A program made the translations under genes and the position numbers. DNA of 62,776 nt from Candidatus Iainarchaeum sp. (GTDB taxonomy: Archaea; Iainarchaeota; Iainarchaeia; Iainarchaeales; JAFCCW01), in contig JAFCCW010000005.1 of NCBI GenBank assembly GCA_017609985.1, forward strand, positions 1 to 62,776, given 5' to 3'. The notes beneath the pieces were generated by a model. The model was not told where the DNA came from and did no database searches. It saw nothing but the letters and a program-made list of their open reading frames with translations. Positions 1 through 62,776 of this stretch are shown here, piece by piece. Position 1 is the stretch's first letter. Every line of letters begins with the position of its first letter.

Positions 1-965
1 GTTACTGTGTCGCCAGCATCAACAGAAGCTGGAGAAATTTCAAGTGAAACATCAAAGACATCAGATACTGCCGAACAATTTGGTGCAGAAGCACAATCTA
101 AATCAGCACAATCAGTTAATCCATCTAAGTCATCGTCGAAGCCATTGTCACAAATTTCGGAAGGAGGGCTGACAGAACAATTGGTTCCTGCTTCACATCT
201 TGGATCATAATAACATTGAGCATCACAAGGAGGAACATCACATTGGAACGGACAAGAACAATCAGGGTCTATTGGACATGCAAGATTTGTTTCACAATCT
301 GTATTGCATTCGCCGTCTGAATCACAATCTAAATAACAGCAATCAGGATCGTCAGCGCATAAGGGGTCAGGTCTGCAATCAGCATTGCATGAATCATCAG
401 CAAAACATTCTCTTTCACAACCCTGCACTTGCCCCTCAGTGCTACAGCAAATACTATAAGAAAGTTCTGAATCACAATCGTCAACATGAGCATTGGATTG
501 AGAAGAAGCTTTTGCAAGACACTCCTGTCCAGAAGCACATTCTCCAGCAACAAAAGCACAACTTATTGTGCCCTCTGAAACTTTAATGCATCTTGGAGTA
601 TTAAAAACTCCGCTAATTGAAGAAGCAATGTGAGTATTGGTCAACTGGTCTTCAGGAACAGCAAAAACAAAGGCTTCGTCTGAGAGAGTATCAGATTTAG
701 TGCACTGGCTTCCAATGAAAAGAGTTTTGTCAGACTTGCAACAAACCTCATTAGGATATTCATCATGCGGATTCCAAGCAGCAACACTAATATGCTCTCC
801 GCCAATACCCACATTACTGTAGCTGAAAACAAGCTTTTCTCCAGCAACACATTCAGTAGTGTTTTCTGAAGTGGCATAACTTAGTTTGCAGTCAAGAGAA
901 GCAAAAGCAAATGGCACAATAAGGAATAAAAACAATATAACAAAAACATTCTTTTTCAGATTCAT
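1..965 (-). CDS. Secreted Cys-rich surface protein (partial, runs off window)
   Basis: Absent from the ORF track. Manual translation from ATG at 965 (GGTGA upstream) gives MNLKKNVFVILFLFLIVPFAFA (signal peptide), stays open to the window edge, is Cys/Asp-rich and contains EICDNGFDDDLDGLTDCADLDC. Confidence 0.85.
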   Translation of the reverse strand, partial: MNLKKNVFVILFLFLIVPFAFASLDCKLSYATSENTTECVAGEKLVFSYSNVGIGGEHISVAAWNPHDEYPNEVCCKSDKTLFIGSQCTKSDTLSDEAFVFAVPEDQLTNTHIASSISGVFNTPRCIKVSEGTISCAFVAGECASGQECLAKASSQSNAHVDDCDSELSYSICCSTEGQVQGCERECFADDSCNADCRPDPLCADDPDCCYLDCDSDGECNTDCETNLACPIDPDCSCPFQCDVPPCDAQCYYDPRCEAGTNCSVSPPSEICDNGFDDDLDGLTDCADLDCASAPNCSAVSDVFDVSLEISPASVDAGDTV

Positions 966-1039
966 CTTATCACCATTGTTTGAATGATAGAAACTGGAAA
1001 CCAACAGGGTTATTTTCCCTGCTGAAAACCAATCAACCA

Positions 1040-2907
1040 TCACCTGCTGTCTTTCATGAATACATCAAACTGTATCCAACCATCTCCAGAGCTTGTGTCA
1101 TTACCCCATGCTTCAATACTATATCTTTGCCCACCACTGTACTCACCATAGGAAACTTCAGACATCTTGATTTTGAACCAGTTTGGTATTCCAGGAAAGA
1201 CATCTGGCTGGTTAGCTTCGCCATCGGAAACAAGGGAAGAACAAGGTATTGACCCAGACCCATACTTCCAGCAACACTCCCAAGTAGTGCTATTTTTCTT
1301 AACAAAATCAATCTTTCCTATTGGCCAGTCCTGATTTTCCCTGTTGTTTATCTTTATATAATTCGGCGCGTAATCAGGCAAACCTGTGGAAAAGTTTGAA
1401 CCATAGTTATGTTCAAAGTACATTTTTCCGCCTGCAACAAGGTTGTATGCTGCTGCTTTGTAGGCAGATCTGACTGAGGCTCCGGATGCATATCTATAGT
1501 AAATCTCGTAGTCCCAGTAGCCATAGTTTGGGCTGTGATCCATCTGATGGATTATAATCCGGTCAGGAGCATCATCCAAGAGATAAGAATAGATTGCCTG
1601 CTGCTGGTGAAGATACTTCATAGTTTCTGTGCCGTTAGGAACTTCATATTGCTTGTCGTCAGGCATAGAAAACTCAAGCCAGAACGCATCATTGTTTGAA
1701 ACCCTTATCTTACTACATGATGCTGGAGAATAATCATTTGGAATGCAGGAAACAGTATGACAAGTGATTGTTTCACCTACATTGTCACTAAAAGAAGCGT
1801 TTGGCACCTGCCCCAGACAAAAGTCATCAAGCCTGTTTCTAACTTTCACCATGACTTCAACACTTTTGCCACTTTCAGGCCATAGTTCCTGAATTGAAAC
1901 CTGATTATTAGGATAAGTTATATTGTACTGATCCGAACCCGCGTTTAGTTTCGACAGATATGTTTGAACACCCTGTTTCGGACTCAGCACTATTTCTGCT
2001 TCCTCAGTCATGCTTGTTCCAGCAACCAGTAAATTCCAGCCACTGCCACCAACAGCGACTTCAGGAGACGCCCAGTTAGAAATACAATCTTCTTGTGGTT
2101 CGCCTGAACTGTTCTCGCTTAACAGACAGATCTGACCAGTGTTAAGCTTTGTAAGGGTTGCTTCAGGAGTCATGCTAACAGTTACGTCTCCGGAACCGTC
2201 ATCTTCCGTGCTTGAAATAGCAATGTTTGAACCTGCTGTCACAGAACTGACTCCAACAACAGTTTCACCACCACCTGTTCCGCCTCCACTGCCAGTGCTA
2301 TCAGGACAGTTGGTTCCGTCGGAAAGGCAGACTTCCTTGCCATGAACCATAACACTGTCACCATCCAATTGAATAGTATCAGCAACCATCCTGATTGATG
2401 TCTGCCTATGTTCATGTAAGAATCGCCGTTCCAGACAAAGGAACTCAGGAATGCTATGGGAAAGTCAGAGGAATCCATCTTCTCGCTCCATTCAGCAATC
2501 CAGTTGTTAAAGTTGTAATTTGGGTCATCGCCAAAATCCTCAGAGCGTATGGCAACCATAGAGCCAGTCTTCGTCAAGCCGTCCACTGTCAGGTCGCCGT
2601 CCTGCATTTTTATCATCTTTGAGGTTCCGGGCGCAACGCTTGTGTCACCAACAGTCAAATAGTCTTTCGCAGTTATTCCCCCGTCAAAGTCAGCACTTTG
2701 GCCTTTCAGGACGCTGTTGAGAGTAGTTATTCCCTGAACAGTTAAACCTGTGTTGACAAGCACGTTCTCAAAACCGCCTTCAGTAAAAACATCAATCACA
2801 TCAGTGTAAAGCGTTTGATGGCCGACTTTTTCAGCTGCAAAGCCCTGCCCTGCCAAAAGGCAGAATACTGCGAAAAATAAAGAAAATTTCAAAAACCTTG
2901 AATTCAT
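1040..2907 (-). pseudogene. Secreted fibre/adhesin-like protein split by a single frameshift near 2400
   Basis: ORF 2239-2907 has a signal peptide and overlaps ORF 1040-2389. One added base at ...ATA GG(N) CAG ACA TCA ATC AGG ATG joins them. Fibre-like motifs GVSSVTAGSNIAIS and GQICL...CISNW. Confidence 0.6.
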
Positions 2908-3075
2908 TTTGGACCCTCCGAAGCATATGCTTATGATTAATTGATAAATATATGATTTTGTTATTTTTATTTGTTTCGGTTAAAAATTGAGCAAATTAAT
3001 AAAGAAGATATGTTTAAATATATTTAACTTTCATAATTTATTGAAAGTTCAATATTTTGTGAAGGTGTTTTTGTT

Positions 3076-3582
3076 TTGGAAACAGCAAGAGAAGAATTTA
3101 TTGAAATGATTTCTGAAATAAACAGAATAAAGGGTTTAGACGCACTTTCATCAAAACTCATCGGCGTGCTATTTATCGAGCCAGAGGAGATTTCTTTGGA
3201 GAGGTTGACTGAGTTAACAGGATACAGTCTTTCAGCAATAAGCACTAGCATGAAATTCATTGAAAAAACAGGTTTTGTTAAGAGAATCAAAAAGCCAAAG
3301 TCAAGAAAGGTTTACTATTTCATGGAAAAAGGATTGATTGACAGTTTCCTGGATGTCATGGAAGGCAGGTTTATGACAGTAATGGAGACTGCGAGAGAGA
3401 AAACTCCTGAAATCCTTGAAAAATACAGAAAAGTGAAGAAAAAATCAGAAAAAGCAAAAAAAGAGCAGGAAATTGTTGAAATATATAATAAAGAAATAAA
3501 TATAGTTGAGTCCATATTTAAACAGCTTGTTGAAGATTTGAAAACTGAAAAGAAAAAACTAGTTGAAGGGAGAGCAAAATGA
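3076..3582 (+). CDS. GbsR/MarR-family transcriptional regulator
   Basis: wHTH ISLERLTELTGYSLSAISTSMKFIE...SRKVYY; heads the ABC operon. Confidence 0.85.
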   Translation: METAREEFIEMISEINRIKGLDALSSKLIGVLFIEPEEISLERLTELTGYSLSAISTSMKFIEKTGFVKRIKKPKSRKVYYFMEKGLIDSFLDVMEGRFMTVMETAREKTPEILEKYRKVKKKSEKAKKEQEIVEIYNKEINIVESIFKQLVEDLKTEKKKLVEGRAK

Positions 3583-4286
3583 AAGCAATTGTTAGAGCAG
3601 AGAACGTGTCCAAGGTCTTTGACATGGGAAAAGTGCAGGTTAAGGCACTGGACAACATAAATGTTGAAATTGATGAAGGAGAATTTGTTGCAATAATGGG
3701 CCCTTCCGGCTCAGGAAAGACAACCCTGCTTAATATGCTGAGCGCTTTGCTTAGGCCAAGCGCAGGAGAGGTTTTTGTTAACAACAAGCCGATTTCAAAA
3801 ATGGATGACGACGAGCTTGCGATTATAAGGGGAAAAACAATCGGTTTCATTTTTCAGACATTTAACCTTATTCCAAGAATGACTGCTTTAGAAAATGTGA
3901 TGTTGCCAATGTGGTTTGCTGGATTGTCAGTCAAACAAAGAGAAGAGCGAGCAAAAGAAGCTCTTGAAGATGTTGGATTAGGAGATAGGGTGGATCACAA
4001 ACCAAACGAGCTTTCAGGAGGACAAAGACAGCGCGTGGCAATAGCAAGAGCTTTGGGAAACAAGCCAGACATTATTGTTGCTGACGAGCCAACAGGAAAT
4101 CTAGACTCCAAGAGCGGAGAACAAATTCTTCAAATTATTGAAGAACTGAACAAAAATGGAAAAACTGTCCTCATGGTAACGCACGAGCGCGAGATTGGAT
4201 TAAGAGCGGAGAGGATTGTTCATATTAAAGACGGCAAAATAATTGAAAACGAAATAAGAAAGACAGGAAGGAGGTCTCCAAAATGA
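3579..4286 (+). CDS. ABC transporter ATP-binding protein (LolD/MacB type)
   Basis: Walker A GPSGSGKT, signature [20 protein letters not shown]. Confidence 0.95.
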
Positions 4287-5506
4287 AGAAATTATTAATT
4301 GCAATAGCTGCTATTGCTTTGCTGTTACCAGCAGCAATGGCGGAAAATCTTGCCGTGGAATCATTTAGTTATTCCCCGACACCGGCAGTCCCGGGAAAAT
4401 ACATAGACTTGTGGGTTCATTTGAAGAATGACTCACCATATGTGCTGAAAGGAGTTACGTTCGAGCTTGACTTAAAAGCAAGCTTTGAAGGCGGATCTGA
4501 TTTTCCTTTTGAACTGGAAGACGGCGACAGTCTGAAAAAAGAGCTTGGAACTCTTTCAGCAAAAAAGACAGCATTAATCCATTACAAGATAATGGTTAAT
4601 GAAAACGCTTTTGACGGCGACTACAGCATTGGCTTGATTTATTCGTCAGATGGAGCTACTTCAAAAAAGGAAACTGTTACAGTAAAGATTCAGAACAGAA
4701 ACCCTGACCTTGAAATCGTGGGAATTGAACCCTCTGAAATCGGACCAGGGCAGAGCAAGGAAATAGAACTCCAGATAAAAAATGTTGGAATGGAGCAAGC
4801 AACAAATGTTCTTGTAGGAGTAAGCGAGGACAGAACTGTGACAAGCACAGGAATTGTTGTTGAAAGAGATATTCTGCCAGTTGGCGGAGTACACTATATT
4901 GAATCCATTGCGCCAGGAGAAATTTACAAAGCAAAAATTTCAATTGGAGCAAATCCGGAAGCAGAGCTGAAAATTCACACTGTCCCAGTAACTCTTGAGT
5001 ATAAGGACGGAAACAGCAATAACCTGTCTGAAACCGAGTATATTGGAATAAAGGTTTCACAGAATGCAGAACTTGAATCAGTTATCAACAGCCAGACACC
5101 TCTTGCAGTTGCAGGAGGAACATCGGAACTGAAAATTGACTTGTTCAATGCAGGGATTGGCTCAGCAAAATACATAGTTGCAGAGCTTTCAAGTGATGCA
5201 GGCGAGTTTGAAAACAGCAAGGTGTTTATTGGAACACTTGAAGCTGATGACTTTGACTCGTTCAAGACAGACATAAAAATTGACAGCGGAATAGAACCAG
5301 GAATACATACTCTGAACCTAAAACTCAGCTACAAAAACCAGTTTGGAATGGCTGAAGAAATGGAAATTCCACTGGCTCTAAAAATTTATTCCCCAAGCGA
5401 AGCTGGAGGCGACGCAGGAATTGATTTTTGGTTCCTAGTAGTAGTTGCAATCGTGCTCTACTTTGTTGGAAAAAGAGTATACAAAAAATACATAAAAAAA
5501 CAGTGA
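4283..5506 (+). CDS. COG1361 S-layer-domain/Ig-like membrane-anchored protein
   Basis: Signal peptide, repeated Ig/CARDB-like segments, C-terminal TM helix; typical position in archaeal MacB-type operons. Confidence 0.8.
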   Translation: MKKLLIAIAAIALLLPAAMAENLAVESFSYSPTPAVPGKYIDLWVHLKNDSPYVLKGVTFELDLKASFEGGSDFPFELEDGDSLKKELGTLSAKKTALIHYKIMVNENAFDGDYSIGLIYSSDGATSKKETVTVKIQNRNPDLEIVGIEPSEIGPGQSKEIELQIKNVGMEQATNVLVGVSEDRTVTSTGIVVERDILPVGGVHYIESIAPGEIYKAKISIGANPEAELKIHTVPVTLEYKDGNSNNLSETEYIGIKVSQNAELESVINSQTPLAVAGGTSELKIDLFNAGIGSAKYIVAELSSDAGEFENSKVFIGTLEADDFDSFKTDIKIDSGIEPGIHTLNLKLSYKNQFGMAEEMEIPLALKIYSPSEAGGDAGIDFWFLVVVAIVLYFVGKRVYKKYIKKQ

Positions 5507-5519
5507 CGGAGAGAATGGA

Positions 5520-6719
5520 ATGGCTATTGGAGAGACCTTTGCGGTTGCGCTGAAAAACCTAAGGCACCAGCGCATCCGTTCCTTCCTTACTCTCGCAGGA
5601 GTAATAATTGGAATAGCAGCCATAGTTGCACTTATCTCTCTTGGCAATGGATTGAATATTGCTGTGACACAGCAGTTTGAAAAGCTTGGAATGAACAGCA
5701 TTTATGTAGAGCCAGGCAACAGCATGGGGTTGGAAACAGCGATTGCGAGAACACTGACTGACAGAGACGTGGAATTACTTGAAGACATTCAAGGAGTGGA
5801 AGTTGTAATTCCTTTTTATGAAACAAGCGGAACCGCAGTTCATAGAAATGAAAGCGAGGGCGTGTTCATTCTTGGATTTAATCCAGAGCACAATGACAAC
5901 CTGAGAGAAATGGGTTTCATGGATGTGGAAATTGGAAGAGAACTTGACGTAAACGACAGATACTCTGTACTGGTTGGAAGAAGATTTGCAGAAAAAGCCT
6001 ATGAAAAAGAGCTTGGGCTAAGATCACACATTGAACTAGAGGGAAAAAAATTCAGAGTAATTGGGATTGTTTCAGATTCCGGAATGAGCATTGGAGGAAT
6101 AAGCGTTGGCAATGTTGTGTACATGCACAAGGACATCATAGGAGAATTATACGGAGAAGAAGACCCAGTGGAAATACAGGTGAATGCAACCACTCAAGAA
6201 GACGTGCCAGCAGTTGTTGAAAGAATAGAGTACGAGCTTGAAAAAGACCACGGAGAAAAAGACTTTTATGTAATGAGCACAGAACAGATTTTAACCGGGG
6301 CAAACATGGTTATTGGAATTATTCAACTTGTTCTTGTGGGAATTGCAGCAATCTCGCTTGCAGTCGGAGGAATAGGAATAATGAACACAATGTTCATGTC
6401 AGTAATGGAGCGAACAAGAGAAATCGGAATAATGAAAGCAATCGGAGCAACAAACAAAGTTGTCAGAAACATCTTTATTTTGGAAGCAGGATTGATTGGA
6501 GCAGTAGGGGGAGTAATCGGTTCAGCAATAGGTTTTGGTTTTTCAGTAATTGTTTCCATAGGAGCATCAGCCACTGGTTTTGACCTGCCAGTTGAATTCT
6601 CGTTGCTTCTTTTTGCAGAAGCAATGCTGTTTGCACTTGTAGTGGGAATGATCTCAGGATATATTCCTGCAAGACGGGCTTCGGAACTCGATCCAGTGGA
6701 GGCGCTGAGATATGAGTAA
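5520..6719 (+). CDS. ABC transporter permease (MacB/FtsX family)
   Basis: RSFLTLAGVIIGIAA, GIMNTMFMSVMERTREIGIMKAIGA, PARRASELDPVEALRYE. Confidence 0.95.
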   Translation: MAIGETFAVALKNLRHQRIRSFLTLAGVIIGIAAIVALISLGNGLNIAVTQQFEKLGMNSIYVEPGNSMGLETAIARTLTDRDVELLEDIQGVEVVIPFYETSGTAVHRNESEGVFILGFNPEHNDNLREMGFMDVEIGRELDVNDRYSVLVGRRFAEKAYEKELGLRSHIELEGKKFRVIGIVSDSGMSIGGISVGNVVYMHKDIIGELYGEEDPVEIQVNATTQEDVPAVVERIEYELEKDHGEKDFYVMSTEQILTGANMVIGIIQLVLVGIAAISLAVGGIGIMNTMFMSVMERTREIGIMKAIGATNKVVRNIFILEAGLIGAVGGVIGSAIGFGFSVIVSIGASATGFDLPVEFSLLLFAEAMLFALVVGMISGYIPARRASELDPVEALRYE

Positions 6720-7926
6720 GCTCAGGGAATCAGGAATTGACTTAGAACTGTTTAAGAGATCAGCAACAAGTTTGAGAAAACAGGGAATGCGAACTTTTCT
6801 CACAACACTGGGGGTAGTAATAGGAATAGCTGCAATAGTTGCATTGATTGCCGTGGGGCAGGGGCTTAATACTTCAGTGCAGGAAGAGTTTGAAAAAATG
6901 GGTTCAAACACAATCATTGTGTTGCCTGGAGCAAATTTTACTCAGTCCACTTTTGCAAGTCTGGAAGAAAACGACCCGAAAAGAATTGAATCAATAAATG
7001 GAGTGGAAGATGTTTTTTCAATATATTTTAAATCAAAACAAGTTGAATTTGAGGGCGTGAAAAGAAGCTCGGTAATAATGGGATTAAATCCTGAAAAACA
7101 AGAGGGAATGAAAACTATTGGAATGCTTGGACTAAAAGAGGGAAGGGATCTTGCAGACAATGAAAAATTTGCTGTTCTTTTGGGCGAAAGATTTCAAGAA
7201 GAATCATTTGAAAACGATATTCAAATAAAACAAAGACTTTTAATTGAAGGAAAAAGCTACAAAGTAGTTGGAATAAATGAGTCTGGAGGAAGCTCGTTCG
7301 GTTCAATGTTTGACAACGCAATTGTAATGCCAAAAGAAGGACTTGATGAAATATCAGAAGAAACACTAACACCTTTCAGGATAATTGTTAAAGTTTACAA
7401 CAAAGAAGACATTCCAGATGTAAAAAAAAGAATAACCAAAGTTCTGGAAAAAGCACACGGAGAAGAAGACTTTCAGATAATGACAGCTTCACAGATACAA
7501 GAAAGCGCAGGAGCAATTCTCGGACTAGTGCAGGCAGTGCTTGTGGGAATAGCAGCAATCTCACTCGCAGTGGGAAGCATCGGAATAATGAACACAATGT
7601 TCATGTCAACAATGGAGCGAACAAGAGAAATCGGAATAATGAAAGCAATCGGAGCAACAAACAAGCACATAAGAAATCTTTTTCTTATTGAAGCAGGATT
7701 TATTGGAGCAGGAGGAGGCATAATTGGAGTTGGAATCGGATTTGTAATTGCATTGGTTGTGGGAGTCATTGCAGACGTGTCAGGATTTCCGCTAAGAATT
7801 AACCCAGACATTGTATTGTTTTTGGGAGCCGTGCTTTTTGCAATGAGTGTTGGAATGATTGCAGGATATATTCCTGCAAAGAGAGCATCAGAAATGGATC
7901 CAGTGGACGCACTAGGACATGACTGA
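6712..7926 (+). CDS. ABC transporter permease (MacB/FtsX family), paralog
   Basis: Same motifs (ERTREIGIMKAIGA, DPVDAL). Confidence 0.95.
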   Translation: MSKLRESGIDLELFKRSATSLRKQGMRTFLTTLGVVIGIAAIVALIAVGQGLNTSVQEEFEKMGSNTIIVLPGANFTQSTFASLEENDPKRIESINGVEDVFSIYFKSKQVEFEGVKRSSVIMGLNPEKQEGMKTIGMLGLKEGRDLADNEKFAVLLGERFQEESFENDIQIKQRLLIEGKSYKVVGINESGGSSFGSMFDNAIVMPKEGLDEISEETLTPFRIIVKVYNKEDIPDVKKRITKVLEKAHGEEDFQIMTASQIQESAGAILGLVQAVLVGIAAISLAVGSIGIMNTMFMSTMERTREIGIMKAIGATNKHIRNLFLIEAGFIGAGGGIIGVGIGFVIALVVGVIADVSGFPLRINPDIVLFLGAVLFAMSVGMIAGYIPAKRASEMDPVDALGHD

Positions 7927-7986
7927 AAAAAAAGGAAAAAGAAATTGGTTTTTATATAATTGACTGTTTAGAAATTGATTAGTTAG

Positions 7987-8097
7987 AAATTAACTATTTC
8001 AAAATTAACTATTTCAAAATTAACTATTTCAAAATTAACTATTTCAAAATTAACTATTTCAAAATTAACTATTTCAAAATTAACTATTTCAAAATTA
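7987..8097. repeat. Perfect 15-bp tandem repeat (AAATTAACTATTTCA) x~7.4
   Basis: Directly visible; supplies the TAG stop of the GT4 gene. Confidence 0.95.
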
Positions 8098-9202
8098 CAG
8101 AAAAAAGTTTGGCAGTGTAATTGGACTTGTACTTAGTGATATTGTTTTTTGAAATCTTTTCAAGAAGAGCAGGACTAGAGAGAAGAGAGATGATAGCAGA
8201 AGCAAGCTTGAAAGAATCCTTCCTTGAAACAATTAACCCATTTTTTTTGTGCTGAACAATCAGAGGGATTGCGCTTGTGTCAGTTGAAACAATGGGAAGA
8301 CCGAAAGCCATTGCTTCAAGTATTGTGACAGGCATTGCTTCCCTGCGATAAAAAGTTGGAAGAACAAAAACATCTGCTTTTCTCAAAAGCTCTTCTTTTC
8401 TCTTTCCGGAAATTGTGCCTAGAAAAGAAACATTGCCTCTAATTTTGTTTGAGTCAATAATTTGCTTTACTAAGACAGGATTAAAATCATCACCCTTTGC
8501 CCCTGCAAACACAAAGGAAGCAGATGGAAATTTTTTCAGAACAGCAGAAATTGCTTCAAGAAGAACAAGATATCCTTTTTCCTCAAAAAGATTTGAAAGA
8601 AAAAGAATAACTGGATTCTTTAGATTAAATTTCTTTTTTTCAGAATGAAAAGAACCTGTTCCGTTTTGAACAGAAAAAACTTTTTTAAGAGAAACTATAT
8701 TTGTGAATTGTTTTCTGTGGCTTTCGTGAGGAACAATTATTATTTGAGATGAATCAAGCAGGAAAGAAATAACTTTTTTCAATAGACTGCTTCTTGAATT
8801 AAAAAATTCTCCAAAATTAGAACAATGAATATGAAGAACAATTTTTTTGCGAGTTAAAAGTGCGGGGACAGAAAGAATAAAATCCCGGATAAAACCGTTT
8901 GTTGTAGAGGAAAGATTTTTATAAAAAATCTGAGAGCCTCCAAACAGGATTTTTTTTGAAATCTTAAAAAAAGCCCGGGCAGAATAATAAAATTTTGCAA
9001 GACTTATTTTTCCGTTAATCTCGCAAATTGTTTTCACAGGAGTTGTGTCAACAAAAGACAAATTAAATTCCTTTGCAAAATCAGACTCAACAGTGTTTTT
9101 GACCATGATGCTTTCGCCGTGAAAAGGCGGCGGAAAATCAGCAGCAAACAACACATTAGGCATGCAGAAAGGATTGTTCAAAAAGATTAAAACAAGAGGC
9201 AT
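8084..9202 (-). CDS. Glycosyltransferase family 4 (GT-B); start possibly 9163
   Basis: FLSNLFEEKG, ADVFVLPT..EAMPVTILEAMAFGLPIV. Confidence 0.9.
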   Translation of the reverse strand: MPLVLIFLNNPFCMPNVLFAADFPPPFHGESIMVKNTVESDFAKEFNLSFVDTTPVKTICEINGKISLAKFYYSARAFFKISKKILFGGSQIFYKNLSSTTNGFIRDFILSVPALLTRKKIVLHIHCSNFGEFFNSRSSLLKKVISFLLDSSQIIIVPHESHRKQFTNIVSLKKVFSVQNGTGSFHSEKKKFNLKNPVILFLSNLFEEKGYLVLLEAISAVLKKFPSASFVFAGAKGDDFNPVLVKQIIDSNKIRGNVSFLGTISGKRKEELLRKADVFVLPTFYRREAMPVTILEAMAFGLPIVSTDTSAIPLIVQHKKNGLIVSRKDSFKLASAIISLLSSPALLEKISKNNITKYKSNYTAKLFSVILK

Positions 9203-10422
9203 TATCTTGGTTCAAGTTTCAAAATTCTGCGGCACATTGTTGTGCTTCCCTTGACTGATTTTTCTTCAGGAACAAGATTGAAGAATTTAACATAAGAAGA
9301 AAGGCGTTCGTGCCTGAGAGTGTTCTCCATGCTTTTTCCCAGAAGAGATTTTGGAAAAGAAAGATTGAGAACATGAGAAAGAGTAATCAAGGCTTCTTCA
9401 AAGATTTTTGATTCCACAAGTTTTTTTTCAGGAAGAGGAACTGACAAATTATGAGACGAAAAGAAAGAAGAATGCATTGAAGGAAGAAATGCTCCGTTTT
9501 CAAAACCAATAAAGCGCATGAAAGCGCGAAAAGAAGGAAGAGACATAATTACCGGGGGAGTGCTGGGTGAAGACTTTGAAAGCAAGTCAAGAGCTGAAGA
9601 AAATTCATTGAAAGAAATATCTGATTCGGCAATAATGAAATATCTTCCTTGCGAATCAAAATAGGACGGAATAAAAACTTCTGAAAAACCAGGAAGAGAA
9701 AGAAGATTTTTTGAAAGAGGCTTGCGGGATAGCTGAACCTCTTTTTTTGCAGAACCAGCTTTGCTAAGCAGATGCTTTGAAAAAGAATCCAGTTGCTTGA
9801 AAGCGCTGAAACAAATTTGCTTTCTGAACAAACAAGAGTCTTTTGGAAAAAAGTTTTTTTCGCGCACTGCAGACAAGAGCGAGAGAGAAGATTCATCAGG
9901 GTCAAAACCATAAAGAGACATTGTCTCAAAAATTTTCTCCGCACTTCTTGCATCAAGCCTTACAAAGCGCTTGTTCTTGAAAGAAAAAAAATAGGAAAAT
10001 AAACGGGAATAAAAAATGTCAATAGATGAATGAAGAGGAAAAAGCAGATTTTTGCAAGATAAAGATTCCTTTGAATTAAACAAACGAAGAAAACTGGGAG
10101 AGCGAAGGTCGCGCTCTTCAAAAACAAAAGACTCTCCAATGAACGGAAAAATTGTTTTTGAAAAAGTAAAACCAAGAGAGAAATATTTGATAAATTTGGC
10201 ACGCTGTTCAGGGGCCATGTCTTTAATTATAGTAAAAGAATCAATGTCACTGCTCAACGCAAACCAAGAATCAGATGCAAAACTGTTTCTCACAAAAAAA
10301 TCTTTTCTCGCAGAATGGGATGTGGCAAGAGAAAGAAAACCAGCTGAAAAAGAATAATATGCACTTGCAATTCTCCGCAAAAAAGGAACTTCGTTGATTT
10401 TTGCTGCAACAGGCTCAAGCAT
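9202..10422 (-). CDS. Hypothetical protein
   Basis: 406-aa ORF coupled to the GT4 gene; no motif recognised. Confidence 0.6.
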   Translation of the reverse strand: MLEPVAAKINEVPFLRRIASAYYSFSAGFLSLATSHSARKDFFVRNSFASDSWFALSSDIDSFTIIKDMAPEQRAKFIKYFSLGFTFSKTIFPFIGESFVFEERDLRSPSFLRLFNSKESLSCKNLLFPLHSSIDIFYSRLFSYFFSFKNKRFVRLDARSAEKIFETMSLYGFDPDESSLSLLSAVREKNFFPKDSCLFRKQICFSAFKQLDSFSKHLLSKAGSAKKEVQLSRKPLSKNLLSLPGFSEVFIPSYFDSQGRYFIIAESDISFNEFSSALDLLSKSSPSTPPVIMSLPSFRAFMRFIGFENGAFLPSMHSSFFSSHNLSVPLPEKKLVESKIFEEALITLSHVLNLSFPKSLLGKSMENTLRHERLSSYVKFFNLVPEEKSVKGSTTMCRRILKLEPR

Positions 10423-10470
10423 GCAATATACTACTAATAAAGTAATATATAATAGTTTGAACTAAACTAA

Positions 10471-11853
10471 TTGATGAAAAAATATGGTTCTCTGAAAAGA
10501 TGCTGGGCAGTATTTCTCCTGCTAGCAATAGCCCTAGTGTTAAGCGGTTGCGCAGTGGAAGAAGTAAAAGAACAACAAGGATTAAGTGCTGAAGCAAACC
10601 AGGTTAGCGGACCGCAGGAAACAACTGAGCAAAATGGAACCGCGGACGAAAACGGAACAGATTCAGAAGGGCAAATCACTGCAGAAGAAACAACAACTTT
10701 TGAAGAACAAATAGCAAACTGCAAAGCTAAAGAAAACATTATTGAGAGAGACAGTTGCATCAAGAGTGTTTCGATTTCAGAGCAAAGAGAAAACGGTTGC
10801 CTTGAATTAAATGTCCTTGGAAAAGAAGAATGCTTAAGCGAAATTGCGATTGGAAAGAGCGACGAAGACATCTGCACACTTATTGATCCTGAAAAAGAAA
10901 AATGGAACTGTCTTGAAGAGATTGCTGTTTCAAAAAAAGAATATGAAATTTGTGAAGAAATTGGAGCAGATGAAAATATCATGAGAAAAGATGAATGCCT
11001 GATTGCGGTTGCTGTTTCTGCAGGAGACTACGACATCTGCAAGCAGGTTTCAGTAAATGTCAGAGAAAACAGTTTTATGCGAGACCAGTGTTATGAAAAT
11101 TTTGAAATTGTGGACTCAAATTTAGATTTCTGTGAAAGATACATCAGCCAGACAAAAGAAGCAGACTGCATCAGAAATATTTCTTCAGACAGCAATAGTT
11201 CATCAGAACAGGCCTGTTTCGGATTGAGTGATGAGGAGTTGGATGAATGCATTTACCGCACAGCAACTGAAAACAGCATCTATCTAGACTGTTATTTGCT
11301 GAAAGATGATACAAATGTTCAAAATTGCATTGACTATATTGCAGAAAATTCCCCAGACATTAATGTGTGCAGTGTGGCAAGCAGGGGACTTATTCAACGA
11401 GAATGTTACAAAGAAGTTGGAATCGAAGATAACAATGCAGAGATTTGCGAAATTATCGCAACATCTGATGAAAGAGACGACTGTTTTTACAATATTGCAA
11501 TTGACTTGAACGACTCTTCTTTGTGCAAGAAAATATTTGAAACAAAATTTTTGAAAAAAGATGAATGCTTTGAAACAATAGCTCTTGAAAAAAAAGATGT
11601 GACTGTTTGCGAAGAACTATATTTTGAAGAAAACTATTTGAACTGCTATGTGGAAATTGCAAAGCTTGTGGAAGAAAGCAATATCTGCAGTCTGATGCAG
11701 TTAGGCCATTTTAGACAGTACAGCATTTATACTCCTGAAAGTCTTTGCTACAAAGAATACGCAATCGAAACAAATAATACAGATGTTTGTATTCAGATAA
11801 ACAACACGGAATTGAAGCAAGAATGCAATGACTTGAATGCAGTGTTTCACTGA
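10471..11853 (+). CDS. Cys-rich repeat lipoprotein
   Basis: Lipobox-like LSGC and repeated ~25-28 aa units (D.C...IA......IC..I). Confidence 0.8.
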   Translation: MMKKYGSLKRCWAVFLLLAIALVLSGCAVEEVKEQQGLSAEANQVSGPQETTEQNGTADENGTDSEGQITAEETTTFEEQIANCKAKENIIERDSCIKSVSISEQRENGCLELNVLGKEECLSEIAIGKSDEDICTLIDPEKEKWNCLEEIAVSKKEYEICEEIGADENIMRKDECLIAVAVSAGDYDICKQVSVNVRENSFMRDQCYENFEIVDSNLDFCERYISQTKEADCIRNISSDSNSSSEQACFGLSDEELDECIYRTATENSIYLDCYLLKDDTNVQNCIDYIAENSPDINVCSVASRGLIQRECYKEVGIEDNNAEICEIIATSDERDDCFYNIAIDLNDSSLCKKIFETKFLKKDECFETIALEKKDVTVCEELYFEENYLNCYVEIAKLVEESNICSLMQLGHFRQYSIYTPESLCYKEYAIETNNTDVCIQINNTELKQECNDLNAVFH

Positions 11854-12380
11854 GTAAGAGTAATCTGTGTTTCAGACAAAGCAATAGTTTTTCCATTGAC
11901 TTCTAATTCCGCAGTAATAGAGTACTGCCCTGCATGAACTCCGCCGCAACCAGAAGTACAATAAGGAGTTTTTTCTGAAAAAAGAAAACTATTGTCTCCC
12001 TGAACAAGAGAGAATGATTCTTCACTTGAAATTCGGTGCATTCCCCCAGCATAAATTCCCCTGACCTTAACAGTTGCTTCAGGAATTTCAGAGGAAGAGC
12101 TAACACCAACAGAAATCATGATATTTTCGCTGGAGCCATAAGAGCTCTTATCAGTTGAAACATAAATTTCAGCTTGCAAGGCATTGTCTTCTTGTCCGGA
12201 AACAAGAGGAGAAGAGTCAAAGTCAGAAGAGTCAGATAAAGAAGAACCTGAAGACAGATTATCCAAAGTTTGTTCCTTAGAAGAGCCAAGGGAATCAAAA
12301 GAGCCAGGACTTTCAGAAACACACCCTGCAAAAAGCAGAAGAAAAACTAATGCAAAAACTGGAAAAATAAAAAATCGCAT
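11847..12380 (-). CDS. Putative lipoprotein with Ig-like domain
   Basis: FAGC lipobox, Ser-rich linker, VSTDKSSY Ig-type start. Confidence 0.7.
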   Translation of the reverse strand: MRFFIFPVFALVFLLLFAGCVSESPGSFDSLGSSKEQTLDNLSSGSSLSDSSDFDSSPLVSGQEDNALQAEIYVSTDKSSYGSSENIMISVGVSSSSEIPEATVKVRGIYAGGMHRISSEESFSLVQGDNSFLFSEKTPYCTSGCGGVHAGQYSITAELEVNGKTIALSETQITLTQ

Positions 12381-12489
12381 GAAAGATAAAACAAGTAACT
12401 GAAATAAAAAGCTAACTGTGAAGAGAAACTGGAAAAATCAAGAAACTAATCAGAAAACAAAAAAAAAAGAACAGGAAACAAAGAAAACC

Positions 12490-12530
12490 TTTAAATAATA
12501 ATCGTTATTAAATAGTAATGATAATCAATG
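12490..12530 (+). promoter_or_regulatory. TATA box overlapped by Fur/Per-box-like sites
   Basis: TTTAAATA followed by AATAATAATCGTTATTA and GTAATGATAATCAAT, resembling the GATAATGATAATCATTATC consensus, just before the fur/perR ATG. Confidence 0.6.
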
Positions 12531-12920
12531 GTTTGTGAAAGAAATACTATTCAAAAAGAAAAAATTTTTAAATACTTGTCCAGCGTGGAAACACACCCTA
12601 CCGCAGAAACAGTGTTCAATGAAGTAAGAAAGGAAATTCCGTCAATTACGCTTGCCACAGTATACAGAAATTTGAATAAGCTTGCTGAGCAAGGCTGTGT
12701 GCACAGGCTGGAATTAAACGGAGAATACCATTTTGACGGAAGGCAGGGAATGCACCAGCACGGAGTTTGCAGAAAATGCGGAAAAATAATTGATTTCATT
12801 GATAGCGAAATTTCAAAAAATGCACTTAAAAAAATTAATAGTGCTGACTTTGAAGCAGAAGATGTTACAATTATCTATAGCGGAGTTTGCAAAGAATGTA
12901 AATACACAGGGAGGAATTAA
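12528..12920 (+). CDS. Fur/PerR family transcriptional repressor
   Basis: HPTAE, LATVYRNL, HQH..CRKCG, GVCKEC. Confidence 0.92.
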   Translation: MVCERNTIQKEKIFKYLSSVETHPTAETVFNEVRKEIPSITLATVYRNLNKLAEQGCVHRLELNGEYHFDGRQGMHQHGVCRKCGKIIDFIDSEISKNALKKINSADFEAEDVTIIYSGVCKECKYTGRN

Positions 12921-12922
12921 AA

Positions 12923-13507
12923 ATGAAGAAAACAATGGAAAATTTAGCAAAAGCATTTATTGGAGAAAGTCAGGCAAGAAACAGGTACACAATGTATGCA
13001 AAGACAGCTCAAAAAGAGGGCTTTGAGCAGATTGCAGAGTTGTTTCTCTTGACTGCTGATAATGAAAGAGAACATGCAAAATGGAACTATAGAATGCTCA
13101 CTGAAGTCAACCAGAAAAGCGGAGAAAATATGCCGGAAATAAAGGTTGAAGCAGAAGCCCACATAGGAATCGGAACAACTGCAGAAAACCTGAAAGCAGC
13201 AATCGCAGGAGAAAGTTATGAGACAGAAACAATGTATCCTGAATTTGCAAAGCAGGCAGAAGAAGACGGATTGTCAGACATAGCAGAAAGATTGAAAGCA
13301 ATAGGTGAAGCAGAAGACCACCACAGAGAAAGATATGAAAAACTGCTCAAAGAAGTTGAAGCAGGAAGCGTATTCAAAAAAGAAGAAAAAAAAGAATGGA
13401 TTTGCAGAAAGTGCGGATACAATCACGGCGGAAAAGAACCACCAGAAAAATGTCCTTCCTGCTCTCATCCACCAAACTACTTTGAATTGAAATGTGAAGA
13501 ATACTAG
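12923..13507 (+). CDS. rbr: Rubrerythrin
   Basis: AFIGESQARNRY, EREHA, EDHH, C-terminal CRKCG...CPSC rubredoxin domain. Confidence 0.95.
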   Translation: MKKTMENLAKAFIGESQARNRYTMYAKTAQKEGFEQIAELFLLTADNEREHAKWNYRMLTEVNQKSGENMPEIKVEAEAHIGIGTTAENLKAAIAGESYETETMYPEFAKQAEEDGLSDIAERLKAIGEAEDHHRERYEKLLKEVEAGSVFKKEEKKEWICRKCGYNHGGKEPPEKCPSCSHPPNYFELKCEEY

Positions 13508-13520
13508 GTGATAAAATGGT

Positions 13521-13805
13521 TCAGTTAATGATTTGCAGAATATTGAAATTACTTAAAGCAAAAACAGAGATTGGCAAAAAAAGCAATACAATGTAAAAGA
13601 GATTGAATTTTGCAATAGGAACAAAGTAAACAATCAAGGCAACCATTAGCAAAACAATAGCTGAAGACAACGCCTTGTGCGGAAGAAAGAGAGCAAAATT
13701 GGCAAGAGACAGAAAAACAATAAGACTGCAAATTCCAACAAGAATAAGAATGGAAACTGCGGAAAAAGAAACATAACTATTCTCTTCGTTTATTATGCTC
13801 TGCAA
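13521..13805 (-). CDS. Small membrane protein or gene fragment
   Basis: 94-aa very hydrophobic ORF downstream of the DUF2207 remnant. Confidence 0.4.
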   Translation of the reverse strand: MQSIINEENSYVSFSAVSILILVGICSLIVFLSLANFALFLPHKALSSAIVLLMVALIVYFVPIAKFNLFYIVLLFLPISVFALSNFNILQIIN

Positions 13806-14358
13806 GCCAGCACCGGATTTTTGAAGAGCATATTTTTCAGATGACAGGAGAGAAGAAGGAAAAGCTGTTCTGATTTCAACAAAGCTTTCGGCTGTTTTGG
13901 GTCTTCAACTTCCTTTGGCAACTCAATCCAACCATAAACCTCTTGTGCTCTCACACCCCAGCCCTCACCCCAAACCTTCCAATAGAGTTCTGGAACATCG
14001 TCATGGGAAGTCACGGCATTTTCAAGACGATATGAAATCTTGAAACTTCTTTTTTCATTTAAAGCAGAATAATTCCAGCGAATTCGCGTGCCGCCATTGT
14101 GAGGAAAAGCAGTAAATGGAACAGGCAAATTATTTTCAGTAACAGAAACATTGCTTAGATTCCATTGCCCTTCAGGAATATCACGGCAAGCATAAGAAAA
14201 AGAACCAGAAAAATTGAATGAAATGTTTTCTTCAGCTTCAATGCTGGCATCAGGATTTATTTTCATAAAAATTTCTGCCTCGGGAATGTAATAACTTTTT
14301 GCAAAACCAAGGGAGAGAAAAAGAATAATTACAAGAGCGAGGAGAAATTTCCTGTTCA
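13793..14358 (-). pseudogene. Truncated DUF2207-like secreted/membrane protein
   Basis: KSYYIPEAEIFMKINPDAS...ELYWKVWG resembles the DUF2207 N-terminus. The frame extends upstream through a signal peptide (LNRKFLLALV...) with CTG instead of ATG, and it stops early. Confidence 0.55.
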
Positions 14359-14441
14359 GGCAGATAATAGATTCAAACTGATATTAAATTATTATCATTC
14401 TGGTAACTGAAAATAAGAGTGTGAAAAAAAAGAAAAAGAAA

Positions 14442-14457
14442 AGGCGCTCGAGCGCCT
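14442..14457 (-). terminator. GC palindrome plus T-tract after SIMPL gene
   Basis: AGGCGCTCGAGCGCCT followed on the minus strand by a long T-rich run. Confidence 0.55.
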
Positions 14458-14464
14458 AGTGAAT

Positions 14465-15337
14465 TTACTGAATCTCAAACTGCACGCTGACTGTGGCAGA
14501 AAATTCAATGTCTCCAGGAGTTATTGGGGTTGGCGCCTGACTCATGCCCGCTTCTGAAACAGAATCCATTGCATAAGATCTTGCGTAATACGGTGTTGAA
14601 TAGTTTGAGCTTTCACTCGCACTATACACTTGTCCAACCGCGACTCCGAGACCGGAAGAAATGCTGTTTGCTTTTTCACGAGCGTTTTCTGCAGCTTCCT
14701 TCAATGCAAGTGTTTTTAGATCTGATTGGGCCTGCTTTGTTAACGCAAAGCTTACACTGCCAACCCTGTTTACTCCAGCCTGAACTGAAGCATCAATTAC
14801 AGCCCCAACACTGTCAAGGTTTCTGACTGTTACCTTGATTGTGTTGGTTGTCCTGTAGCCAATTGACTCAGACTTTCGCAAGACATCATTCCACTGAAAA
14901 TCCTCTCTTACTGTGTAAGAACTTGTTTCAATGTCTTCTGAAGCAACTCCAGCAGACTCTAGCGCATCCATTACCTTGCTTGCGAGAACAGCATTGTCTG
15001 CTTGACTCTTGCTTGCGCTCTTGTCAAGAGTTTCAATGCTTAGGGTTATGTAAGCAAGCTCTGGACTGGCAGTTTTTGTCACAGTCCCTGAAACAGAAAT
15101 CAATCTGAGCCTGTCTTCTGACTCGTCTTCAGCAAAGCTTAGAATTCCATCCTCATAACTTGGAATAGAACCCTCGGTTACATTACTTGAAGACTTTTCA
15201 AGATAACCTGGCAGGTCCACAAGCACTTGTTCTTGTCCAGTAACATCCTGCCCTGCTGAAAATAAAACAAAGCCGGATAAAACAATCAATGCAGCAGCAA
15301 TGATTGACGCTGGTAAAATTAAATTATTTTTATCCAT
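14465..15337 (-). CDS. SIMPL (DUF541) domain protein
   Basis: ISVSG...PELAYI, AGVNRV..VSF, ITPGDIEFSATVSVQFEI. Confidence 0.9.
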   Translation of the reverse strand: MDKNNLILPASIIAAALIVLSGFVLFSAGQDVTGQEQVLVDLPGYLEKSSSNVTEGSIPSYEDGILSFAEDESEDRLRLISVSGTVTKTASPELAYITLSIETLDKSASKSQADNAVLASKVMDALESAGVASEDIETSSYTVREDFQWNDVLRKSESIGYRTTNTIKVTVRNLDSVGAVIDASVQAGVNRVGSVSFALTKQAQSDLKTLALKEAAENAREKANSISSGLGVAVGQVYSASESSNYSTPYYARSYAMDSVSEAGMSQAPTPITPGDIEFSATVSVQFEIQ

Positions 15338-15437
15338 AATATTCTCACCTCTTGAAAAAAGAAATGCAATAACTTTCTTAATAATTCTTCGTTTTTATTA
15401 GGAAAAAGCCTACAAAAATATCCTTTAACAAGACAAT

Positions 15438-15484
15438 TTTAAGCATTATCTCCCATACCAGCCTATAGGCAATGGTGAAGTTAT
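15438..15484 (+). repeat. Copy 1 of C/D sRNA promoter/5'-end module
   Basis: TTTAAGCATTATCTCCCATA-CCAGCC-TATAGGCAATGGTGAAGTTA; AAGC-to-GGC spacing 27 nt. Confidence 0.75.
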
Positions 15485-15672
15485 TGTCGGAGAAAGCGTA
15501 GGCAACGACACTAATTTTTGGAAAAATAAGGGAAATGGAAACTTGAAGTGAAATTATACGAACTAATTGCCAAAAGAAGGTAAAGCACATTAAGGTAATT
15601 AGGTGGCAAAATTGACACAAAAGGAGTCTGTCCGAGAATTGGGACAGCGTCCGAAAAGTCGGACAAGGCAAG

Positions 15673-15765
15673 TAGGCTGACAATCTTATTGCTTTTTGTT
15701 AGCCTAAAAGCCAAAAACAAGCAAAATTTTAGGCTAACTATTTAAAATAACTTTGTTAGCCTAAA
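15673..15765. promoter_or_regulatory. Four-half-site operator array upstream of Fic gene 1
   Basis: TAGGCTGAC(15673)/GTTAGCCTA(15698)/TAGGCTAAC(15730)/GTTAGCCTA(15755) flanking TTTAAAA. Confidence 0.7.
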
Positions 15766-15771
15766 TATTAT

Positions 15772-16710
15772 ATGCAATTACGTACAAAGAAAGTGCACGG
15801 GAAAAAGTACTATTACCTTGACCTTAGTTACAGGATTTTATCCAAATTAAAAACCTTCAGCAAATACATTGGAGCAAAAAAGCCTTCGAAAAGAGAACTC
15901 AACAGGATTGAAGAAGAATTCAAAGTAGAGACCATTATAAAACTTGCAGGAAAAGAATACACAAACGATCTAATTTCCCAGGATGATTTGATAAAAGCAC
16001 TTCTTTTCAAGGAAGCGTTTAACAAAAAATTTGCATCCCTTTCAAAAGTGCAAAAGAGAAAATATGAGGTTGACAGCACAATTCTTTTTACTCTAACAAC
16101 GCTCACAACAGAGGACGTTGACGTAAGCTTGGATGACGTAGTAAATGCGTTTGAAAAAGACCGACAGTTGAGCATGCGAGAGCAAATAAGTAAAAACATG
16201 CTTAAGGCAGTTGAATCAATAAAAGAAAAACACAAATTGAATAAGCAATACTTGCTGGAATTGCATAAAACGATAATGTCAAGCTTTGAGGATAAAACAC
16301 CAGGCCAGACAAGAAGCAGGCAGGTTTATCTTCATAGGCAAGACCCAAAAAACCCCTTAGGAATTGAAATCGGCTACAGGCCACCACAGCATGGCAAAAT
16401 AGATACGCTACTTGATGATTTCGTTGAATGGTACAATTCAACAAAACTAAACCCCGTAGAAAAGGCGGCGATTGCCCATTACAAAATATACAAAATCCAC
16501 CCTTTTCTTGACGGCAACAAAAGAATTTGCAGGCTGATATTCAACAAAACCCTGTTGGATGAAGGATTTCCCCTGCTTAACATTTCACTGAAGAAAGAGC
16601 CGTACTTCCAAACCTTGATTGATTCTGTTGAAAAAGACACGCCAAAGAAGCTTGCGGAATTTACGCTCAAAGAATTCCTAAGGCAAACAAAAGCATTCCT
16701 GAAACAATAA
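15772..16710 (+). CDS. Fic domain protein
   Basis: HPFLDGNKRICR motif; N-terminal KKVHGKKYYYL. Confidence 0.92.
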   Translation: MQLRTKKVHGKKYYYLDLSYRILSKLKTFSKYIGAKKPSKRELNRIEEEFKVETIIKLAGKEYTNDLISQDDLIKALLFKEAFNKKFASLSKVQKRKYEVDSTILFTLTTLTTEDVDVSLDDVVNAFEKDRQLSMREQISKNMLKAVESIKEKHKLNKQYLLELHKTIMSSFEDKTPGQTRSRQVYLHRQDPKNPLGIEIGYRPPQHGKIDTLLDDFVEWYNSTKLNPVEKAAIAHYKIYKIHPFLDGNKRICRLIFNKTLLDEGFPLLNISLKKEPYFQTLIDSVEKDTPKKLAEFTLKEFLRQTKAFLKQ

Positions 16711-16713
16711 ACA

Positions 16714-16762
16714 TTTAAGCAACCATCGCCATACGATACAATAGGCGATGATGAGGTGAAAA
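16714..16762 (+). repeat. Copy 2 of C/D sRNA promoter/5'-end module
   Basis: TTTAAGCAACCATCGCCATA-CGATAC-AATAGGCGATGATGAGGTGAA, starting just after the Fic stop; spacing 27 nt. Confidence 0.7.
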
Positions 16763-16856
16763 CTGGGTTTGTCGGATGATGATGACAAAGCAAAAATTCG
16801 TGGAACTCTAAACAAATGATTGGATTGTGGCTGAAGGAAAGAAAAAGGTAAAAATC

Positions 16857-17957
16857 ATGAAAAATGAATTAAACAAGTTTTTTATTGTATTAACCATTTT
16901 TGTTATAATTTCTTTTTGTTTATTGAATGGTTGTTTGCAAGAAGCTTCAAAAGAAAAACCATTAATCGAATCTGAAAACAGTTTGAATAAAGAGGTTCCA
17001 GCCAAAGATTTAACCAATGAAGCAAACCAGCAAAAAGAACCAGAAGAAATTAAAGAAGAAGACATTGATTGCACAGATTTCGATGGCAACAAAGAAGAAT
17101 GCTTATTGCACCAAGGCTGTAAATGGAGTTCGGATAGAAACGAATGCGATTCAACCAGCCTAATGAAAGACGAGGATGAACAATTTGAAGAAGATGAAGA
17201 AGGGTTCATGCAAGAGTTAGAAGAGATTATTGTTCCCCAAAACCCATCCAATGAAATATGCAAAAAACTACCCTTGTTAAAGTCCTTAAGTTATGGCAAC
17301 AGGTATTACTGCCTGGCCATAGTAAACCACAATGCCGAATTTTGCAGGGGAATGGACGAAGAAAACGAGGAGAATATTTGTTTAGCAATAGTTAAGAAAG
17401 ACTCATCACACTGCAAAAAAATAAAGGATGTTTCTGCAAAACATGTTTGCTATTACCAACTTGCAGCAATAAGCAAAAACATTAATTTTTGTGACGACAT
17501 TGATTATGATGAAAATGAAAGATTACAGTGCTACTTCAATTTTGTAAGCAATTTATACTGGTTTGACAAATCTGAAGAAATAAAAACAGAATACTGCAAT
17601 AAGTTTCCTGCTGGCGAGTCTGACAAAAGCACTTGTTTAGCCTTCAAAGAAAGAAATGCTTCACTCTGCAAAAACAATGTTAATTGTTTAACTTTTTTTG
17701 AACAAGAAGCACCATTCTGTGAAAACAAAAGAATTATATTAAAAGATTGTGTAAGAGATAGAGCTATGACCAGCAAAGATGTTTCAATTTGTGAAAAACT
17801 CTCTGGAAAAAAAAGAGATGATTGCATTGGTGATTTTTGCACTCATATAGAGTTAGATGTTGCTATTTGTGATAAGATTACAAGCATTAAAGAAAAACAA
17901 TCTCGTTATATAGAACTTGCCATAAACCTTGCTAACAATGTGAGGGAGAGTAACTAA
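16857..17957 (+). CDS. Cys-rich repeat lipoprotein
   Basis: LNGC lipobox-like motif and repeated C...A......C..I units, like 10471-11853. Confidence 0.75.
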   Translation: MKNELNKFFIVLTIFVIISFCLLNGCLQEASKEKPLIESENSLNKEVPAKDLTNEANQQKEPEEIKEEDIDCTDFDGNKEECLLHQGCKWSSDRNECDSTSLMKDEDEQFEEDEEGFMQELEEIIVPQNPSNEICKKLPLLKSLSYGNRYYCLAIVNHNAEFCRGMDEENEENICLAIVKKDSSHCKKIKDVSAKHVCYYQLAAISKNINFCDDIDYDENERLQCYFNFVSNLYWFDKSEEIKTEYCNKFPAGESDKSTCLAFKERNASLCKNNVNCLTFFEQEAPFCENKRIILKDCVRDRAMTSKDVSICEKLSGKKRDDCIGDFCTHIELDVAICDKITSIKEKQSRYIELAINLANNVRESN

Positions 17958-17958
17958 A

Positions 17959-19851
17959 ATGAAAAAAACAATTAGTATCTTAGTTTTAATTTGTTTGATT
18001 GGAATTGTTTTTGCAGAAAACAAATTTTCAACAGAAACCACGCCTCAATTAACTGCAGAGGAAAAAAAAGATGCTCCAGACTTATATGCGGGAGATGTCT
18101 ATCCTGCATGGGGAGTTCCCTGCACAAATTTCACTTATTATGTTACATATAAAGACAAGGAGGGTAGAGCTCCAGAATACGTTAGGATAAATTTGAACGG
18201 AGAATGGCACGACATGGTAAAAAGCAAAGGCGATTACAAAACCGGAGCAACATACACCTATAACATTGTTCCAGATTCTGGTAAAGCACTTTTTTATTAT
18301 TATGAAGCCAGCAACGGAAAAGGAAAAGCAAGAACATCCATAATAGATACTCCTGATTTAGGACCACTGCTTTTATCAGAAAAATTCAACAACAACCAAA
18401 TAATTTTGCTGGACAAGCAAGGAAACCTTGTCTGGAATTATGATATTGGAAGGGATTGGGTTGAAGCAGTGGCAATTTCGCAAGACGGGAACTACATTGC
18501 TGTTGCAACACAAATTTATTTTCACCTCTTTTCAAAAGACAGCAACAAGCCCATATGGTCGTTCTGCAAAAAATGCAAACTGCCGCCAGTGGTTAATGAT
18601 GCTTCAAGAGGAATTGCAATTTCGGCAGATGGAAAATATGTTGCAGGAAGTTTTGACAAACTTTATTTTTTTGAAAGAGACAGTAACACACCTGTTTGGA
18701 TTGCGGATATAGGAGCAGCAGCTGTTGGAATTGACATGTCGGATGATGCTAGTGTGATTGCAGCAGGAACAGGCAACAGCGAAAATAACCGCGGACAAAA
18801 GATTTTATTATTTGACAGAGAAGGAAACAAATTAGGAGAATACAAGCCAAAGCATGAAGGTTATAGCCAAACCGGGGATTTTTACCAACCAGATGTTACT
18901 CCTAACGGCAAATACGTGGCAATTTCCACTGGCTGTCCCGATAGAAGAGCTTATTTGTTTTCAGGAAACGGGCAATTATTATTCAGAAGCAAACAATTAA
19001 CCGAAGATTCACCAGCACACAAGTCAGCAATTTCTGATGATGGCAAATTGATTGCGTACTCATTAGACCACTCAGTAGGAAAAGAAATACTGTTCTTATT
19101 TGACAACAAAGGAAACAAATTATGGAGTTTTTCTTCTCCAACTGACAGTACTGCAAGAGCTGTTTCCATATCCGGCAACGGAAACTATATTGCAATTGGC
19201 ACAACCACGGGCAACATTTACTTTTTTTCAAAAGACAGCAGCGAACCAAAATGGAGCTTTACTGATTATGGCTTCTTTTCCTGTTTTGGAGACATAAAAC
19301 TAAACCAAGATGGAAGCTTATTAGCAGCAGGCGGCACAACAAAAAAAATTTACCTTTTCTCAAAAAACAGCAACAAGCCACTGTGGGAATACAATACAAA
19401 CACTTGGGTAAACAAAATAGATTTCAGCGGTGAATACATTGTAGCAGGAACAGGCCCAAGAGAATACTTTGGCGAAGGAAGCAGCTTAACTGAAGACAAG
19501 ATTGAATGTAAAGAAATAATCCAGCCTCCTCCAATGGAAGAAACTCTTGGAAAATGCGGTGATGGAATATGCATAGAACCACAAGAAAACAAGGAAAACT
19601 GCCCACAAGACTGCACTCCTGCAATAAAACAAGAAGATAACAAAAAAGAATTTGATAACAGTGCTAAAGCTGTTTGCGGAGACGGAATTTGCGAACCCCC
19701 TGAAACCAAAGACTTCTGCTGTGAAGACTGTGGAAACTGCTACGAGGACAAGGAAATAAAAATTGAAAAAAACATTGCAGAAGAAAAAAGTTTTTTTGAA
19801 AAAATACTGGATTTCCTTTTCGCCTTGTTTGACATCTCAGCTAATAACTAA
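17959..19851 (+). CDS. Secreted WD40/PQQ-like beta-propeller protein with Cys-rich C-terminus
   Basis: Signal peptide, repeated VAISxDGxYIA/LW blades, CGDGIC.P.E..C repeats. Confidence 0.85.
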   Translation: MKKTISILVLICLIGIVFAENKFSTETTPQLTAEEKKDAPDLYAGDVYPAWGVPCTNFTYYVTYKDKEGRAPEYVRINLNGEWHDMVKSKGDYKTGATYTYNIVPDSGKALFYYYEASNGKGKARTSIIDTPDLGPLLLSEKFNNNQIILLDKQGNLVWNYDIGRDWVEAVAISQDGNYIAVATQIYFHLFSKDSNKPIWSFCKKCKLPPVVNDASRGIAISADGKYVAGSFDKLYFFERDSNTPVWIADIGAAAVGIDMSDDASVIAAGTGNSENNRGQKILLFDREGNKLGEYKPKHEGYSQTGDFYQPDVTPNGKYVAISTGCPDRRAYLFSGNGQLLFRSKQLTEDSPAHKSAISDDGKLIAYSLDHSVGKEILFLFDNKGNKLWSFSSPTDSTARAVSISGNGNYIAIGTTTGNIYFFSKDSSEPKWSFTDYGFFSCFGDIKLNQDGSLLAAGGTTKKIYLFSKNSNKPLWEYNTNTWVNKIDFSGEYIVAGTGPREYFGEGSSLTEDKIECKEIIQPPPMEETLGKCGDGICIEPQENKENCPQDCTPAIKQEDNKKEFDNSAKAVCGDGICEPPETKDFCCEDCGNCYEDKEIKIEKNIAEEKSFFEKILDFLFALFDISANN

Positions 19852-19876
19852 AAAAAGCAATAAAGAAACAGAAAAT

Positions 19877-20022
19877 ATGTCAAGCAGAGAGAAGGAGTAA
19901 CAACTATTCAACTTGAAAAGAAAACAAGAGACAGGTTGATAGATTTGGAAAAGAATGGCGAAAGCTATGATAAAATAATTAATAACCTGGTTGATTTTTG
20001 GAAGAAGAGAAAAAAGAGATAG
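19877..20022 (+). pseudogene. Small RHH/antitoxin-like DNA-binding gene with frameshift
   Basis: VTTIQLEKKTRDRLIDLEKNGESYDKIINNLV is out of frame with ATG 19877 by one extra GA in AGAGAGAA. Confidence 0.6.
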
Positions 20023-20111
20023 TTATCACTGGTTCTATGCACAATGTTGTTTTTTGTGATAACAACGAGTTATCACTGAGTTAAGTTTAAATACTGTTTT
20101 CAGTGATAACT
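20022..20111. promoter_or_regulatory. Four-half-site operator array upstream of Fic gene 2
   Basis: GTTATCAC(20022)/GTGATAAC(20056)/GTTATCAC(20069)/GTGATAAC(20103); a 12-bp perfect inverted repeat flanks TTTAAATA. Confidence 0.75.
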
Positions 20112-20115
20112 AAGT

Positions 20116-21129
20116 ATGAGTCGTATTATCTCTAGAACTGTAAAAGGCAAGAAATACTACTATTTAGAAGAGTCTTTCAAGCAGCGCCAAAAATGGGTTA
20201 AGGAAAGCGTTTACTTGGGGTCCGAAAAACCAGACAACACTCGGTTGTTGCCTGCTTTTGAAGAGTTAAAGAAAAAATGCAAGAAAAAAGAGCATGTTGT
20301 TCTTGTTCCGCCGCTAACAGAATTTATCTCAAACCAGAGAGCAGCCAAGCTGCAAAAAGCTGCAGAAAACAAGAAAGAATTTCTAAAAAAACTTACCAAA
20401 TCCCAAAGAGAGGAGTTTGTAAGAAGAGAGCGGATAACATTCATAACAGACTCCAATGCAATAGAGGGGAGCTCGCTCACATACTCTGAAACATCAAGAA
20501 TCTTAGAACAAGAAAAACAAATCAAGAAATATGAAAAAAGAAACATTATAATCACTGGCCTTGACAGAGAAGAACAAGAAGCATTAAACCTCAAAGCATG
20601 CCTTGACAGATACGATAAATACATGAAAATAAACCAAAAAATATCGCAAAAAATGATTCTGCAGCTGCATTACATTCTACTGGAAAAAATATCCGGCTAC
20701 GAACAATACCAAGGAATTTACCGGCCAGTTAAGGTTTACATTAGGGGGTCAACCCACGAGTTTCCACTACCACAAGAAGTACCTGGACTAATGAAAAAAC
20801 TAATTCAATGGCTGGCAGATAACGAGAAACTCATGCACCCTGTAGAGTTGGCTGCAAAATTCCACACAAAATTCACAGGAATCCACCCGTTCGCTGATGG
20901 AAATGGAAGAATGGCAAGGCTCCTAATGAATTACATCCTGCAACAAAAAGAATTCCCATTCACAAACATCCCACTAAAAAGAAGGCAAGCATACATGAGA
21001 ACACAGGCAGCAGGAAACAAAGAAAACTACAAACCATTCACCCAATTCCTCTCAGAAGAGCTAATAAAACAGCATTTAGGCGAACACAAGAAACCAAGCG
21101 AGCGCAGGTGGCCACAAACCACAAAATAG
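20116..21129 (+). CDS. Fic domain protein
   Basis: HPFADGNGRMAR, SNAIEG; N-terminal RTVKGKKYYYL. Confidence 0.93.
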   Translation: MSRIISRTVKGKKYYYLEESFKQRQKWVKESVYLGSEKPDNTRLLPAFEELKKKCKKKEHVVLVPPLTEFISNQRAAKLQKAAENKKEFLKKLTKSQREEFVRRERITFITDSNAIEGSSLTYSETSRILEQEKQIKKYEKRNIIITGLDREEQEALNLKACLDRYDKYMKINQKISQKMILQLHYILLEKISGYEQYQGIYRPVKVYIRGSTHEFPLPQEVPGLMKKLIQWLADNEKLMHPVELAAKFHTKFTGIHPFADGNGRMARLLMNYILQQKEFPFTNIPLKRRQAYMRTQAAGNKENYKPFTQFLSEELIKQHLGEHKKPSERRWPQTTK

Positions 21130-21154
21130 GGTCACCCAGTAACAAAACAACCAA

Positions 21155-21221
21155 TTAAAGCATTATCTCCTATACATTTCTGTGGGCAATGATGAGGTTA
21201 ACACCTACCGAGCGCGCCACT
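21155..21221 (+). repeat. Copy 3: promoter plus 5' half of the C/D sRNA
   Basis: GGCAATGATGAG followed by 25 bp identical to the sRNA (GTTAACACCTACCGAGCGCGCCACT, 21197-21221 = 21899-21923). Confidence 0.9.
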
Positions 21222-21290
21222 ATTTTAATATTATTGGCGGCAAACAGTTGATGCAAAGAAATTTATTATAGTTCCAAACTAATTATCTAA

Positions 21291-21512
21291 ATGAACAAAA
21301 CACAATTTTTCGGAGTCCTGCTTGTAATCATTGGGCTGGTTCTGCTGACAGTTTTTCCGATTTTTGGAATCGTTGCAGGAGAATGGCTTGTTAAATACTC
21401 TGTTGTCGGAGGCTGGGCTATTGCAATTGTGGGAGCAGGAATTCTAATTGTTTCATTAGTAATTGAAAGATTGGAAGACATCAAGAAAGAAAAATTCAAC
21501 AAAAATTTTTGA
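21291..21512 (+). CDS. Small two-TM membrane protein
   Basis: Two hydrophobic helices; upstream of YbjQ. Confidence 0.7.
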   Translation: MNKTQFFGVLLVIIGLVLLTVFPIFGIVAGEWLVKYSVVGGWAIAIVGAGILIVSLVIERLEDIKKEKFNKNF

Positions 21513-21521
21513 GGTGAAAAA

Positions 21522-21836
21522 ATGATTATTGTAAACACAGACTTTATTCAGGGAAAACAGATAACTGAAACACTTGGGATAGCAAAAGGAAACACTATAA
21601 GAGCAAAATGGTTTGGAAAAGACATCGTGGCAGGATTAAGACAGGTTGTCGGCGGAGAGCTAAAAGAATACACTGAAATGCTGACAGAAGCAAGAAAAGA
21701 ATCCATGCAGAGAATGGTTGAAGAAGCAGAAGCAATGCGCGCAGATGCAATAGTCAATGTAAGGTTTACAACATCGCAGGTAATGGCTTCAGCAGCAGAA
21801 ATACTTGTTTATGGAACTGCAGTAAAGTTGAAGTGA
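21522..21836 (+). CDS. YbjQ/UPF0145 heavy-metal-binding-like protein
   Basis: DIVAGLRQVVGGELKEYTEML..AR, ADAIVNVRF, YGTAV. Confidence 0.92.
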   Translation: MIIVNTDFIQGKQITETLGIAKGNTIRAKWFGKDIVAGLRQVVGGELKEYTEMLTEARKESMQRMVEEAEAMRADAIVNVRFTTSQVMASAAEILVYGTAVKLK

Positions 21837-21886
21837 AAAACAGGAAAGGCAAGAATATTAAGCATTACCTCTAATAAAATTTATTA

Positions 21887-21955
21887 GGCAATGACGAAGT
21901 TAACACCTACCGAGCGCGCCACTCGTGCTGTGACGAAACAACTCAACACCGAGCC
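21887..21955 (+). ncRNA. Box C/D methylation-guide sRNA
   Basis: GGC/GCC terminal stem, C box ATGACGA, 12-nt guide, D' CCGA, GC hairpin, C' GTGACGA, 12-nt guide, D CCGA; TTAAG ~28 nt upstream. Confidence 0.8.
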
Positions 21956-22066
21956 AAATATTTATGTTCTGCTGAAAGCGGAACGATGTATGCAGCATTG
22001 CCTGATGCAACAGGCGCTCAACACCGCGCCTATTAGTTTTTAAAAAAAACAACAGGCTAGCCAAGA

Positions 22067-22576
22067 TTGGAGAATAATAAAATGAAACCTACTAATAAAA
22101 CAAGAAGAAGGAAACTCCGCAGGGAGCCTGATAAAGTGCATATTGCCAAAGGCTGGTGGCAGGGGCATTCCATATTCCTCAGCCCCGCGCTGTTAATCAG
22201 AAAGGGCAGGTCAGAGATTCGTGGCATAAAGTCAAGAGTTGATTTTCCTGGAAATTATGGGAGAAAATTTAAAAGAGGCGAGAAAGTGCTTCAGCTATAT
22301 CTTAATTCAACAAACCCAAGGGAAACAATTGAACTCATGAAAAAGTTTGAAGAAAGCAGGGAAGAACTGAGGAAAGCAGGATATGCAGGATTTTTTGCAG
22401 ACACCCCAAACCAGGTTGTTGCAAACGCTCTTGAAAGAAGAGGGATGGAAAAAGTGAGAACACACTGGGGCATAAGAGCAGTTAACAAGTATTTGTATGC
22501 AAACGATATAGTGCTCTCAGGATTTCCAGCAAGGCATATTTTGGGAAGAATGAGACGCCTTGTTTCAAAACTTTGA
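22067..22576 (+). CDS. Hypothetical basic protein
   Basis: 169-aa Arg/Lys-rich ORF with no recognised motif. Confidence 0.55.
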   Translation: MENNKMKPTNKTRRRKLRREPDKVHIAKGWWQGHSIFLSPALLIRKGRSEIRGIKSRVDFPGNYGRKFKRGEKVLQLYLNSTNPRETIELMKKFEESREELRKAGYAGFFADTPNQVVANALERRGMEKVRTHWGIRAVNKYLYANDIVLSGFPARHILGRMRRLVSKL

Positions 22577-23659
22577 ACCTGAAAGAAACTTTTTTTCAGA
22601 GAACTTTCCTTCAATTATTGATTCCCTTATTTCATTCATCAGATTGTGAACAAAAAACAGGTTGTGGAGAGAAAGCCACTTGCGTGCATTCTCTTCCTTT
22701 GTTCGGAACAAGTGGTGGAGATAAGCGCGGGAATGAGTAGCACAAACAGGGCAATCGCATTTGCTATCAAGCGGCTTTAAGTCAAATCTGTAACGCGCAG
22801 CATCAATGTTAATGTTTCCCTTACTTGAAAAAGCCCGGCCATGCCTTGCTGTTCGCGTTGGAAACGCAGAGTCAAAACAGTCAACTCCAAGAGAAACAGC
22901 TTTCACTAGCTCGCGGATTGAACCAACACCCATTAGATAGCGCGGCTTGTTTTCGGGAAGCAGAGGAATAGTATGCTCTACTGTCTTAATCATCTTGGAG
23001 AGAGATTCTCCAATCGCAAGCCCGCCAATTGCATAACCGTCAAAGTCAAGGGAAGCAATCTGGTTAGTGCTTTTAGTGCGAAGCTTTTTGTCTGTTCCGC
23101 CTTGAGAGATTCCAAAGAGAAGCTGTTTCTTGTTCTTGTGAACTTTTTTGCAGCGCTCTGCCCACTGAAAGGTGCGCTCTGAAGATTCACGAAGGCGATT
23201 GAGAGAAGAACCTGCAGTCGGAACATCATCAAGGCACATTGCAACATCGCTTGAAAGCGTGTTCTGGATTTTGATAGATTGCTCTGGAGAAAAAATAGAT
23301 TTTGTTCCAGTGAATGGATTGCGAAAGAGAACACCGTCTTCCTCAAGCTTGAGACAAAAGTCTGGACTCAAAACCTGGAATCCGCCAGAGTCAGTAAACA
23401 GACTTTTTTTCCAGGACATGAACTTGTGTAAGCCGCCTGCTTTTTTGATTACTTCAAGACCAGGCTTCATTGAAAGAATGAAAGCATTCGAGATAATACA
23501 TTGGGTTCCTGCAGAAAAAACTTCTTCGTGAGAGAGAAGCTTGACGCTTCCCTTTGTTGCAACAGGCATGAAGAAAGGCGTTTGGATTTTTGAGTGAGCT
23601 GTTTCTAAAATTCCAGCCCTGGCTTTTCCAGATTTTGCCTGAATTTTAAAGGATTTCAT
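22565..23659 (-). CDS. tgt: tRNA-guanine transglycosylase, bacterial/queuine type
   Basis: TPFFMPVAT, TDSGGFQ, QGG, GGLAIGE, PRYLMGVG, CDCPVC...H zinc site; no PUA extension. Confidence 0.92.
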   Translation of the reverse strand: MKSFKIQAKSGKARAGILETAHSKIQTPFFMPVATKGSVKLLSHEEVFSAGTQCIISNAFILSMKPGLEVIKKAGGLHKFMSWKKSLFTDSGGFQVLSPDFCLKLEEDGVLFRNPFTGTKSIFSPEQSIKIQNTLSSDVAMCLDDVPTAGSSLNRLRESSERTFQWAERCKKVHKNKKQLLFGISQGGTDKKLRTKSTNQIASLDFDGYAIGGLAIGESLSKMIKTVEHTIPLLPENKPRYLMGVGSIRELVKAVSLGVDCFDSAFPTRTARHGRAFSSKGNINIDAARYRFDLKPLDSKCDCPVCATHSRAYLHHLFRTKEENARKWLSLHNLFFVHNLMNEIRESIIEGKFSEKKFLSGSKF

Positions 23660-23706
23660 GCAATAATTGAATGAAAAAATATTAATAAACTGAAAATACT
23701 AGTTTA

Positions 23707-23934
23707 TTGGTTTGGATGAATTTATGGAAAAGAACAAAAGCGCATTTGAGAAGATGGTGGGCCGGAGACCAGAATGTTAAAAGTCATCCAGACTATTTTG
23801 AAGTAATACAAAGAGTATCTGACAGAAATCAGAGTGAAGGTGGGCCAAAAATTGATGCAAAAAAAGCAAGAGAAATGCATGCTGTGATTGAAAGAAAAAG
23901 AGAAATGAGAAAAAGAAGAAGGAGACCAAGATGA
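23707..23934 (+). CDS. Hypothetical protein
   Basis: 75-aa ORF overlapping the next start (ATGA). Confidence 0.5.
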   Translation: MVWMNLWKRTKAHLRRWWAGDQNVKSHPDYFEVIQRVSDRNQSEGGPKIDAKKAREMHAVIERKREMRKRRRRPR

Positions 23935-24623
23935 GCATTACATTAAATTTTTCAGAACAGGAAAAGAAAAAAGTCAGTAAGCTTGTGGAAGAACTTGAGC
24001 CACTGCAGTTGACAAACGAGTATATGGAAGCAAGAGGAAAAGCAGGCGGTTGCGCAGTAACACTTTACAGTTCAGGAAAACTTCTTATTCAGGGAGGAGA
24101 AGAGAAAAGAGTAAGAGACCGAATATTGAAAGAAATGAATTTGGGAGAAGAGATTGTTCTGGGAATAGACGAGACCGGGAGAGGAGAAGACCATGGCCCT
24201 CTTGTTGTAACCGGAGTCCTTGCAGACAAAAACAAGGTAAGAGAAGCAAGAGATAGCAAGAAGATTGTAAGAGAAAAGATAGATGAAAAAGCAGAGCTTG
24301 TGAAAAAAAAAGCAATCGCTATCAAGACTGTTGTTGTAAAAGCAAAAGAGATTGATGAAAGAAGAAGAAAAGGAGAGACAATGAATTCAATTCAGGCAAA
24401 AGCCATTGACGGGATAGTTGAAGAAATGAGGGGGATTGGCCTTAAATTCAAAGTAAAGATTGATGGTGGCAGGCTACCGGTGAAAAGCAAGAATGTGCAG
24501 TTCATCAAAAAGGGAGACGACAAAGAGCCAGTAATTGGAGCAGCAAGCATTGTTGCAAAATGTGAAAGAAATAATTCAAAAGACAAGGAAACAAGAAAAA
24601 GCTGGAAGTCAGCGAAAAAATAA
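23931..24623 (+). CDS. Ribonuclease HII/HIII-family protein with N-terminal TBP-like segment
   Basis: GIDETGRG, DSKK, KGDD...GAASIVAK; N-terminal VTLYSSGKLLIQG. Confidence 0.85.
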   Translation: MSITLNFSEQEKKKVSKLVEELEPLQLTNEYMEARGKAGGCAVTLYSSGKLLIQGGEEKRVRDRILKEMNLGEEIVLGIDETGRGEDHGPLVVTGVLADKNKVREARDSKKIVREKIDEKAELVKKKAIAIKTVVVKAKEIDERRRKGETMNSIQAKAIDGIVEEMRGIGLKFKVKIDGGRLPVKSKNVQFIKKGDDKEPVIGAASIVAKCERNNSKDKETRKSWKSAKK

Positions 24624-25361
24624 AGAAGTGTTCTCAAAAGTTTTTTTTTCAATTTCTTCGAGACTCGTATTTTTTAGTTCAGCTGTTTTTTCTGCAAGAA
24701 GCGGAATCCATGAAGGAGCAGATTCTTTACCCCTGAACCGGGTTGGAGCATCAGTCTCAAGCATCAGGCTAGAGAGGGAAATTTCAGAAACAATTCTTTG
24801 AACTGGGGAGTTGTGAAGAAGAAGTGGAGAGACACTGATTGAATAGCCAAAAGAAACAGCTTTTTGAGAAAGTTCAAGAGAAGAAGTAAACCAGTGCATT
24901 AAGACTCGCGAACAGCCAGCTTGCTTCAAAATTTTAAGACATTTTTCTTCCGCTCCGCGAGAATGAACAACAATTGGAAGATCATTGGCAAGAGCAAGAG
25001 AAATAAATTTTGAAAAACTCTCAAGCTGACGACTGCGCTGAACAGGTGTCTTGGCGTGAGTAAAATCAAGCCCTGTTTCTCCAACAGCAGAACAGGAAGA
25101 AATGTTTTCTTCTATAAAAGAGAAAGAAGAAAGAAAATCTTTTTTTGAGAGGGATTGGGTTTCAGAGGGGTGGAGGGCAAGACAGCACTCTACTTGGGAC
25201 ATTTGTCCCAAAACAATATTTTTGGAAACCGACTCAGGAGAAGTAGCACAAGAAACTATAAGGCGAACATTCTTTTTTTCTGCATCTGCCAAAACTTTTT
25301 CCGGATTTTCAAACCAGTCAAGATGACAGTGCGCATCAGCGTAAGCCAAATCAGTCACCAA
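24609..25361 (-). CDS. tatD: TatD family hydrolase
   Basis: DAHCHL, GETGLD, VHSR, ETDAP. Confidence 0.92.
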   Translation of the reverse strand: MVTDLAYADAHCHLDWFENPEKVLADAEKKNVRLIVSCATSPESVSKNIVLGQMSQVECCLALHPSETQSLSKKDFLSSFSFIEENISSCSAVGETGLDFTHAKTPVQRSRQLESFSKFISLALANDLPIVVHSRGAEEKCLKILKQAGCSRVLMHWFTSSLELSQKAVSFGYSISVSPLLLHNSPVQRIVSEISLSSLMLETDAPTRFRGKESAPSWIPLLAEKTAELKNTSLEEIEKKTFENTSLFFR

Positions 25362-25896
25362 AAATATTTATTCCTGTTTTAAGAGATTCAATTTCTTTTT
25401 CTGAAAGTTTTTTTTCTTTCACGTCTTTTCCAAGAAGAACAGAATTTCCAAAGGGATCAAGCAATTCAACAGTAAACTTTTTTTTACCGTTCTTTGCTGC
25501 AGAAATTTCTTCCCCAACAGTCTCAGCATTCTCAGATTCAGGCATCGCCTTTAGAACTGACTGAATTCTGTTAAGCAAACCCTCTAAATTAGATACATAA
25601 CCTTCTGAGAGCGGACCTGGTTCAATCTCAACACCTAATTCTTTTATTCTAATTGTAGAACTTGAAGATCGAATAATGCGGGTCCGCATTTTCTCAGGAG
25701 AATCTACAACCAAAGAATATTTTTTTGGTTCATGAAATTCAGAAGGCATCACATCGCTGAGTTTGAATCCACAGTGACTGCAAGAGAGAGTGGTAAAGAG
25801 AGTCTCCCCAAAATTGGGAACATCTCTTATAAGATTCAACATAACTGCTTTCTTTCCGCAATCGGGACAATCAATTGAGGTTTCTTTCGGTTCCAT
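25351..25896 (-). CDS. ZPR1-related zinc finger protein
   Basis: CPDCG...PNFGE...CSHCG, EPGP..EG..SNLEG, DPFGNS. Confidence 0.9.
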   Translation of the reverse strand: MEPKETSIDCPDCGKKAVMLNLIRDVPNFGETLFTTLSCSHCGFKLSDVMPSEFHEPKKYSLVVDSPEKMRTRIIRSSSSTIRIKELGVEIEPGPLSEGYVSNLEGLLNRIQSVLKAMPESENAETVGEEISAAKNGKKKFTVELLDPFGNSVLLGKDVKEKKLSEKEIESLKTGINIFGD

Positions 25897-25920
25897 GAAA
25901 AAAAAACTATTGCAAAGTTT

Positions 25921-26382
25921 TTAATGGGCTTTCCCTGCATGATAGACAAGATTATGGATTTTTTTCTGAAGCTGTTCGTCCTCTTTAGAAAAATCAGTTT
26001 CCTGAACAGGCTTTTTTTTAAGTGAAAGCCTTTCTTCAATAGATGCAAGTCTTTCATCAAGTGCAGCAACCTCAATCTTTATTTCCTGTCTAAAATCAGA
26101 CAACATTTGAACTTTTCCAAAAATATTTTCCTGCTCAAGCCGTTTTTCAATCAGTTCTGACCTGCCAACCACTGGTTTGAAGTCTTTTGAATTAGAAATT
26201 GAATGAGTCTGTTTGCTTGGAGCAGAAGCAATAAATTCATCTGCCCGGGCTCTAGCAGCAACAATATCTTCTTTTTTGCTCGGCTCAGAACCAGAAGCTA
26301 TGGAAAGCAGGATATTCCCGATTAAAAGGGCAATAATCAAAACTATAAGAAAAACTGTGGTTATAAGCAATACATCCCCCAA
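25921..26382 (-). CDS. Hypothetical membrane-anchored coiled-coil protein
   Basis: N-terminal TM helix, C-terminal coiled coil. Confidence 0.6.
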   Translation of the reverse strand: MGDVLLITTVFLIVLIIALLIGNILLSIASGSEPSKKEDIVAARARADEFIASAPSKQTHSISNSKDFKPVVGRSELIEKRLEQENIFGKVQMLSDFRQEIKIEVAALDERLASIEERLSLKKKPVQETDFSKEDEQLQKKIHNLVYHAGKAH

Positions 26383-26423
26383 AATACTAACTATTACGCA
26401 AGCATTTTAATCCTTTTTATAGA

Positions 26424-27830
26424 TTGATTCATAAGGCTGATTTCATGGCAGAAAAGAAAGCTGAAAAAGCAAAACCGAAAAAAACAGAAAATAACAGACC
26501 AGAGTCAGCAAAAAAGCAGGCTGTTGAAAACAAGCCCAAGCCAAAAGAAATTAATAAGAAAGAAAAAACAAAAATAGAAAAAGAAGAAAAAACAAAAAAA
26601 GAAGAAATAGAAACAAAAGAAAAAAAAGAAGAAGAAACAAAAAAGGAAAACTCGGTAAAAGAAGAGAAAGAAAAGAAATCAAAAAAACCTGTTTCTGAAC
26701 AAAAGTTTCCATTTGCACTAAAAATAATTGCAATAGTTTTTGTTGCAAGCATTATTATTTTCTCGTTTGCTTTGCTTAAACAACCAGACAAAATAAAAAA
26801 TGAAACACCAGAACCAGGAGAAAAACTTTCAGAAATCTATTTAATAAAACCAGACAATTGCGCTGTCTGCAACCAAGGCCACTCATTAATAGAACTCCTA
26901 AAACTTAATGGGCAAAGCTTTAAGATATTCAATGTGTCTGCAGATTCCAATGTCGGGAAAAATATTATTGAAGAAAAAAAAATTAAAGAGCTTCCAAGCA
27001 TAATAATTCACAGAGACCAGACAAGCAACCTGTGGATTAAAGATCCTGAAGGAAAAAATGTTATGCTTCAACCAATACTGGACAATCTTGTTTCAAAAGG
27101 AGAAATAGGAATGGAAAAGTGGAACTATATTATTCCTCCAGGCGTATTTGATGAAGCCACATACTTTATAGAACTTGTCGGAGAAGAATGCAATTCCCCA
27201 GAACCTGGAAAAAAAGCATTGGTTGACATCTTTGCAGACCCATACGACCCAAGCAGCATTAAAATGTGGAGAGATGAAAAAGAAATATTTGCATTTTTTA
27301 AAGATGAGGTTAAATTTAACTGGTATTTTATAACAAGTCAGTCAGCCATAATGTACAATGACTTCAACAAAGATGTGGTAAAGCTCGCGGGCGCATATAT
27401 GCAGTGCGCATCCAAGCTTGACAAATACACTCAATTCAAGTATGCATTCTACGACATATATTGTGACCAGGATAATGACGGAGAAGCAGAGCCCGCAGAA
27501 ATAGATTTGTGTGCAGAAAGTGGAAGCCCGCATTATGGAGTTCCACTGTCCATTGAAGAGTTGGATGCTACAGTAGAAAAAGCAAAACTTGACTCAGATT
27601 TTATGAAAGAATGTGTAGACTCTTTTGAAAACCAGTTTGCTCAAAACGAACTCCTCGCAATATCTCTTGTGATAAGGCAGACTCCGACAACAATTGTTAA
27701 CTGTAAGTATAAGTCCTCTGAAGAAAAGGTGGGTTCAGCACTCTGCTGGCTTGAGCCAGAATTAAAAGGCTGCAATTCAGACAACCTGCAAGTCAACACT
27801 GATTTAATAATTCCTGAAACTCAAGAGTAA
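26424..27830 (+). CDS. Membrane-anchored thioredoxin/DsbA-like protein with K/E-rich N-terminus
   Basis: Low-complexity N-terminus, TM helix, CAVC, ELPS, QTPTTIVNC. Confidence 0.6.
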   Translation: MIHKADFMAEKKAEKAKPKKTENNRPESAKKQAVENKPKPKEINKKEKTKIEKEEKTKKEEIETKEKKEEETKKENSVKEEKEKKSKKPVSEQKFPFALKIIAIVFVASIIIFSFALLKQPDKIKNETPEPGEKLSEIYLIKPDNCAVCNQGHSLIELLKLNGQSFKIFNVSADSNVGKNIIEEKKIKELPSIIIHRDQTSNLWIKDPEGKNVMLQPILDNLVSKGEIGMEKWNYIIPPGVFDEATYFIELVGEECNSPEPGKKALVDIFADPYDPSSIKMWRDEKEIFAFFKDEVKFNWYFITSQSAIMYNDFNKDVVKLAGAYMQCASKLDKYTQFKYAFYDIYCDQDNDGEAEPAEIDLCAESGSPHYGVPLSIEELDATVEKAKLDSDFMKECVDSFENQFAQNELLAISLVIRQTPTTIVNCKYKSSEEKVGSALCWLEPELKGCNSDNLQVNTDLIIPETQE

Positions 27831-28299
27831 ACTCTTTTGCTGTTTTCTTGGATTCAATCACCAAAAAAAATTCATCGTTTTTTGTGTCGGCTGCAGAAGT
27901 GTAATTAAAAGAACCAGCAATTACTTTTTTTCCGTCAATAACTGCAAACTTGTTGTGCATCAAACCGGAAGACTTTTTTGCACAGGCTGAGATTCCAATC
28001 TCCTGTACTGCAGAAAAAAGAGAGTACTGAGAACGTGACTGAGAATAGTCACAAACAAGCCTCACCCTGACACCTCGCGCAGAAGCCCGTGCAAGAGCAT
28101 TGGCTAATTTATCAGAAGTAAAAGAATAAACTGCAACATCGATTGATTCCTGTGCTAAATCAAATTCTGAAACAATAACCTCAGAACAATTGTCTTCAGG
28201 ACAAAAAAAAGTTTTTATGCCTTGTTCACAGGAAGGGCACTCAAGACAGCCTGAAAAGATGGCTAACACAAGCAAAGCTAAACCAACTCTCCCAAGCAT
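27793..28299 (-). CDS. Phospholipase D/Nuc-family protein (single HKD)
   Basis: MHNKFAVIDG...GSFNYT; lipobox-like FSGC. Confidence 0.88.
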   Translation of the reverse strand: MLGRVGLALLVLAIFSGCLECPSCEQGIKTFFCPEDNCSEVIVSEFDLAQESIDVAVYSFTSDKLANALARASARGVRVRLVCDYSQSRSQYSLFSAVQEIGISACAKKSSGLMHNKFAVIDGKKVIAGSFNYTSAADTKNDEFFLVIESKKTAKEFTLEFQELLNQC

Positions 28300-28351
28300 A
28301 AAAGTACTTTGTTGGGAAAAACTTTTAACAGTTAGGACTACAGCAATATTT

Positions 28352-28933
28352 ATGAAAAAATTTTATTTAAATGAAAAAGAATTTGAAGTTCTTGAAGGAG
28401 TATATGAACCAGCAGAAGACTCGTTTCTTCTTGCAGAAGCGGTTAAGGCAGAGGCTGGCTGGAAATGTCTTGACCTGGGAACAGGCTCTGGAATTCAGGC
28501 AGTAAATATGGCTGAGCAGGGAGCAGAAGTTGTTGCATCAGATGTTAATGAAAATGCTCTGGACAATGCAGAACTAAACATGAAAAAGATTGGCTTGGAA
28601 AAAAAGATTGAAACAAGGAAGTCCAATCTTTTTGAGAAAATACCGGAAAAATTTGACTGCATTGTATTCAACCCACCCTATGTTCCGGGAAACAGAGAAG
28701 AGTGGAAAGACACAGACGGCGGAGAGCGCGGGAGGCAAGTACTGGACAGATTTATTGAAGAGACAGGAAAACATCTAAAAGAAAAAGGAGTCTGTTATTT
28801 TTTGCAGAGTTCGTTAAATAAATTTGAAGAAACCAAAGAAATGTTAATGAAAAAAAAGATGTGGTTTGAAGAAGTTGCTCGCAGAAAACTTTTTTTTGAA
28901 GAGCTTATTGTGTTCAAGTGTTGGAATAAATAA
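28352..28933 (+). CDS. HemK2/MTQ2 protein-glutamine methyltransferase
   Basis: VYEPAEDSFLL, DLGTGSG, FNPPY, GG..GR. Confidence 0.9.
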   Translation: MKKFYLNEKEFEVLEGVYEPAEDSFLLAEAVKAEAGWKCLDLGTGSGIQAVNMAEQGAEVVASDVNENALDNAELNMKKIGLEKKIETRKSNLFEKIPEKFDCIVFNPPYVPGNREEWKDTDGGERGRQVLDRFIEETGKHLKEKGVCYFLQSSLNKFEETKEMLMKKKMWFEEVARRKLFFEELIVFKCWNK

Positions 28934-28965
28934 AGCTTTTAAACTCGTTCAAACCAATTGTTTTT

Positions 28966-30117
28966 ATGCCAGCAAATGTTTCATTCGAATTTGAAAGAGC
29001 AAAAGATAAATATGAAAAAGCAGTGACTTCTGCTGAAAAGCTCGCTGGACTTCAAGAAATGCAAAGGGAAGCTCCAAAGCACAAAGGTGGAGAAAAACTC
29101 AGAGCAGAGATAAGCGGAAAAATAGCTAAAATAAAAAAAGGAATGGAACGCGACAAAGAACAGCAGAAAAAAACAGCTGCAAGAGACACTATTCACGTCA
29201 AAAAAGACGGACCCCAAATTGCAATAGCAGGAATGCCAAATTCAGGAAAAACAACTTTACTCAAGAATATGACAAATGCTGATGTGACACCGGAAAGATA
29301 CCCATTCTCTACAAAAAAGCCGGAAGTCGGAATGATGAACTACAACGGAGGAAATATTCAGCTTGTTGAAATTCCTGCATTAATTAAAGGTTCTGCAGAC
29401 GGAAAAGCATCAGGCCAGCAGTTTCTTTCAGTTGCAAGAAATGCTGATGCAATTGCGCTTGCATTGAACTCATCAAACGCACTCGCAGAATTCAGGATTC
29501 TTACAGAAGAATTCAAAAAAGCAAACATCCTATTGAACAAAAAAAAGCCAAACATTAGGATTGAACAGAATGCAGAATTCAAAGAGCTCTCTATTACAGG
29601 CGGAGAAAAATTAAAAGAAAACAAGGAAGAACTTAGAAATTTTTTGAAAAGCATGGGAATCCACAGAGCAAGCATTGTCTTCGGTGAAAAAAGCTGTTTA
29701 GAAGATGTTGCACTAGTGCTTGACAATAGAATTGTGTACAAGCCAGCAATCGCAATAGTTAATGAATTTTATGGAAAAGTAAATGAAAAAGAATCAAAAG
29801 AAATTTCAAAAAATATGCAATTGATGATAGTAAACAAGTTTGATGAAAAAGAAAAAAAAATTATTTCAGAAAAGCTTTTTGAAATATTAAAAAAAATTAT
29901 TGTATTTACAAAAAAGCATGGGGAAGAAGCTGATTTAAGCCAGCCACTGATTCTTGATTTAGGTGCAACAGTGTGGGATGTCGCAAAACATCTTCACAAA
30001 GATTTTATAAAAAAATTCAAGTATGCTAAAGTCTGGGGTTCAACAAAATTTGACGGGCAGAGAGTCTCAAAAGACTATAAAGTGCAGAACAATGATGTTG
30101 TTGAAATTTATTCTTGA
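28966..30117 (+). CDS. DRG/OBG-family GTPase with TGS domain
   Basis: PKHKG, GMPNSGKT, YPFST, KYAKVWG...GQRV. Confidence 0.9.
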   Translation: MPANVSFEFERAKDKYEKAVTSAEKLAGLQEMQREAPKHKGGEKLRAEISGKIAKIKKGMERDKEQQKKTAARDTIHVKKDGPQIAIAGMPNSGKTTLLKNMTNADVTPERYPFSTKKPEVGMMNYNGGNIQLVEIPALIKGSADGKASGQQFLSVARNADAIALALNSSNALAEFRILTEEFKKANILLNKKKPNIRIEQNAEFKELSITGGEKLKENKEELRNFLKSMGIHRASIVFGEKSCLEDVALVLDNRIVYKPAIAIVNEFYGKVNEKESKEISKNMQLMIVNKFDEKEKKIISEKLFEILKKIIVFTKKHGEEADLSQPLILDLGATVWDVAKHLHKDFIKKFKYAKVWGSTKFDGQRVSKDYKVQNNDVVEIYS

Positions 30118-30998
30118 GATTCCTGACCTGTGCCTTCATCAGGCAAAGATTTTTCTTCGCTTTTGGATTTTCCCGATTTCCTCATTAACAAAATAGAAAC
30201 TACTACAAGAAACAAGACTGCTCCTGAAATTATGATAAGGCCCTGATTTTCTTCAGCTATCTGAAAAGTAAAATCTTTTTCAATTACGTGCTGGCCTGAA
30301 GCATCAGCAAATTCCAGAACCAAAATTGCGTGTTGTTCTCCGGAAAGAGAATTTGAAAGAAAGTCAAGTTTCATTTTTTCGGTTTCTTCGCCTGAAGACA
30401 GCCCGTGAAAAGAAACAGGCACATTCATTGGTTCAACTAGCGGAGTTTTCTGAACAAAAACAACTGCTAGAGGGATAATTTGTTCACTAAAATTTTTCAA
30501 AGAAAATTTGAATGAATTTTTTTGAGAAAAATAAATTGATTCATTGAGGAGAGACGCGTTTATTTCAAGAGGAGACTCTGCAAAAGAAACTCGTGTGGCT
30601 GAAAGATTATTTAGTTCATCAAAACCGTATTGAACAGCAAGGTTATAGTTTTCAGCACCTGCTTCCACAAGCTTTGTTTTAACAAAAAAAACCTTTTTTT
30701 CCATTGGTTCCAGGATACCAAAATCTTTTACAATAACTTTTGTTTCAGAACCATCATCAATAAAAGAAAGTGATTTATCACATACAATTTTCAGATTAAG
30801 ATTCTGAGTCTGGTCAATAGAATCATTGAAAGCAGTAACTGAAAAGAAAGCAGTTTCATCAAGATAAAGAGGTCTTACTCCACCTTCAAAATCTTTTGGA
30901 GAAATACTTACAAAGATTTCTGCAAAGCAAGGTTGAATAAAAATAAAAAAGATTGCCAGAAAAATACTAAATTTTTGAAAATGCGTCAATTTCAACAT
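30108..30998 (-). CDS. Hypothetical secreted/membrane-anchored protein
   Basis: Signal peptide and C-terminal TM helix; start inferred at MLKL. Confidence 0.6.
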   Translation of the reverse strand: MLKLTHFQKFSIFLAIFFIFIQPCFAEIFVSISPKDFEGGVRPLYLDETAFFSVTAFNDSIDQTQNLNLKIVCDKSLSFIDDGSETKVIVKDFGILEPMEKKVFFVKTKLVEAGAENYNLAVQYGFDELNNLSATRVSFAESPLEINASLLNESIYFSQKNSFKFSLKNFSEQIIPLAVVFVQKTPLVEPMNVPVSFHGLSSGEETEKMKLDFLSNSLSGEQHAILVLEFADASGQHVIEKDFTFQIAEENQGLIIISGAVLFLVVVSILLMRKSGKSKSEEKSLPDEGTGQESQE

Positions 30999-32289
30999 CC
31001 TCGTCCCCCCCTGGATTTGAAAGCGAAAAAATCTTTTCCCTGTTTTTAATACCATAAATTATTATCAGCAAAACAATAAGAATTGCAAGACCAGTTATGA
31101 GCAGTTCTTCGTTCACAATATCTGTGTCGGGCTGAGCATAACCTGCTTGGAAAACAGACAATGAATTTTTTTCAGCTTTTTTTCCATAATCAATTGCGAT
31201 ATCATATTTTGCCTCAGCATAGAACTTGGTTGCTTTTCTCCAATTGTCATCAAGCTCAGCAAAAGCTTCCTGGTCTTCAAAGAAACCAGAGTTTGGGTCT
31301 CCAAGAAGCGCTGAAGCAAGCCCTGCAAGAGATTCATAAGAGTTCTCTGTTTTTTCAGAAATAGATTCTTTTGGAGAATACAAAAAATGAGCTGCCTCGT
31401 TCTTTTTTTCCCTAATTGACAAAACCTGAAGGAAAGTGTCAGAGTCCTTGGATGCCTTTGATTCAATCTGCGCAAGAGAAGAACTTATCTGAAGAGCAGA
31501 CTGATTCCAGGACGAAACATAGCCAAAATTGTCTGAAACAGAAATTGTTTCATTCATCTGAAATTTAGTAGCAGAGTCAAGATCGCTTCTTGCAATACTG
31601 TTTGAAATATCGCTTATTTCATTTGAAAGCTCTGAAAAAACCTGGTTAAGCTCAAACACTAGTTCAAGACCAGAGTCATAAGAATCAATAAGAGCAGAAA
31701 CACTGTTGACGTCTGGTTCAGCAAAAACAGTTGCCTCAGTATTAACTGTTTCAGAAAGGGAAACAGAAAGTTGCTGAGAAAGAGCAGACAAAGAGTCTAG
31801 TTTTGAATCAGCTGAAGGAAACAATTCCTGAATTTCAGGAAAACTGGAAAGATCTCCTCTGACAATTTCAAGCTTTCCTTTTTTTTCCTTAAAATAAAGA
31901 GAAAGATTATTGAAAAAAGAAGAATTTCCCTGAGAAAAAACCCATTTTCCCTGATTTAAAAAAAGGCTTTTAACCTTTTGGAGAAGCTGAAGAGAATAAG
32001 CTGTTTCAACAAGTTTTCTTCTCGTAATTTCTCCATTTGCAAGTTCAAGCTCTTTGTCATCTTCAAGGGGAACAAAAAAAGTAACAGCATCACCTAAAAA
32101 AACAGAAACAACCCAAAAATCCTTTTCATTGTAAGAAATTTTAGTATTTGGATTAAGCTCGTGCTGTTCTCCATCCTCCAAGAAATAATTCTGCCTTCCA
32201 ACAAAGTCCAATGCATCAGTAGAAGTTGCGGCAAAGCAAGAGCTAACAAAAAACAATACAAAGAGCAAAGACAGAGCTTTTTTAATCAT
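30967..32289 (-). CDS. Hypothetical secreted helical protein with C-terminal TM helix
   Basis: Signal peptide, 440 aa, TM helix near the end. Confidence 0.65.
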   Translation of the reverse strand: MIKKALSLLFVLFFVSSCFAATSTDALDFVGRQNYFLEDGEQHELNPNTKISYNEKDFWVVSVFLGDAVTFFVPLEDDKELELANGEITRRKLVETAYSLQLLQKVKSLFLNQGKWVFSQGNSSFFNNLSLYFKEKKGKLEIVRGDLSSFPEIQELFPSADSKLDSLSALSQQLSVSLSETVNTEATVFAEPDVNSVSALIDSYDSGLELVFELNQVFSELSNEISDISNSIARSDLDSATKFQMNETISVSDNFGYVSSWNQSALQISSSLAQIESKASKDSDTFLQVLSIREKKNEAAHFLYSPKESISEKTENSYESLAGLASALLGDPNSGFFEDQEAFAELDDNWRKATKFYAEAKYDIAIDYGKKAEKNSLSVFQAGYAQPDTDIVNEELLITGLAILIVLLIIIYGIKNREKIFSLSNPGGDEDVEIDAFSKI

Positions 32290-32344
32290 TTCAAATCCCT
32301 AACTACATAAGATATTTACATTAATATAAGTATATGCGATTTAA

Positions 32345-33055
32345 ATGAAGACAAGAATACTGCTTGTGGAGCCAGAAGGAGAAGAAAACATTGGAATGAT
32401 AGCACGAGCCATGGCAAACTTTGGAGTAAAAGAGCTCGTACTCGTAAACCCTAACTGCAATCATCAGTCAGGAAAAGCAAAAAGCAGAGCAATGCACGCC
32501 CAAGAAATACTGAAAAAAGCAAAGATTGCAAAAAACATTGAAGAGGGGTTAAATGGAGCAAGCCTGTCGATTGGGACAACAGGGCAGAGACCAAAAGGGG
32601 ATTCTCTTAGAAAAGTTGTTGTGCCAGTGGAAGAGATTATGGGACAAATGTCCCAAACAGGCTCTTGCCTTGCCATAGTGTTTGGAAGAGAAAGCACTGG
32701 TCTCTCAAACAAGGAATTAGAAAAATGCGACGCCATTGCAAGCATTCCCTCGTCTCCAGATTACCCAGTTTTAAATCTTGCAAACTCTGCGTCAATAATA
32801 TTGTACGAACTTTGGAAAGCGAGACAAAAATCAAGCTTTGTTTCTGCAAAAAAACAAGAGAGAGACCGCCTGACCAGCTATTTTGAAAAACTTGCTGGCT
32901 GGTCCGGAGTGCGAAACAAGACCTCAACAGTTAATGCTTTCAAAGCACTTGTTTCACGGTCTCCAATCACAAAAAAAGAAGCTGATGCTGTTTCAGCTGT
33001 TTTTTCAAGAGTAGCAAAAACCAATACAGTTAAAAAAGCTTCAAAGGAAAAATAG
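32345..33055 (+). CDS. trmJ: TrmJ/LasT SPOUT RNA methyltransferase
   Basis: VEPE..ENIGMIARAMANFG, RAMHA, FGRESTGL, YPVLNLA. Confidence 0.88.
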   Translation: MKTRILLVEPEGEENIGMIARAMANFGVKELVLVNPNCNHQSGKAKSRAMHAQEILKKAKIAKNIEEGLNGASLSIGTTGQRPKGDSLRKVVVPVEEIMGQMSQTGSCLAIVFGRESTGLSNKELEKCDAIASIPSSPDYPVLNLANSASIILYELWKARQKSSFVSAKKQERDRLTSYFEKLAGWSGVRNKTSTVNAFKALVSRSPITKKEADAVSAVFSRVAKTNTVKKASKEK

Positions 33056-33060
33056 ATAAG

Positions 33061-33170
33061 AGCTGATTGAAGGCAGCAAGTCCGAGCGAAGCAAGGTCTT
33101 GCGGCTGAGCAAAGCAAAGTCTCAGAGAGACTGAGCAAAGCAATGCCGCAGTAGTGCTGCCTGATACAGC
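33061..33170 (+). ncRNA. Structured ~110-nt element/leader upstream of tRNA-Trp
   Basis: Nested stems GCTG/CAGC, AGGCAGCA/TGCTGCCT, TGCGGC/GCCGCA, AGTCTC/GAGACT and three GAGCRAAGCAA repeats. Confidence 0.5.
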
Positions 33171-33174
33171 AGGC

Positions 33175-33352
33175 GGGGTCGTAGGGTAATCTGGCATCCC
33201 AACAGGCTCCAGTTGTTATTGAATTGGAGCGCCGAGTCCCTTTGTTGGGGGCAATGATGAAAAACAGGTTGAATGAGTTCTTTCCTCTCACGAGGTTAGG
33301 GCAATGAAACAGGAGCAACCTGTTAATGCGGGTTCAAATCCCGTCGACCCCA
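33175..33352 (+). tRNA. tRNA-Trp(CCA) with 105-nt intron (33213-33317)
   Basis: GGGGTCG acceptor stem, ACAGG-CTCCAG/A-CCTGT, GGTTCAAATCC; canonical 37/38 BHB (CTCC/GGAG central helix). Confidence 0.93.
33213..33317 (+). ncRNA. Intron-encoded box C/D guide RNA of pre-tRNA-Trp
   Basis: Guide TGGAGC-G-CCGA is complementary to the anticodon loop; ATGATGA then AACAGGT is complementary to the 3' exon ACCTGTT. Confidence 0.8.
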
Positions 33353-33430
33353 ATTCTACTTTTTTCAGACGGCTTAACAAAACAATTTCCCTTGTGAAAA
33401 GAGAGCCGGAGCGCCCGTACGGAATCGGGC

Positions 33431-33453
33431 GTTCAAATCCCGTCGACCCCAAT
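33431..33453 (+). repeat. 23-bp direct repeat of the tRNA-Trp 3' end (att-like)
   Basis: GTTCAAATCCCGTCGACCCCAAT equals 33332-33354. Confidence 0.9.
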
Positions 33454-33522
33454 CTTTTTATTTTTTTAACAAACTAGCACACCCAATTATTTTTATACAT
33501 CTTACCACTATTATTCTGCACA

Positions 33523-34074
33523 ATGTCTGATATTGCCAAAGCACTTGATGAAATAAAACAAGGTTTTGTTTCCAGAAACTCGATGAGGCTAAGGGAACTC
33601 GGAGGAGAATTTATTTCAACAGCAGTTACAGAAAATGATTCTGTTTTTGCAGAGCTTTCAGTGATGTCTTATTCTCTTCACAAGATGCTAAGCAAACAAC
33701 ACATTGTGAAGAGCCACAACTGGCCAAGCATTAGCAAGTCTGTTCTTGAATCAATTGAAGAGTCAATAAAGCTTGCTAAAACAGGAAATGATAAAAGCAT
33801 TGTTGCGGGTGTAAAAAAAATTGTAATGCGTTTAGAAAAAGTTGACAGAAAACTCGGAAACTATGTTCAAAGCATTTATGGAAAGTCAAGAGTAAAACAG
33901 GCAAGCAGTGCCTATGCTCTTGGACTCTCCCTCAAACAAGCTGCTAATTTAACCGGTGCTCAAATCAAGAATGTTCAAATGTATATTGGAAGCACAAAAA
34001 TCCATGATGAAGAAAATCCAGGAGACTCAATCAGCCAAAGGCTTGAAAAACTAAAACAGGAACTTGGTGATTAA
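33523..34074 (+). CDS. Hypothetical protein with C-terminal UPF0175-like HTH
   Basis: AYALGLSLKQAANLTG; coupled to the PIN gene. Confidence 0.55.
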   Translation: MSDIAKALDEIKQGFVSRNSMRLRELGGEFISTAVTENDSVFAELSVMSYSLHKMLSKQHIVKSHNWPSISKSVLESIEESIKLAKTGNDKSIVAGVKKIVMRLEKVDRKLGNYVQSIYGKSRVKQASSAYALGLSLKQAANLTGAQIKNVQMYIGSTKIHDEENPGDSISQRLEKLKQELGD

Positions 34075-34746
34075 ATGAAAATAATCTTTGACAGTTCCAC
34101 TCTAATTTCTCTTTCGTCAAGCTGCCTCATAAATGTCTTAAAGGAAATTAAAGAAAACACTGGTGTTGAATTAATCATACCAAAAAGTGTTGAATTTGAA
34201 TGTGTTACTCACCCTCTTGGAATAAACAGATTTGAATTGAATGCTGTTAGAATAAGAAAAGCAGTCCAGGACGGAGCAATTCAGATTGCAGAAAAGACTA
34301 ATCAACGAGACACGGAAACAGGAAGGCTTTCCCGCCTAGCAAACAGCATATTTTATGCAAACGGAAGAAAGATTGAAATACTGCAAAGAGGAGAACTTGA
34401 AATGCTCGCAATCGCAAAAGAAATCGGTGCAAAAATTCTAGCAGTGGATGAACGAACCGCAAGAATGATTATTGAAAATCCATCAGCACTTCAAGCACTC
34501 ATAAGCAGAAGAAGACACAAAAAAGTCAACGTAAACAAAAATGCATTAAATGAATTCAGAGACTTGTTTCCAGGACTTTCTTTTGTAAGGTCTTCCGAAC
34601 TAATAGCTTATGCCTTTGAAAAAGGAATTCTTGAAAAAGAGCTTGGCAAAGGAAAAGAATCTGTTGAAGCAGCATTGTATGCAGTGAAGTTCAGCGGCTG
34701 TGGTATTTCTCTGGAAGAGATAAGGAACTATCTGAGGGAAATCTAA
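34075..34746 (+). CDS. PIN-domain protein (DUF3368/COG2405-like)
   Basis: IIFDSSTLISL, IPKSVEFE, GELEMLAIA, VDERTAR. Confidence 0.7.
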   Translation: MKIIFDSSTLISLSSSCLINVLKEIKENTGVELIIPKSVEFECVTHPLGINRFELNAVRIRKAVQDGAIQIAEKTNQRDTETGRLSRLANSIFYANGRKIEILQRGELEMLAIAKEIGAKILAVDERTARMIIENPSALQALISRRRHKKVNVNKNALNEFRDLFPGLSFVRSSELIAYAFEKGILEKELGKGKESVEAALYAVKFSGCGISLEEIRNYLREI

Positions 34747-35282
34747 TGAAAATTCAGAAAGCCTGTTTGGAAGACGAGAAAGAACTTCTAGAAATTGCTT
34801 CCAAGGAATTTCCATACATCTCCGAAGAACAAAAGAGATTTGAACACAAGCTTGAAAACGGGCAATACTTAATATTCAAAGCAGTTGTTTCAAAAAAAAT
34901 AATTGGATTTATTGAAATAGAAATTATTGAAGACAACGAAATTAGTGAAAACAAGACTGCGAGAGTAAACGGGCTTGCAGTAAAAAAAGAATTTGAAGGA
35001 AAAGGAATCGGACAAAAACTTTTAGAAATCGGAATTCAAGAATCAATAAAAATTGAAATAAAAAAAATTACTCTGTTAGTGCTTGAACAAAACAAAAAAG
35101 CACAGCAAATTTATTCAAAAGCAGGTTTTGAATTCCTCGAAACATACCCTAAACAAATTGATGAAAACAAAGTTGAAGAAATGCAGCTTGTTTTGGAACC
35201 TGAAAAATTTGAAGAAGAAAAAGAAGAATCAGTCCAAGAAAAACATGAACTGAAAAGCATTGAAGTGCACGGCGTGTCCTAA
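34746..35282 (+). CDS. GNAT family N-acetyltransferase
   Basis: LAVKKEFEGKGIGQKLL, N.KAQQIYSKAGF. Confidence 0.9.
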   Translation: MKIQKACLEDEKELLEIASKEFPYISEEQKRFEHKLENGQYLIFKAVVSKKIIGFIEIEIIEDNEISENKTARVNGLAVKKEFEGKGIGQKLLEIGIQESIKIEIKKITLLVLEQNKKAQQIYSKAGFEFLETYPKQIDENKVEEMQLVLEPEKFEEEKEESVQEKHELKSIEVHGVS

Positions 35283-36871
35283 TAGGCTTTTGCAAAAAAT
35301 GTTTTGTGTTTTGCTGGTCTGCCGCACTTAATGCATTTCATTTCTGAGTCTTTTTGATTAAATGGAATGCATCTGCTTGTAGCAGTTGTTTCAGTTTTTA
35401 TTTCCTCTTCACAATCTTCCAAATCACAAAAAGGAACAAGAACCATTTTCTTTTCATTAATTGCTTTCTTGAATTCGTCCCAACTACCTGCTTCAACTGT
35501 GTTCTTTTTCAAAAAGTTTTCAGCTTTGTTGAACATGTCTGACTGCATTTTCTTCAACATAGAAGAAATCTCTTTTGAAATATTTTTCTCTTTCACAAAC
35601 TTTTTTTCCCCAGTATCGCGCCTTACAACAACAACCTGGTGTTTCTTTATGTCTCTTGGACCGATTTCTATCCTTATTGGGATTCCCTTCAATTCCCATT
35701 CATTAAATTTCCAGCCAGGAGAATAAGAGTCTCTGTCATCAACAAATGCATTGAATTTTGAAAGACTTTTTGCAACAGCTCTCGCATTTCTAAGAACCTC
35801 TTTCTTAGAGTCCTCAAAAGTAATTGGAACAACAACTGCTTTTCTTCGCGCAATATTTGGAGGCAGAACAAGACCCTTGTCGTCTCCGTGCACCATTACA
35901 ATTGCTCCAAGCAAGCGTGTGGAAAAACCCCAAGAATTCTGCCAAGCAAAATGCTTTTTCTCATCTTTTCCAACAAAGGACACATCAAATGTTTTTGCAA
36001 AGTTCTGACCAAGATTGTGTGAAGTTCCCATCTGCAAAGCCTTTCCGTCAGGCATTAAAGATTCCAGAGTAAAGGTTCTCTTTGCTCCCGCAAATCTTTC
36101 ATAAGCTGTTTTTTCCCCCACAACAACTGGGATAGCAAGCTCTCCCTCTACGAGTTTTCTGTAATCGTCAAGAAATCCGAGAGCTTCTTTCTCACACTCG
36201 CTCTCGGTTTCATAAACACAGTGACCTTCCTGCCACAAAAATTCACGTGTTCTCAAAAAAATCTTTGTCTGTTTTACCTCCCATCTCAAAACAGAACACC
36301 ATTGATTAATTCTCAAAGGAAGTTCTCTCCATGAACGAATCCACTTGCTGTAAGAATCATACATTATTGTCTCGCTTGTCGGTCTAATAGCAACACGCTC
36401 TTCAGATCTATCACCTTCAATCCAAGCAAGCTCTGGAGCAAAACCCTCTGCATGCTCTGCTTCCTTTTTGAAAAAACTTTCAGGAATCAAAAGAGGAAAG
36501 TAAGCATTTTCAACACCCTTCTTTCGGATTGTTGAATTGAATTTGTCCTGAATTTCTTCCCAGATAGAATAAGCATTTGGTCTGACAATCATAAACCCGC
36601 TAATAGGAGCATAGTCTGCAAGCTCTGACTTTAACACAACCTGATTATACCATTCACTAAAATCATTATTCTTTGTAACCGTGATTCCAAGCTCTTGTTC
36701 CTGTTTTTTGTTCTTTGATTTGTTTCCTGATTTGCTATTGTCTCTATTTTTGTTTATGTTTTTGTTTATGTTTTTTTCCCTGTTCCTAGCCTGACTTTTG
36801 TCTTTGTGTCTAGCCTTGTTCTTGAATTTGTTTCCTGTTTTCCTTTTGCGCATGTTTTCATTCCCTGTCAT
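35279..36871 (-). CDS. proS: Proline--tRNA ligase (archaeal/eukaryotic type)
   Basis: FSEWY, IRPTSET, FLRTREFLWQEGH, WELKGIPIRIEIGPRD, C-terminal AKAY. Confidence 0.97.
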   Translation of the reverse strand: MTGNENMRKRKTGNKFKNKARHKDKSQARNREKNINKNINKNRDNSKSGNKSKNKKQEQELGITVTKNNDFSEWYNQVVLKSELADYAPISGFMIVRPNAYSIWEEIQDKFNSTIRKKGVENAYFPLLIPESFFKKEAEHAEGFAPELAWIEGDRSEERVAIRPTSETIMYDSYSKWIRSWRELPLRINQWCSVLRWEVKQTKIFLRTREFLWQEGHCVYETESECEKEALGFLDDYRKLVEGELAIPVVVGEKTAYERFAGAKRTFTLESLMPDGKALQMGTSHNLGQNFAKTFDVSFVGKDEKKHFAWQNSWGFSTRLLGAIVMVHGDDKGLVLPPNIARRKAVVVPITFEDSKKEVLRNARAVAKSLSKFNAFVDDRDSYSPGWKFNEWELKGIPIRIEIGPRDIKKHQVVVVRRDTGEKKFVKEKNISKEISSMLKKMQSDMFNKAENFLKKNTVEAGSWDEFKKAINEKKMVLVPFCDLEDCEEEIKTETTATSRCIPFNQKDSEMKCIKCGRPAKHKTFFAKAY

Positions 36872-36879
36872 TAAATCAC

Positions 36880-37677
36880 CTAAACATAAAATATGGTTCC
36901 TGTTTCTTCTCCACGCATTATTTTTGGAATGTTTCCCTTTTCTCCCTTCGCAATAATTATGGGAACCTGTCCTTTTAAAGCAATTTCCACAGCCGCAAGT
37001 TTTGTTCTAAAACCACCTCGGCCCCCAGAATTGCTTGAGCCAGCTTCAATTCCAAAATCCTTTAGACTCTTTATTTCCCTAACAAGAACTGCATCGGAAT
37101 TCTCGCTTGGATTCTTGTCAAAAACTCCATCAACATCAGTTAAAATTACTAAAAGACCTGCATTGAGATGAGAAGCAACAAGTGCTGACAAAACATCATT
37201 ATCAGAAAAGTGTGTTTCGGAAGCAAGCTCTTCAACTGAAACAGCATCGTTCTCGTTCACGATTGGAACCACATTCATTTCAAGAAGCTTTTCTATTGTT
37301 CTGGAAAGGCAAGAACAAGCAGCATCATTTTTGAAATTGTCCTGTGTTAACAAAACCTGTGCAACAGGCTGATAGTATTTTGAAAAGCAATGAGTAAACT
37401 CCTGCATTAACAGATGCTGTCCAACGGATGCGAGAGCCTGCTGTTCCACAAGAGAAGAATTCTTTTTAGAAAAACCAAGAACCTGTTTTCCAAAACCAAT
37501 TGCTCCACTGCTGACAATAATAAATTTTTTTCCGTTAACAGACTTTTTTGCGATTTCGGAAGCAATGGCTTCAACAAGAACTGCGTTGAAAGAACCATCT
37601 TTCATGATAGTGTTTGTTCCAAGCTTGATTACTGTTAACTGGGATTGTTCAACAATTTTTTGTCTCAGGAAGAACAC
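36880..37677 (-). CDS. proB: Glutamate 5-kinase (no PUA domain)
   Basis: VIKLGT, VSSGAI, ASVGQ, VPIVNENDAV, SDND, GRGGFRTK. Confidence 0.92.
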   Translation of the reverse strand: MFFLRQKIVEQSQLTVIKLGTNTIMKDGSFNAVLVEAIASEIAKKSVNGKKFIIVSSGAIGFGKQVLGFSKKNSSLVEQQALASVGQHLLMQEFTHCFSKYYQPVAQVLLTQDNFKNDAACSCLSRTIEKLLEMNVVPIVNENDAVSVEELASETHFSDNDVLSALVASHLNAGLLVILTDVDGVFDKNPSENSDAVLVREIKSLKDFGIEAGSSNSGGRGGFRTKLAAVEIALKGQVPIIIAKGEKGNIPKIMRGEETGTIFYV

Positions 37678-37684
37678 CCCCTAA

Positions 37685-37759
37685 TGGGAGCGCCGTGATT
37701 CGAACACGGGTTACCAGCTCCCCGAGCTGGAGTGATGGACCAGACTACACTACGCCCCC
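37685..37759 (-). tRNA. tRNA-Pro(GGG)
   Basis: GGGGGCG...CCAGC-TCGGGGA-GCTGG...GTTCGAATC...CGCTCCCA. Confidence 0.88.
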
Positions 37760-37783
37760 GGTCAAAAATAAAAAATGAAAAAA

Positions 37784-37858
37784 TGGGACATCCCGGATTT
37801 GAACCGGGGTCAATGACTCCCAAAGCCACAATGCTAGACCAGGCTACACCAATGTCCC
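37784..37858 (-). tRNA. tRNA-Pro(TGG)
   Basis: GGGACAT...GTGGC-TTTGGGA-GTCAT...GGTTCAAATCC...ATGTCCCA. Confidence 0.92.
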
Positions 37859-38132
37859 GCCTTTTTCGTAAGGTCAATTTCGAGCAAGCTCGAAAGGGCG
37901 CATCCAAGCCCTGCTCGGATAGCGCGGCTCCGAGATACGTTCTCCCCGTTCTGATGGAACGAGGCATAAATACAGAATACGCTCTCAGCGCCTCTAAAAT
38001 TTCGGAAGAAAAAGCATTTAAATGAATAGAATCAGTGCTTGAACAGCACGACTGGAAGTAAATCCCTTCTTTCTGTCATAAAACAATATAAAGTGAGAAA
38101 ACAATAAAAAGCTTGCCTGACTGAGCTTTAAT

Positions 38133-38624
38133 ATGCCTGCAAAAATAGAAAATAAAACCTTTATTCATGATTCAGCTGTCCTGCTTGGAAATGTAGAGAT
38201 TGGAGACAACTCCAGCATCTGGCCGAACGCGGTTCTGCGAGCTGATAAAGGAAGCATTAGGATTGGTGAAAGGACAAGCATTCAGGACTGCTGTGTTCTC
38301 CACGCAGACTGGGAGCAGGGAATTGAAATCGGTTCAAACGTGACTGTGGGACATGGCACTGTTGTGCATGCCTGCTCTATTGGAGACAACTGCCTGATTG
38401 GAATGAACTCAACCGTGATGACTGGAGTGAAACTAAAGGGAAAGTGCATCGTGGGAGCCGGCGCAGTGGTCACCAAGGGCATTGAAGCAGAGAACGCGCT
38501 GATTCTCGGAGTGCCTGGAAAAATAATCAGAGAGTTGAAGGAAAGCGAGCTAAAAGACATTGAAAGAAAAGCACAAGAATATGTTGATTTGAAAGAGAAA
38601 TATCTTGCAAGACAAAATGTTTAA
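38133..38624 (+). CDS. Gamma carbonic anhydrase family (hexapeptide repeat)
   Basis: AVLRAD...IQD.CVLH, VTVGH..VVH, LIGM, G.PGK. Confidence 0.92.
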   Translation: MPAKIENKTFIHDSAVLLGNVEIGDNSSIWPNAVLRADKGSIRIGERTSIQDCCVLHADWEQGIEIGSNVTVGHGTVVHACSIGDNCLIGMNSTVMTGVKLKGKCIVGAGAVVTKGIEAENALILGVPGKIIRELKESELKDIERKAQEYVDLKEKYLARQNV

Positions 38625-38647
38625 AGCAGTTTGAACCTAATTCTTTT

Positions 38648-40474
38648 ATGAAATTCTTGGAAGTAGCTGAGTTCTGGAGCCGGGTGGAGAGTGCTTCCTC
38701 CCGACTCACGATGACAGACATCATTGCAGAAGCACTTGAGAAAGCAGAAAAAAAAGATGTGCGCCCTCTTGTCTATCTATCACAAGGAAAGCTTGGGCCA
38801 GATTTTCTAGAAGAAGACCTTGGTCTGGGAGAAAAGCTCGTAATAGAAGCAATTGCGAAAGCCTCAGGCAATGCAAAAGACGAAGTGCAAAAGCAGTACA
38901 AGAAAATCGGAGACATTGGAGAGCTTGCAGAAAAGTTGTCAGATGGAAGAAAACAACAGTCTCTTGGAAAGCAGGAACTCTCTTTTGAAAAAGTTTTCAA
39001 AAATATGGAAAAGATTACAAAAGCAGAGGGAAAGGGAAGCCAGCTGTCAAAGATAAGACTGTTAGCAGAACTGTTGAATTCTGCTTCAGGAACCGAGGCA
39101 AAATATATTGTGCGAATTCCAATAGGAGCAATGAGGCTCGGAATTGGAGAACCAACAATAATGGACGCATTGGCAATAAACTATCTCGAAGAATTCAGGC
39201 AACAGGAAAAAATTCTTGAAAAAAAACTCGGGAAAAAATACAAAAAAAAAGAAGACCTTGAAAGACAGCTCAAGTTTAAGTTAAGAGAAAAAATTGAAGC
39301 AAAATACAATATTCATCCCGATCTTGGAGAGATTGCGGAAATAATTAAAGAAAAAGGTTTGAAGGGAATTCAAAGTATTTCGATTGAAACTGGAATCCCG
39401 ATTCGCCCGACTCTTGCTGAAAGGCTTCCAAGTGCAAAAGAAATTGTTGAAAAGATTGGAACATGCGCAGTTGAAGCAAAATATGATGGTTTCAGATTTC
39501 AGGTTCACAAAAATGGAGACAAAGTAATTATTTTTTCGAGGAAAATGGAAAACATGACAAACATGTTTCCAGAAATAGTTGAAGGCGTCAAGAAACAGGT
39601 AAAGGCAGACAAGGCAATAATAGAGGGAGAAGCACTTGCATTCGAAGAAGAGACCGGAGAATACTATCCGTTCCAGGTAACAATCCAGAGAAAGAGAAAA
39701 TATGATATTGAAGAAAAAGCAAAAGAACTTCCCTTGAAACTGTTCGTATTTGACTTAATGATGTTTAATGGAAAAGACATGATGAAGGAAACATTTAGGA
39801 AAAGAAGAGAAAAACTTGAAGAAATCATTGAAGAAGGAGAAATTGTTGCACCAACAAACACCATCACCACAAACAAGCCAGAAGAAATCGAAAAGTTTTT
39901 TGAAGAAAGCATTGAAAAGGGATTGGAGGGAATTATTGCCAAAGATCTTGAAGCAAAATATATTGCTGGAGCAAGAAAGTATGCTTGGATAAAACTTAAG
40001 AGAAGCTACAAGGGAGAAATGCAGGATTCAACAGACCTTGTAATAATTGGATACTACAAAGGAAAAGGAAAAAGAGCAAGATTTGGGTTGGGTGGCTTGC
40101 TAACCGCGTGCTATAACAAAAAAGAAGACATGTTTGACTCTGTTGCAAGAATTGGAACTGGTTTAAGCGAACAACAGCTTGAAGAAATGGAGAAAAGATT
40201 AAGCAAAATTTCAGTAAAGAAAAAGCCGATTCGGGTGAACTCTGAAATAACACCGGATGTCTGGACAGAACCAAAGTATGTGATTGAAGTAGTGGCAGAC
40301 GAAATAACTGAGAGCCCAATGCATGTTTGTGAAAAGAAAGGAAAAGAAAAAGGACTTGCTCTTCGATTTCCAAGACTGATTTCTTTCAGACAGGATAAAA
40401 AACCAGAGCAAGCCACAACAGGAAAAGAAATAAAACAAATGTTCAAGAAACAAAAGCACGTGCAAAAAGATTAA
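38648..40474 (+). CDS. lig: ATP-dependent DNA ligase
   Basis: EAKYDGFRFQVH, EGE, FDLM, EGIIAK, WIKLK, ALRFPR. Confidence 0.96.
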   Translation: MKFLEVAEFWSRVESASSRLTMTDIIAEALEKAEKKDVRPLVYLSQGKLGPDFLEEDLGLGEKLVIEAIAKASGNAKDEVQKQYKKIGDIGELAEKLSDGRKQQSLGKQELSFEKVFKNMEKITKAEGKGSQLSKIRLLAELLNSASGTEAKYIVRIPIGAMRLGIGEPTIMDALAINYLEEFRQQEKILEKKLGKKYKKKEDLERQLKFKLREKIEAKYNIHPDLGEIAEIIKEKGLKGIQSISIETGIPIRPTLAERLPSAKEIVEKIGTCAVEAKYDGFRFQVHKNGDKVIIFSRKMENMTNMFPEIVEGVKKQVKADKAIIEGEALAFEEETGEYYPFQVTIQRKRKYDIEEKAKELPLKLFVFDLMMFNGKDMMKETFRKRREKLEEIIEEGEIVAPTNTITTNKPEEIEKFFEESIEKGLEGIIAKDLEAKYIAGARKYAWIKLKRSYKGEMQDSTDLVIIGYYKGKGKRARFGLGGLLTACYNKKEDMFDSVARIGTGLSEQQLEEMEKRLSKISVKKKPIRVNSEITPDVWTEPKYVIEVVADEITESPMHVCEKKGKEKGLALRFPRLISFRQDKKPEQATTGKEIKQMFKKQKHVQKD

Positions 40475-41535
40475 GCATTCTCTAATACAAACTTTTTGAA
40501 AACAGTTTCTAGTTCTTTTATTGAAGAAATACTAACCCACTCATCAACAGAATGAGGTTCCCCTCCCTTTGGGCCAATAATTCCAAAAGGAACTCCTTGC
40601 TTTGAAAACCATTTAGTGTCTCTTGAACCGTTTGCGAAATATTTTTCAGGTTTTTCAGAAAACTCTGTCAAAACTGCTTTCTCGAATTTTTTGAATATCT
40701 CACTTTCAGTATCAACAGTAACTGAGGGAGTAAATTCAATTCTTTCAACAGAAATTTTGTCCGAAACAGAAGAAATTTTCTGAAGGAGTTCATCAGGATT
40801 ATCATGTTCAGTATATCTTATGTCAAGAACAAGTTCTGCATTGTCAGGAATCTTGTTTGGAGCTTCCCCCCCATTAATCAGACCAAGATTATAAGTTGCC
40901 TTCCAATTGTCTTTTTCAGACACATCAGAAAATTGTTTCCTGATTTTTAGAAATGCTTCTATGAGATTTTCAATTGCATTTTCTCCCTGCCAAGGATAAG
41001 CTCCATGCGCAGCTTTTCCGCTTGCAGTGACCCTCAGCCTCATTACTCCTTTTTCTTTCACGACTAAGCTATAGCGTGCATCAGGGCAGATAATAAAAGA
41101 GGGTTTAACTAGTTCAGAAAGAGGCTCTGCTCCAAGCATGCCTCCCTGCTCTTCGTCAAATGTAAAAGCAACTGCAACACTCTTGTCCTTTGGAACAGTC
41201 TTAAGAATAGTCATACAAAAAGCAGCTTGTGCTTTCATGTCACAAGAGCCTCTGCCATAAAGCCTGTCCCCCTCTTCTCGTGCAGTGAATTGCTTTTCTT
41301 CGCCTTCCACAACATCCAAGTGAACAAGAAACATTATTTTTGGTTCCTTTGTTTCCTGAGTGCTGACATAAAGAGTTGGCTTTCCCTGTTTTTCAAAACC
41401 AAATTTGTAAAATTCTTTTGAAGGAAAGAAAGCATCAACAAATTCAAGGCAGGACTTCATCTCTTCAAGATTGTCCTTTGTTGTCTTGAAAGAAATTAGT
41501 TTTTTAGAGAGTTCAATCGTATCCATACTGCCCAC
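40471..41535 (-). CDS. M20/M25/M40 family metallopeptidase
   Basis: HLDVV, GRGSCDMK, DEE, H..DEWV. Confidence 0.9.
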   Translation of the reverse strand: MGSMDTIELSKKLISFKTTKDNLEEMKSCLEFVDAFFPSKEFYKFGFEKQGKPTLYVSTQETKEPKIMFLVHLDVVEGEEKQFTAREEGDRLYGRGSCDMKAQAAFCMTILKTVPKDKSVAVAFTFDEEQGGMLGAEPLSELVKPSFIICPDARYSLVVKEKGVMRLRVTASGKAAHGAYPWQGENAIENLIEAFLKIRKQFSDVSEKDNWKATYNLGLINGGEAPNKIPDNAELVLDIRYTEHDNPDELLQKISSVSDKISVERIEFTPSVTVDTESEIFKKFEKAVLTEFSEKPEKYFANGSRDTKWFSKQGVPFGIIGPKGGEPHSVDEWVSISSIKELETVFKKFVLENA

Positions 41536-41538
41536 ACA

Positions 41539-42426
41539 CTATTTAAGCAGGTTAATTTTTTTTAATGCCTCGCGCTTTACTTCCTCTCTTCCCGCGAAAA
41601 GATAAGAGCGCGGATCAAAGTCAGATGGATTTTTTTTAAGAAAAGCGCGGACGCCGGCAGTGAACGCAAGCCTTAAGTCAGTGTCAATGTTTACTTTTGA
41701 AACACCAAACTTTATGGCTTTTTTTATCTGAGAATCCGGAACACCTTTTGCCCCGTGAATTTTTGCACCATATGCATTGGCTTTGCTCACCAGAACCGGT
41801 TCTGAAGCAGAAGCTCCATGAAGAACAAGAGGAACAGAAACTATCTCGCGAATTTCCTTCAAGCGTGCAAAGTCAAGCTCTGCTTTTTCCTTAAACTTGT
41901 AGGCTCCGTGAGAAGTTCCAATTGCAACAGCAAGAGAATCACACCCTGTTTTATTGACAAAATCTTTTGCCTGAAGAGGGTCAGTGAATTTTTCAGAATC
42001 GCTTCCGATTGCGCCTAATTCTGCTTCAACGCTTGCTCCTTTTTTGTGGGCATAAGCAGAGCATTTTTTTGTAAGCGCAATATTTTTACTGTACGATAGC
42101 TTGCTCCCGTCAATCATGACGCTTTTGTAACCAAGATCAACACATTTTTTTACTGTTGCAAAGTCTTTTCCATGGTCAAGATGAATGCAAGTTTTTACCT
42201 TGCGACAAGAAGACATGTGAGAAACAAGCGCAGTGAGATTGTTCAATCCAGCGTAAGCTATTGCAGAAGGGGTTGTTTGAATCCACAAAGGAGACCGTGC
42301 TTGTTTTGCTGCTTCAAAAAGAGCCTGTGTTATTTCAAGATTGGTTGTATTAAAGGCTGGAACTGCATAATTATTTTTTTGAGCTTCTCCAAGCAAGGTG
42401 GTTCCTTTAACAAACATTGGCATCAA
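41539..42426 (-). CDS. fba: Class II fructose-bisphosphate aldolase
   Basis: IHLDHG, SVMIDGS, EAELG, IGTSHGAYK, LVLHGAS, KVNIDTD. Confidence 0.93.
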   Translation of the reverse strand: MMPMFVKGTTLLGEAQKNNYAVPAFNTTNLEITQALFEAAKQARSPLWIQTTPSAIAYAGLNNLTALVSHMSSCRKVKTCIHLDHGKDFATVKKCVDLGYKSVMIDGSKLSYSKNIALTKKCSAYAHKKGASVEAELGAIGSDSEKFTDPLQAKDFVNKTGCDSLAVAIGTSHGAYKFKEKAELDFARLKEIREIVSVPLVLHGASASEPVLVSKANAYGAKIHGAKGVPDSQIKKAIKFGVSKVNIDTDLRLAFTAGVRAFLKKNPSDFDPRSYLFAGREEVKREALKKINLLK

Positions 42427-42462
42427 CCAAAAGCAATAAAAGTAAGATGCAACTTTAAATAA

Positions 42463-43803
42463 ATGTTTGCAATGAATCTGAAAAAATTTCTAAAAAAGCA
42501 CAAGCTCTCAGAAGGAGATATTGTTGAAATAGTGCAAGAGGGCGGAGAATTCAAGGGAACAATAATTCCCAGCAAAAAAGAAAACCTGCTTGTTCTAAAA
42601 CTCAACTCAGGTTACAATGCAGGATTTTTAAACGAAGAAATTGAAAGCATTAAGAAAACAGGAAAAGGAAAAAAAGTTGGAAAAGGAAAAAAAGAAAAAA
42701 TCAGAAAAAAACCAGGCCTGCCCAACATAGCAATCCTTCACACTGGGGGAACTATTGCGAGCAGAGCAGACTACAGAACAGGAGCAGTAATAACAAGCTT
42801 TGATGCGGAAGACTTGCTTTCCATGTTCCCAGAACTCAATGATATTGCAAATTTTAAGTCAGACCTCATAAGCCAGATGTGGAGTGATGATTTTAGGTTC
42901 AAGCACTTTGAAACAATTGCAAAAGAAATCAAAAAACAGGCAGACAAAGGCGTTGACGGAATAATCCTGAGCATGGGAACAGACAATATGTGTCCGGGAA
43001 CCGCAGCAATATCTTTTGCAATAGAAAAATGCCCTATCCCGATTCTGGTCGTCGGTGCCCAAAGGTCAAGTGACCGTGGTTCGAGCGATGCAGCAATGAA
43101 CTTAATCTGCGCAGCAGAATTTATTGCAAAAACAGACTTTGCAGGAATAGCAATCTGTATGCATAATTCAACTGAAGACAACAAGTGCGCAATTCTTCCT
43201 GCGACAAAAACAAGGAAACTTCACACTTCAAGAAGAGATGCATTCAAACCAGTTAATGATTCAGCAATTGCGCTGGTTGACTATGGCTCGCACTCGATTG
43301 AATTCTTAAAAAAAGATTACTCTAGAAAGAGCAAGGAAAAAATGATTGTAAAACCAAAATTTGAAGAAAAAACCGGTTTCCTGAAAGTACACGTTAACAT
43401 GTTTCCAGAAGAATTTGAATTCTTTAGCAAACAAAAATACAAAGGATATATAATAGAGGGAACTGGCTTGGGACACACTCCTGGCCACGTGCCGAACAAG
43501 GACTGCAAGATTCATGAAAAGATTATTCCAGCAATTAAAAAATTCATCGACAAGGGCGGAGTGGTTGCAATGACTTCTCAGTGCATTTTCGGAAGAGTCC
43601 ACCTGCATGTTTATGACAAAGGAATTGACTTAACAGAAGCAGGAGTTGTTCCGGGAGAAGACATGCTTTCAGAAACAGCTTTTGTAAAACTGGCGTGGCT
43701 GCTCGGAAACTATAAACCAGCAGAGGCAAAAGAGTTAATGGGAAGAAATTTACGCGGAGAAATAACCAAGAGAACGCTTGAAAAAGAGTTTGAATTGGAG
43801 TAG
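42463..43803 (+). CDS. gatD: Glutamyl-tRNA(Gln) amidotransferase subunit D
   Basis: LKLNSGYNAG, TGGTIASRADY, GAQRSSDRGSSD, RKLHTSRRDAF. Confidence 0.96.
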   Translation: MFAMNLKKFLKKHKLSEGDIVEIVQEGGEFKGTIIPSKKENLLVLKLNSGYNAGFLNEEIESIKKTGKGKKVGKGKKEKIRKKPGLPNIAILHTGGTIASRADYRTGAVITSFDAEDLLSMFPELNDIANFKSDLISQMWSDDFRFKHFETIAKEIKKQADKGVDGIILSMGTDNMCPGTAAISFAIEKCPIPILVVGAQRSSDRGSSDAAMNLICAAEFIAKTDFAGIAICMHNSTEDNKCAILPATKTRKLHTSRRDAFKPVNDSAIALVDYGSHSIEFLKKDYSRKSKEKMIVKPKFEEKTGFLKVHVNMFPEEFEFFSKQKYKGYIIEGTGLGHTPGHVPNKDCKIHEKIIPAIKKFIDKGGVVAMTSQCIFGRVHLHVYDKGIDLTEAGVVPGEDMLSETAFVKLAWLLGNYKPAEAKELMGRNLRGEITKRTLEKEFELE

Positions 43804-43808
43804 ATTGA

Positions 43809-44129
43809 ATGAGCATTTTGTGGGATTTATTTGGAGCAATCGGGCTTGCAATGATTCTTGCAGCATTCTATTTAGAACATAAAAAAGAATTTCAGAAACA
43901 GTCTCTTGCATACAATGGATTGAATCTCATGGGCTCTCTTATCCTGCTAGTGTATGCAGTCCATTTAGGCTCGGTAATTTTCATTGCACTTAATTTAGTT
44001 TGGGTATTGATTGCAGGCTACTTTATTCTAAAAAGAGTGAATAAAGAAGGTTTCAAAAAAGATTATTCTCACACTCTGAAGGAATTAAACAATAATGGGG
44101 AAGCAAAAAGCCTGAGGGACCTGCAATGA
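43809..44129 (+). CDS. Small membrane protein (CBU_0592-like)
   Basis: G.IG...IL.AF, Y..LNL.GS..L, F..LN.VW. Confidence 0.7.
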   Translation: MSILWDLFGAIGLAMILAAFYLEHKKEFQKQSLAYNGLNLMGSLILLVYAVHLGSVIFIALNLVWVLIAGYFILKRVNKEGFKKDYSHTLKELNNNGEAKSLRDLQ

Positions 44130-44665
44130 ACCTGCTCGGAATCGGCGGATCCCCTAGAAAAGGAAATTCACAAACAATGCTGGAAGAAACTCTCAGGGGC
44201 GCAGAGCAAGCAGGAGTTGAAACAGAAATTGTTCTATTAAGAGAGCTTAATATTGCACACTGCGATGGAAATGACTATTGTCTTGAAGCAAAAGAATGCA
44301 GGCAGAAGGATGACTTTCAAGCAGTCGCGGAAAAAATGGAGCAGGCAGACTCAATAGTGCTTGCAACACCAACCTATTTTGACAACATGAGCGGATTAAT
44401 GAAGGACATTGTTGACAGAAGCAATTATCTTTACGCAAAAAAAAGCCTGAAAGGAAAAAAAGGTTATGCTGTTATTTCAGGAGGCGGAAAACGAGAGTCG
44501 CTTGAAAAATGTCTGGAAACAATTAAGAGTTTTTACAAGCACGAGCTAATGGAATTTAGCGGAGCTGTTTTGGGAGAAAAATTAGAAAAACAAAATGCAG
44601 TTTCCAAGAATGACTGTTTGCTGAAAAAATGCTTTGAACTTGGAAAAAAAATCGCAGAAGAATAA
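44126..44665 (+). CDS. Flavodoxin/iron-sulfur flavoprotein family
   Basis: GSPRKGNS, ATPTYF...SG.MK..DR. Confidence 0.88.
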   Translation: MNLLGIGGSPRKGNSQTMLEETLRGAEQAGVETEIVLLRELNIAHCDGNDYCLEAKECRQKDDFQAVAEKMEQADSIVLATPTYFDNMSGLMKDIVDRSNYLYAKKSLKGKKGYAVISGGGKRESLEKCLETIKSFYKHELMEFSGAVLGEKLEKQNAVSKNDCLLKKCFELGKKIAEE

Positions 44666-44690
44666 ATTATATTATTCAAAACAAGCCATA

Positions 44691-45326
44691 CTATTCAAAA
44701 GAAGGGCTTGAAAGAAAATCAAAGCACCATTCTGAAATCAATTTGTTGGAATTTTTTGAATCAGAAACCATTTGTTCTAATTCAATCAAATTAGGTTCAA
44801 TAAATTTTAGTTCATAATTTTTCCACAACACAGGATAATCTGATTTAAAATCAGACATTGCAGAATTAGCATCTTTTGCTTTTTCAAGAACAGATTCATA
44901 TACTGGAATCATAGAAGAAAGTTCATCAATTGAAGAGCACAAGTCAACAGGGTTGTGTGAATTAAAATCAATGCTTTCAGCAAGAGACCTTGCTTCAATC
45001 ACCCTGCTTACAAAATCAAGAAAACTTATGTGAACTTTTGTAACTAATTTAATCTGACGAGATGCAGAAGAAGAAAATTCTCCAGAACGGTCGTTCAGCG
45101 AAGAAATTTTACTTTTTAGAAAAGAAATATCATCCTGAGACAAATCAGAAATTGCATCGCTTATGGTTAGTTTGCTTTTCAAAGAAAGATTGTTTTCTGA
45201 ATAAAAAGATTCAATTTCAGAATAACCAAGATGAAATGATTTGCTTGGTTGCATAAAAAAGAATGCAATCACGGCTAACAAAATCAGGCCAACAACCAAA
45301 ACTATTTTTTTATCCATCTTTTTCAC
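44691..45326 (-). CDS. Hypothetical membrane-anchored protein
   Basis: N-terminal TM helix, helical body. Confidence 0.6.
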   Translation of the reverse strand: MKKMDKKIVLVVGLILLAVIAFFFMQPSKSFHLGYSEIESFYSENNLSLKSKLTISDAISDLSQDDISFLKSKISSLNDRSGEFSSSASRQIKLVTKVHISFLDFVSRVIEARSLAESIDFNSHNPVDLCSSIDELSSMIPVYESVLEKAKDANSAMSDFKSDYPVLWKNYELKFIEPNLIELEQMVSDSKNSNKLISEWCFDFLSSPSFE

Positions 45327-45941
45327 CTAACAAGAACAACCCACATCTATTCCGGTTCCAGGATTATAGCCCCCTGTTGAAACAGGAATTCCATTACTGC
45401 CTGAATCAGGAAATCCTCCAAATGGAAATATGTCTGGAATATGCGAAGCTATTGAAGAAGGAACAAGAGGAGGAAAACCAGAGCTTGTGGAATGAGGCAC
45501 AGAAGACTGGGTGAATTCAAGCTCGCCTTCTTCTTCATCAGAAACCGGCTCTTCATACAACCCTTCAAGATAATACTCTGTTTTAGTTTTTGCGATTATC
45601 TTCACAAGATATTTTCCAGGAGAAAGAACTGCGCTAAGCGGAAAAACAACTGTTCTTTGTTCAACTTGTTCAATTTCATCCCTTACAATTGTTTTCTCGG
45701 CTTCTTCAAGCAAATTTCCTGATTGGATAAGTTCCATTTTCACATCATATTTCCCGACATCTTTCAGGGGGTCAAGAAGACGAACCGCAGTCAGAATTTT
45801 TGGCTCAGACAAGACATTATTTTCAGAATCATATTTATAAAAAATCTTGCTGTTGGTTGTTGAAACAGTGAACGGAACAGCAAAGCATAAACTGAAGAAA
45901 AGCAATATAGCCAAAAAAGTAAAAACTAAACCAGAACGCAT
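45327..45941 (-). CDS. Hypothetical secreted protein
   Basis: Signal peptide, Ig-like core, P/S/G-rich tail ending in CSC. Confidence 0.6.
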   Translation of the reverse strand: MRSGLVFTFLAILLFFSLCFAVPFTVSTTNSKIFYKYDSENNVLSEPKILTAVRLLDPLKDVGKYDVKMELIQSGNLLEEAEKTIVRDEIEQVEQRTVVFPLSAVLSPGKYLVKIIAKTKTEYYLEGLYEEPVSDEEEGELEFTQSSVPHSTSSGFPPLVPSSIASHIPDIFPFGGFPDSGSNGIPVSTGGYNPGTGIDVGCSC

Positions 45942-46009
45942 GGAAACTATATTAAATTTGAATTATAAAAAGCTTTCTAGGGCTTGGCAGAGGGATAAAA
46001 ACTATTTTA

Positions 46010-46025
46010 TAGGACAAATGTCCTA
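46010..46025. promoter_or_regulatory. Palindromic operator
   Basis: TAGGACA-AA-TGTCCTA directly upstream of the HTH gene. Confidence 0.6.
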
Positions 46026-46031
46026 AACACA

Positions 46032-46262
46032 TTGATGCCAAAGAAAGGTGCTGACGACAAAAAAACAAGAGAAATAATATCCCTTCTTGAAGACAATCCA
46101 CAGGGCATGTGGGCGCGTGAGATTGCAAGAAAAACAGGCATTAGCAAGAGCACTGTTTCCAGATACCTCAATAGCTATCTTGCAGAACAAGTTGAGGAAG
46201 AGTGGATGGGCAGGAACCGGATTTTTAGAAAGAAAAAAGAAGAAGAGGCGCAAGAAAAATGA
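46032..46262 (+). CDS. Small winged-helix regulator
   Basis: NPQGMWAREIARKTGISKSTVSRYL. Confidence 0.8.
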   Translation: MMPKKGADDKKTREIISLLEDNPQGMWAREIARKTGISKSTVSRYLNSYLAEQVEEEWMGRNRIFRKKKEEEAQEK

Positions 46263-46390
46263 AGCAAAGACAAGAAAGACAAATTGAAATTATCAAAGAA
46301 GAGCTTGAATCAAAAACTTAATTAAGATAGCGCAATAAAATTTTAATGCAAAAAATACAAGAAAATCTTGCTTAAAACAAAAGAGAGCAC

Positions 46391-48286
46391 GTGATGAAAA
46401 TGGAACTTGACTATAAAAAATTAGGATTAAAATGCGGAATAGAAGTGCACCAGCAGTTGGATACTGGAAAACTATTCTGCAGATGTCCTTCTCTTCTTAA
46501 AGAAACAGGAGGAGAAAATTCCCGCATTGTTAGGAGACTTAGGCCAGTTGCTTCTGAACTCGGAGAATTTGATGCAGCTGCACTTGAAGCTTTCAAAAAA
46601 GGAAACTATTTTGAATATCTTGCATTCGATGACTGCTGTTGCTTGGTGGAACTTGATGAAGAGCCCCCAATGAACGCAGACAGAGAAGCTCTTGAAACAG
46701 GTCTCAAGATTGCGTTGATGACAAAAGCAAGCATTGTGAATGAAGCAATTGTAATGAGAAAAGCAGTTATTGACGGGAGCAACACATCAGGATTTCAAAA
46801 AACAATGTTGTTAAGCCACGGCGGTTCAATAGATATAGGCAACAAAGAGATTGGCTTGCAGTCACTTGCATTGGAAGAAGATGCTGCCAGACCAATAGAG
46901 CAAAAGGGAAAAAAAATTGTTTACAGTCTTGACCGTCTTGGAATTCCCTTGCTTGAGCTTGCGACTGACCCTGACATGAATACACCTGAAGAAATCAAAA
47001 AAGGAGCAAAAAAGATAGGAGAACTGTTTAGAAGAACCTGCAAAGCAAGACGCGGTCTTGGATCAATCAGACAAGACCTTAATATTTCAATTAAAGAAGG
47101 CGCAAGAGTTGAAATAAAGGGAGTGCAAAACCTGTCAATAATTGAGGAAGCAGTGAAAAGGGAAGTACAGAGACAAATTTCACTCATTAAAATCAGAGAA
47201 GAACTTAGTAATCGGAAAATAGAAAAAAACCAGTTGAAAAACAATTTTGTTGAAATAACTGACGTGTTTTCTAAAAGCGATTCAAAAATGATAAAAGCAA
47301 CAATCGGCAATGGGCAAAAATCATTTGGAGTAAAGCTTTCAGGATTTGACGGATTGCTTGGGACAGAAATTCAGAAAGATAGAAGATTTGGAACAGAACT
47401 TGCAGACAATGTAAAAGCAAAAACTGGCTTGAAAGGAATTCTTCATAAAGATGAATTGCCAGGTTATGGTATTTCAGAAAAAGAAGTTGAGAAAGTAAAA
47501 GAAAAACTTGGGATTGAAGAACAAGACGGATTTGCTTTAGTGATTGGAAACAAAGAAGATTGCATTACTGGACTGGAAGCGGTTGTCAGCAGATGCAAAC
47601 AGGCTTTCAGCGGAGTGCCAGAGGAAACAAGAAATATTCTTGAAAACGGCAACACTGCTTACTCAAGACCTTTGCCCGGAGCTGCAAGAATGTATCCTGA
47701 AACAGACATTGAACCGGAAGAAATTTTAAAAAAAGAACTGAAAAGAATTAAAAAAAGTCTTCCCCTTACAGTTGAAGAACGAGAAAAACTTTACAAGACA
47801 AAGGGACTAAGTGAAAATCTTTCAGGAAAAATGAAGCTCAGCAACCAAGCCTGTTTCTTTGAAAAACTTTTGAAGAAAGGATTCAATGCAACAACCTCTG
47901 CAGTGCTTTTGCTTGAAACTGCTCGACAGATAGAGCGAGAAACAGGAAAAGAAATCCAAAAAACAGACATCGAAAAAATTCTTTTAATGGAGAAAACAGG
48001 AAAATTAACAAAGGATATTTTTGCTGAAGTTTTAAGAAAGATTTCAGAAGGCAACAGTGTTGAAGAGTCACTCAAAAAAGCAGGAACTGGAAACACTAGC
48101 TCAAAAGAAGTTGAAAAAATAATTGAAGAAATTGTTAAAAGAAATTCAAAAACAATTCAAGAAAAAGGAGACTTTGCCGTCAAAGCGTTAATGGGGGAGG
48201 CAATGAAGGAATTAAGAGGAAAAGCATCTGGCGAAGAGATTATGAAGCTTATTTCAAAAAAAATAGGAGAATCTAAAAATGCTTAA
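46391..48286 (+). CDS. gatE: Glutamyl-tRNA(Gln) amidotransferase subunit E
   Basis: GLKCGIEVHQQL, MRK.VIDGSNTSGFQ, LDRLGIPL, RPLPGAARMYPETD. Confidence 0.97.
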   Translation: MMKMELDYKKLGLKCGIEVHQQLDTGKLFCRCPSLLKETGGENSRIVRRLRPVASELGEFDAAALEAFKKGNYFEYLAFDDCCCLVELDEEPPMNADREALETGLKIALMTKASIVNEAIVMRKAVIDGSNTSGFQKTMLLSHGGSIDIGNKEIGLQSLALEEDAARPIEQKGKKIVYSLDRLGIPLLELATDPDMNTPEEIKKGAKKIGELFRRTCKARRGLGSIRQDLNISIKEGARVEIKGVQNLSIIEEAVKREVQRQISLIKIREELSNRKIEKNQLKNNFVEITDVFSKSDSKMIKATIGNGQKSFGVKLSGFDGLLGTEIQKDRRFGTELADNVKAKTGLKGILHKDELPGYGISEKEVEKVKEKLGIEEQDGFALVIGNKEDCITGLEAVVSRCKQAFSGVPEETRNILENGNTAYSRPLPGAARMYPETDIEPEEILKKELKRIKKSLPLTVEEREKLYKTKGLSENLSGKMKLSNQACFFEKLLKKGFNATTSAVLLLETARQIERETGKEIQKTDIEKILLMEKTGKLTKDIFAEVLRKISEGNSVEESLKKAGTGNTSSKEVEKIIEEIVKRNSKTIQEKGDFAVKALMGEAMKELRGKASGEEIMKLISKKIGESKNA

Positions 48287-48797
48287 ATTAAATCTTGGGT
48301 GTGGATTAGATTACAAAAAAGGCTGGGTAAACATAGATATTGACAAACAAACAAATCCTGACAAAATAGTAAATCTGAATAAGGTTCCCTATCCTTTTGA
48401 AAAAAACTCAGTTGATGAAATAAATGCAAGTCACGTTATTGAACATTTAACTCTCTCCCCAATTGAGTTTTTACTGGAATGCAGAAGAATATTAAAGTAT
48501 GAGGGCAAACTGCACCTGCGTTATCCTAATTTTTATTTTTGGCGAAACAGGCTAAAGTTTTTGAAAGGCAAATTGCATGAAAAAAATGCTTTTCATCCGG
48601 AACATTTTCAAACAGTAACTCTGAAACCGTCATTGATACTTGAAATGGCAAGAATGATTGGCTACGACATAAGGGAAGGAAAACCAGCGTGCGGTGGTTT
48701 AAGCAGATTACTATTCAAGAATAACATTAATCTTAGAGAATATGAAATATATTTCATTATGCGCAAGCGCGGAGAAAAAACAAACAATAAAAAATGA
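48279..48797 (+). CDS. Class I SAM-dependent methyltransferase
   Basis: LNLGCG...GWVNID, HVIEHL, RILK.EG. Confidence 0.85.
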   Translation: MLKLNLGCGLDYKKGWVNIDIDKQTNPDKIVNLNKVPYPFEKNSVDEINASHVIEHLTLSPIEFLLECRRILKYEGKLHLRYPNFYFWRNRLKFLKGKLHEKNAFHPEHFQTVTLKPSLILEMARMIGYDIREGKPACGGLSRLLFKNNINLREYEIYFIMRKRGEKTNNKK

Positions 48798-48827
48798 ATC
48801 TGAAAAACAGAGTAAGGAGGAATTAAA

Positions 48828-49616
48828 ATGATTGAACTTTTTGAAAATTCAAAGCTCCCAATAAAATTGGATGAAGAGGCAATGAAAATTGTTATTGGAG
48901 AAGGACTAAGCGGGGGAGAATTAAGCATTCGAACAATTGAAGACATGCAACCTGTTCTTTCCGATGACAATGTTACTGAACCAAAAGAAAGCTACTTTAT
49001 GTACCGGGATATTTTTGAAGTAGAAAAAAGGCAGGTCATGAAAGAAAACTTTGCAAGATATGACATTACACTTATTCCAAACGGATTCATGGGAGACGAA
49101 CTAATAAAGACGTTTGGTCACTACCACCCGCTTGTTCCAAAAACAGAAGTAAGCTATCCAGAAGTATACGAAGTGATAAGCGGACAGGCTCTTTACCTGC
49201 TTCAAAAAGTTGATCCTGCAAATCCAGAAAAGGTTCTTGACTTTGCAGTAATGGAAGCAAAGCAGGGAGACAAGGCAGTTATGCCACCAAACTATGGGCA
49301 TGTTACAATAAACAATGGCTCCACCCCACTTGTGATGAGCAACTGGGTTGATTCAAGATTTGAATCAGAGTATGGAAAAATTAGAGAACTAAAGGGTTTT
49401 GCATGGTACTTCAAAAAAGACAGAGTAGTTGAAAAAAATAAATTATATCAAGAAGCTCCGGAACCAAGATACATTAAAGCAGAATCTGTTCCAAAATTTG
49501 GACTAAAAACTGGAGAGCCAATGTACCAAAGCTTTTTCGAAGAACCAAGCAAATTTGAATTCCTCGGAAAACCTCAAGAGCATATGGAAACATTTAATAA
49601 AGTCTTAAAGATATAG
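48828..49616 (+). CDS. Cupin-type glucose-6-phosphate isomerase
   Basis: YFMYRD, RYDIT, KTFGHYH, PEVYEV, PP.YGH.TIN. Confidence 0.88.
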   Translation: MIELFENSKLPIKLDEEAMKIVIGEGLSGGELSIRTIEDMQPVLSDDNVTEPKESYFMYRDIFEVEKRQVMKENFARYDITLIPNGFMGDELIKTFGHYHPLVPKTEVSYPEVYEVISGQALYLLQKVDPANPEKVLDFAVMEAKQGDKAVMPPNYGHVTINNGSTPLVMSNWVDSRFESEYGKIRELKGFAWYFKKDRVVEKNKLYQEAPEPRYIKAESVPKFGLKTGEPMYQSFFEEPSKFEFLGKPQEHMETFNKVLKI

Positions 49617-49624
49617 ATAATTCC

Positions 49625-50488
49625 ATGGCCTCAATAGGAATTGACGTTGGCGGCTCAAAGATTCTAGGAATAGTTGCAGACTCAAAAGGACGAGTACACA
49701 AGAGCATTAAAGTTCCAACTCCAGCAATAGGAAGTAGAAAAGTTTTGCAAAGCATTAAAGATATTGTTCATGCTCTCTCCAATCACACAAAACCAAAAAA
49801 GATAGGAATTGGTTTTCCAGGATTTATTGAAGAAAACAGTAAAATAAAAAATCTCACAAACATAAAAGGTTTCAATAATTTTAATCTCAAAAAAAATCTT
49901 TGTTTTCCTGGCACAAAACTTGCAATAGACAATGATGTCAACTGCATGGCTCTCGCTGAAAAAAAATGGGGTGCGCTAAAAGACATAGAAAATGGACTAT
50001 GCATTACAATAGGAACAGGTGTGGGCGGCTCCCTTATTCTCAACGGAAAACTGTTCCGCGGTAGCAATGGATTTGCAGGAGAAATAGGACATATCATTGT
50101 TAAACAAGACGGATGGAAGTGTGGCTGTGGAAAAAAAGGATGCCTTGAATCAATGATAAACAAAAAAGCAGTTCGAAAACGAGCCATAAAAAAAGGTCTT
50201 GGAAATATTTCACCGCAAAAAGTAGAAGAATTATCTGAAAAAGGAAACAAGAAAGCAATAAAAGTATATGAAGAAACCGCACAATATCTCGCGATAGGGC
50301 TTGACAACGCAATACAACTATTTGACCCGGAAAAAATCGTGCTTGCCGGGGGAATATCAAACAGCAAAGTTCTCCTTAAAGAAACAATAAAACAAGTCAA
50401 GAAACTTTCAGTTTCAGGAAAAAAAGTTTTTATTCAAAAAAGCCCGCTTGGAAAAGAATCAGTTGCACTTGGCGCATCAATCTTATGA
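49625..50488 (+). CDS. ROK family sugar kinase (glucokinase-like)
   Basis: GIDVGGSK, DNDVN, GTGVGG, GEIGH, CGCG..GCLE. Confidence 0.92.
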   Translation: MASIGIDVGGSKILGIVADSKGRVHKSIKVPTPAIGSRKVLQSIKDIVHALSNHTKPKKIGIGFPGFIEENSKIKNLTNIKGFNNFNLKKNLCFPGTKLAIDNDVNCMALAEKKWGALKDIENGLCITIGTGVGGSLILNGKLFRGSNGFAGEIGHIIVKQDGWKCGCGKKGCLESMINKKAVRKRAIKKGLGNISPQKVEELSEKGNKKAIKVYEETAQYLAIGLDNAIQLFDPEKIVLAGGISNSKVLLKETIKQVKKLSVSGKKVFIQKSPLGKESVALGASIL

Positions 50489-50494
50489 AAAAAG

Positions 50495-50665
50495 CTATTT
50501 CAAACCAATATATTTGTCTTTGCAGGATTGCGAACAAAATTTCTGATAATAAAGATGAGAACCTGTGTTTTCAACCTCTTTTCCGCATTCAAGACATTTT
50601 CTCTCAACCCCATAACCAGACTTTCCCAGCTTGGATTGTTTTTTAAGATAGTGACTAAAATCCAT
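50495..50665 (-). CDS. 56-aa zinc-finger protein
   Basis: Below the ORF-track cutoff: MDFSHYLK...KCLECGK...FCSQSCKDKYIGLK. Confidence 0.7.
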   Translation of the reverse strand: MDFSHYLKKQSKLGKSGYGVERKCLECGKEVENTGSHLYYQKFCSQSCKDKYIGLK

Positions 50666-50829
50666 TCAAACCAATAACATATTCTTCGATACTGTATAAA
50701 AATATATTCAAAAAAGCAGAATTGTTCGGAATTTAAACCAATAAAGTTTTTATACTAGTTAATGTCTATAGTCACTCGCGGGTAATCTATCACCCCCGAA
50801 TTCTGTAAAGAAGGCAAAAAAAGGCAAAG

Positions 50830-50876
50830 GAGGAAAGTAAAAAAATCTGATTTATATATCTCTTTTTACTTTCCTC
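50830..50876. terminator. Long inverted repeat (hairpin)
   Basis: GAGGAAAGTAAAAA ... TTTTTACTTTCCTC. Confidence 0.45.
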
Positions 50877-50971
50877 TTATTTTTATCCAAAAATCTTCAA
50901 TCTTCAAAAATGAAAAGAATGAAAAGAATAAAAAGAATGAAAAATGAGAAAAACAAAACAAAGCTTTAATT

Positions 50972-51799
50972 ATGAGTTTGAAGATAATGCTAAAGATGAC
51001 AAAAAAAAGAATCGCAGTGTTCACTGACCTTGACGGAACACTTCTTGATCATTCAACTTATTCTTTTGATGCTGCAAAACCAGCAATAAAAATGTTGAAA
51101 AAGAACAAGATTCCACTTATTTTTTGTACTTCAAAAACAAGAGCAGAACAAGAACCGCTCAGAAAAAAAGTTGGAACAAAAGACCCTTTTATTGTAGAGG
51201 ACGGCTCTGCAATCTATATTCCAAAAGGATATTTTAAAACAAAAATCAGGTTTAGCAGAAAAACCAAAGACTATAACATAATTGAGTTCGGAACTCCATT
51301 TTCAAAAATAAAGAAAATAATGAAAGAACTCAAAAAAACAGTAGAGCTTGAAGCATTTCATGACATGAGTATTCCGGAAGTAATGAAAGACACAGGGCTT
51401 AACAGAAATATGGCAAAAAGAGCTCTTACCAGAGAATACTCAACAGGTTTTAAACTCAAAAACGAGAAAGACGAAAAAAAAGTCAGAGCATTCATGAAGA
51501 AAAAGAAACTTAACATAACTGTTGGTGGAAGATATTATCATGTATATGGGGGCGGCAGTGACAAGGGAAAAGCAGTTCTCAAGACAACAAAATTATTTGA
51601 AAAAGAATGGAAAGAAAAAGTTGAAAGCATTGCTTTAGGAGACAGCGAAAATGATTTTGCAATGCTGAAAGCAGCAGATAAAAGTACTCTTGTTGAAAGA
51701 CACAACAAGACTTTTTCTTCCGACAAATTTTGTCAAACAAAAGGAATTGGACCAATTGGATGGAATAAATTTGTAATGGAGGTGGTAAAAAATGATTAA
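50972..51799 (+). CDS. Mannosyl/glucosyl-3-phosphoglycerate phosphatase (HAD IIB)
   Basis: FTDLDGTLLD, CTSKTRAE, PFIVEDG, REYS, LGDSEND, GP.GWN. Confidence 0.9.
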   Translation: MSLKIMLKMTKKRIAVFTDLDGTLLDHSTYSFDAAKPAIKMLKKNKIPLIFCTSKTRAEQEPLRKKVGTKDPFIVEDGSAIYIPKGYFKTKIRFSRKTKDYNIIEFGTPFSKIKKIMKELKKTVELEAFHDMSIPEVMKDTGLNRNMAKRALTREYSTGFKLKNEKDEKKVRAFMKKKKLNITVGGRYYHVYGGGSDKGKAVLKTTKLFEKEWKEKVESIALGDSENDFAMLKAADKSTLVERHNKTFSSDKFCQTKGIGPIGWNKFVMEVVKND

Positions 51800-52979
51800 C
51801 GCTAAAAAAGCAGAAGAAATATATCAAAAAAGCATTGAAGTTCTCAAAAGCGTTCAGCTTGACAATGGAGGCTGTCTTGCAACTCCAAAAGGAAAAAGAT
51901 ATCCCTTTGTTTACCCAAGAGACAACGCAATATGCATTCTTGGATTTATTGATGCTGGAATGCTTGAAGAAGCAAAAAGAGGACTTGAATTTATAATGAA
52001 AACACAGCGTAGAGAAGGCGCATTTCCTCAAAGAGTTGACACAAAGGGAAAAGACGCAAGCTACAAACCTATTCAGATTGACAGCACAGCACTTACAATT
52101 TATGCGTTCTCAAAATATTTTGAAAAAAGCGGAGACAAAGCATTTCTTGAAAAAAATTTTCCAAAATTAATCAAATCAGGAGAATACATTGTTAAAAATT
52201 TCCAAAAAGATAAAAATCTTGTTTTTACGCCAAACTCAATATTTGAATTTCCTCCTTTAGAAAAAGGACTTGAAATATGGGCTAATTCAACCTGTTGTGC
52301 AGCCATGAAAGAGCTTGGCAAAATGTCAAAAGCTCTTGGAAAAAACGGAAAAAAATGGACAGAATACAATACATTAATCAAAAAAGGAATCAAAAAATAT
52401 CTCTGGAGCAACAGGCTCAATGCATTCATAAAAAATGTAAGACTTAAGGAATCAAGTTCAGTGGACTCAAATCCGGAAGCTTCAGTTGCAGGACTTCCTG
52501 ATTTCGGAGTATTAAGTGATAAAGACAAAAAAGTAAAATCAACAATGAAAAGAATAGACCAAGAACTATGGGACAAAAAACTCGGCGGAATATGCAGATA
52601 CAAAAAATATATTGGACGAAACAACGGAGGCTATGGAGCTTGGCCCATGTTTTCATTAATGCTGTGCAGGCATTATATCAGAATAAATGACAGAAAAAAT
52701 GCTGACAGACATCTTAACTGGGTTATAAAAATTTCATACAAAAACCTGTTGCCGGAACATATTTCCACAACAAAAGAGTTCGAAGAATATGTGCAAGATT
52801 ACACTGACGGCGGAGTCCTAAGACCAGACAGACTTGTTCTGATAAAAAATGCAAGAAAACATCCTTTATTCAAAAAAGGGATTGCATATAGTACAACTCC
52901 TTTAATGTGGAGTCATGCAGAATTTATTAGAACCTGGGTTTTGTACAAGAAAGTCTTTAAGAAAAATAAGAAAAGCTAA
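51792..52979 (+). CDS. Glycoside hydrolase family 15-like protein
   Basis: YPFVYPRD, QID, G..RY, W, LPEH, PLMWSHAE. Confidence 0.8.
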   Translation: MINAKKAEEIYQKSIEVLKSVQLDNGGCLATPKGKRYPFVYPRDNAICILGFIDAGMLEEAKRGLEFIMKTQRREGAFPQRVDTKGKDASYKPIQIDSTALTIYAFSKYFEKSGDKAFLEKNFPKLIKSGEYIVKNFQKDKNLVFTPNSIFEFPPLEKGLEIWANSTCCAAMKELGKMSKALGKNGKKWTEYNTLIKKGIKKYLWSNRLNAFIKNVRLKESSSVDSNPEASVAGLPDFGVLSDKDKKVKSTMKRIDQELWDKKLGGICRYKKYIGRNNGGYGAWPMFSLMLCRHYIRINDRKNADRHLNWVIKISYKNLLPEHISTTKEFEEYVQDYTDGGVLRPDRLVLIKNARKHPLFKKGIAYSTTPLMWSHAEFIRTWVLYKKVFKKNKKS

Positions 52980-54031
52980 AATTCTTCAATTTCTTTCTTG
53001 AACTTTCTTCTATACTCATTCAAAGTAATAATTGGAGGTCTCTGAGTCTCAACTATCTCCTTTTTTCTGAGATGATAGTTTACTTTTCTCTTTTCTTTTT
53101 CGCTCTGCACAAGAGTATATGTTTTCTTTATTTTTTTTACAAGAATAAGCTTTCCGAGAGTATTAGCTCTCTTAGAAAAAACCTGAAGAATTCCAAAAGA
53201 CATTTCACTCAATTGTGAAAGATCGCTTGGCTTGTGCTTTAAACTAACAAGATCAACCTGACCCATAGACTTTAATCCAAACTTTTTGTCGACGTCAATA
53301 AGCATTCCTGTTTCAACACCATATCCTGTAAAAAAAGGAATTCTTTCAAACACGCCCCTATATCCAGCACACTGCCCGCTCAAAGGTTGAATAAATCCGC
53401 TGAGTGAAGGAAAATACATATTGAAAAGAGGCCTGACAAGAAGTTCAGTGACTCTGCCACCCCCAAGAGGTTCCTTGTAACGCCTTGCTTTTGCAGGGCG
53501 CTGAAAGAAAGCTTTTGTAAACTTTATTTTATTGTTTGTTAACAATGGTCCAACAAGACCGTAAACATATCTGGGGTGAATATTTTCAATATCCGCATCA
53601 ATCCAGATAATAATGTCTCCTTTTGCAAGATAAAGAGACTTCCAAAGATTCTCTCCCTTCCCTCTTGCTTTTCCGCGTCTCTTCAAAATCTTTTTTGCCT
53701 TATAAAAAGGAATTCCAAGACCTTCAACAATCTCCTTTGTTCCGTCCGTACTTCCGCTGTCAATAACAATAATTTCATCAATAAGTTTTCTGTGATCCAT
53801 CAAAGCTGATTTTAGAACAGAGATAACTTTGCCGACAGATTTTTCCTCGTTAAGCGTGGGAATACAGAGGCTTATCGAATGCTTGCCTTTGCGCTTGAGC
53901 TTTATAAGACGCTTTACGTCAGAATAACTCTGACTCTTAAAAGTGTTTTTTTCAAACCAGTCACAGACTCTCAAATCAGAGCACCAACTTTTGAATAAAA
54001 CTCCAAAATGTTTAAAAAGCACTCTAAACAA
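52976..54031 (-). CDS. gpgS: Glucosyl-3-phosphoglycerate synthase
   Basis: PTLNEE, DSGSTD, GKGENLWKSL, IDAD, GGRVTEL.VRP, QPLSG, GYGVE. Confidence 0.9.
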   Translation of the reverse strand: MFRVLFKHFGVLFKSWCSDLRVCDWFEKNTFKSQSYSDVKRLIKLKRKGKHSISLCIPTLNEEKSVGKVISVLKSALMDHRKLIDEIIVIDSGSTDGTKEIVEGLGIPFYKAKKILKRRGKARGKGENLWKSLYLAKGDIIIWIDADIENIHPRYVYGLVGPLLTNNKIKFTKAFFQRPAKARRYKEPLGGGRVTELLVRPLFNMYFPSLSGFIQPLSGQCAGYRGVFERIPFFTGYGVETGMLIDVDKKFGLKSMGQVDLVSLKHKPSDLSQLSEMSFGILQVFSKRANTLGKLILVKKIKKTYTLVQSEKEKRKVNYHLRKKEIVETQRPPIITLNEYRRKFKKEIEEF

Positions 54032-54671
54032 GACAGGAAAAATCAGAAAGAACTATTTCAGAATCGTTAACAGCTTCCTTAAACTCGGAACTCAAAAGCA
54101 TTTTAAGGTCTTTTTCTTCTCTTTCCCGATTAAGAGAACTCTTACTTTCCGCTCCAAAATAACCTGGGTGAACCATTAGTTCAGTTACTCCGTTATCAAG
54201 AGACCCAAGGCTAAGAATTATTTCCTCAACCGAAAGGTTAAGAGAATTAATAAATGCGTCAGGAGTCTGCACTCCTTTCTTTTTCAACAAGTCCCTTGTT
54301 TTGAAATCCTTTGAACGAACTGGAAGAGATTTTTCCAGAGCAAAATCTGAAACATAGTCAATCACTTCTTTTCTTTCATCAGAAAATTTGTGAAAATCAA
54401 TATGTGTGGGAAGCCTGCTGAAAACTTTTTCAAAAACATAAAACTGTTCTTCAACAGCTGAACCCAACTCCTGTTTTCCAATATTTTTTAAATCCAAATG
54501 AAGTCCAATTCCAACATCAAGCTTGTCAATAAGACGAGGATTAAGGTTTTTGTTTTTAACCAACGCAGTAGTGCTGGTTACTGAACCAGCATTTATGCAT
54601 TCAATTATTCCTTTATCAAAAGAAGGAAAATATCCATAGTCGTCTGCATTCACAATAAGAAGTTTTTTCAC
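54024..54671 (-). CDS. ChbG/HpnK (YdjC) family deacetylase
   Basis: LIVNADDYG, GLHL, PTHID.H, ELMVHPG. Confidence 0.9.
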   Translation of the reverse strand: MKKLLIVNADDYGYFPSFDKGIIECINAGSVTSTTALVKNKNLNPRLIDKLDVGIGLHLDLKNIGKQELGSAVEEQFYVFEKVFSRLPTHIDFHKFSDERKEVIDYVSDFALEKSLPVRSKDFKTRDLLKKKGVQTPDAFINSLNLSVEEIILSLGSLDNGVTELMVHPGYFGAESKSSLNREREEKDLKMLLSSEFKEAVNDSEIVLSDFSCLV

Positions 54672-54898
54672 AACATCCCCTTGCCTGCTTTTCTCATTTT
54701 TCTATAACATTTCTTGTGCCAGAACTGACCAGCCCATTTTTTGTCACACTCTGTGCCACCGCACAAAGCACAAGTGCTTTCAGCATATTTTGCTTCATTA
54801 GAATCTTCCCGAACATCCTGATTTTCTTCGTCCTCTTCTATTTCCCGAGATTCGGAAGCACCATCTTTTTTTCCCTTTAACTTGTCAAGCAAACCCAT
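54668..54898 (-). CDS. Small putative Zn-binding protein
   Basis: CALCG...WHKKC. Confidence 0.6.
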   Translation of the reverse strand: MGLLDKLKGKKDGASESREIEEDEENQDVREDSNEAKYAESTCALCGGTECDKKWAGQFWHKKCYRKMRKAGKGML

Positions 54899-54958
54899 TA
54901 AACCACCAATAATATAACTGGAATACAACTTAAAAGACTTTTTAACAAGATAATAAGT

Positions 54959-56083
54959 ATGTCCAGAAAACTTACTTTTGTTATACCCACATATTCAGGA
55001 GTATTGCTCGGAACAAACAAGCTTGAACAACTGCTTGATTCACTGGCAAACTGCAACAGCAAAAATTTCCGCACAATACTGTTAAACACCTGCAGTGCAG
55101 AAAACAAAGAAGCAGAAATAAAAATTTCAGAGCTTGTTAAAAAATACAATAAAAGATTTCCCACAATATCCTCTTCAGAAAAAGAAGTCAAACTTGTGAA
55201 AAATTTATTTGAGAGAGAAGGTTTTTCAAGACTTGCGAAAGAAACAAATCTTAATCCTTTTTCAAATTTCAGAAACTTCGGTTTAATAACTGCAATAGCA
55301 ACAGACTCTGAAATCATTGCCTTAATTGATGATGACCAAGTAATCCAAAACCAAAAATTCCCAGAGCTTGCGACAGACGGAATTGGAGAAAAGTTTAATG
55401 GAAAAAAAATACTCGGAAAAACAGGATACTATCTTTACGAAGACTGCTTTGAACTCCCACCCCAGAAAAAAAATATTGAAGAAAACTTTCCAGTTGCAAC
55501 CATGATGAACAAAACATTCAAACAAATGATTGAAAGTAAAGGCAGATACTGTGAAACAAGAATTGCCTTGGGAGGAGCAATGATTTTAGAGCAAGAACTT
55601 TTTTCAGAGATTCCCTTTGACCCTCATTGTCTAAGAGGAGAAGACTGCAGTTATACAGTAAGCTGTAAAAACTACGATAAAAAATTTGTTTTCGATAGTG
55701 AACTCGCAATTATTCACAACCCAATCAGAGAAACAGAAGAATTTGAAAGAGCATTCCTAAGAAACATCTACAGATTTATGTATGAAAGAAACAGAATAAA
55801 ACACTTCGGCATAAAAAGCCATGACCTTGACCCATACCCAGGATTCTTTCTCAAAGAAAATTTTGAAGAACTAGCACAAAAAACTTCTGAAGAACTCAAA
55901 AAACAGTTCCCTAACTTTCTTGAAAAACATGGCGGCTTTGAAAAAGTTATTAACAAAGCAAGAGAATTTGCTATTCAAAAAACAGGGCATTATCCTGAAT
56001 TCAAAAAAGAATGGAAAAAAGCAATGACTGCAATAAAAGAAGATGAAGAACTTTGCTTAACCATAAATAAATTTCAGGAATAA
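54959..56083 (+). CDS. GT-A fold glycosyltransferase-like protein
   Basis: VIPTY, SNFRN, IDDD, PFDP..RGED, PYPG.FL. Confidence 0.75.
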   Translation: MSRKLTFVIPTYSGVLLGTNKLEQLLDSLANCNSKNFRTILLNTCSAENKEAEIKISELVKKYNKRFPTISSSEKEVKLVKNLFEREGFSRLAKETNLNPFSNFRNFGLITAIATDSEIIALIDDDQVIQNQKFPELATDGIGEKFNGKKILGKTGYYLYEDCFELPPQKKNIEENFPVATMMNKTFKQMIESKGRYCETRIALGGAMILEQELFSEIPFDPHCLRGEDCSYTVSCKNYDKKFVFDSELAIIHNPIRETEEFERAFLRNIYRFMYERNRIKHFGIKSHDLDPYPGFFLKENFEELAQKTSEELKKQFPNFLEKHGGFEKVINKAREFAIQKTGHYPEFKKEWKKAMTAIKEDEELCLTINKFQE

Positions 56084-57282
56084 ACAATTTTCTTGAACTT
56101 TTTTCTGATATTTTTGTCTTTATCAAACAAGCCCATCATTTCCTTCCATTTTCTCTGAAATTCCACATACTCCAAAAAATGATTTGATTTATCCTTGTCA
56201 ATTTTGTTGATTGATTCCAGTGTCTTGTTAACATTTTTAATGGAAGAAAAATCATCATAAATTTGATAATAGTCTTTGAGTGCAAGATTCGCCTGCTTAA
56301 ATAAATCAATGCAATCATCATTAAGAAAGCTTCCAGGATATGGTTCCATATACTCGGGCAAAATTCTGTGAACTCCTTCAACTGGCTCTTGCAAAACAAG
56401 CTTTTTGTACTCATAAATAAAACGTTCAGTATCACTTCTGAGAAGACGCCATAGAGGCTGAGTAAAAATCGGAGGCCAATGTTCTATTGAAAACTGATTA
56501 TGAAAATAAAACGGCTTGTTAAACATTCTTGCATTGATTGCATAATCCATATCTTCTCCACGCACTACTTTTGGATCAAAAGGAACCTCCATAAAAAGCT
56601 TTTTTGAAACAGCCATGTTTCCACCTAAAACAAAAAATGTTGGCTCAAGCCTTGGCTTTATAGAATCCCCAATCAGAGACTTCAATGTTTCATTCATTGC
56701 AAGCTCTCTGTTGAACTGTTTCCCCCAAGGATAAATTCTTTCATTCTTCCACTCTCCGTTTCGAGTATAAAAACCTGAAAGCCCAAGAACTTCTCTGCCA
56801 AAAACAACTTTTCCAAGAGATTCTCGAACAAGACTTAAGTGATTAGGATTACAAAAAAGTTCATCATCATCAACAAGAACAACAGAACTTTTTCCAAGAA
56901 GATGAGGAATAGCAAGACACATGTTTCTAATATTTGAATAACCATACAAACTGAGAATATTCTTGTGGTCATCCGAATCAAGAAATTCCCTAAATTCGTC
57001 AAAATGAGAGTGCTTGAAGAGAGTAATGTTCACACCGCAGTTAACATCTTCCAAAACCTGTTCAACACGCTCTTCCACTTCTTGAACAATATCTGAAGAC
57101 GTAGCACAGGCAAGAATTACTAACTCAAAATTTTTATCTTTAAGAGAAGAAATGCTTTCAACAGCACGCCTTATTGTTCCAGGCATATCCAACGGAGTTG
57201 GATGATCATAAGGCTGATCATTTTCCCTTAGCTCATGGCCTTCCCGGCCCCAATAAGTTGGAATAACCACTGCAATACTCAT
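56074..57282 (-). CDS. GT-A fold glycosyltransferase-like protein (paralog)
   Basis: VVIPTYW, YDHPTP, YSNIRN, VDDDE, PFDP..RGEDMDY, PYPG.FL. Confidence 0.78.
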   Translation of the reverse strand: MSIAVVIPTYWGREGHELRENDQPYDHPTPLDMPGTIRRAVESISSLKDKNFELVILACATSSDIVQEVEERVEQVLEDVNCGVNITLFKHSHFDEFREFLDSDDHKNILSLYGYSNIRNMCLAIPHLLGKSSVVLVDDDELFCNPNHLSLVRESLGKVVFGREVLGLSGFYTRNGEWKNERIYPWGKQFNRELAMNETLKSLIGDSIKPRLEPTFFVLGGNMAVSKKLFMEVPFDPKVVRGEDMDYAINARMFNKPFYFHNQFSIEHWPPIFTQPLWRLLRSDTERFIYEYKKLVLQEPVEGVHRILPEYMEPYPGSFLNDDCIDLFKQANLALKDYYQIYDDFSSIKNVNKTLESINKIDKDKSNHFLEYVEFQRKWKEMMGLFDKDKNIRKKFKKIVYS

Positions 57283-57318
57283 TCTTAAAATAAAAGCACT
57301 AAACTTTAAAAACATGGG

Positions 57319-58989
57319 TTAAAATTTGCGAGCAATCTTTTGGATTAGTTCATTAATTGAAGAAATTCTCTGTTTCTGCCAATGAATTCTTTCCTCAAGC
57401 CTGTCCAGAAATTCTTTTTCAAAAATTGTTCGCTTTTTATTATCCCTCATATTCCCAATTTTTTTCTCAAGATATCTAAACGTGTTCAGCTCAAAATCAA
57501 TCCTGTGCTTTAGGGCTGAAAGTGTTTTTCTATCCTGTAACGAAAGCCCTGTTTTAAATAAAAGTGTTTCAATTGCTAAATCAAGGTTTTTGATTCTTGC
57601 ACGCTCGTCTCTAAATACTCTTGAAATAGGATCAAGTATTTTTTGCGCAGTAGTTTTGCTTTTCAAAACAACAACAGAAGAAGTTTGTTGAACAGTACTT
57701 GGAATTTCATTCAAAATAATGTTTCTAAAAACAAAATATGAAGAAAATCTTTCAGTTCTGGGCTCTTCAAGTTGTACAAGAAAGACAAGTGAAACAAGCC
57801 TTATGATTCCACTTGCTAAAAAAACCATTTTCAAATCATCAAGAAACATAAAAGAAAAACCAGAAAACCAGCCTGCAAACACACCCCCTAACAAAGGACC
57901 GATAAAAGTAGGAATGCCAACAATTGAAGCAATGACTGCAATGTACATTGGTCTTTTTGTTTTTGGAGTAATGTCGAGCAAGTAGTTAAAGATAGAGAGA
58001 TTAAAACCACCCCACACAATTCCTGCAAAAAAGTTTGCCAAAACAGCTTGCTCTGGAGAAAAAACAAAAAGCCAAACAAAAGGAACCAAAGCAATTCCCA
58101 AAGTGCTGATTATTGTCGAAGCACGATTGCCAAATTTGTTGCTCACCCGCCCCCAAACCCCCATGGAAATAAGCGTTCCAAGAGCTAGAGAAAAGGTAAT
58201 TGCTGAAACCCACATAGGATGAGCATTAAGATTATTCAAAACATAAGCATGCCAAAAAGGACTTGCGATCCCAATCCCAAGATTTAAGATAAGATAAAAA
58301 ATAACAAAGATTTTGAAATTTGGTTGTCGCACTAGGTTTTTAATTGACTGAGAAATATCAGGAATAATTTCTTCTTTTTCAAAACCAGGGTCGTCCAGCT
58401 TTTTAATAAAAATGAAACAAAGCAATCCAAAAAATCCGGCAATCCCGAAGAACATCCAGTAACCAACAAAGCTATCTTTTGAAAAACAGGAAAGAACAAG
58501 AACAGAAAAAATAAGAACAAGAATAGTCGCAATAGCCATAAGCCTGTTTCTTGAGCCAAAGTAAGAGCTTCTCAGTTCAACAGGAACAATATCACCCATT
58601 ATTGAGACCCAAGCAGGAGAATAAATACTTGCAAGAAAAGCAGACAAAGAAACAAGAATCATCAGAGCAATCAATGCAGTCCCAGGAAAAAAAACAGGAA
58701 GCAAAGCAATCGGAATCCAAACAACTCTTGAAAAAAGCGAAGCAAAAGCAGCGATTTTTTTTCGGTCACTTCCCAGTTGAACAAGCCTTGCAGACGGAAT
58801 CTGACCAATCAATCCAAAAAAAGCATTAATCGCAACTAACAACCCAAGCTCAAAATTATTTGCACCAAGCAAAACAGCAAAAACAACAAGAAAAGGAGTT
58901 GTAAGATAAGTATAAGCAGTTGAAAAAACTCCCTCTAACTTAACCATTCGAAGATTTTTATTAAATCCACTAGATTCAATATTTTCCAT
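57319..58989 (-). CDS. MFS transporter with soluble C-terminal extension
   Basis: About 12 TM helices, W...MGDIVP..LR..YFG.R, WGRVSNKFGNR. Confidence 0.88.
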   Translation of the reverse strand: MENIESSGFNKNLRMVKLEGVFSTAYTYLTTPFLVVFAVLLGANNFELGLLVAINAFFGLIGQIPSARLVQLGSDRKKIAAFASLFSRVVWIPIALLPVFFPGTALIALMILVSLSAFLASIYSPAWVSIMGDIVPVELRSSYFGSRNRLMAIATILVLIFSVLVLSCFSKDSFVGYWMFFGIAGFFGLLCFIFIKKLDDPGFEKEEIIPDISQSIKNLVRQPNFKIFVIFYLILNLGIGIASPFWHAYVLNNLNAHPMWVSAITFSLALGTLISMGVWGRVSNKFGNRASTIISTLGIALVPFVWLFVFSPEQAVLANFFAGIVWGGFNLSIFNYLLDITPKTKRPMYIAVIASIVGIPTFIGPLLGGVFAGWFSGFSFMFLDDLKMVFLASGIIRLVSLVFLVQLEEPRTERFSSYFVFRNIILNEIPSTVQQTSSVVVLKSKTTAQKILDPISRVFRDERARIKNLDLAIETLLFKTGLSLQDRKTLSALKHRIDFELNTFRYLEKKIGNMRDNKKRTIFEKEFLDRLEERIHWQKQRISSINELIQKIARKF

Positions 58990-59027
58990 ACAAGCATAAA
59001 AAGAGAAATTGATTTAAAAGACTTGAA

Positions 59028-59100
59028 TAGCCCGGGGGTGATTCGAACACCCGTCACAGGGTTCAAAGCCCTGCATACTTGGCCACTATACTACCGGGCT
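59028..59100 (-). tRNA. tRNA-Gln(TTG)
   Basis: AGCCCGG...CAGGG-CTTTGAA-CCCTG...GTTCGAATC...CCGGGCTA; A1-U72 pair typical of archaeal tRNA-Gln. Confidence 0.93.
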
Positions 59101-59234
59101 ATTAATAAAATCTTATAACCAAATCTTTATTATTCTGCCCCTGCAAGGCTATTCTTCGTAAGGCAATAAATTACGAAAAAATCATCAGAAACGGTTTAAA
59201 AACTTTTAGTTATGCAATCTTTATTACTTATTTT

Positions 59235-59309
59235 GGGCGCGTGGCTTAGCCTGGTTAGAGCACACGACTGATAATCGTGGGGTCGGCGGTTCAAATCCGC
59301 CCGTGCCCA
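59235..59309 (+). tRNA. tRNA-Ile(GAT)
   Basis: GGGCGCG...CACGA-CTGATAA-TCGTG...GGTTCAAATCC...CGTGCCCA. Confidence 0.94.
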
Positions 59310-60112
59310 TTTTTCTTTTTTAAAAAACCAGATAAAAAACGTTCAAATAATTTAACTTCAGCTATTGCTTTGTGCATCTTTTCCCTTCTAAAAATAAGAA
59401 CATAGAGGCATCCAAAAACTGCGCCATAGCCGTGAATCCAGAAATCAGTTTTTGTTTCAATCTCAAAATTTCTTGAAACTGCAAATTCCTGTTCTTGTTT
59501 CTGAATTTTATGAATTTTTTCTTCAGCAAGCTTTGCATTGTTCAAGTTTCCTTCAGCCAAAGCAGCAGACTGCTCCTGCAAAGCAACAGACATAGAAGAA
59601 TCGATTGATGCACCTGCTGTTTCAACTCCTTGAAATGAGACAGGAGCAATAACCAAAGAAGCCGCAGCAAGAGACAAGACAATTCCCCAGATTGCTTTTT
59701 TTGGATCCAGAAAAAAAGAAGCCCCAAGCAATCCGCTTACTCCAGCACTTGCTCCAATCAATGCAGTATTGGGATTGATTACAGTGAATGCAACAGCAGT
59801 TAAAACACCAGAAACAACAAATATCGCGATTGTGTCTGCAAATCCAAGAACTGATTCAACAACAATTGCAAAAGCTGCTCCTGACACAATGTTTACTGCC
59901 AAATGAGAAAAACCAGTGTGAACAAGCAAGTAAGAAAAAATATTGTGAATTCTTTCAACAGAAAAAGAGAATGCTAATAAAACCTCTTGTTTAATGTACA
60001 CGCTGAAATTAGACAAAAAAGCATATGCTCCGGACAAAACAAGAGCGATTAAAGCCGCTCCTGCAAATTTAAGTCCTTTTAAAGAAAGCTCCATTGAAAT
60101 AAAAATATTCAA
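59291..60112 (-). CDS. Rhomboid family intramembrane serine protease
   Basis: H....HL..N, IGASAG, HGYGAVFG. Confidence 0.82.
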   Translation of the reverse strand: MNIFISMELSLKGLKFAGAALIALVLSGAYAFLSNFSVYIKQEVLLAFSFSVERIHNIFSYLLVHTGFSHLAVNIVSGAAFAIVVESVLGFADTIAIFVVSGVLTAVAFTVINPNTALIGASAGVSGLLGASFFLDPKKAIWGIVLSLAAASLVIAPVSFQGVETAGASIDSSMSVALQEQSAALAEGNLNNAKLAEEKIHKIQKQEQEFAVSRNFEIETKTDFWIHGYGAVFGCLYVLIFRREKMHKAIAEVKLFERFLSGFLKKKNGHGRI

Positions 60113-60145
60113 AACATTTAAAAAAGCAAGAACCGTAATTTTTGC

Positions 60146-60760
60146 ATGCTACAAAAAGTGTTTCTTGCACTCGCAGTCATTCTGTCTTTTTCCCTCGTTT
60201 TTGGAGCAGGAGTTTCGCTTGTTGAATCATCTTCAGAAATAGAAAATGAAACACTAGTAATAGAATTGCTTTTTGTGAACAGCAGTAGCTTTACAAAAAA
60301 TGTTTCAATAAGTATTAACTATTTTGGACAAGAAGACTTTGCAAACGAAGCAATTCCTGCAGAAACAACAAAAAAAGTAGACTATGCAATATCAAATTTC
60401 TCAGAAGGAAAAGTAAAAATTCATGCACTAACAGACGAAGAATATTTTCTTGTGATAAACGTTCCTGCAGACTGGGAAAATGGAATAGAACTTGAAGTAA
60501 GCAGACTAAACTCTTTTGAAGAATTTGAATCAGTGCCCGCAAAGAAAAACATTATACAGGACGCTGATTCTTTTCTGAAAAGAAGCTTTGGAAGAGAATA
60601 TGGATTAATCGCAGCAGTATTGTTTGCACTAGTTCTCTTTGCATATCTGGGAATAAAAACACTCTTTAAGAAAAAAACTCCCGCAGAAGAAACACGAGAA
60701 TTGACTTCAGAAATGCTTTCAGAAATTGAAGCAATTGAAAATCTAAGAAAAAAGAAATAA
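60146..60760 (+). CDS. Hypothetical secreted/membrane protein
   Basis: Signal peptide and C-terminal TM helix. Confidence 0.6.
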   Translation: MLQKVFLALAVILSFSLVFGAGVSLVESSSEIENETLVIELLFVNSSSFTKNVSISINYFGQEDFANEAIPAETTKKVDYAISNFSEGKVKIHALTDEEYFLVINVPADWENGIELEVSRLNSFEEFESVPAKKNIIQDADSFLKRSFGREYGLIAAVLFALVLFAYLGIKTLFKKKTPAEETRELTSEMLSEIEAIENLRKKK

Positions 60761-60788
60761 ATTCTATTTCATAAAAAAAACGACAAGA

Positions 60789-61328
60789 CTATATTTCTTC
60801 CCAGATATCAACAAAGCCTTCAACCAAGTCGTCCAAAAAACTTGTCTTGAAAGATGCAAGCAAGGATACTGCTCGCTCTGGCTCTTTAAGATAAAAAAAT
60901 GACTTTCTTCCGCGATGTCTTTTTTCAACAAGACCTGTTTCAACAAGCTTTTTAAGATGCCAGGAAACAGTGCTTGGAGCAAGCTCAACAGCTTTTGCAA
61001 TTCGCTCATTGTTTGCCCTGCTTCCAGTCAACAGAAAAAGAATTATTCTTCTCATGCTTTCCTTTCGAAGCAAGGACATGAGCTCTTCATTCTCAGCCCC
61101 CAACTGCTCTCCGCGAGTAGAATAATAGCGAACATACTTTCCGTCCTTTTCCTGTCTAATAATATTCTTTTTCTTCAAATAGTCAACATGATACTGAAGC
61201 GAGCCAGTGGCAATTTCTGTTCGTCTCTGAATTTCACGAAAGTGAAGACCAGGGTTTCTGTTGATTGTGCGAAAAATCTTTTCTCGCGTATCAAGTTCTA
61301 TTGCTTCCCGCAAAGGATCTTCAATCAT
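60789..61328 (-). CDS. Double winged-helix transcriptional regulator
   Basis: NPGLHFREIQR...LQYH..L and STVSWHLKKL. Confidence 0.85.
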   Translation of the reverse strand: MIEDPLREAIELDTREKIFRTINRNPGLHFREIQRRTEIATGSLQYHVDYLKKKNIIRQEKDGKYVRYYSTRGEQLGAENEELMSLLRKESMRRIILFLLTGSRANNERIAKAVELAPSTVSWHLKKLVETGLVEKRHRGRKSFFYLKEPERAVSLLASFKTSFLDDLVEGFVDIWEEI

Positions 61329-61338
61329 TAAAAACACC

Positions 61339-61677
61339 TTACTTTTTCCTGAAGATAGCCAGAAACAACAAAAGCAATGCAAAGAACTCTACCACATTCT
61401 GACTCGGGTCTCCAAAAAACCAGCCAGGACTAATGTATAGGTCTGCAACGCTTAACAACCACTTGAACGCAAACAAGGCAAAAGCTGCAAGAACAAACAA
61501 GAGCTTCTTGCTCCTAGCTCGCCTGTATGCAAGAAAAGCAATTCCCGCAATGAAAAGAGAGAGAAGGAGAACAATCCACCTGGTCACTGCATCCGAGTTC
61601 AGCGCAATGTCTGTTAAAGGCCTGAGAAAATCCCAAGGCATTGCTTCAAGAAAAACCTGTTGAATTAATCCAGTCAT
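61339..61677 (-). CDS. Small membrane protein coupled to the regulator
   Basis: GGAGG RBS, three TM helices, AYRR...KLLFV.AAF.LF. Confidence 0.7.
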   Translation of the reverse strand: MTGLIQQVFLEAMPWDFLRPLTDIALNSDAVTRWIVLLLSLFIAGIAFLAYRRARSKKLLFVLAAFALFAFKWLLSVADLYISPGWFFGDPSQNVVEFFALLLLFLAIFRKK

Positions 61678-61920
61678 GGCAAAACCTCCATTGTATAGTA
61701 TTATTATCAAAAGATTTAAAAAACAGAAAAAACACGAAAACAGAAAAAAATGAGGTGAAACAACAGCAAGGGCTTTTGCCCTTGCTACTGTATCAGGGGG
61801 AATTTGTGAAACACTTTCATACACATAACTGTTTGCGATTTATAAAGGCGTTTTGGTGCAGTAGCCAATTAGTGCAAGTGTTCTCCTGCGAGAATTTAAA
61901 TGCTTTTCGGTTGAGGAAAA

Positions 61921-62776
61921 GTGAAACACATGAGAAAGAAACTGCACGACTATGAAAGGATTCTAGAGCGCGAATTCGAGCTATTGAAAGAGACTCCTAT
62001 CTCCAAGGAAAACAAGGAGAAAATAAAGAAATACAACTTCTGGAGCATTTCCCGCGAACTCAGCGACGCAAGAGTGATCCGAAATTCCAACACGCTGAGA
62101 AAGATAGCAAAGATTTTGAAGAAAGACTTTGAAGAAGCCACAGAAGAAGACATGCAAAAACTATTGATACGCATCAAAAAACAAGGCTATGCAGAGGCAA
62201 CAATTGACGGCGACAAAGCAGTCCTCAAGCACTTCTATAAATGGCTGAACGGCGGAGAAAAATACCCTGACTGCGTGAAATGGATAAAACGCAAAGGACT
62301 GAAAAACAACAAGCTGCCGGACGAAATGCTGGAACCCGAAGAAGTCCAGAAAATAATCAAAGCAGCAAACAACAAAAGAGACAAAGCAATAGTTTCGCTC
62401 GTCTGGGAGTCCGGTGCACATATCGGGGAAATAGGCGGAATGCAAGTAAAAAACGTTGCCTTTGACAAAACAGGCTGCAGGGTAATGCTGGATGGAAAAA
62501 CAGGAATGCGAAGAATAATGCTGATAAACTCAGCGCCCTACCTGGTTCAATGGATGAACGAACACCCAAAATCGGAAGACCCACAGGAACCGCTCTGGAT
62601 AACCCTGAAAAACCCGAAGAAAAAACAGCTCAGCTACAGATATTTCACGAAGATGCTCAAAGCCACTGCAAAAAGAGCAGGAATAAAAAAGCCAGCCAAC
62701 CCCCCCACTTCAGGCACTCAAGAGCAACCTGCCTCGCAAACAAGCTCACAGAAGCCCAAATGAAAGAATACTTCGG
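61921..62776 (+). pseudogene. Tyrosine recombinase/integrase, degenerate and cut by the window end
   Basis: RDKA...WESGAHIGE, DGKTG.R; H.FRHSRAT...LTEAQMKEYFG continues in another frame after the C-tract at ~62700. Confidence 0.8.

Follow-up and report, generated by a model that had tools for sequence, protein, structure and literature searches.

How did a short promoter-like module come to stand four times in front of a box C/D guide RNA gene, with accessory genes between the copies? The locus lies in 62,776 bp of the archaeal genome G000 (hereafter the window), where an earlier note had read the copies as traces of repeated integration into the 5' half of the guide RNA gene. We searched the window for the pattern underlying that reading, tolerating up to two mismatches, and compared the module, its cargo and neighbouring integrases across related genomes.

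Module copies and the guide RNA gene

Exactly four pattern sites were found in the window (15441, 16717, 21158 and 21860), all on the + strand and all with 0 mismatches. Shuffled sequences gave an expectation of 0.03 sites, and none of 100 shuffles reached four. Each module, named M1 to M4 from left to right, consists of a TATA-like box, a 24-nt spacer and GGCRATGRYGARGT, and the AAGC-to-GGC spacing reported before was re-measured as 27 nt in all of them. The modules form co-oriented direct repeats around 0.7-4.4 kb of coding DNA, with a full sRNA at the right end. The features of the locus are:

14465..15337, - strand: SIMPL-family gene, upstream chromosomal flank (Pfam PF04402, E 7.9e-49)
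15432..15489, + strand: module M1, TTTTAAG TATA-like box, spacer and core GGCAATGGTGAAGT, +1 at 15468 (pattern match; nhmmer E 3.7e-13)
15480..16760, + strand: cassette A, structured leader (about 15481-15605), operator-like TTAGCCTAA repeats, Fic1, then M2 promoter and core (cross-genome identity)
15772-16710, + strand: Fic1 (PF02661, E 1.1e-20)
16708..16765, + strand: module M2, core GGCGATGATGAGGT, +1 at 16744, starting 4 nt past the Fic1 stop (pattern match; profile search)
16857-17957, + strand: cassette B cargo, Cys-rich secreted or lipoprotein-like ORF (ORF list)
17959-19851, + strand: cassette B cargo, beta-propeller protein (several beta-propeller families match; PQQ_2 over cut-off)
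19881..21198, + strand: Fic2 unit, broken RHH-like ORF, Fic2 (20116-21129), M3 promoter and core to +14 (identity to G162:C136; Pfam Fic)
21149..21221, + strand: module M3, +1 at 21185, promoter, C box ATGATGA, D' guide, D' box CCGA and 8 further sRNA-like bases (sequence reading, pattern, profile search)
21291..21836, + strand: cassette C cargo, 73-aa membrane protein and YbjQ (YbjQ_1, E 6.7e-37)
21851..21886, + strand: promoter part of M4, TATA-like ATTAAG at 21857 (pattern match; profile search)
21887..21955, + strand: complete box C/D sRNA (boxes read by eye; supported by orthologues)
22565..23659, - strand: tgt (tRNA-guanine transglycosylase family), downstream chromosomal flank (PF01702, E 1.2e-136)

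As the earlier note had it, the last copy alone continues into a complete C/D sRNA. Read by eye, the M4 sRNA has a C box ATGACGA (21891-97), a D' box CCGA (21910-13), a C' box GTGACGA (21930-36) and a D box CCGA (21949-52), with 12-nt guides ahead of D' (21898-909) and D (21937-48) and a GGC/GCC terminal stem; no other copy in the window has all four boxes. Orthologues occur in four other genomes of other families (G026, G013, G011 with two copies, and G027), where they bear canonical ATGATGA and CTGA boxes, and the TATA-like box lies at the same distance from the sRNA in five orthologues. The D' guide matches 23S rRNA at position 2592 with 11 of 12 bases, and a search of 23S rRNA only gave no target for the D guide at up to two mismatches. 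Fibrillarin (PF01269, 265.9 bits) and Nop5 (PF01798, 219.3 bits) are neighbours on contig C13 of G000. Boxes, terminal stem, guides and host proteins all place the M4 RNA among box C/D sRNAs; no Rfam family matches it or the modules. At the flanks, tgt again neighbours the sRNA in G027 and the SIMPL family also flanks the array of G041.

The upstream copies are incomplete, so the array is not a row of full sRNA genes. The 25 identical bases ascribed to the nearest copy were recovered by sequence reading (21197-21221 equals 21899-21923), and M3 holds a C box, one guide and a D' box, with no C' or D box. By eye, neither M1 nor M2 has a CTGA or CCGA followed by GCC at the sRNA distance; a D box with closing stem, by which a box C/D RNA is recognized, is thus missing from M1, M2 and M3. 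The copies differ from one another in promoter and post-core sequence and are identical only over short stretches. Stop codons at 16710, 21129 and 21836 precede the TT(T/A)AAG of M2, M3 and M4 by 4, 26 and 21 nt, and all long ORFs between the modules are on the + strand and accessory in character (Pfam: Fic twice, beta-propeller, YbjQ), both as described before. Two points of the earlier description need revision. The imperfect palindrome in the spacer can be made out clearly by eye in M4 and M2 (the latter of the CATCGCC..GGCGATG type), but an alignment judged by eye shows no palindrome conserved across the module family. The sequence after M1, taken for decayed sRNA, is instead a conserved leader that travels with Fic: M1-type leaders are predicted to form a hairpin with a 9-bp stem that is 79% paired over 15 sequences, with four pairs changed on both sides.

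Module distribution and cassette exchange among relatives

A profile search of G000 detected seven full modules and one partial one. Four full copies are those of the interval to which the note had confined the array; three more full copies (two on C30, one on C25) and the partial copy (C28) lie elsewhere. The full modules score 41-54 bits, followed by 19 bits for the C28 partial and then 7 bits. Given only seven full copies and this clean gap, the module is not a generic promoter. Across the order, a sequence-only model (R1) matched in 80 of 151 genomes, often as co-oriented arrays with differing cargo. Among the loci examined, 49 co-oriented adjacent module pairs enclose 97 ORFs that share the strand of the modules and 31 that do not. 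The preceding stop codon is mostly found 19-60 nt ahead of +1, and the start codon that follows is mostly 80-150 nt beyond it. The conserved part of the module is the TATA box plus GGCRATGATGAGGTTAAC, and nearly all copies retain promoter and C box intact. Similarity to the sRNA breaks off at scattered points from +14 to +27 and at no single position; equal post-core classes recur across several families. By eye, cargo genes have TATA-like boxes of their own about 30 nt ahead of their start codons.

The sRNA locus is partly syntenic in relatives (SIMPL, sRNA, RNase HII), while cargo, copy number and cassette order vary. The constant cargo that would have spoken against integration was thus not found. 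The clearest case is a pair of congeneric genomes: G041 has the order Z-Y-X-sRNA and G121 the order X-Y-Z-sRNA, so that three common cassettes are reversed. Cassette X is 98.7% identical between the two genomes, Y 89% and Z 84%; the flanking genes are at 68%. Each homology block begins at +1 of a module and runs as far as +14 to +22 of the one that follows, which puts the breakpoints in the core. A cassette therefore takes along the promoter at its downstream end, and the sRNA bears the promoter of whichever cassette adjoins it. Since cassettes can be reordered, how far one lies from the sRNA does not cleanly reflect its age.

Cassettes of the window also have close copies elsewhere. Cassette A is 84% identical to a locus in G018 (C11; 1,289 nt) and 85% identical to one in G067 (C55; 1,239 nt). 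For the Fic2 unit the counterpart is G162:C136, with 94.4% identity along 1,319 nt; a module and an integrase come next there. These values for copies in other families exceed those of the flanking window DNA (14 kb), which aligns with G162, G018 and G067 in short pieces only and at 64-76%. Cassette identity so far above that of the flanks requires transfer between cells and not internal recombination alone. In G162 the right end of similarity to the Fic2 unit falls at +13 or +14; its left end (19881) is not at a module in either genome, a boundary that lies outside the integration model set out below. A 59-nt stretch of M2 is 93% identical in G162:C187. In a run on fragments from relatives (X1), a 3,834-nt contig matches 20014-21206 at about 96% identity (42 differing letters, 5 gaps) and stops 12 nt beyond the match; in X1, contigs end or depart from the window sequence at +14 and +22 of M2 and M3. 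For cassette C, the membrane protein and YbjQ pair is found at 75-79% identity across many genomes, frequently beside modules, and in G011 it lies directly upstream of the sRNA without a module ahead of it. As the pair is widespread at ordinary identity and module-less in G011, M3 could be a local duplication and not an integration scar.

Integrase adjacency and the proposed integration route

Integrases linked to the module, which the earlier note suggested looking for, were found in relatives, where one tyrosine-recombinase clade is encoded 81-142 nt downstream of a module. Our order sample held 30 integrase loci. Eleven of them reach 39% identity or more to the query; of these, seven have a module upstream, two are cut by a contig start and two have none (7/9 testable clade loci); the 19 loci of lower identity have no module. 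Metagenome contigs gave a module in 8 of 11 testable clade loci and in none of 15 distant integrase loci. Whole elements of 10-13 kb are bounded by modules, and one of them ends in a full sRNA: in G115:C72, a module and an integrase are followed by 11 kb of cargo, then by promoter, core and full sRNA. Similar elements occur in G025 (C27) and G022. By eye, element ends have only 14-16 identical bases in common, which suits site-specific better than homologous recombination. Variant cores GCCGATGA(T/A)GA precede two more distant members of the clade (by eye), and such members may target other C/D sRNAs.

In the window array itself and beside it, Pfam and homology searches found no integrase, so the cassettes would be either relics or mobilized in trans. 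Three PF00589 matches in G000 are located away from the array, and the best matches to the module-linked clade in this 86.6% complete genome reach 33-37% identity, at contig ends with no module nearby. The shuffled genome G121 (81% complete) gave no integrase match at E<=1e-10. Viral contigs searched for circular or excised forms gave 0 matches, and no terminal overlaps were seen among the metagenome loci that span a whole contig (31 of 35).

We consider it likely that the array arose by tandem site-specific integration into the 5' end of the sRNA gene, each element donating a new promoter. The locus would then consist of three integrase-less cassettes inserted successively into a chromosomal guide RNA gene. 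The opening 14-20 nt of the sRNA, GGCRATGATGAGGT(TAAC), would serve as the recombination site; they comprise terminal stem plus C box. A circular element would hold its own promoter, the core and element-specific sequence; upon integration at the chromosomal core, presumably catalysed by an integrase of the clade described above, the order would become old promoter, core, element, element promoter, core and rest of the sRNA. The guide RNA would be kept intact under the incoming promoter, provided that the TATA-like boxes are active promoters, and the old promoter and core would be left upstream. Repetition, loss of the integrase gene and recombination between any two cores would produce co-oriented arrays whose cassettes are open to loss, exchange between lineages and reordering, and the window's own cassettes would have moved by this route.

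The repeats and the real sRNA in the window, the variable and shuffled cargo, the core breakpoints, the excess identity of cassettes and the integrase-module adjacency in relatives are all as this route predicts, and they favour the repeated integration, with restored promoter and 5' end, that was first proposed. Two parts of that proposal hold in modified form. Some elements do end in a full sRNA, in keeping with the sRNA as target, but sites appear not to be limited to that copy, as other modules serve too (G022, C28). Likewise, an old promoter and core do stand upstream, but they cannot be read as successive layers by their distance from the sRNA. Going further, we tentatively suggest an integron-like capture platform on a guide RNA gene in Iainarchaeota: small integrase-less cassettes may each end in a promoter and C-box site, a dedicated tyrosine recombinase from larger sibling elements may capture, excise and reshuffle them in trans, insertions may re-promote the guide RNA, and left-over promoters may fire into the cassettes.

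An account without any dedicated site-specific system, in which homologous or microhomology recombination among paralogous sRNA promoter-5' end copies duplicates, deletes and reorders genes and integrase elements just use one copy as att site, seems to us unlikely. It would fit the absence of integrases from the window array and the shuffled arrays of G041 and G121, the scatter of sRNA-similarity ends, and C28, where bud32, a core and a leader-F26-F25 unit, in separate arrangements in G041, resemble a chromosomal rearrangement joined in the core. Against this, the common identity spans only 14-22 nt, promoter and C box are intact in nearly all copies, and the contrasts between cassettes and flanks (98.7% versus 68%; 94% versus 64-76%) demand intercellular transfer. 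We give a smaller chance still to the idea that each module starts an independent small RNA or mRNA leader of a C-box RNA family with one promoter type, interleaved with protein genes, recombination being incidental. The stop and start distances leave space for an RNA of roughly 100 nt, TATA box, spacing and C box are strongly conserved, and the recurrence of post-core classes and the two-sided changes in the M1-type stem point the same way. Yet M2 and M3 lack both D box and closing stem, the cargo genes come with separate TATA-like boxes, Rfam offers no family, and integrase adjacency, module-bounded elements, cassette reordering and excess identity would go unexplained. Some modules may nevertheless be small-RNA genes themselves, as some post-core sequences are conserved and may fold.

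That the arrays are an artefact of assembly or binning, repeats causing chimeric joins in metagenomes, is very improbable. All genomes are MAGs, so repeat-induced misassembly may still account for part of the picture; G000 has 37 contigs and 3% contamination, and contig ends are a common place for modules, with 13 or more of the 150 listed R1 matches within 360 nt of position 1 of the contig. However, the identical stretches of the window copies are too short to mislead assemblers at usual k-mer sizes, and dozens of independent assemblies, among them single-contig genomes like G016, show the same architecture.

If tandem integration is correct, a C/D guide RNA gene as integration hot spot would be a new target class, and it would account for the way in which accessory genes (Fic, toxin-antitoxin pairs, AbiEii, DUF4143 ATPases, transporters) are accumulated and exchanged by very small DPANN genomes. 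It would also supply bench tests with a short defined att core of about 14-20 nt and the integrase clade that goes with it, and it raises the question whether the stubs of promoter and C box left behind titrate L7Ae or Nop5, or serve as half-guides. As modules break metagenome assemblies, the accessory genome of these archaea is probably under-binned.

Comparison with known systems

The targets described for archaeal integrases are tRNA genes, a few protein-coding genes and intergenic sites. Our literature search found no published description of such arrays at C/D sRNA genes, and the terms 'sRNA' and 'non-coding RNA' are absent from a 2021 review searched for them.

In their described behaviour, the pTN3-like integrases of Thermococcales come close. 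They act on the 5' half of a tRNA gene: a tyrosine recombinase uses the 5' part of a stable-RNA gene as attB, the target gene is restored and then expressed from an element-borne promoter, and tandem integration at one locus is known for archaeal elements (PMC8371274). In contrast to pTN3, the target here is a box C/D methylation-guide sRNA, the identical core is just about 14-20 nt, many integrase-less cassettes of 0.7-5 kb are co-oriented and each keep promoter and C box, and the host belongs to the DPANN (Iainarchaeota).

Integrons, reported in archaeal MAGs, share with the arrays described here the co-oriented small accessory-gene cassettes with a short repeated recombination site between them, an order that varies among relatives and the implication of a tyrosine recombinase; like CALINs, the arrays are often without a nearby integrase (PMC9668308, as far as its available text describes them). 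Unlike integrons, the repeat is no attC hairpin with a GTTRRRY core (judged by eye from alignments), each repeat has its own TATA-like promoter and cargo genes have theirs, the integrase is on larger elements, and the array ends in an RNA gene, its upstream flank being the opposite-strand SIMPL gene. With no attC site seen by eye and no intI/attI/Pc head in the window, integron identity was rejected.

Tandem islands at tRNA and tmRNA genes and islands at the 5' end of dusA, in the portions of the source seen, are flanked by direct repeats of part of the target gene, reconstitute that gene and reuse one site to form tandem arrays (PMC4482086). Direct repeats of a target-gene part with the intact gene at one end are present in the window and, with an integrase, in G115:C72 and G025:C27; the target class differs from these islands, as do the promoter within every repeat and the very small cassettes. 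Finally, in Pyrobaculum, MITE-like elements spread copies of C/D sRNA sequence and rearrange sRNA parts modularly; the available description gives them as short, with terminal inverted repeats and no cargo genes (PMC6009581). The window copies are direct repeats around coding DNA and not terminal inverted repeats, and this identity was likewise rejected; unlike in Pyrobaculum, only promoter and 5' end are repeated here, and they bound gene cassettes linked to an integrase.

Modules and guide RNA in the window

The pattern proposed in the earlier note for a repeated module (a TATA-like box, a 24-nt spacer and a core at the sRNA 5' end, with the GGC start as +1) matches the 62,776-nt window exactly four times when up to two mismatches are allowed. 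All four matches are on the + strand and have 0 mismatches, compared with 0.03 matches expected in shuffled sequence, which bears out the four co-oriented copies first seen by eye.

Modules and guide RNA in the window
15441, + strand: module M1, pattern match
16717, + strand: module M2, pattern match
21158, + strand: module M3, pattern match
21860, + strand: module M4, pattern match
21887-21955, + strand: box C/D sRNA at M4, consisting of GGC, C box ATGACGA, 12-nt guide, D' box CCGA, 16-nt spacer, C' box GTGACGA, 12-nt guide, D box CCGA and GCC

Every copy has TATA-like TT(T/A)AAG about 30 nt upstream of GGC, followed by a C-box-like RATGRYGA. M2, M3 and M4 start 4, 26 and 21 nt past the stop codons of Fic1, Fic2 (the window's two Fic genes) and YbjQ, respectively. 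The array is flanked by the SIMPL gene and tgt, and the genes between copies are, as originally described, all on the + strand: two Fic genes (PF02661), a Cys-rich secreted ORF, a beta-propeller protein, a 73-aa membrane protein and YbjQ. The window's own array contains no integrase. Short inverted motifs are repeated beside a TATA-like box ahead of Fic1 (15690-15771; TTAGCCTAA / TTAGGCTAA) and of Fic2 (20020-20115; GTTATCACTG / CAGTGATAAC), and by sequence they look like operator-like sites for autoregulation. Another tyrosine recombinase gene, at 62167-62700 (+) and truncated by the contig end, lies about 3 kb from the tRNA-Gln and tRNA-Ile genes (59027-59310) with no module near it, and is probably a conventional tRNA-linked element.

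The last copy, M4, is a genuine guide RNA. Orthologues with canonical ATGATGA and CTGA boxes and near-identical guides occur in four genomes from other families of the order (G026, G013, G027 and G011, the last with two complete copies). The D' guide pairs at 11 of 12 bases with position 2592 of the 23S rRNA of G000, the genome holding the window, and genes for fibrillarin and Nop5 were found in G000; the D guide has no 23S target at two or fewer mismatches. An Rfam gathering search of the whole window returned four tRNAs only, the sRNA matching no Rfam family, and E-value searches of 15300-22200 and of G000 contigs C28 and C30 yielded nothing credible (three chance-level matches at E 0.27-0.63, and 0 matches). 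M3 extends from the C box through the first guide and D' for another eight bases, with 25 bases the same as in M4, and diverges beyond; in M1 and M2 the match to the sRNA covers only about 14-16 nt. Reading ATGATGAGG as the start of a leaderless peptide was rejected because the frames, followed by eye, run for 3 to about 50 codons before a stop whose place differs from copy to copy, and because the orthologues are plainly RNAs.

In the window's sRNA the C box AUGACGA (21891-21897) is paired with CCGA in D (21949-21952) and D', where the orthologues have AUGAUGA with CUGA. The identical paired change is present in one copy in G102 (locus L050, around 11924), as if a U.U pair in the kink-turn had been replaced by C.C in two lineages.

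The sequence following M1 is not a decayed sRNA but a conserved leader linked to Fic. This leader (GTTATTGTC - GGAAAAAGCGTA - GGCAATGAC - ACTAATTT) follows some cores (window 15481-15605; locus L063 ~2560-2687, - strand); three genomes have it together with Fic1, and on C28 and in G041 it accompanies two other genes. Over 15 sequences its 9-bp stem shows 79% pairing, and four pairs are altered on both sides.

Distribution of the module, its cargo and a linked recombinase

A profile of the copies, run against the 1.16-Mb G000, recovered seven full modules at 41-54 bits (four in the window, two on the 4.7-kb C30 and one on C25) and a promoter-less partial copy (19 bits) on C28, where it coincides precisely with a bud32-like gene's stop codon. 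All remaining matches score at most 7 bits, and this gap excludes that the module is a general promoter scattered through the genome. The third Fic gene of G000, on C30, again has a module within 21 nt downstream, and in the collected loci a module lies 34-63 nt after the stop codon in five of six Fic genes of the family. C30 (L064, 851-4700) reads DUF4143 ATPase, HNH protein, module, RHH-like ORF, RelE-like ORF, Fic, module, with the contig ending 165 nt past the last module; it could represent either another array or a strain variant of the one in the window.

Across the order, a sequence-only model built from ten modules matches 80 of 151 genomes, with up to 14 matches per genome, many of them co-oriented runs on one contig; at least 13 of 150 listed matches fall within 360 nt of position 1 of a contig. 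The 15 exact-pattern stretches are labelled 'Candidatus Iainarchaeum archaeon' (six), other uncultured archaea (five) and bacterial MAGs (four). The bacteria-labelled matches to the 21-nt core pattern (L069, L074, L076 and L079; two Chloroflexi, a Lachnospiraceae and a Falkowbacteria) are exact and could be mis-binned archaeal contigs or chance.

In the 25 loci mapped in detail, 49 pairs of adjacent modules share their orientation and are separated by less than 9 kb. Within these pairs a simple longest-ORF script called 97 same-strand and 31 opposite-strand ORFs, in a sample biased towards arrays and integrases, for which the loci had been picked; given such simple calling, some of the 31 are probably shadows. 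Most upstream stop codons precede +1 by 19-60 nt, and the next start codon usually follows +1 at a distance of 80-150 nt. Alignment of 92 modules shows moderate conservation in the TATA box and spacer, near-maximal conservation from +1 to about +19 (GGCAATGATGAGGTTAAC) and none after about +22. Full sRNAs make up 24 of 102 distinct modules in this same biased sample, and in 52 of the 78 non-sRNA modules similarity to the sRNA stops between +14 and +22.

Pfam matches among 90 co-oriented ORFs between modules (96 families matched in total)
AAA_14 with DUF4143: 5/90
Fic: 5/90
ABC_tran: 3/90
Thioredoxin_3: 3/90
AbiEii: 2/90
ArsP with ArsR: 2/90
TBP: 2/90
YbjQ: 2/90
Glycosyltransferases: 2/90

Overall, the cargo is a mixture of accessory genes in which a selfish or defence component is clear.

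Integrases linked to the module, which the earlier note had proposed looking for, do occur elsewhere. In G025 and G110 a 430-aa protein begins about 81-85 nt past a module; it carries a Phage_integrase domain (68.9 bits, cut-off 27.1) and a weak C-terminal zinc-ribbon match (PF12773, 17.7 bits, under the 27.3-bit cut-off), and is only distantly XerA-like. The order was searched with this integrase and the 30 best loci were inspected. A module lies 81-142 nt upstream in seven of the 11 loci with at least 39% identity, two being truncated by the contig start and two lacking it, and is absent from all 19 more distant loci (0/19). Metagenome contigs provided 35 integrase loci, with the module present in 8 of 11 members of the clade (the recombinases adjoining modules) that have testable upstream sequence and in 0 of 15 loci at 31% identity or less; two of the other three clade members have, by eye, a variant core, GCCGATGA(T/A)GA. 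Sequence after the core of integrase modules is conserved and rich in CTATAG repeats.

The variant C-box core, GCCGATGA(T/A)GA..CTGA, precedes distant clade members of 40-42% identity (L157 ~130-260; L159 ~4230-4364), suggesting that other C/D sRNAs may be targets.

Whole element
G115, contig C72, 12.8 kb: promoter - core - integrase - ~11 kb of cargo - promoter - core - complete sRNA

Judged only by eye from sequence, the cargo of this element includes a MazF-like ORF and large ORFs resembling helicases or restriction enzymes. G025:C27 has the same build, and a related 10.5-kb element in G022 terminates at a non-sRNA module. The ends of each whole element have just 14-16 identical bases in common.

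Probable exchange of cassettes between genomes

G041 and G121 belong to one genus and share a locus end, sRNA - F16 - F11 - RNase HII (F16 and F11 being gene families flanking the sRNA in relatives), whose flank is 68% identical. Upstream lie the same three cassettes, gene blocks bounded by modules, in reversed order: Z-Y-X-sRNA in G041 versus X-Y-Z-sRNA in G121.

Shared cassettes, G041 versus G121
X: two small ORFs, 98.7% identical over 1,291 nt
Y: small ORF and TBP paralogue, 89% identical
Z: one small ORF, 84% identical

Every shared block starts at module +1, and X ends at +22 and Z at +14 of the next module. Therefore, a promoter moves together with its upstream cassette, and the sRNA promoter is that of whichever cassette adjoins. 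The TATA-binding-protein paralogue (PF00352, best E 3e-51) sits inside a mobile cassette in both genomes (L044 6820-7386; L051 6097-6663).

Two units of the window also recur elsewhere. In G162:C136, a module and an integrase gene come next after a counterpart of unit 19881-21198 (broken RHH-like ORF, Fic2, M3 promoter and core to +14) that is 94.4% identical, and unit 15480-16760 (the post-M1 leader, Fic1, the M2 promoter and core) has 84-85% identity with G018:C11 and G067:C55. The flanking 14 kb of window DNA matches these three genomes at merely 64-76% in short pieces. C28 looks as if arrangements found apart in G041 had been joined within the core.

Contigs from an unrelated run show comparable boundaries: one contains Fic2 and M3 up to +22, where the contig ends, and another the Fic1 3' end and M2 up to +14, with divergence beyond. 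The three sequencing runs contained just 6-7% of sampled words. Their contigs are fragments of relatives and not of G000's organism, and for this reason provide no coverage evidence for or against excision in G000; joints with short sides or low likeness were left out.

Probable integration at a guide RNA gene and comparison with known elements

Tandem integration at the sRNA 5' end is the simplest account, and we regard it as likely. Elements bringing their own promoter and core would integrate site-specifically into the initial 14-20 nt of the guide RNA gene, and integrase loss with further recombination among cores would leave arrays of small cassettes. Shuffled cassettes, block ends within the core and the linked recombinase support in its main lines the original idea of integration into the sRNA 5' half. 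It needs amending in four respects. Modules other than the sRNA can serve as sites, as in G022; cassettes get reordered, as between G041 and G121; and, as noted above, M1 is followed by a leader linked to Fic and the window's array is without an integrase.

Several observations weigh against this account. Close members of the integrase clade are absent from G000 (best matches 33-37% identity, at contig ends) and none was found in G121. No module marks the left boundary of the Fic2 unit. The membrane-YbjQ pair occurs widely with identities of 75-79%, which is ordinary, and in G011 it stands before the sRNA without a module ahead, so M3 may have arisen by local duplication. Neither viral contigs, with 0 matches by pattern and 0 by integrase search, nor metagenome loci spanning a whole contig, which showed no 20-200-nt terminal repeat (circularity test), yielded an excised form. 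All genomes compared are MAGs.

A full-text literature search found no paper combining C/D box sRNA with integrase, and the titles listed on DPANN, integrase and attachment site included nothing relevant. Lui et al. 2018 (PMC6009581), as far as the accessible part goes, describe duplications of sRNAs along with a MITE-like sRNA element, and no integration. Within the literature searched, cassette arrays at a guide RNA gene are without published description. The known targets of archaeal tyrosine recombinases are tRNA genes, some protein-coding genes and intergenic sites, and pTN3-like integrases target the 5' half of a tRNA gene and then re-promote that gene (review, PMC8371274); in the portion of this review available, the terms 'sRNA', 'non-coding RNA' and 'DPANN' are absent. 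Likewise, in a paper on archaeal integrons (PMC9668308), neither 'Iainarchae' nor 'Diapherotrites' occurs in the available main text. Our data support the view that these are tyrosine-integrase elements with a new target class, and that the Iainarchaeota arrays resemble integrons in their cassette organisation.
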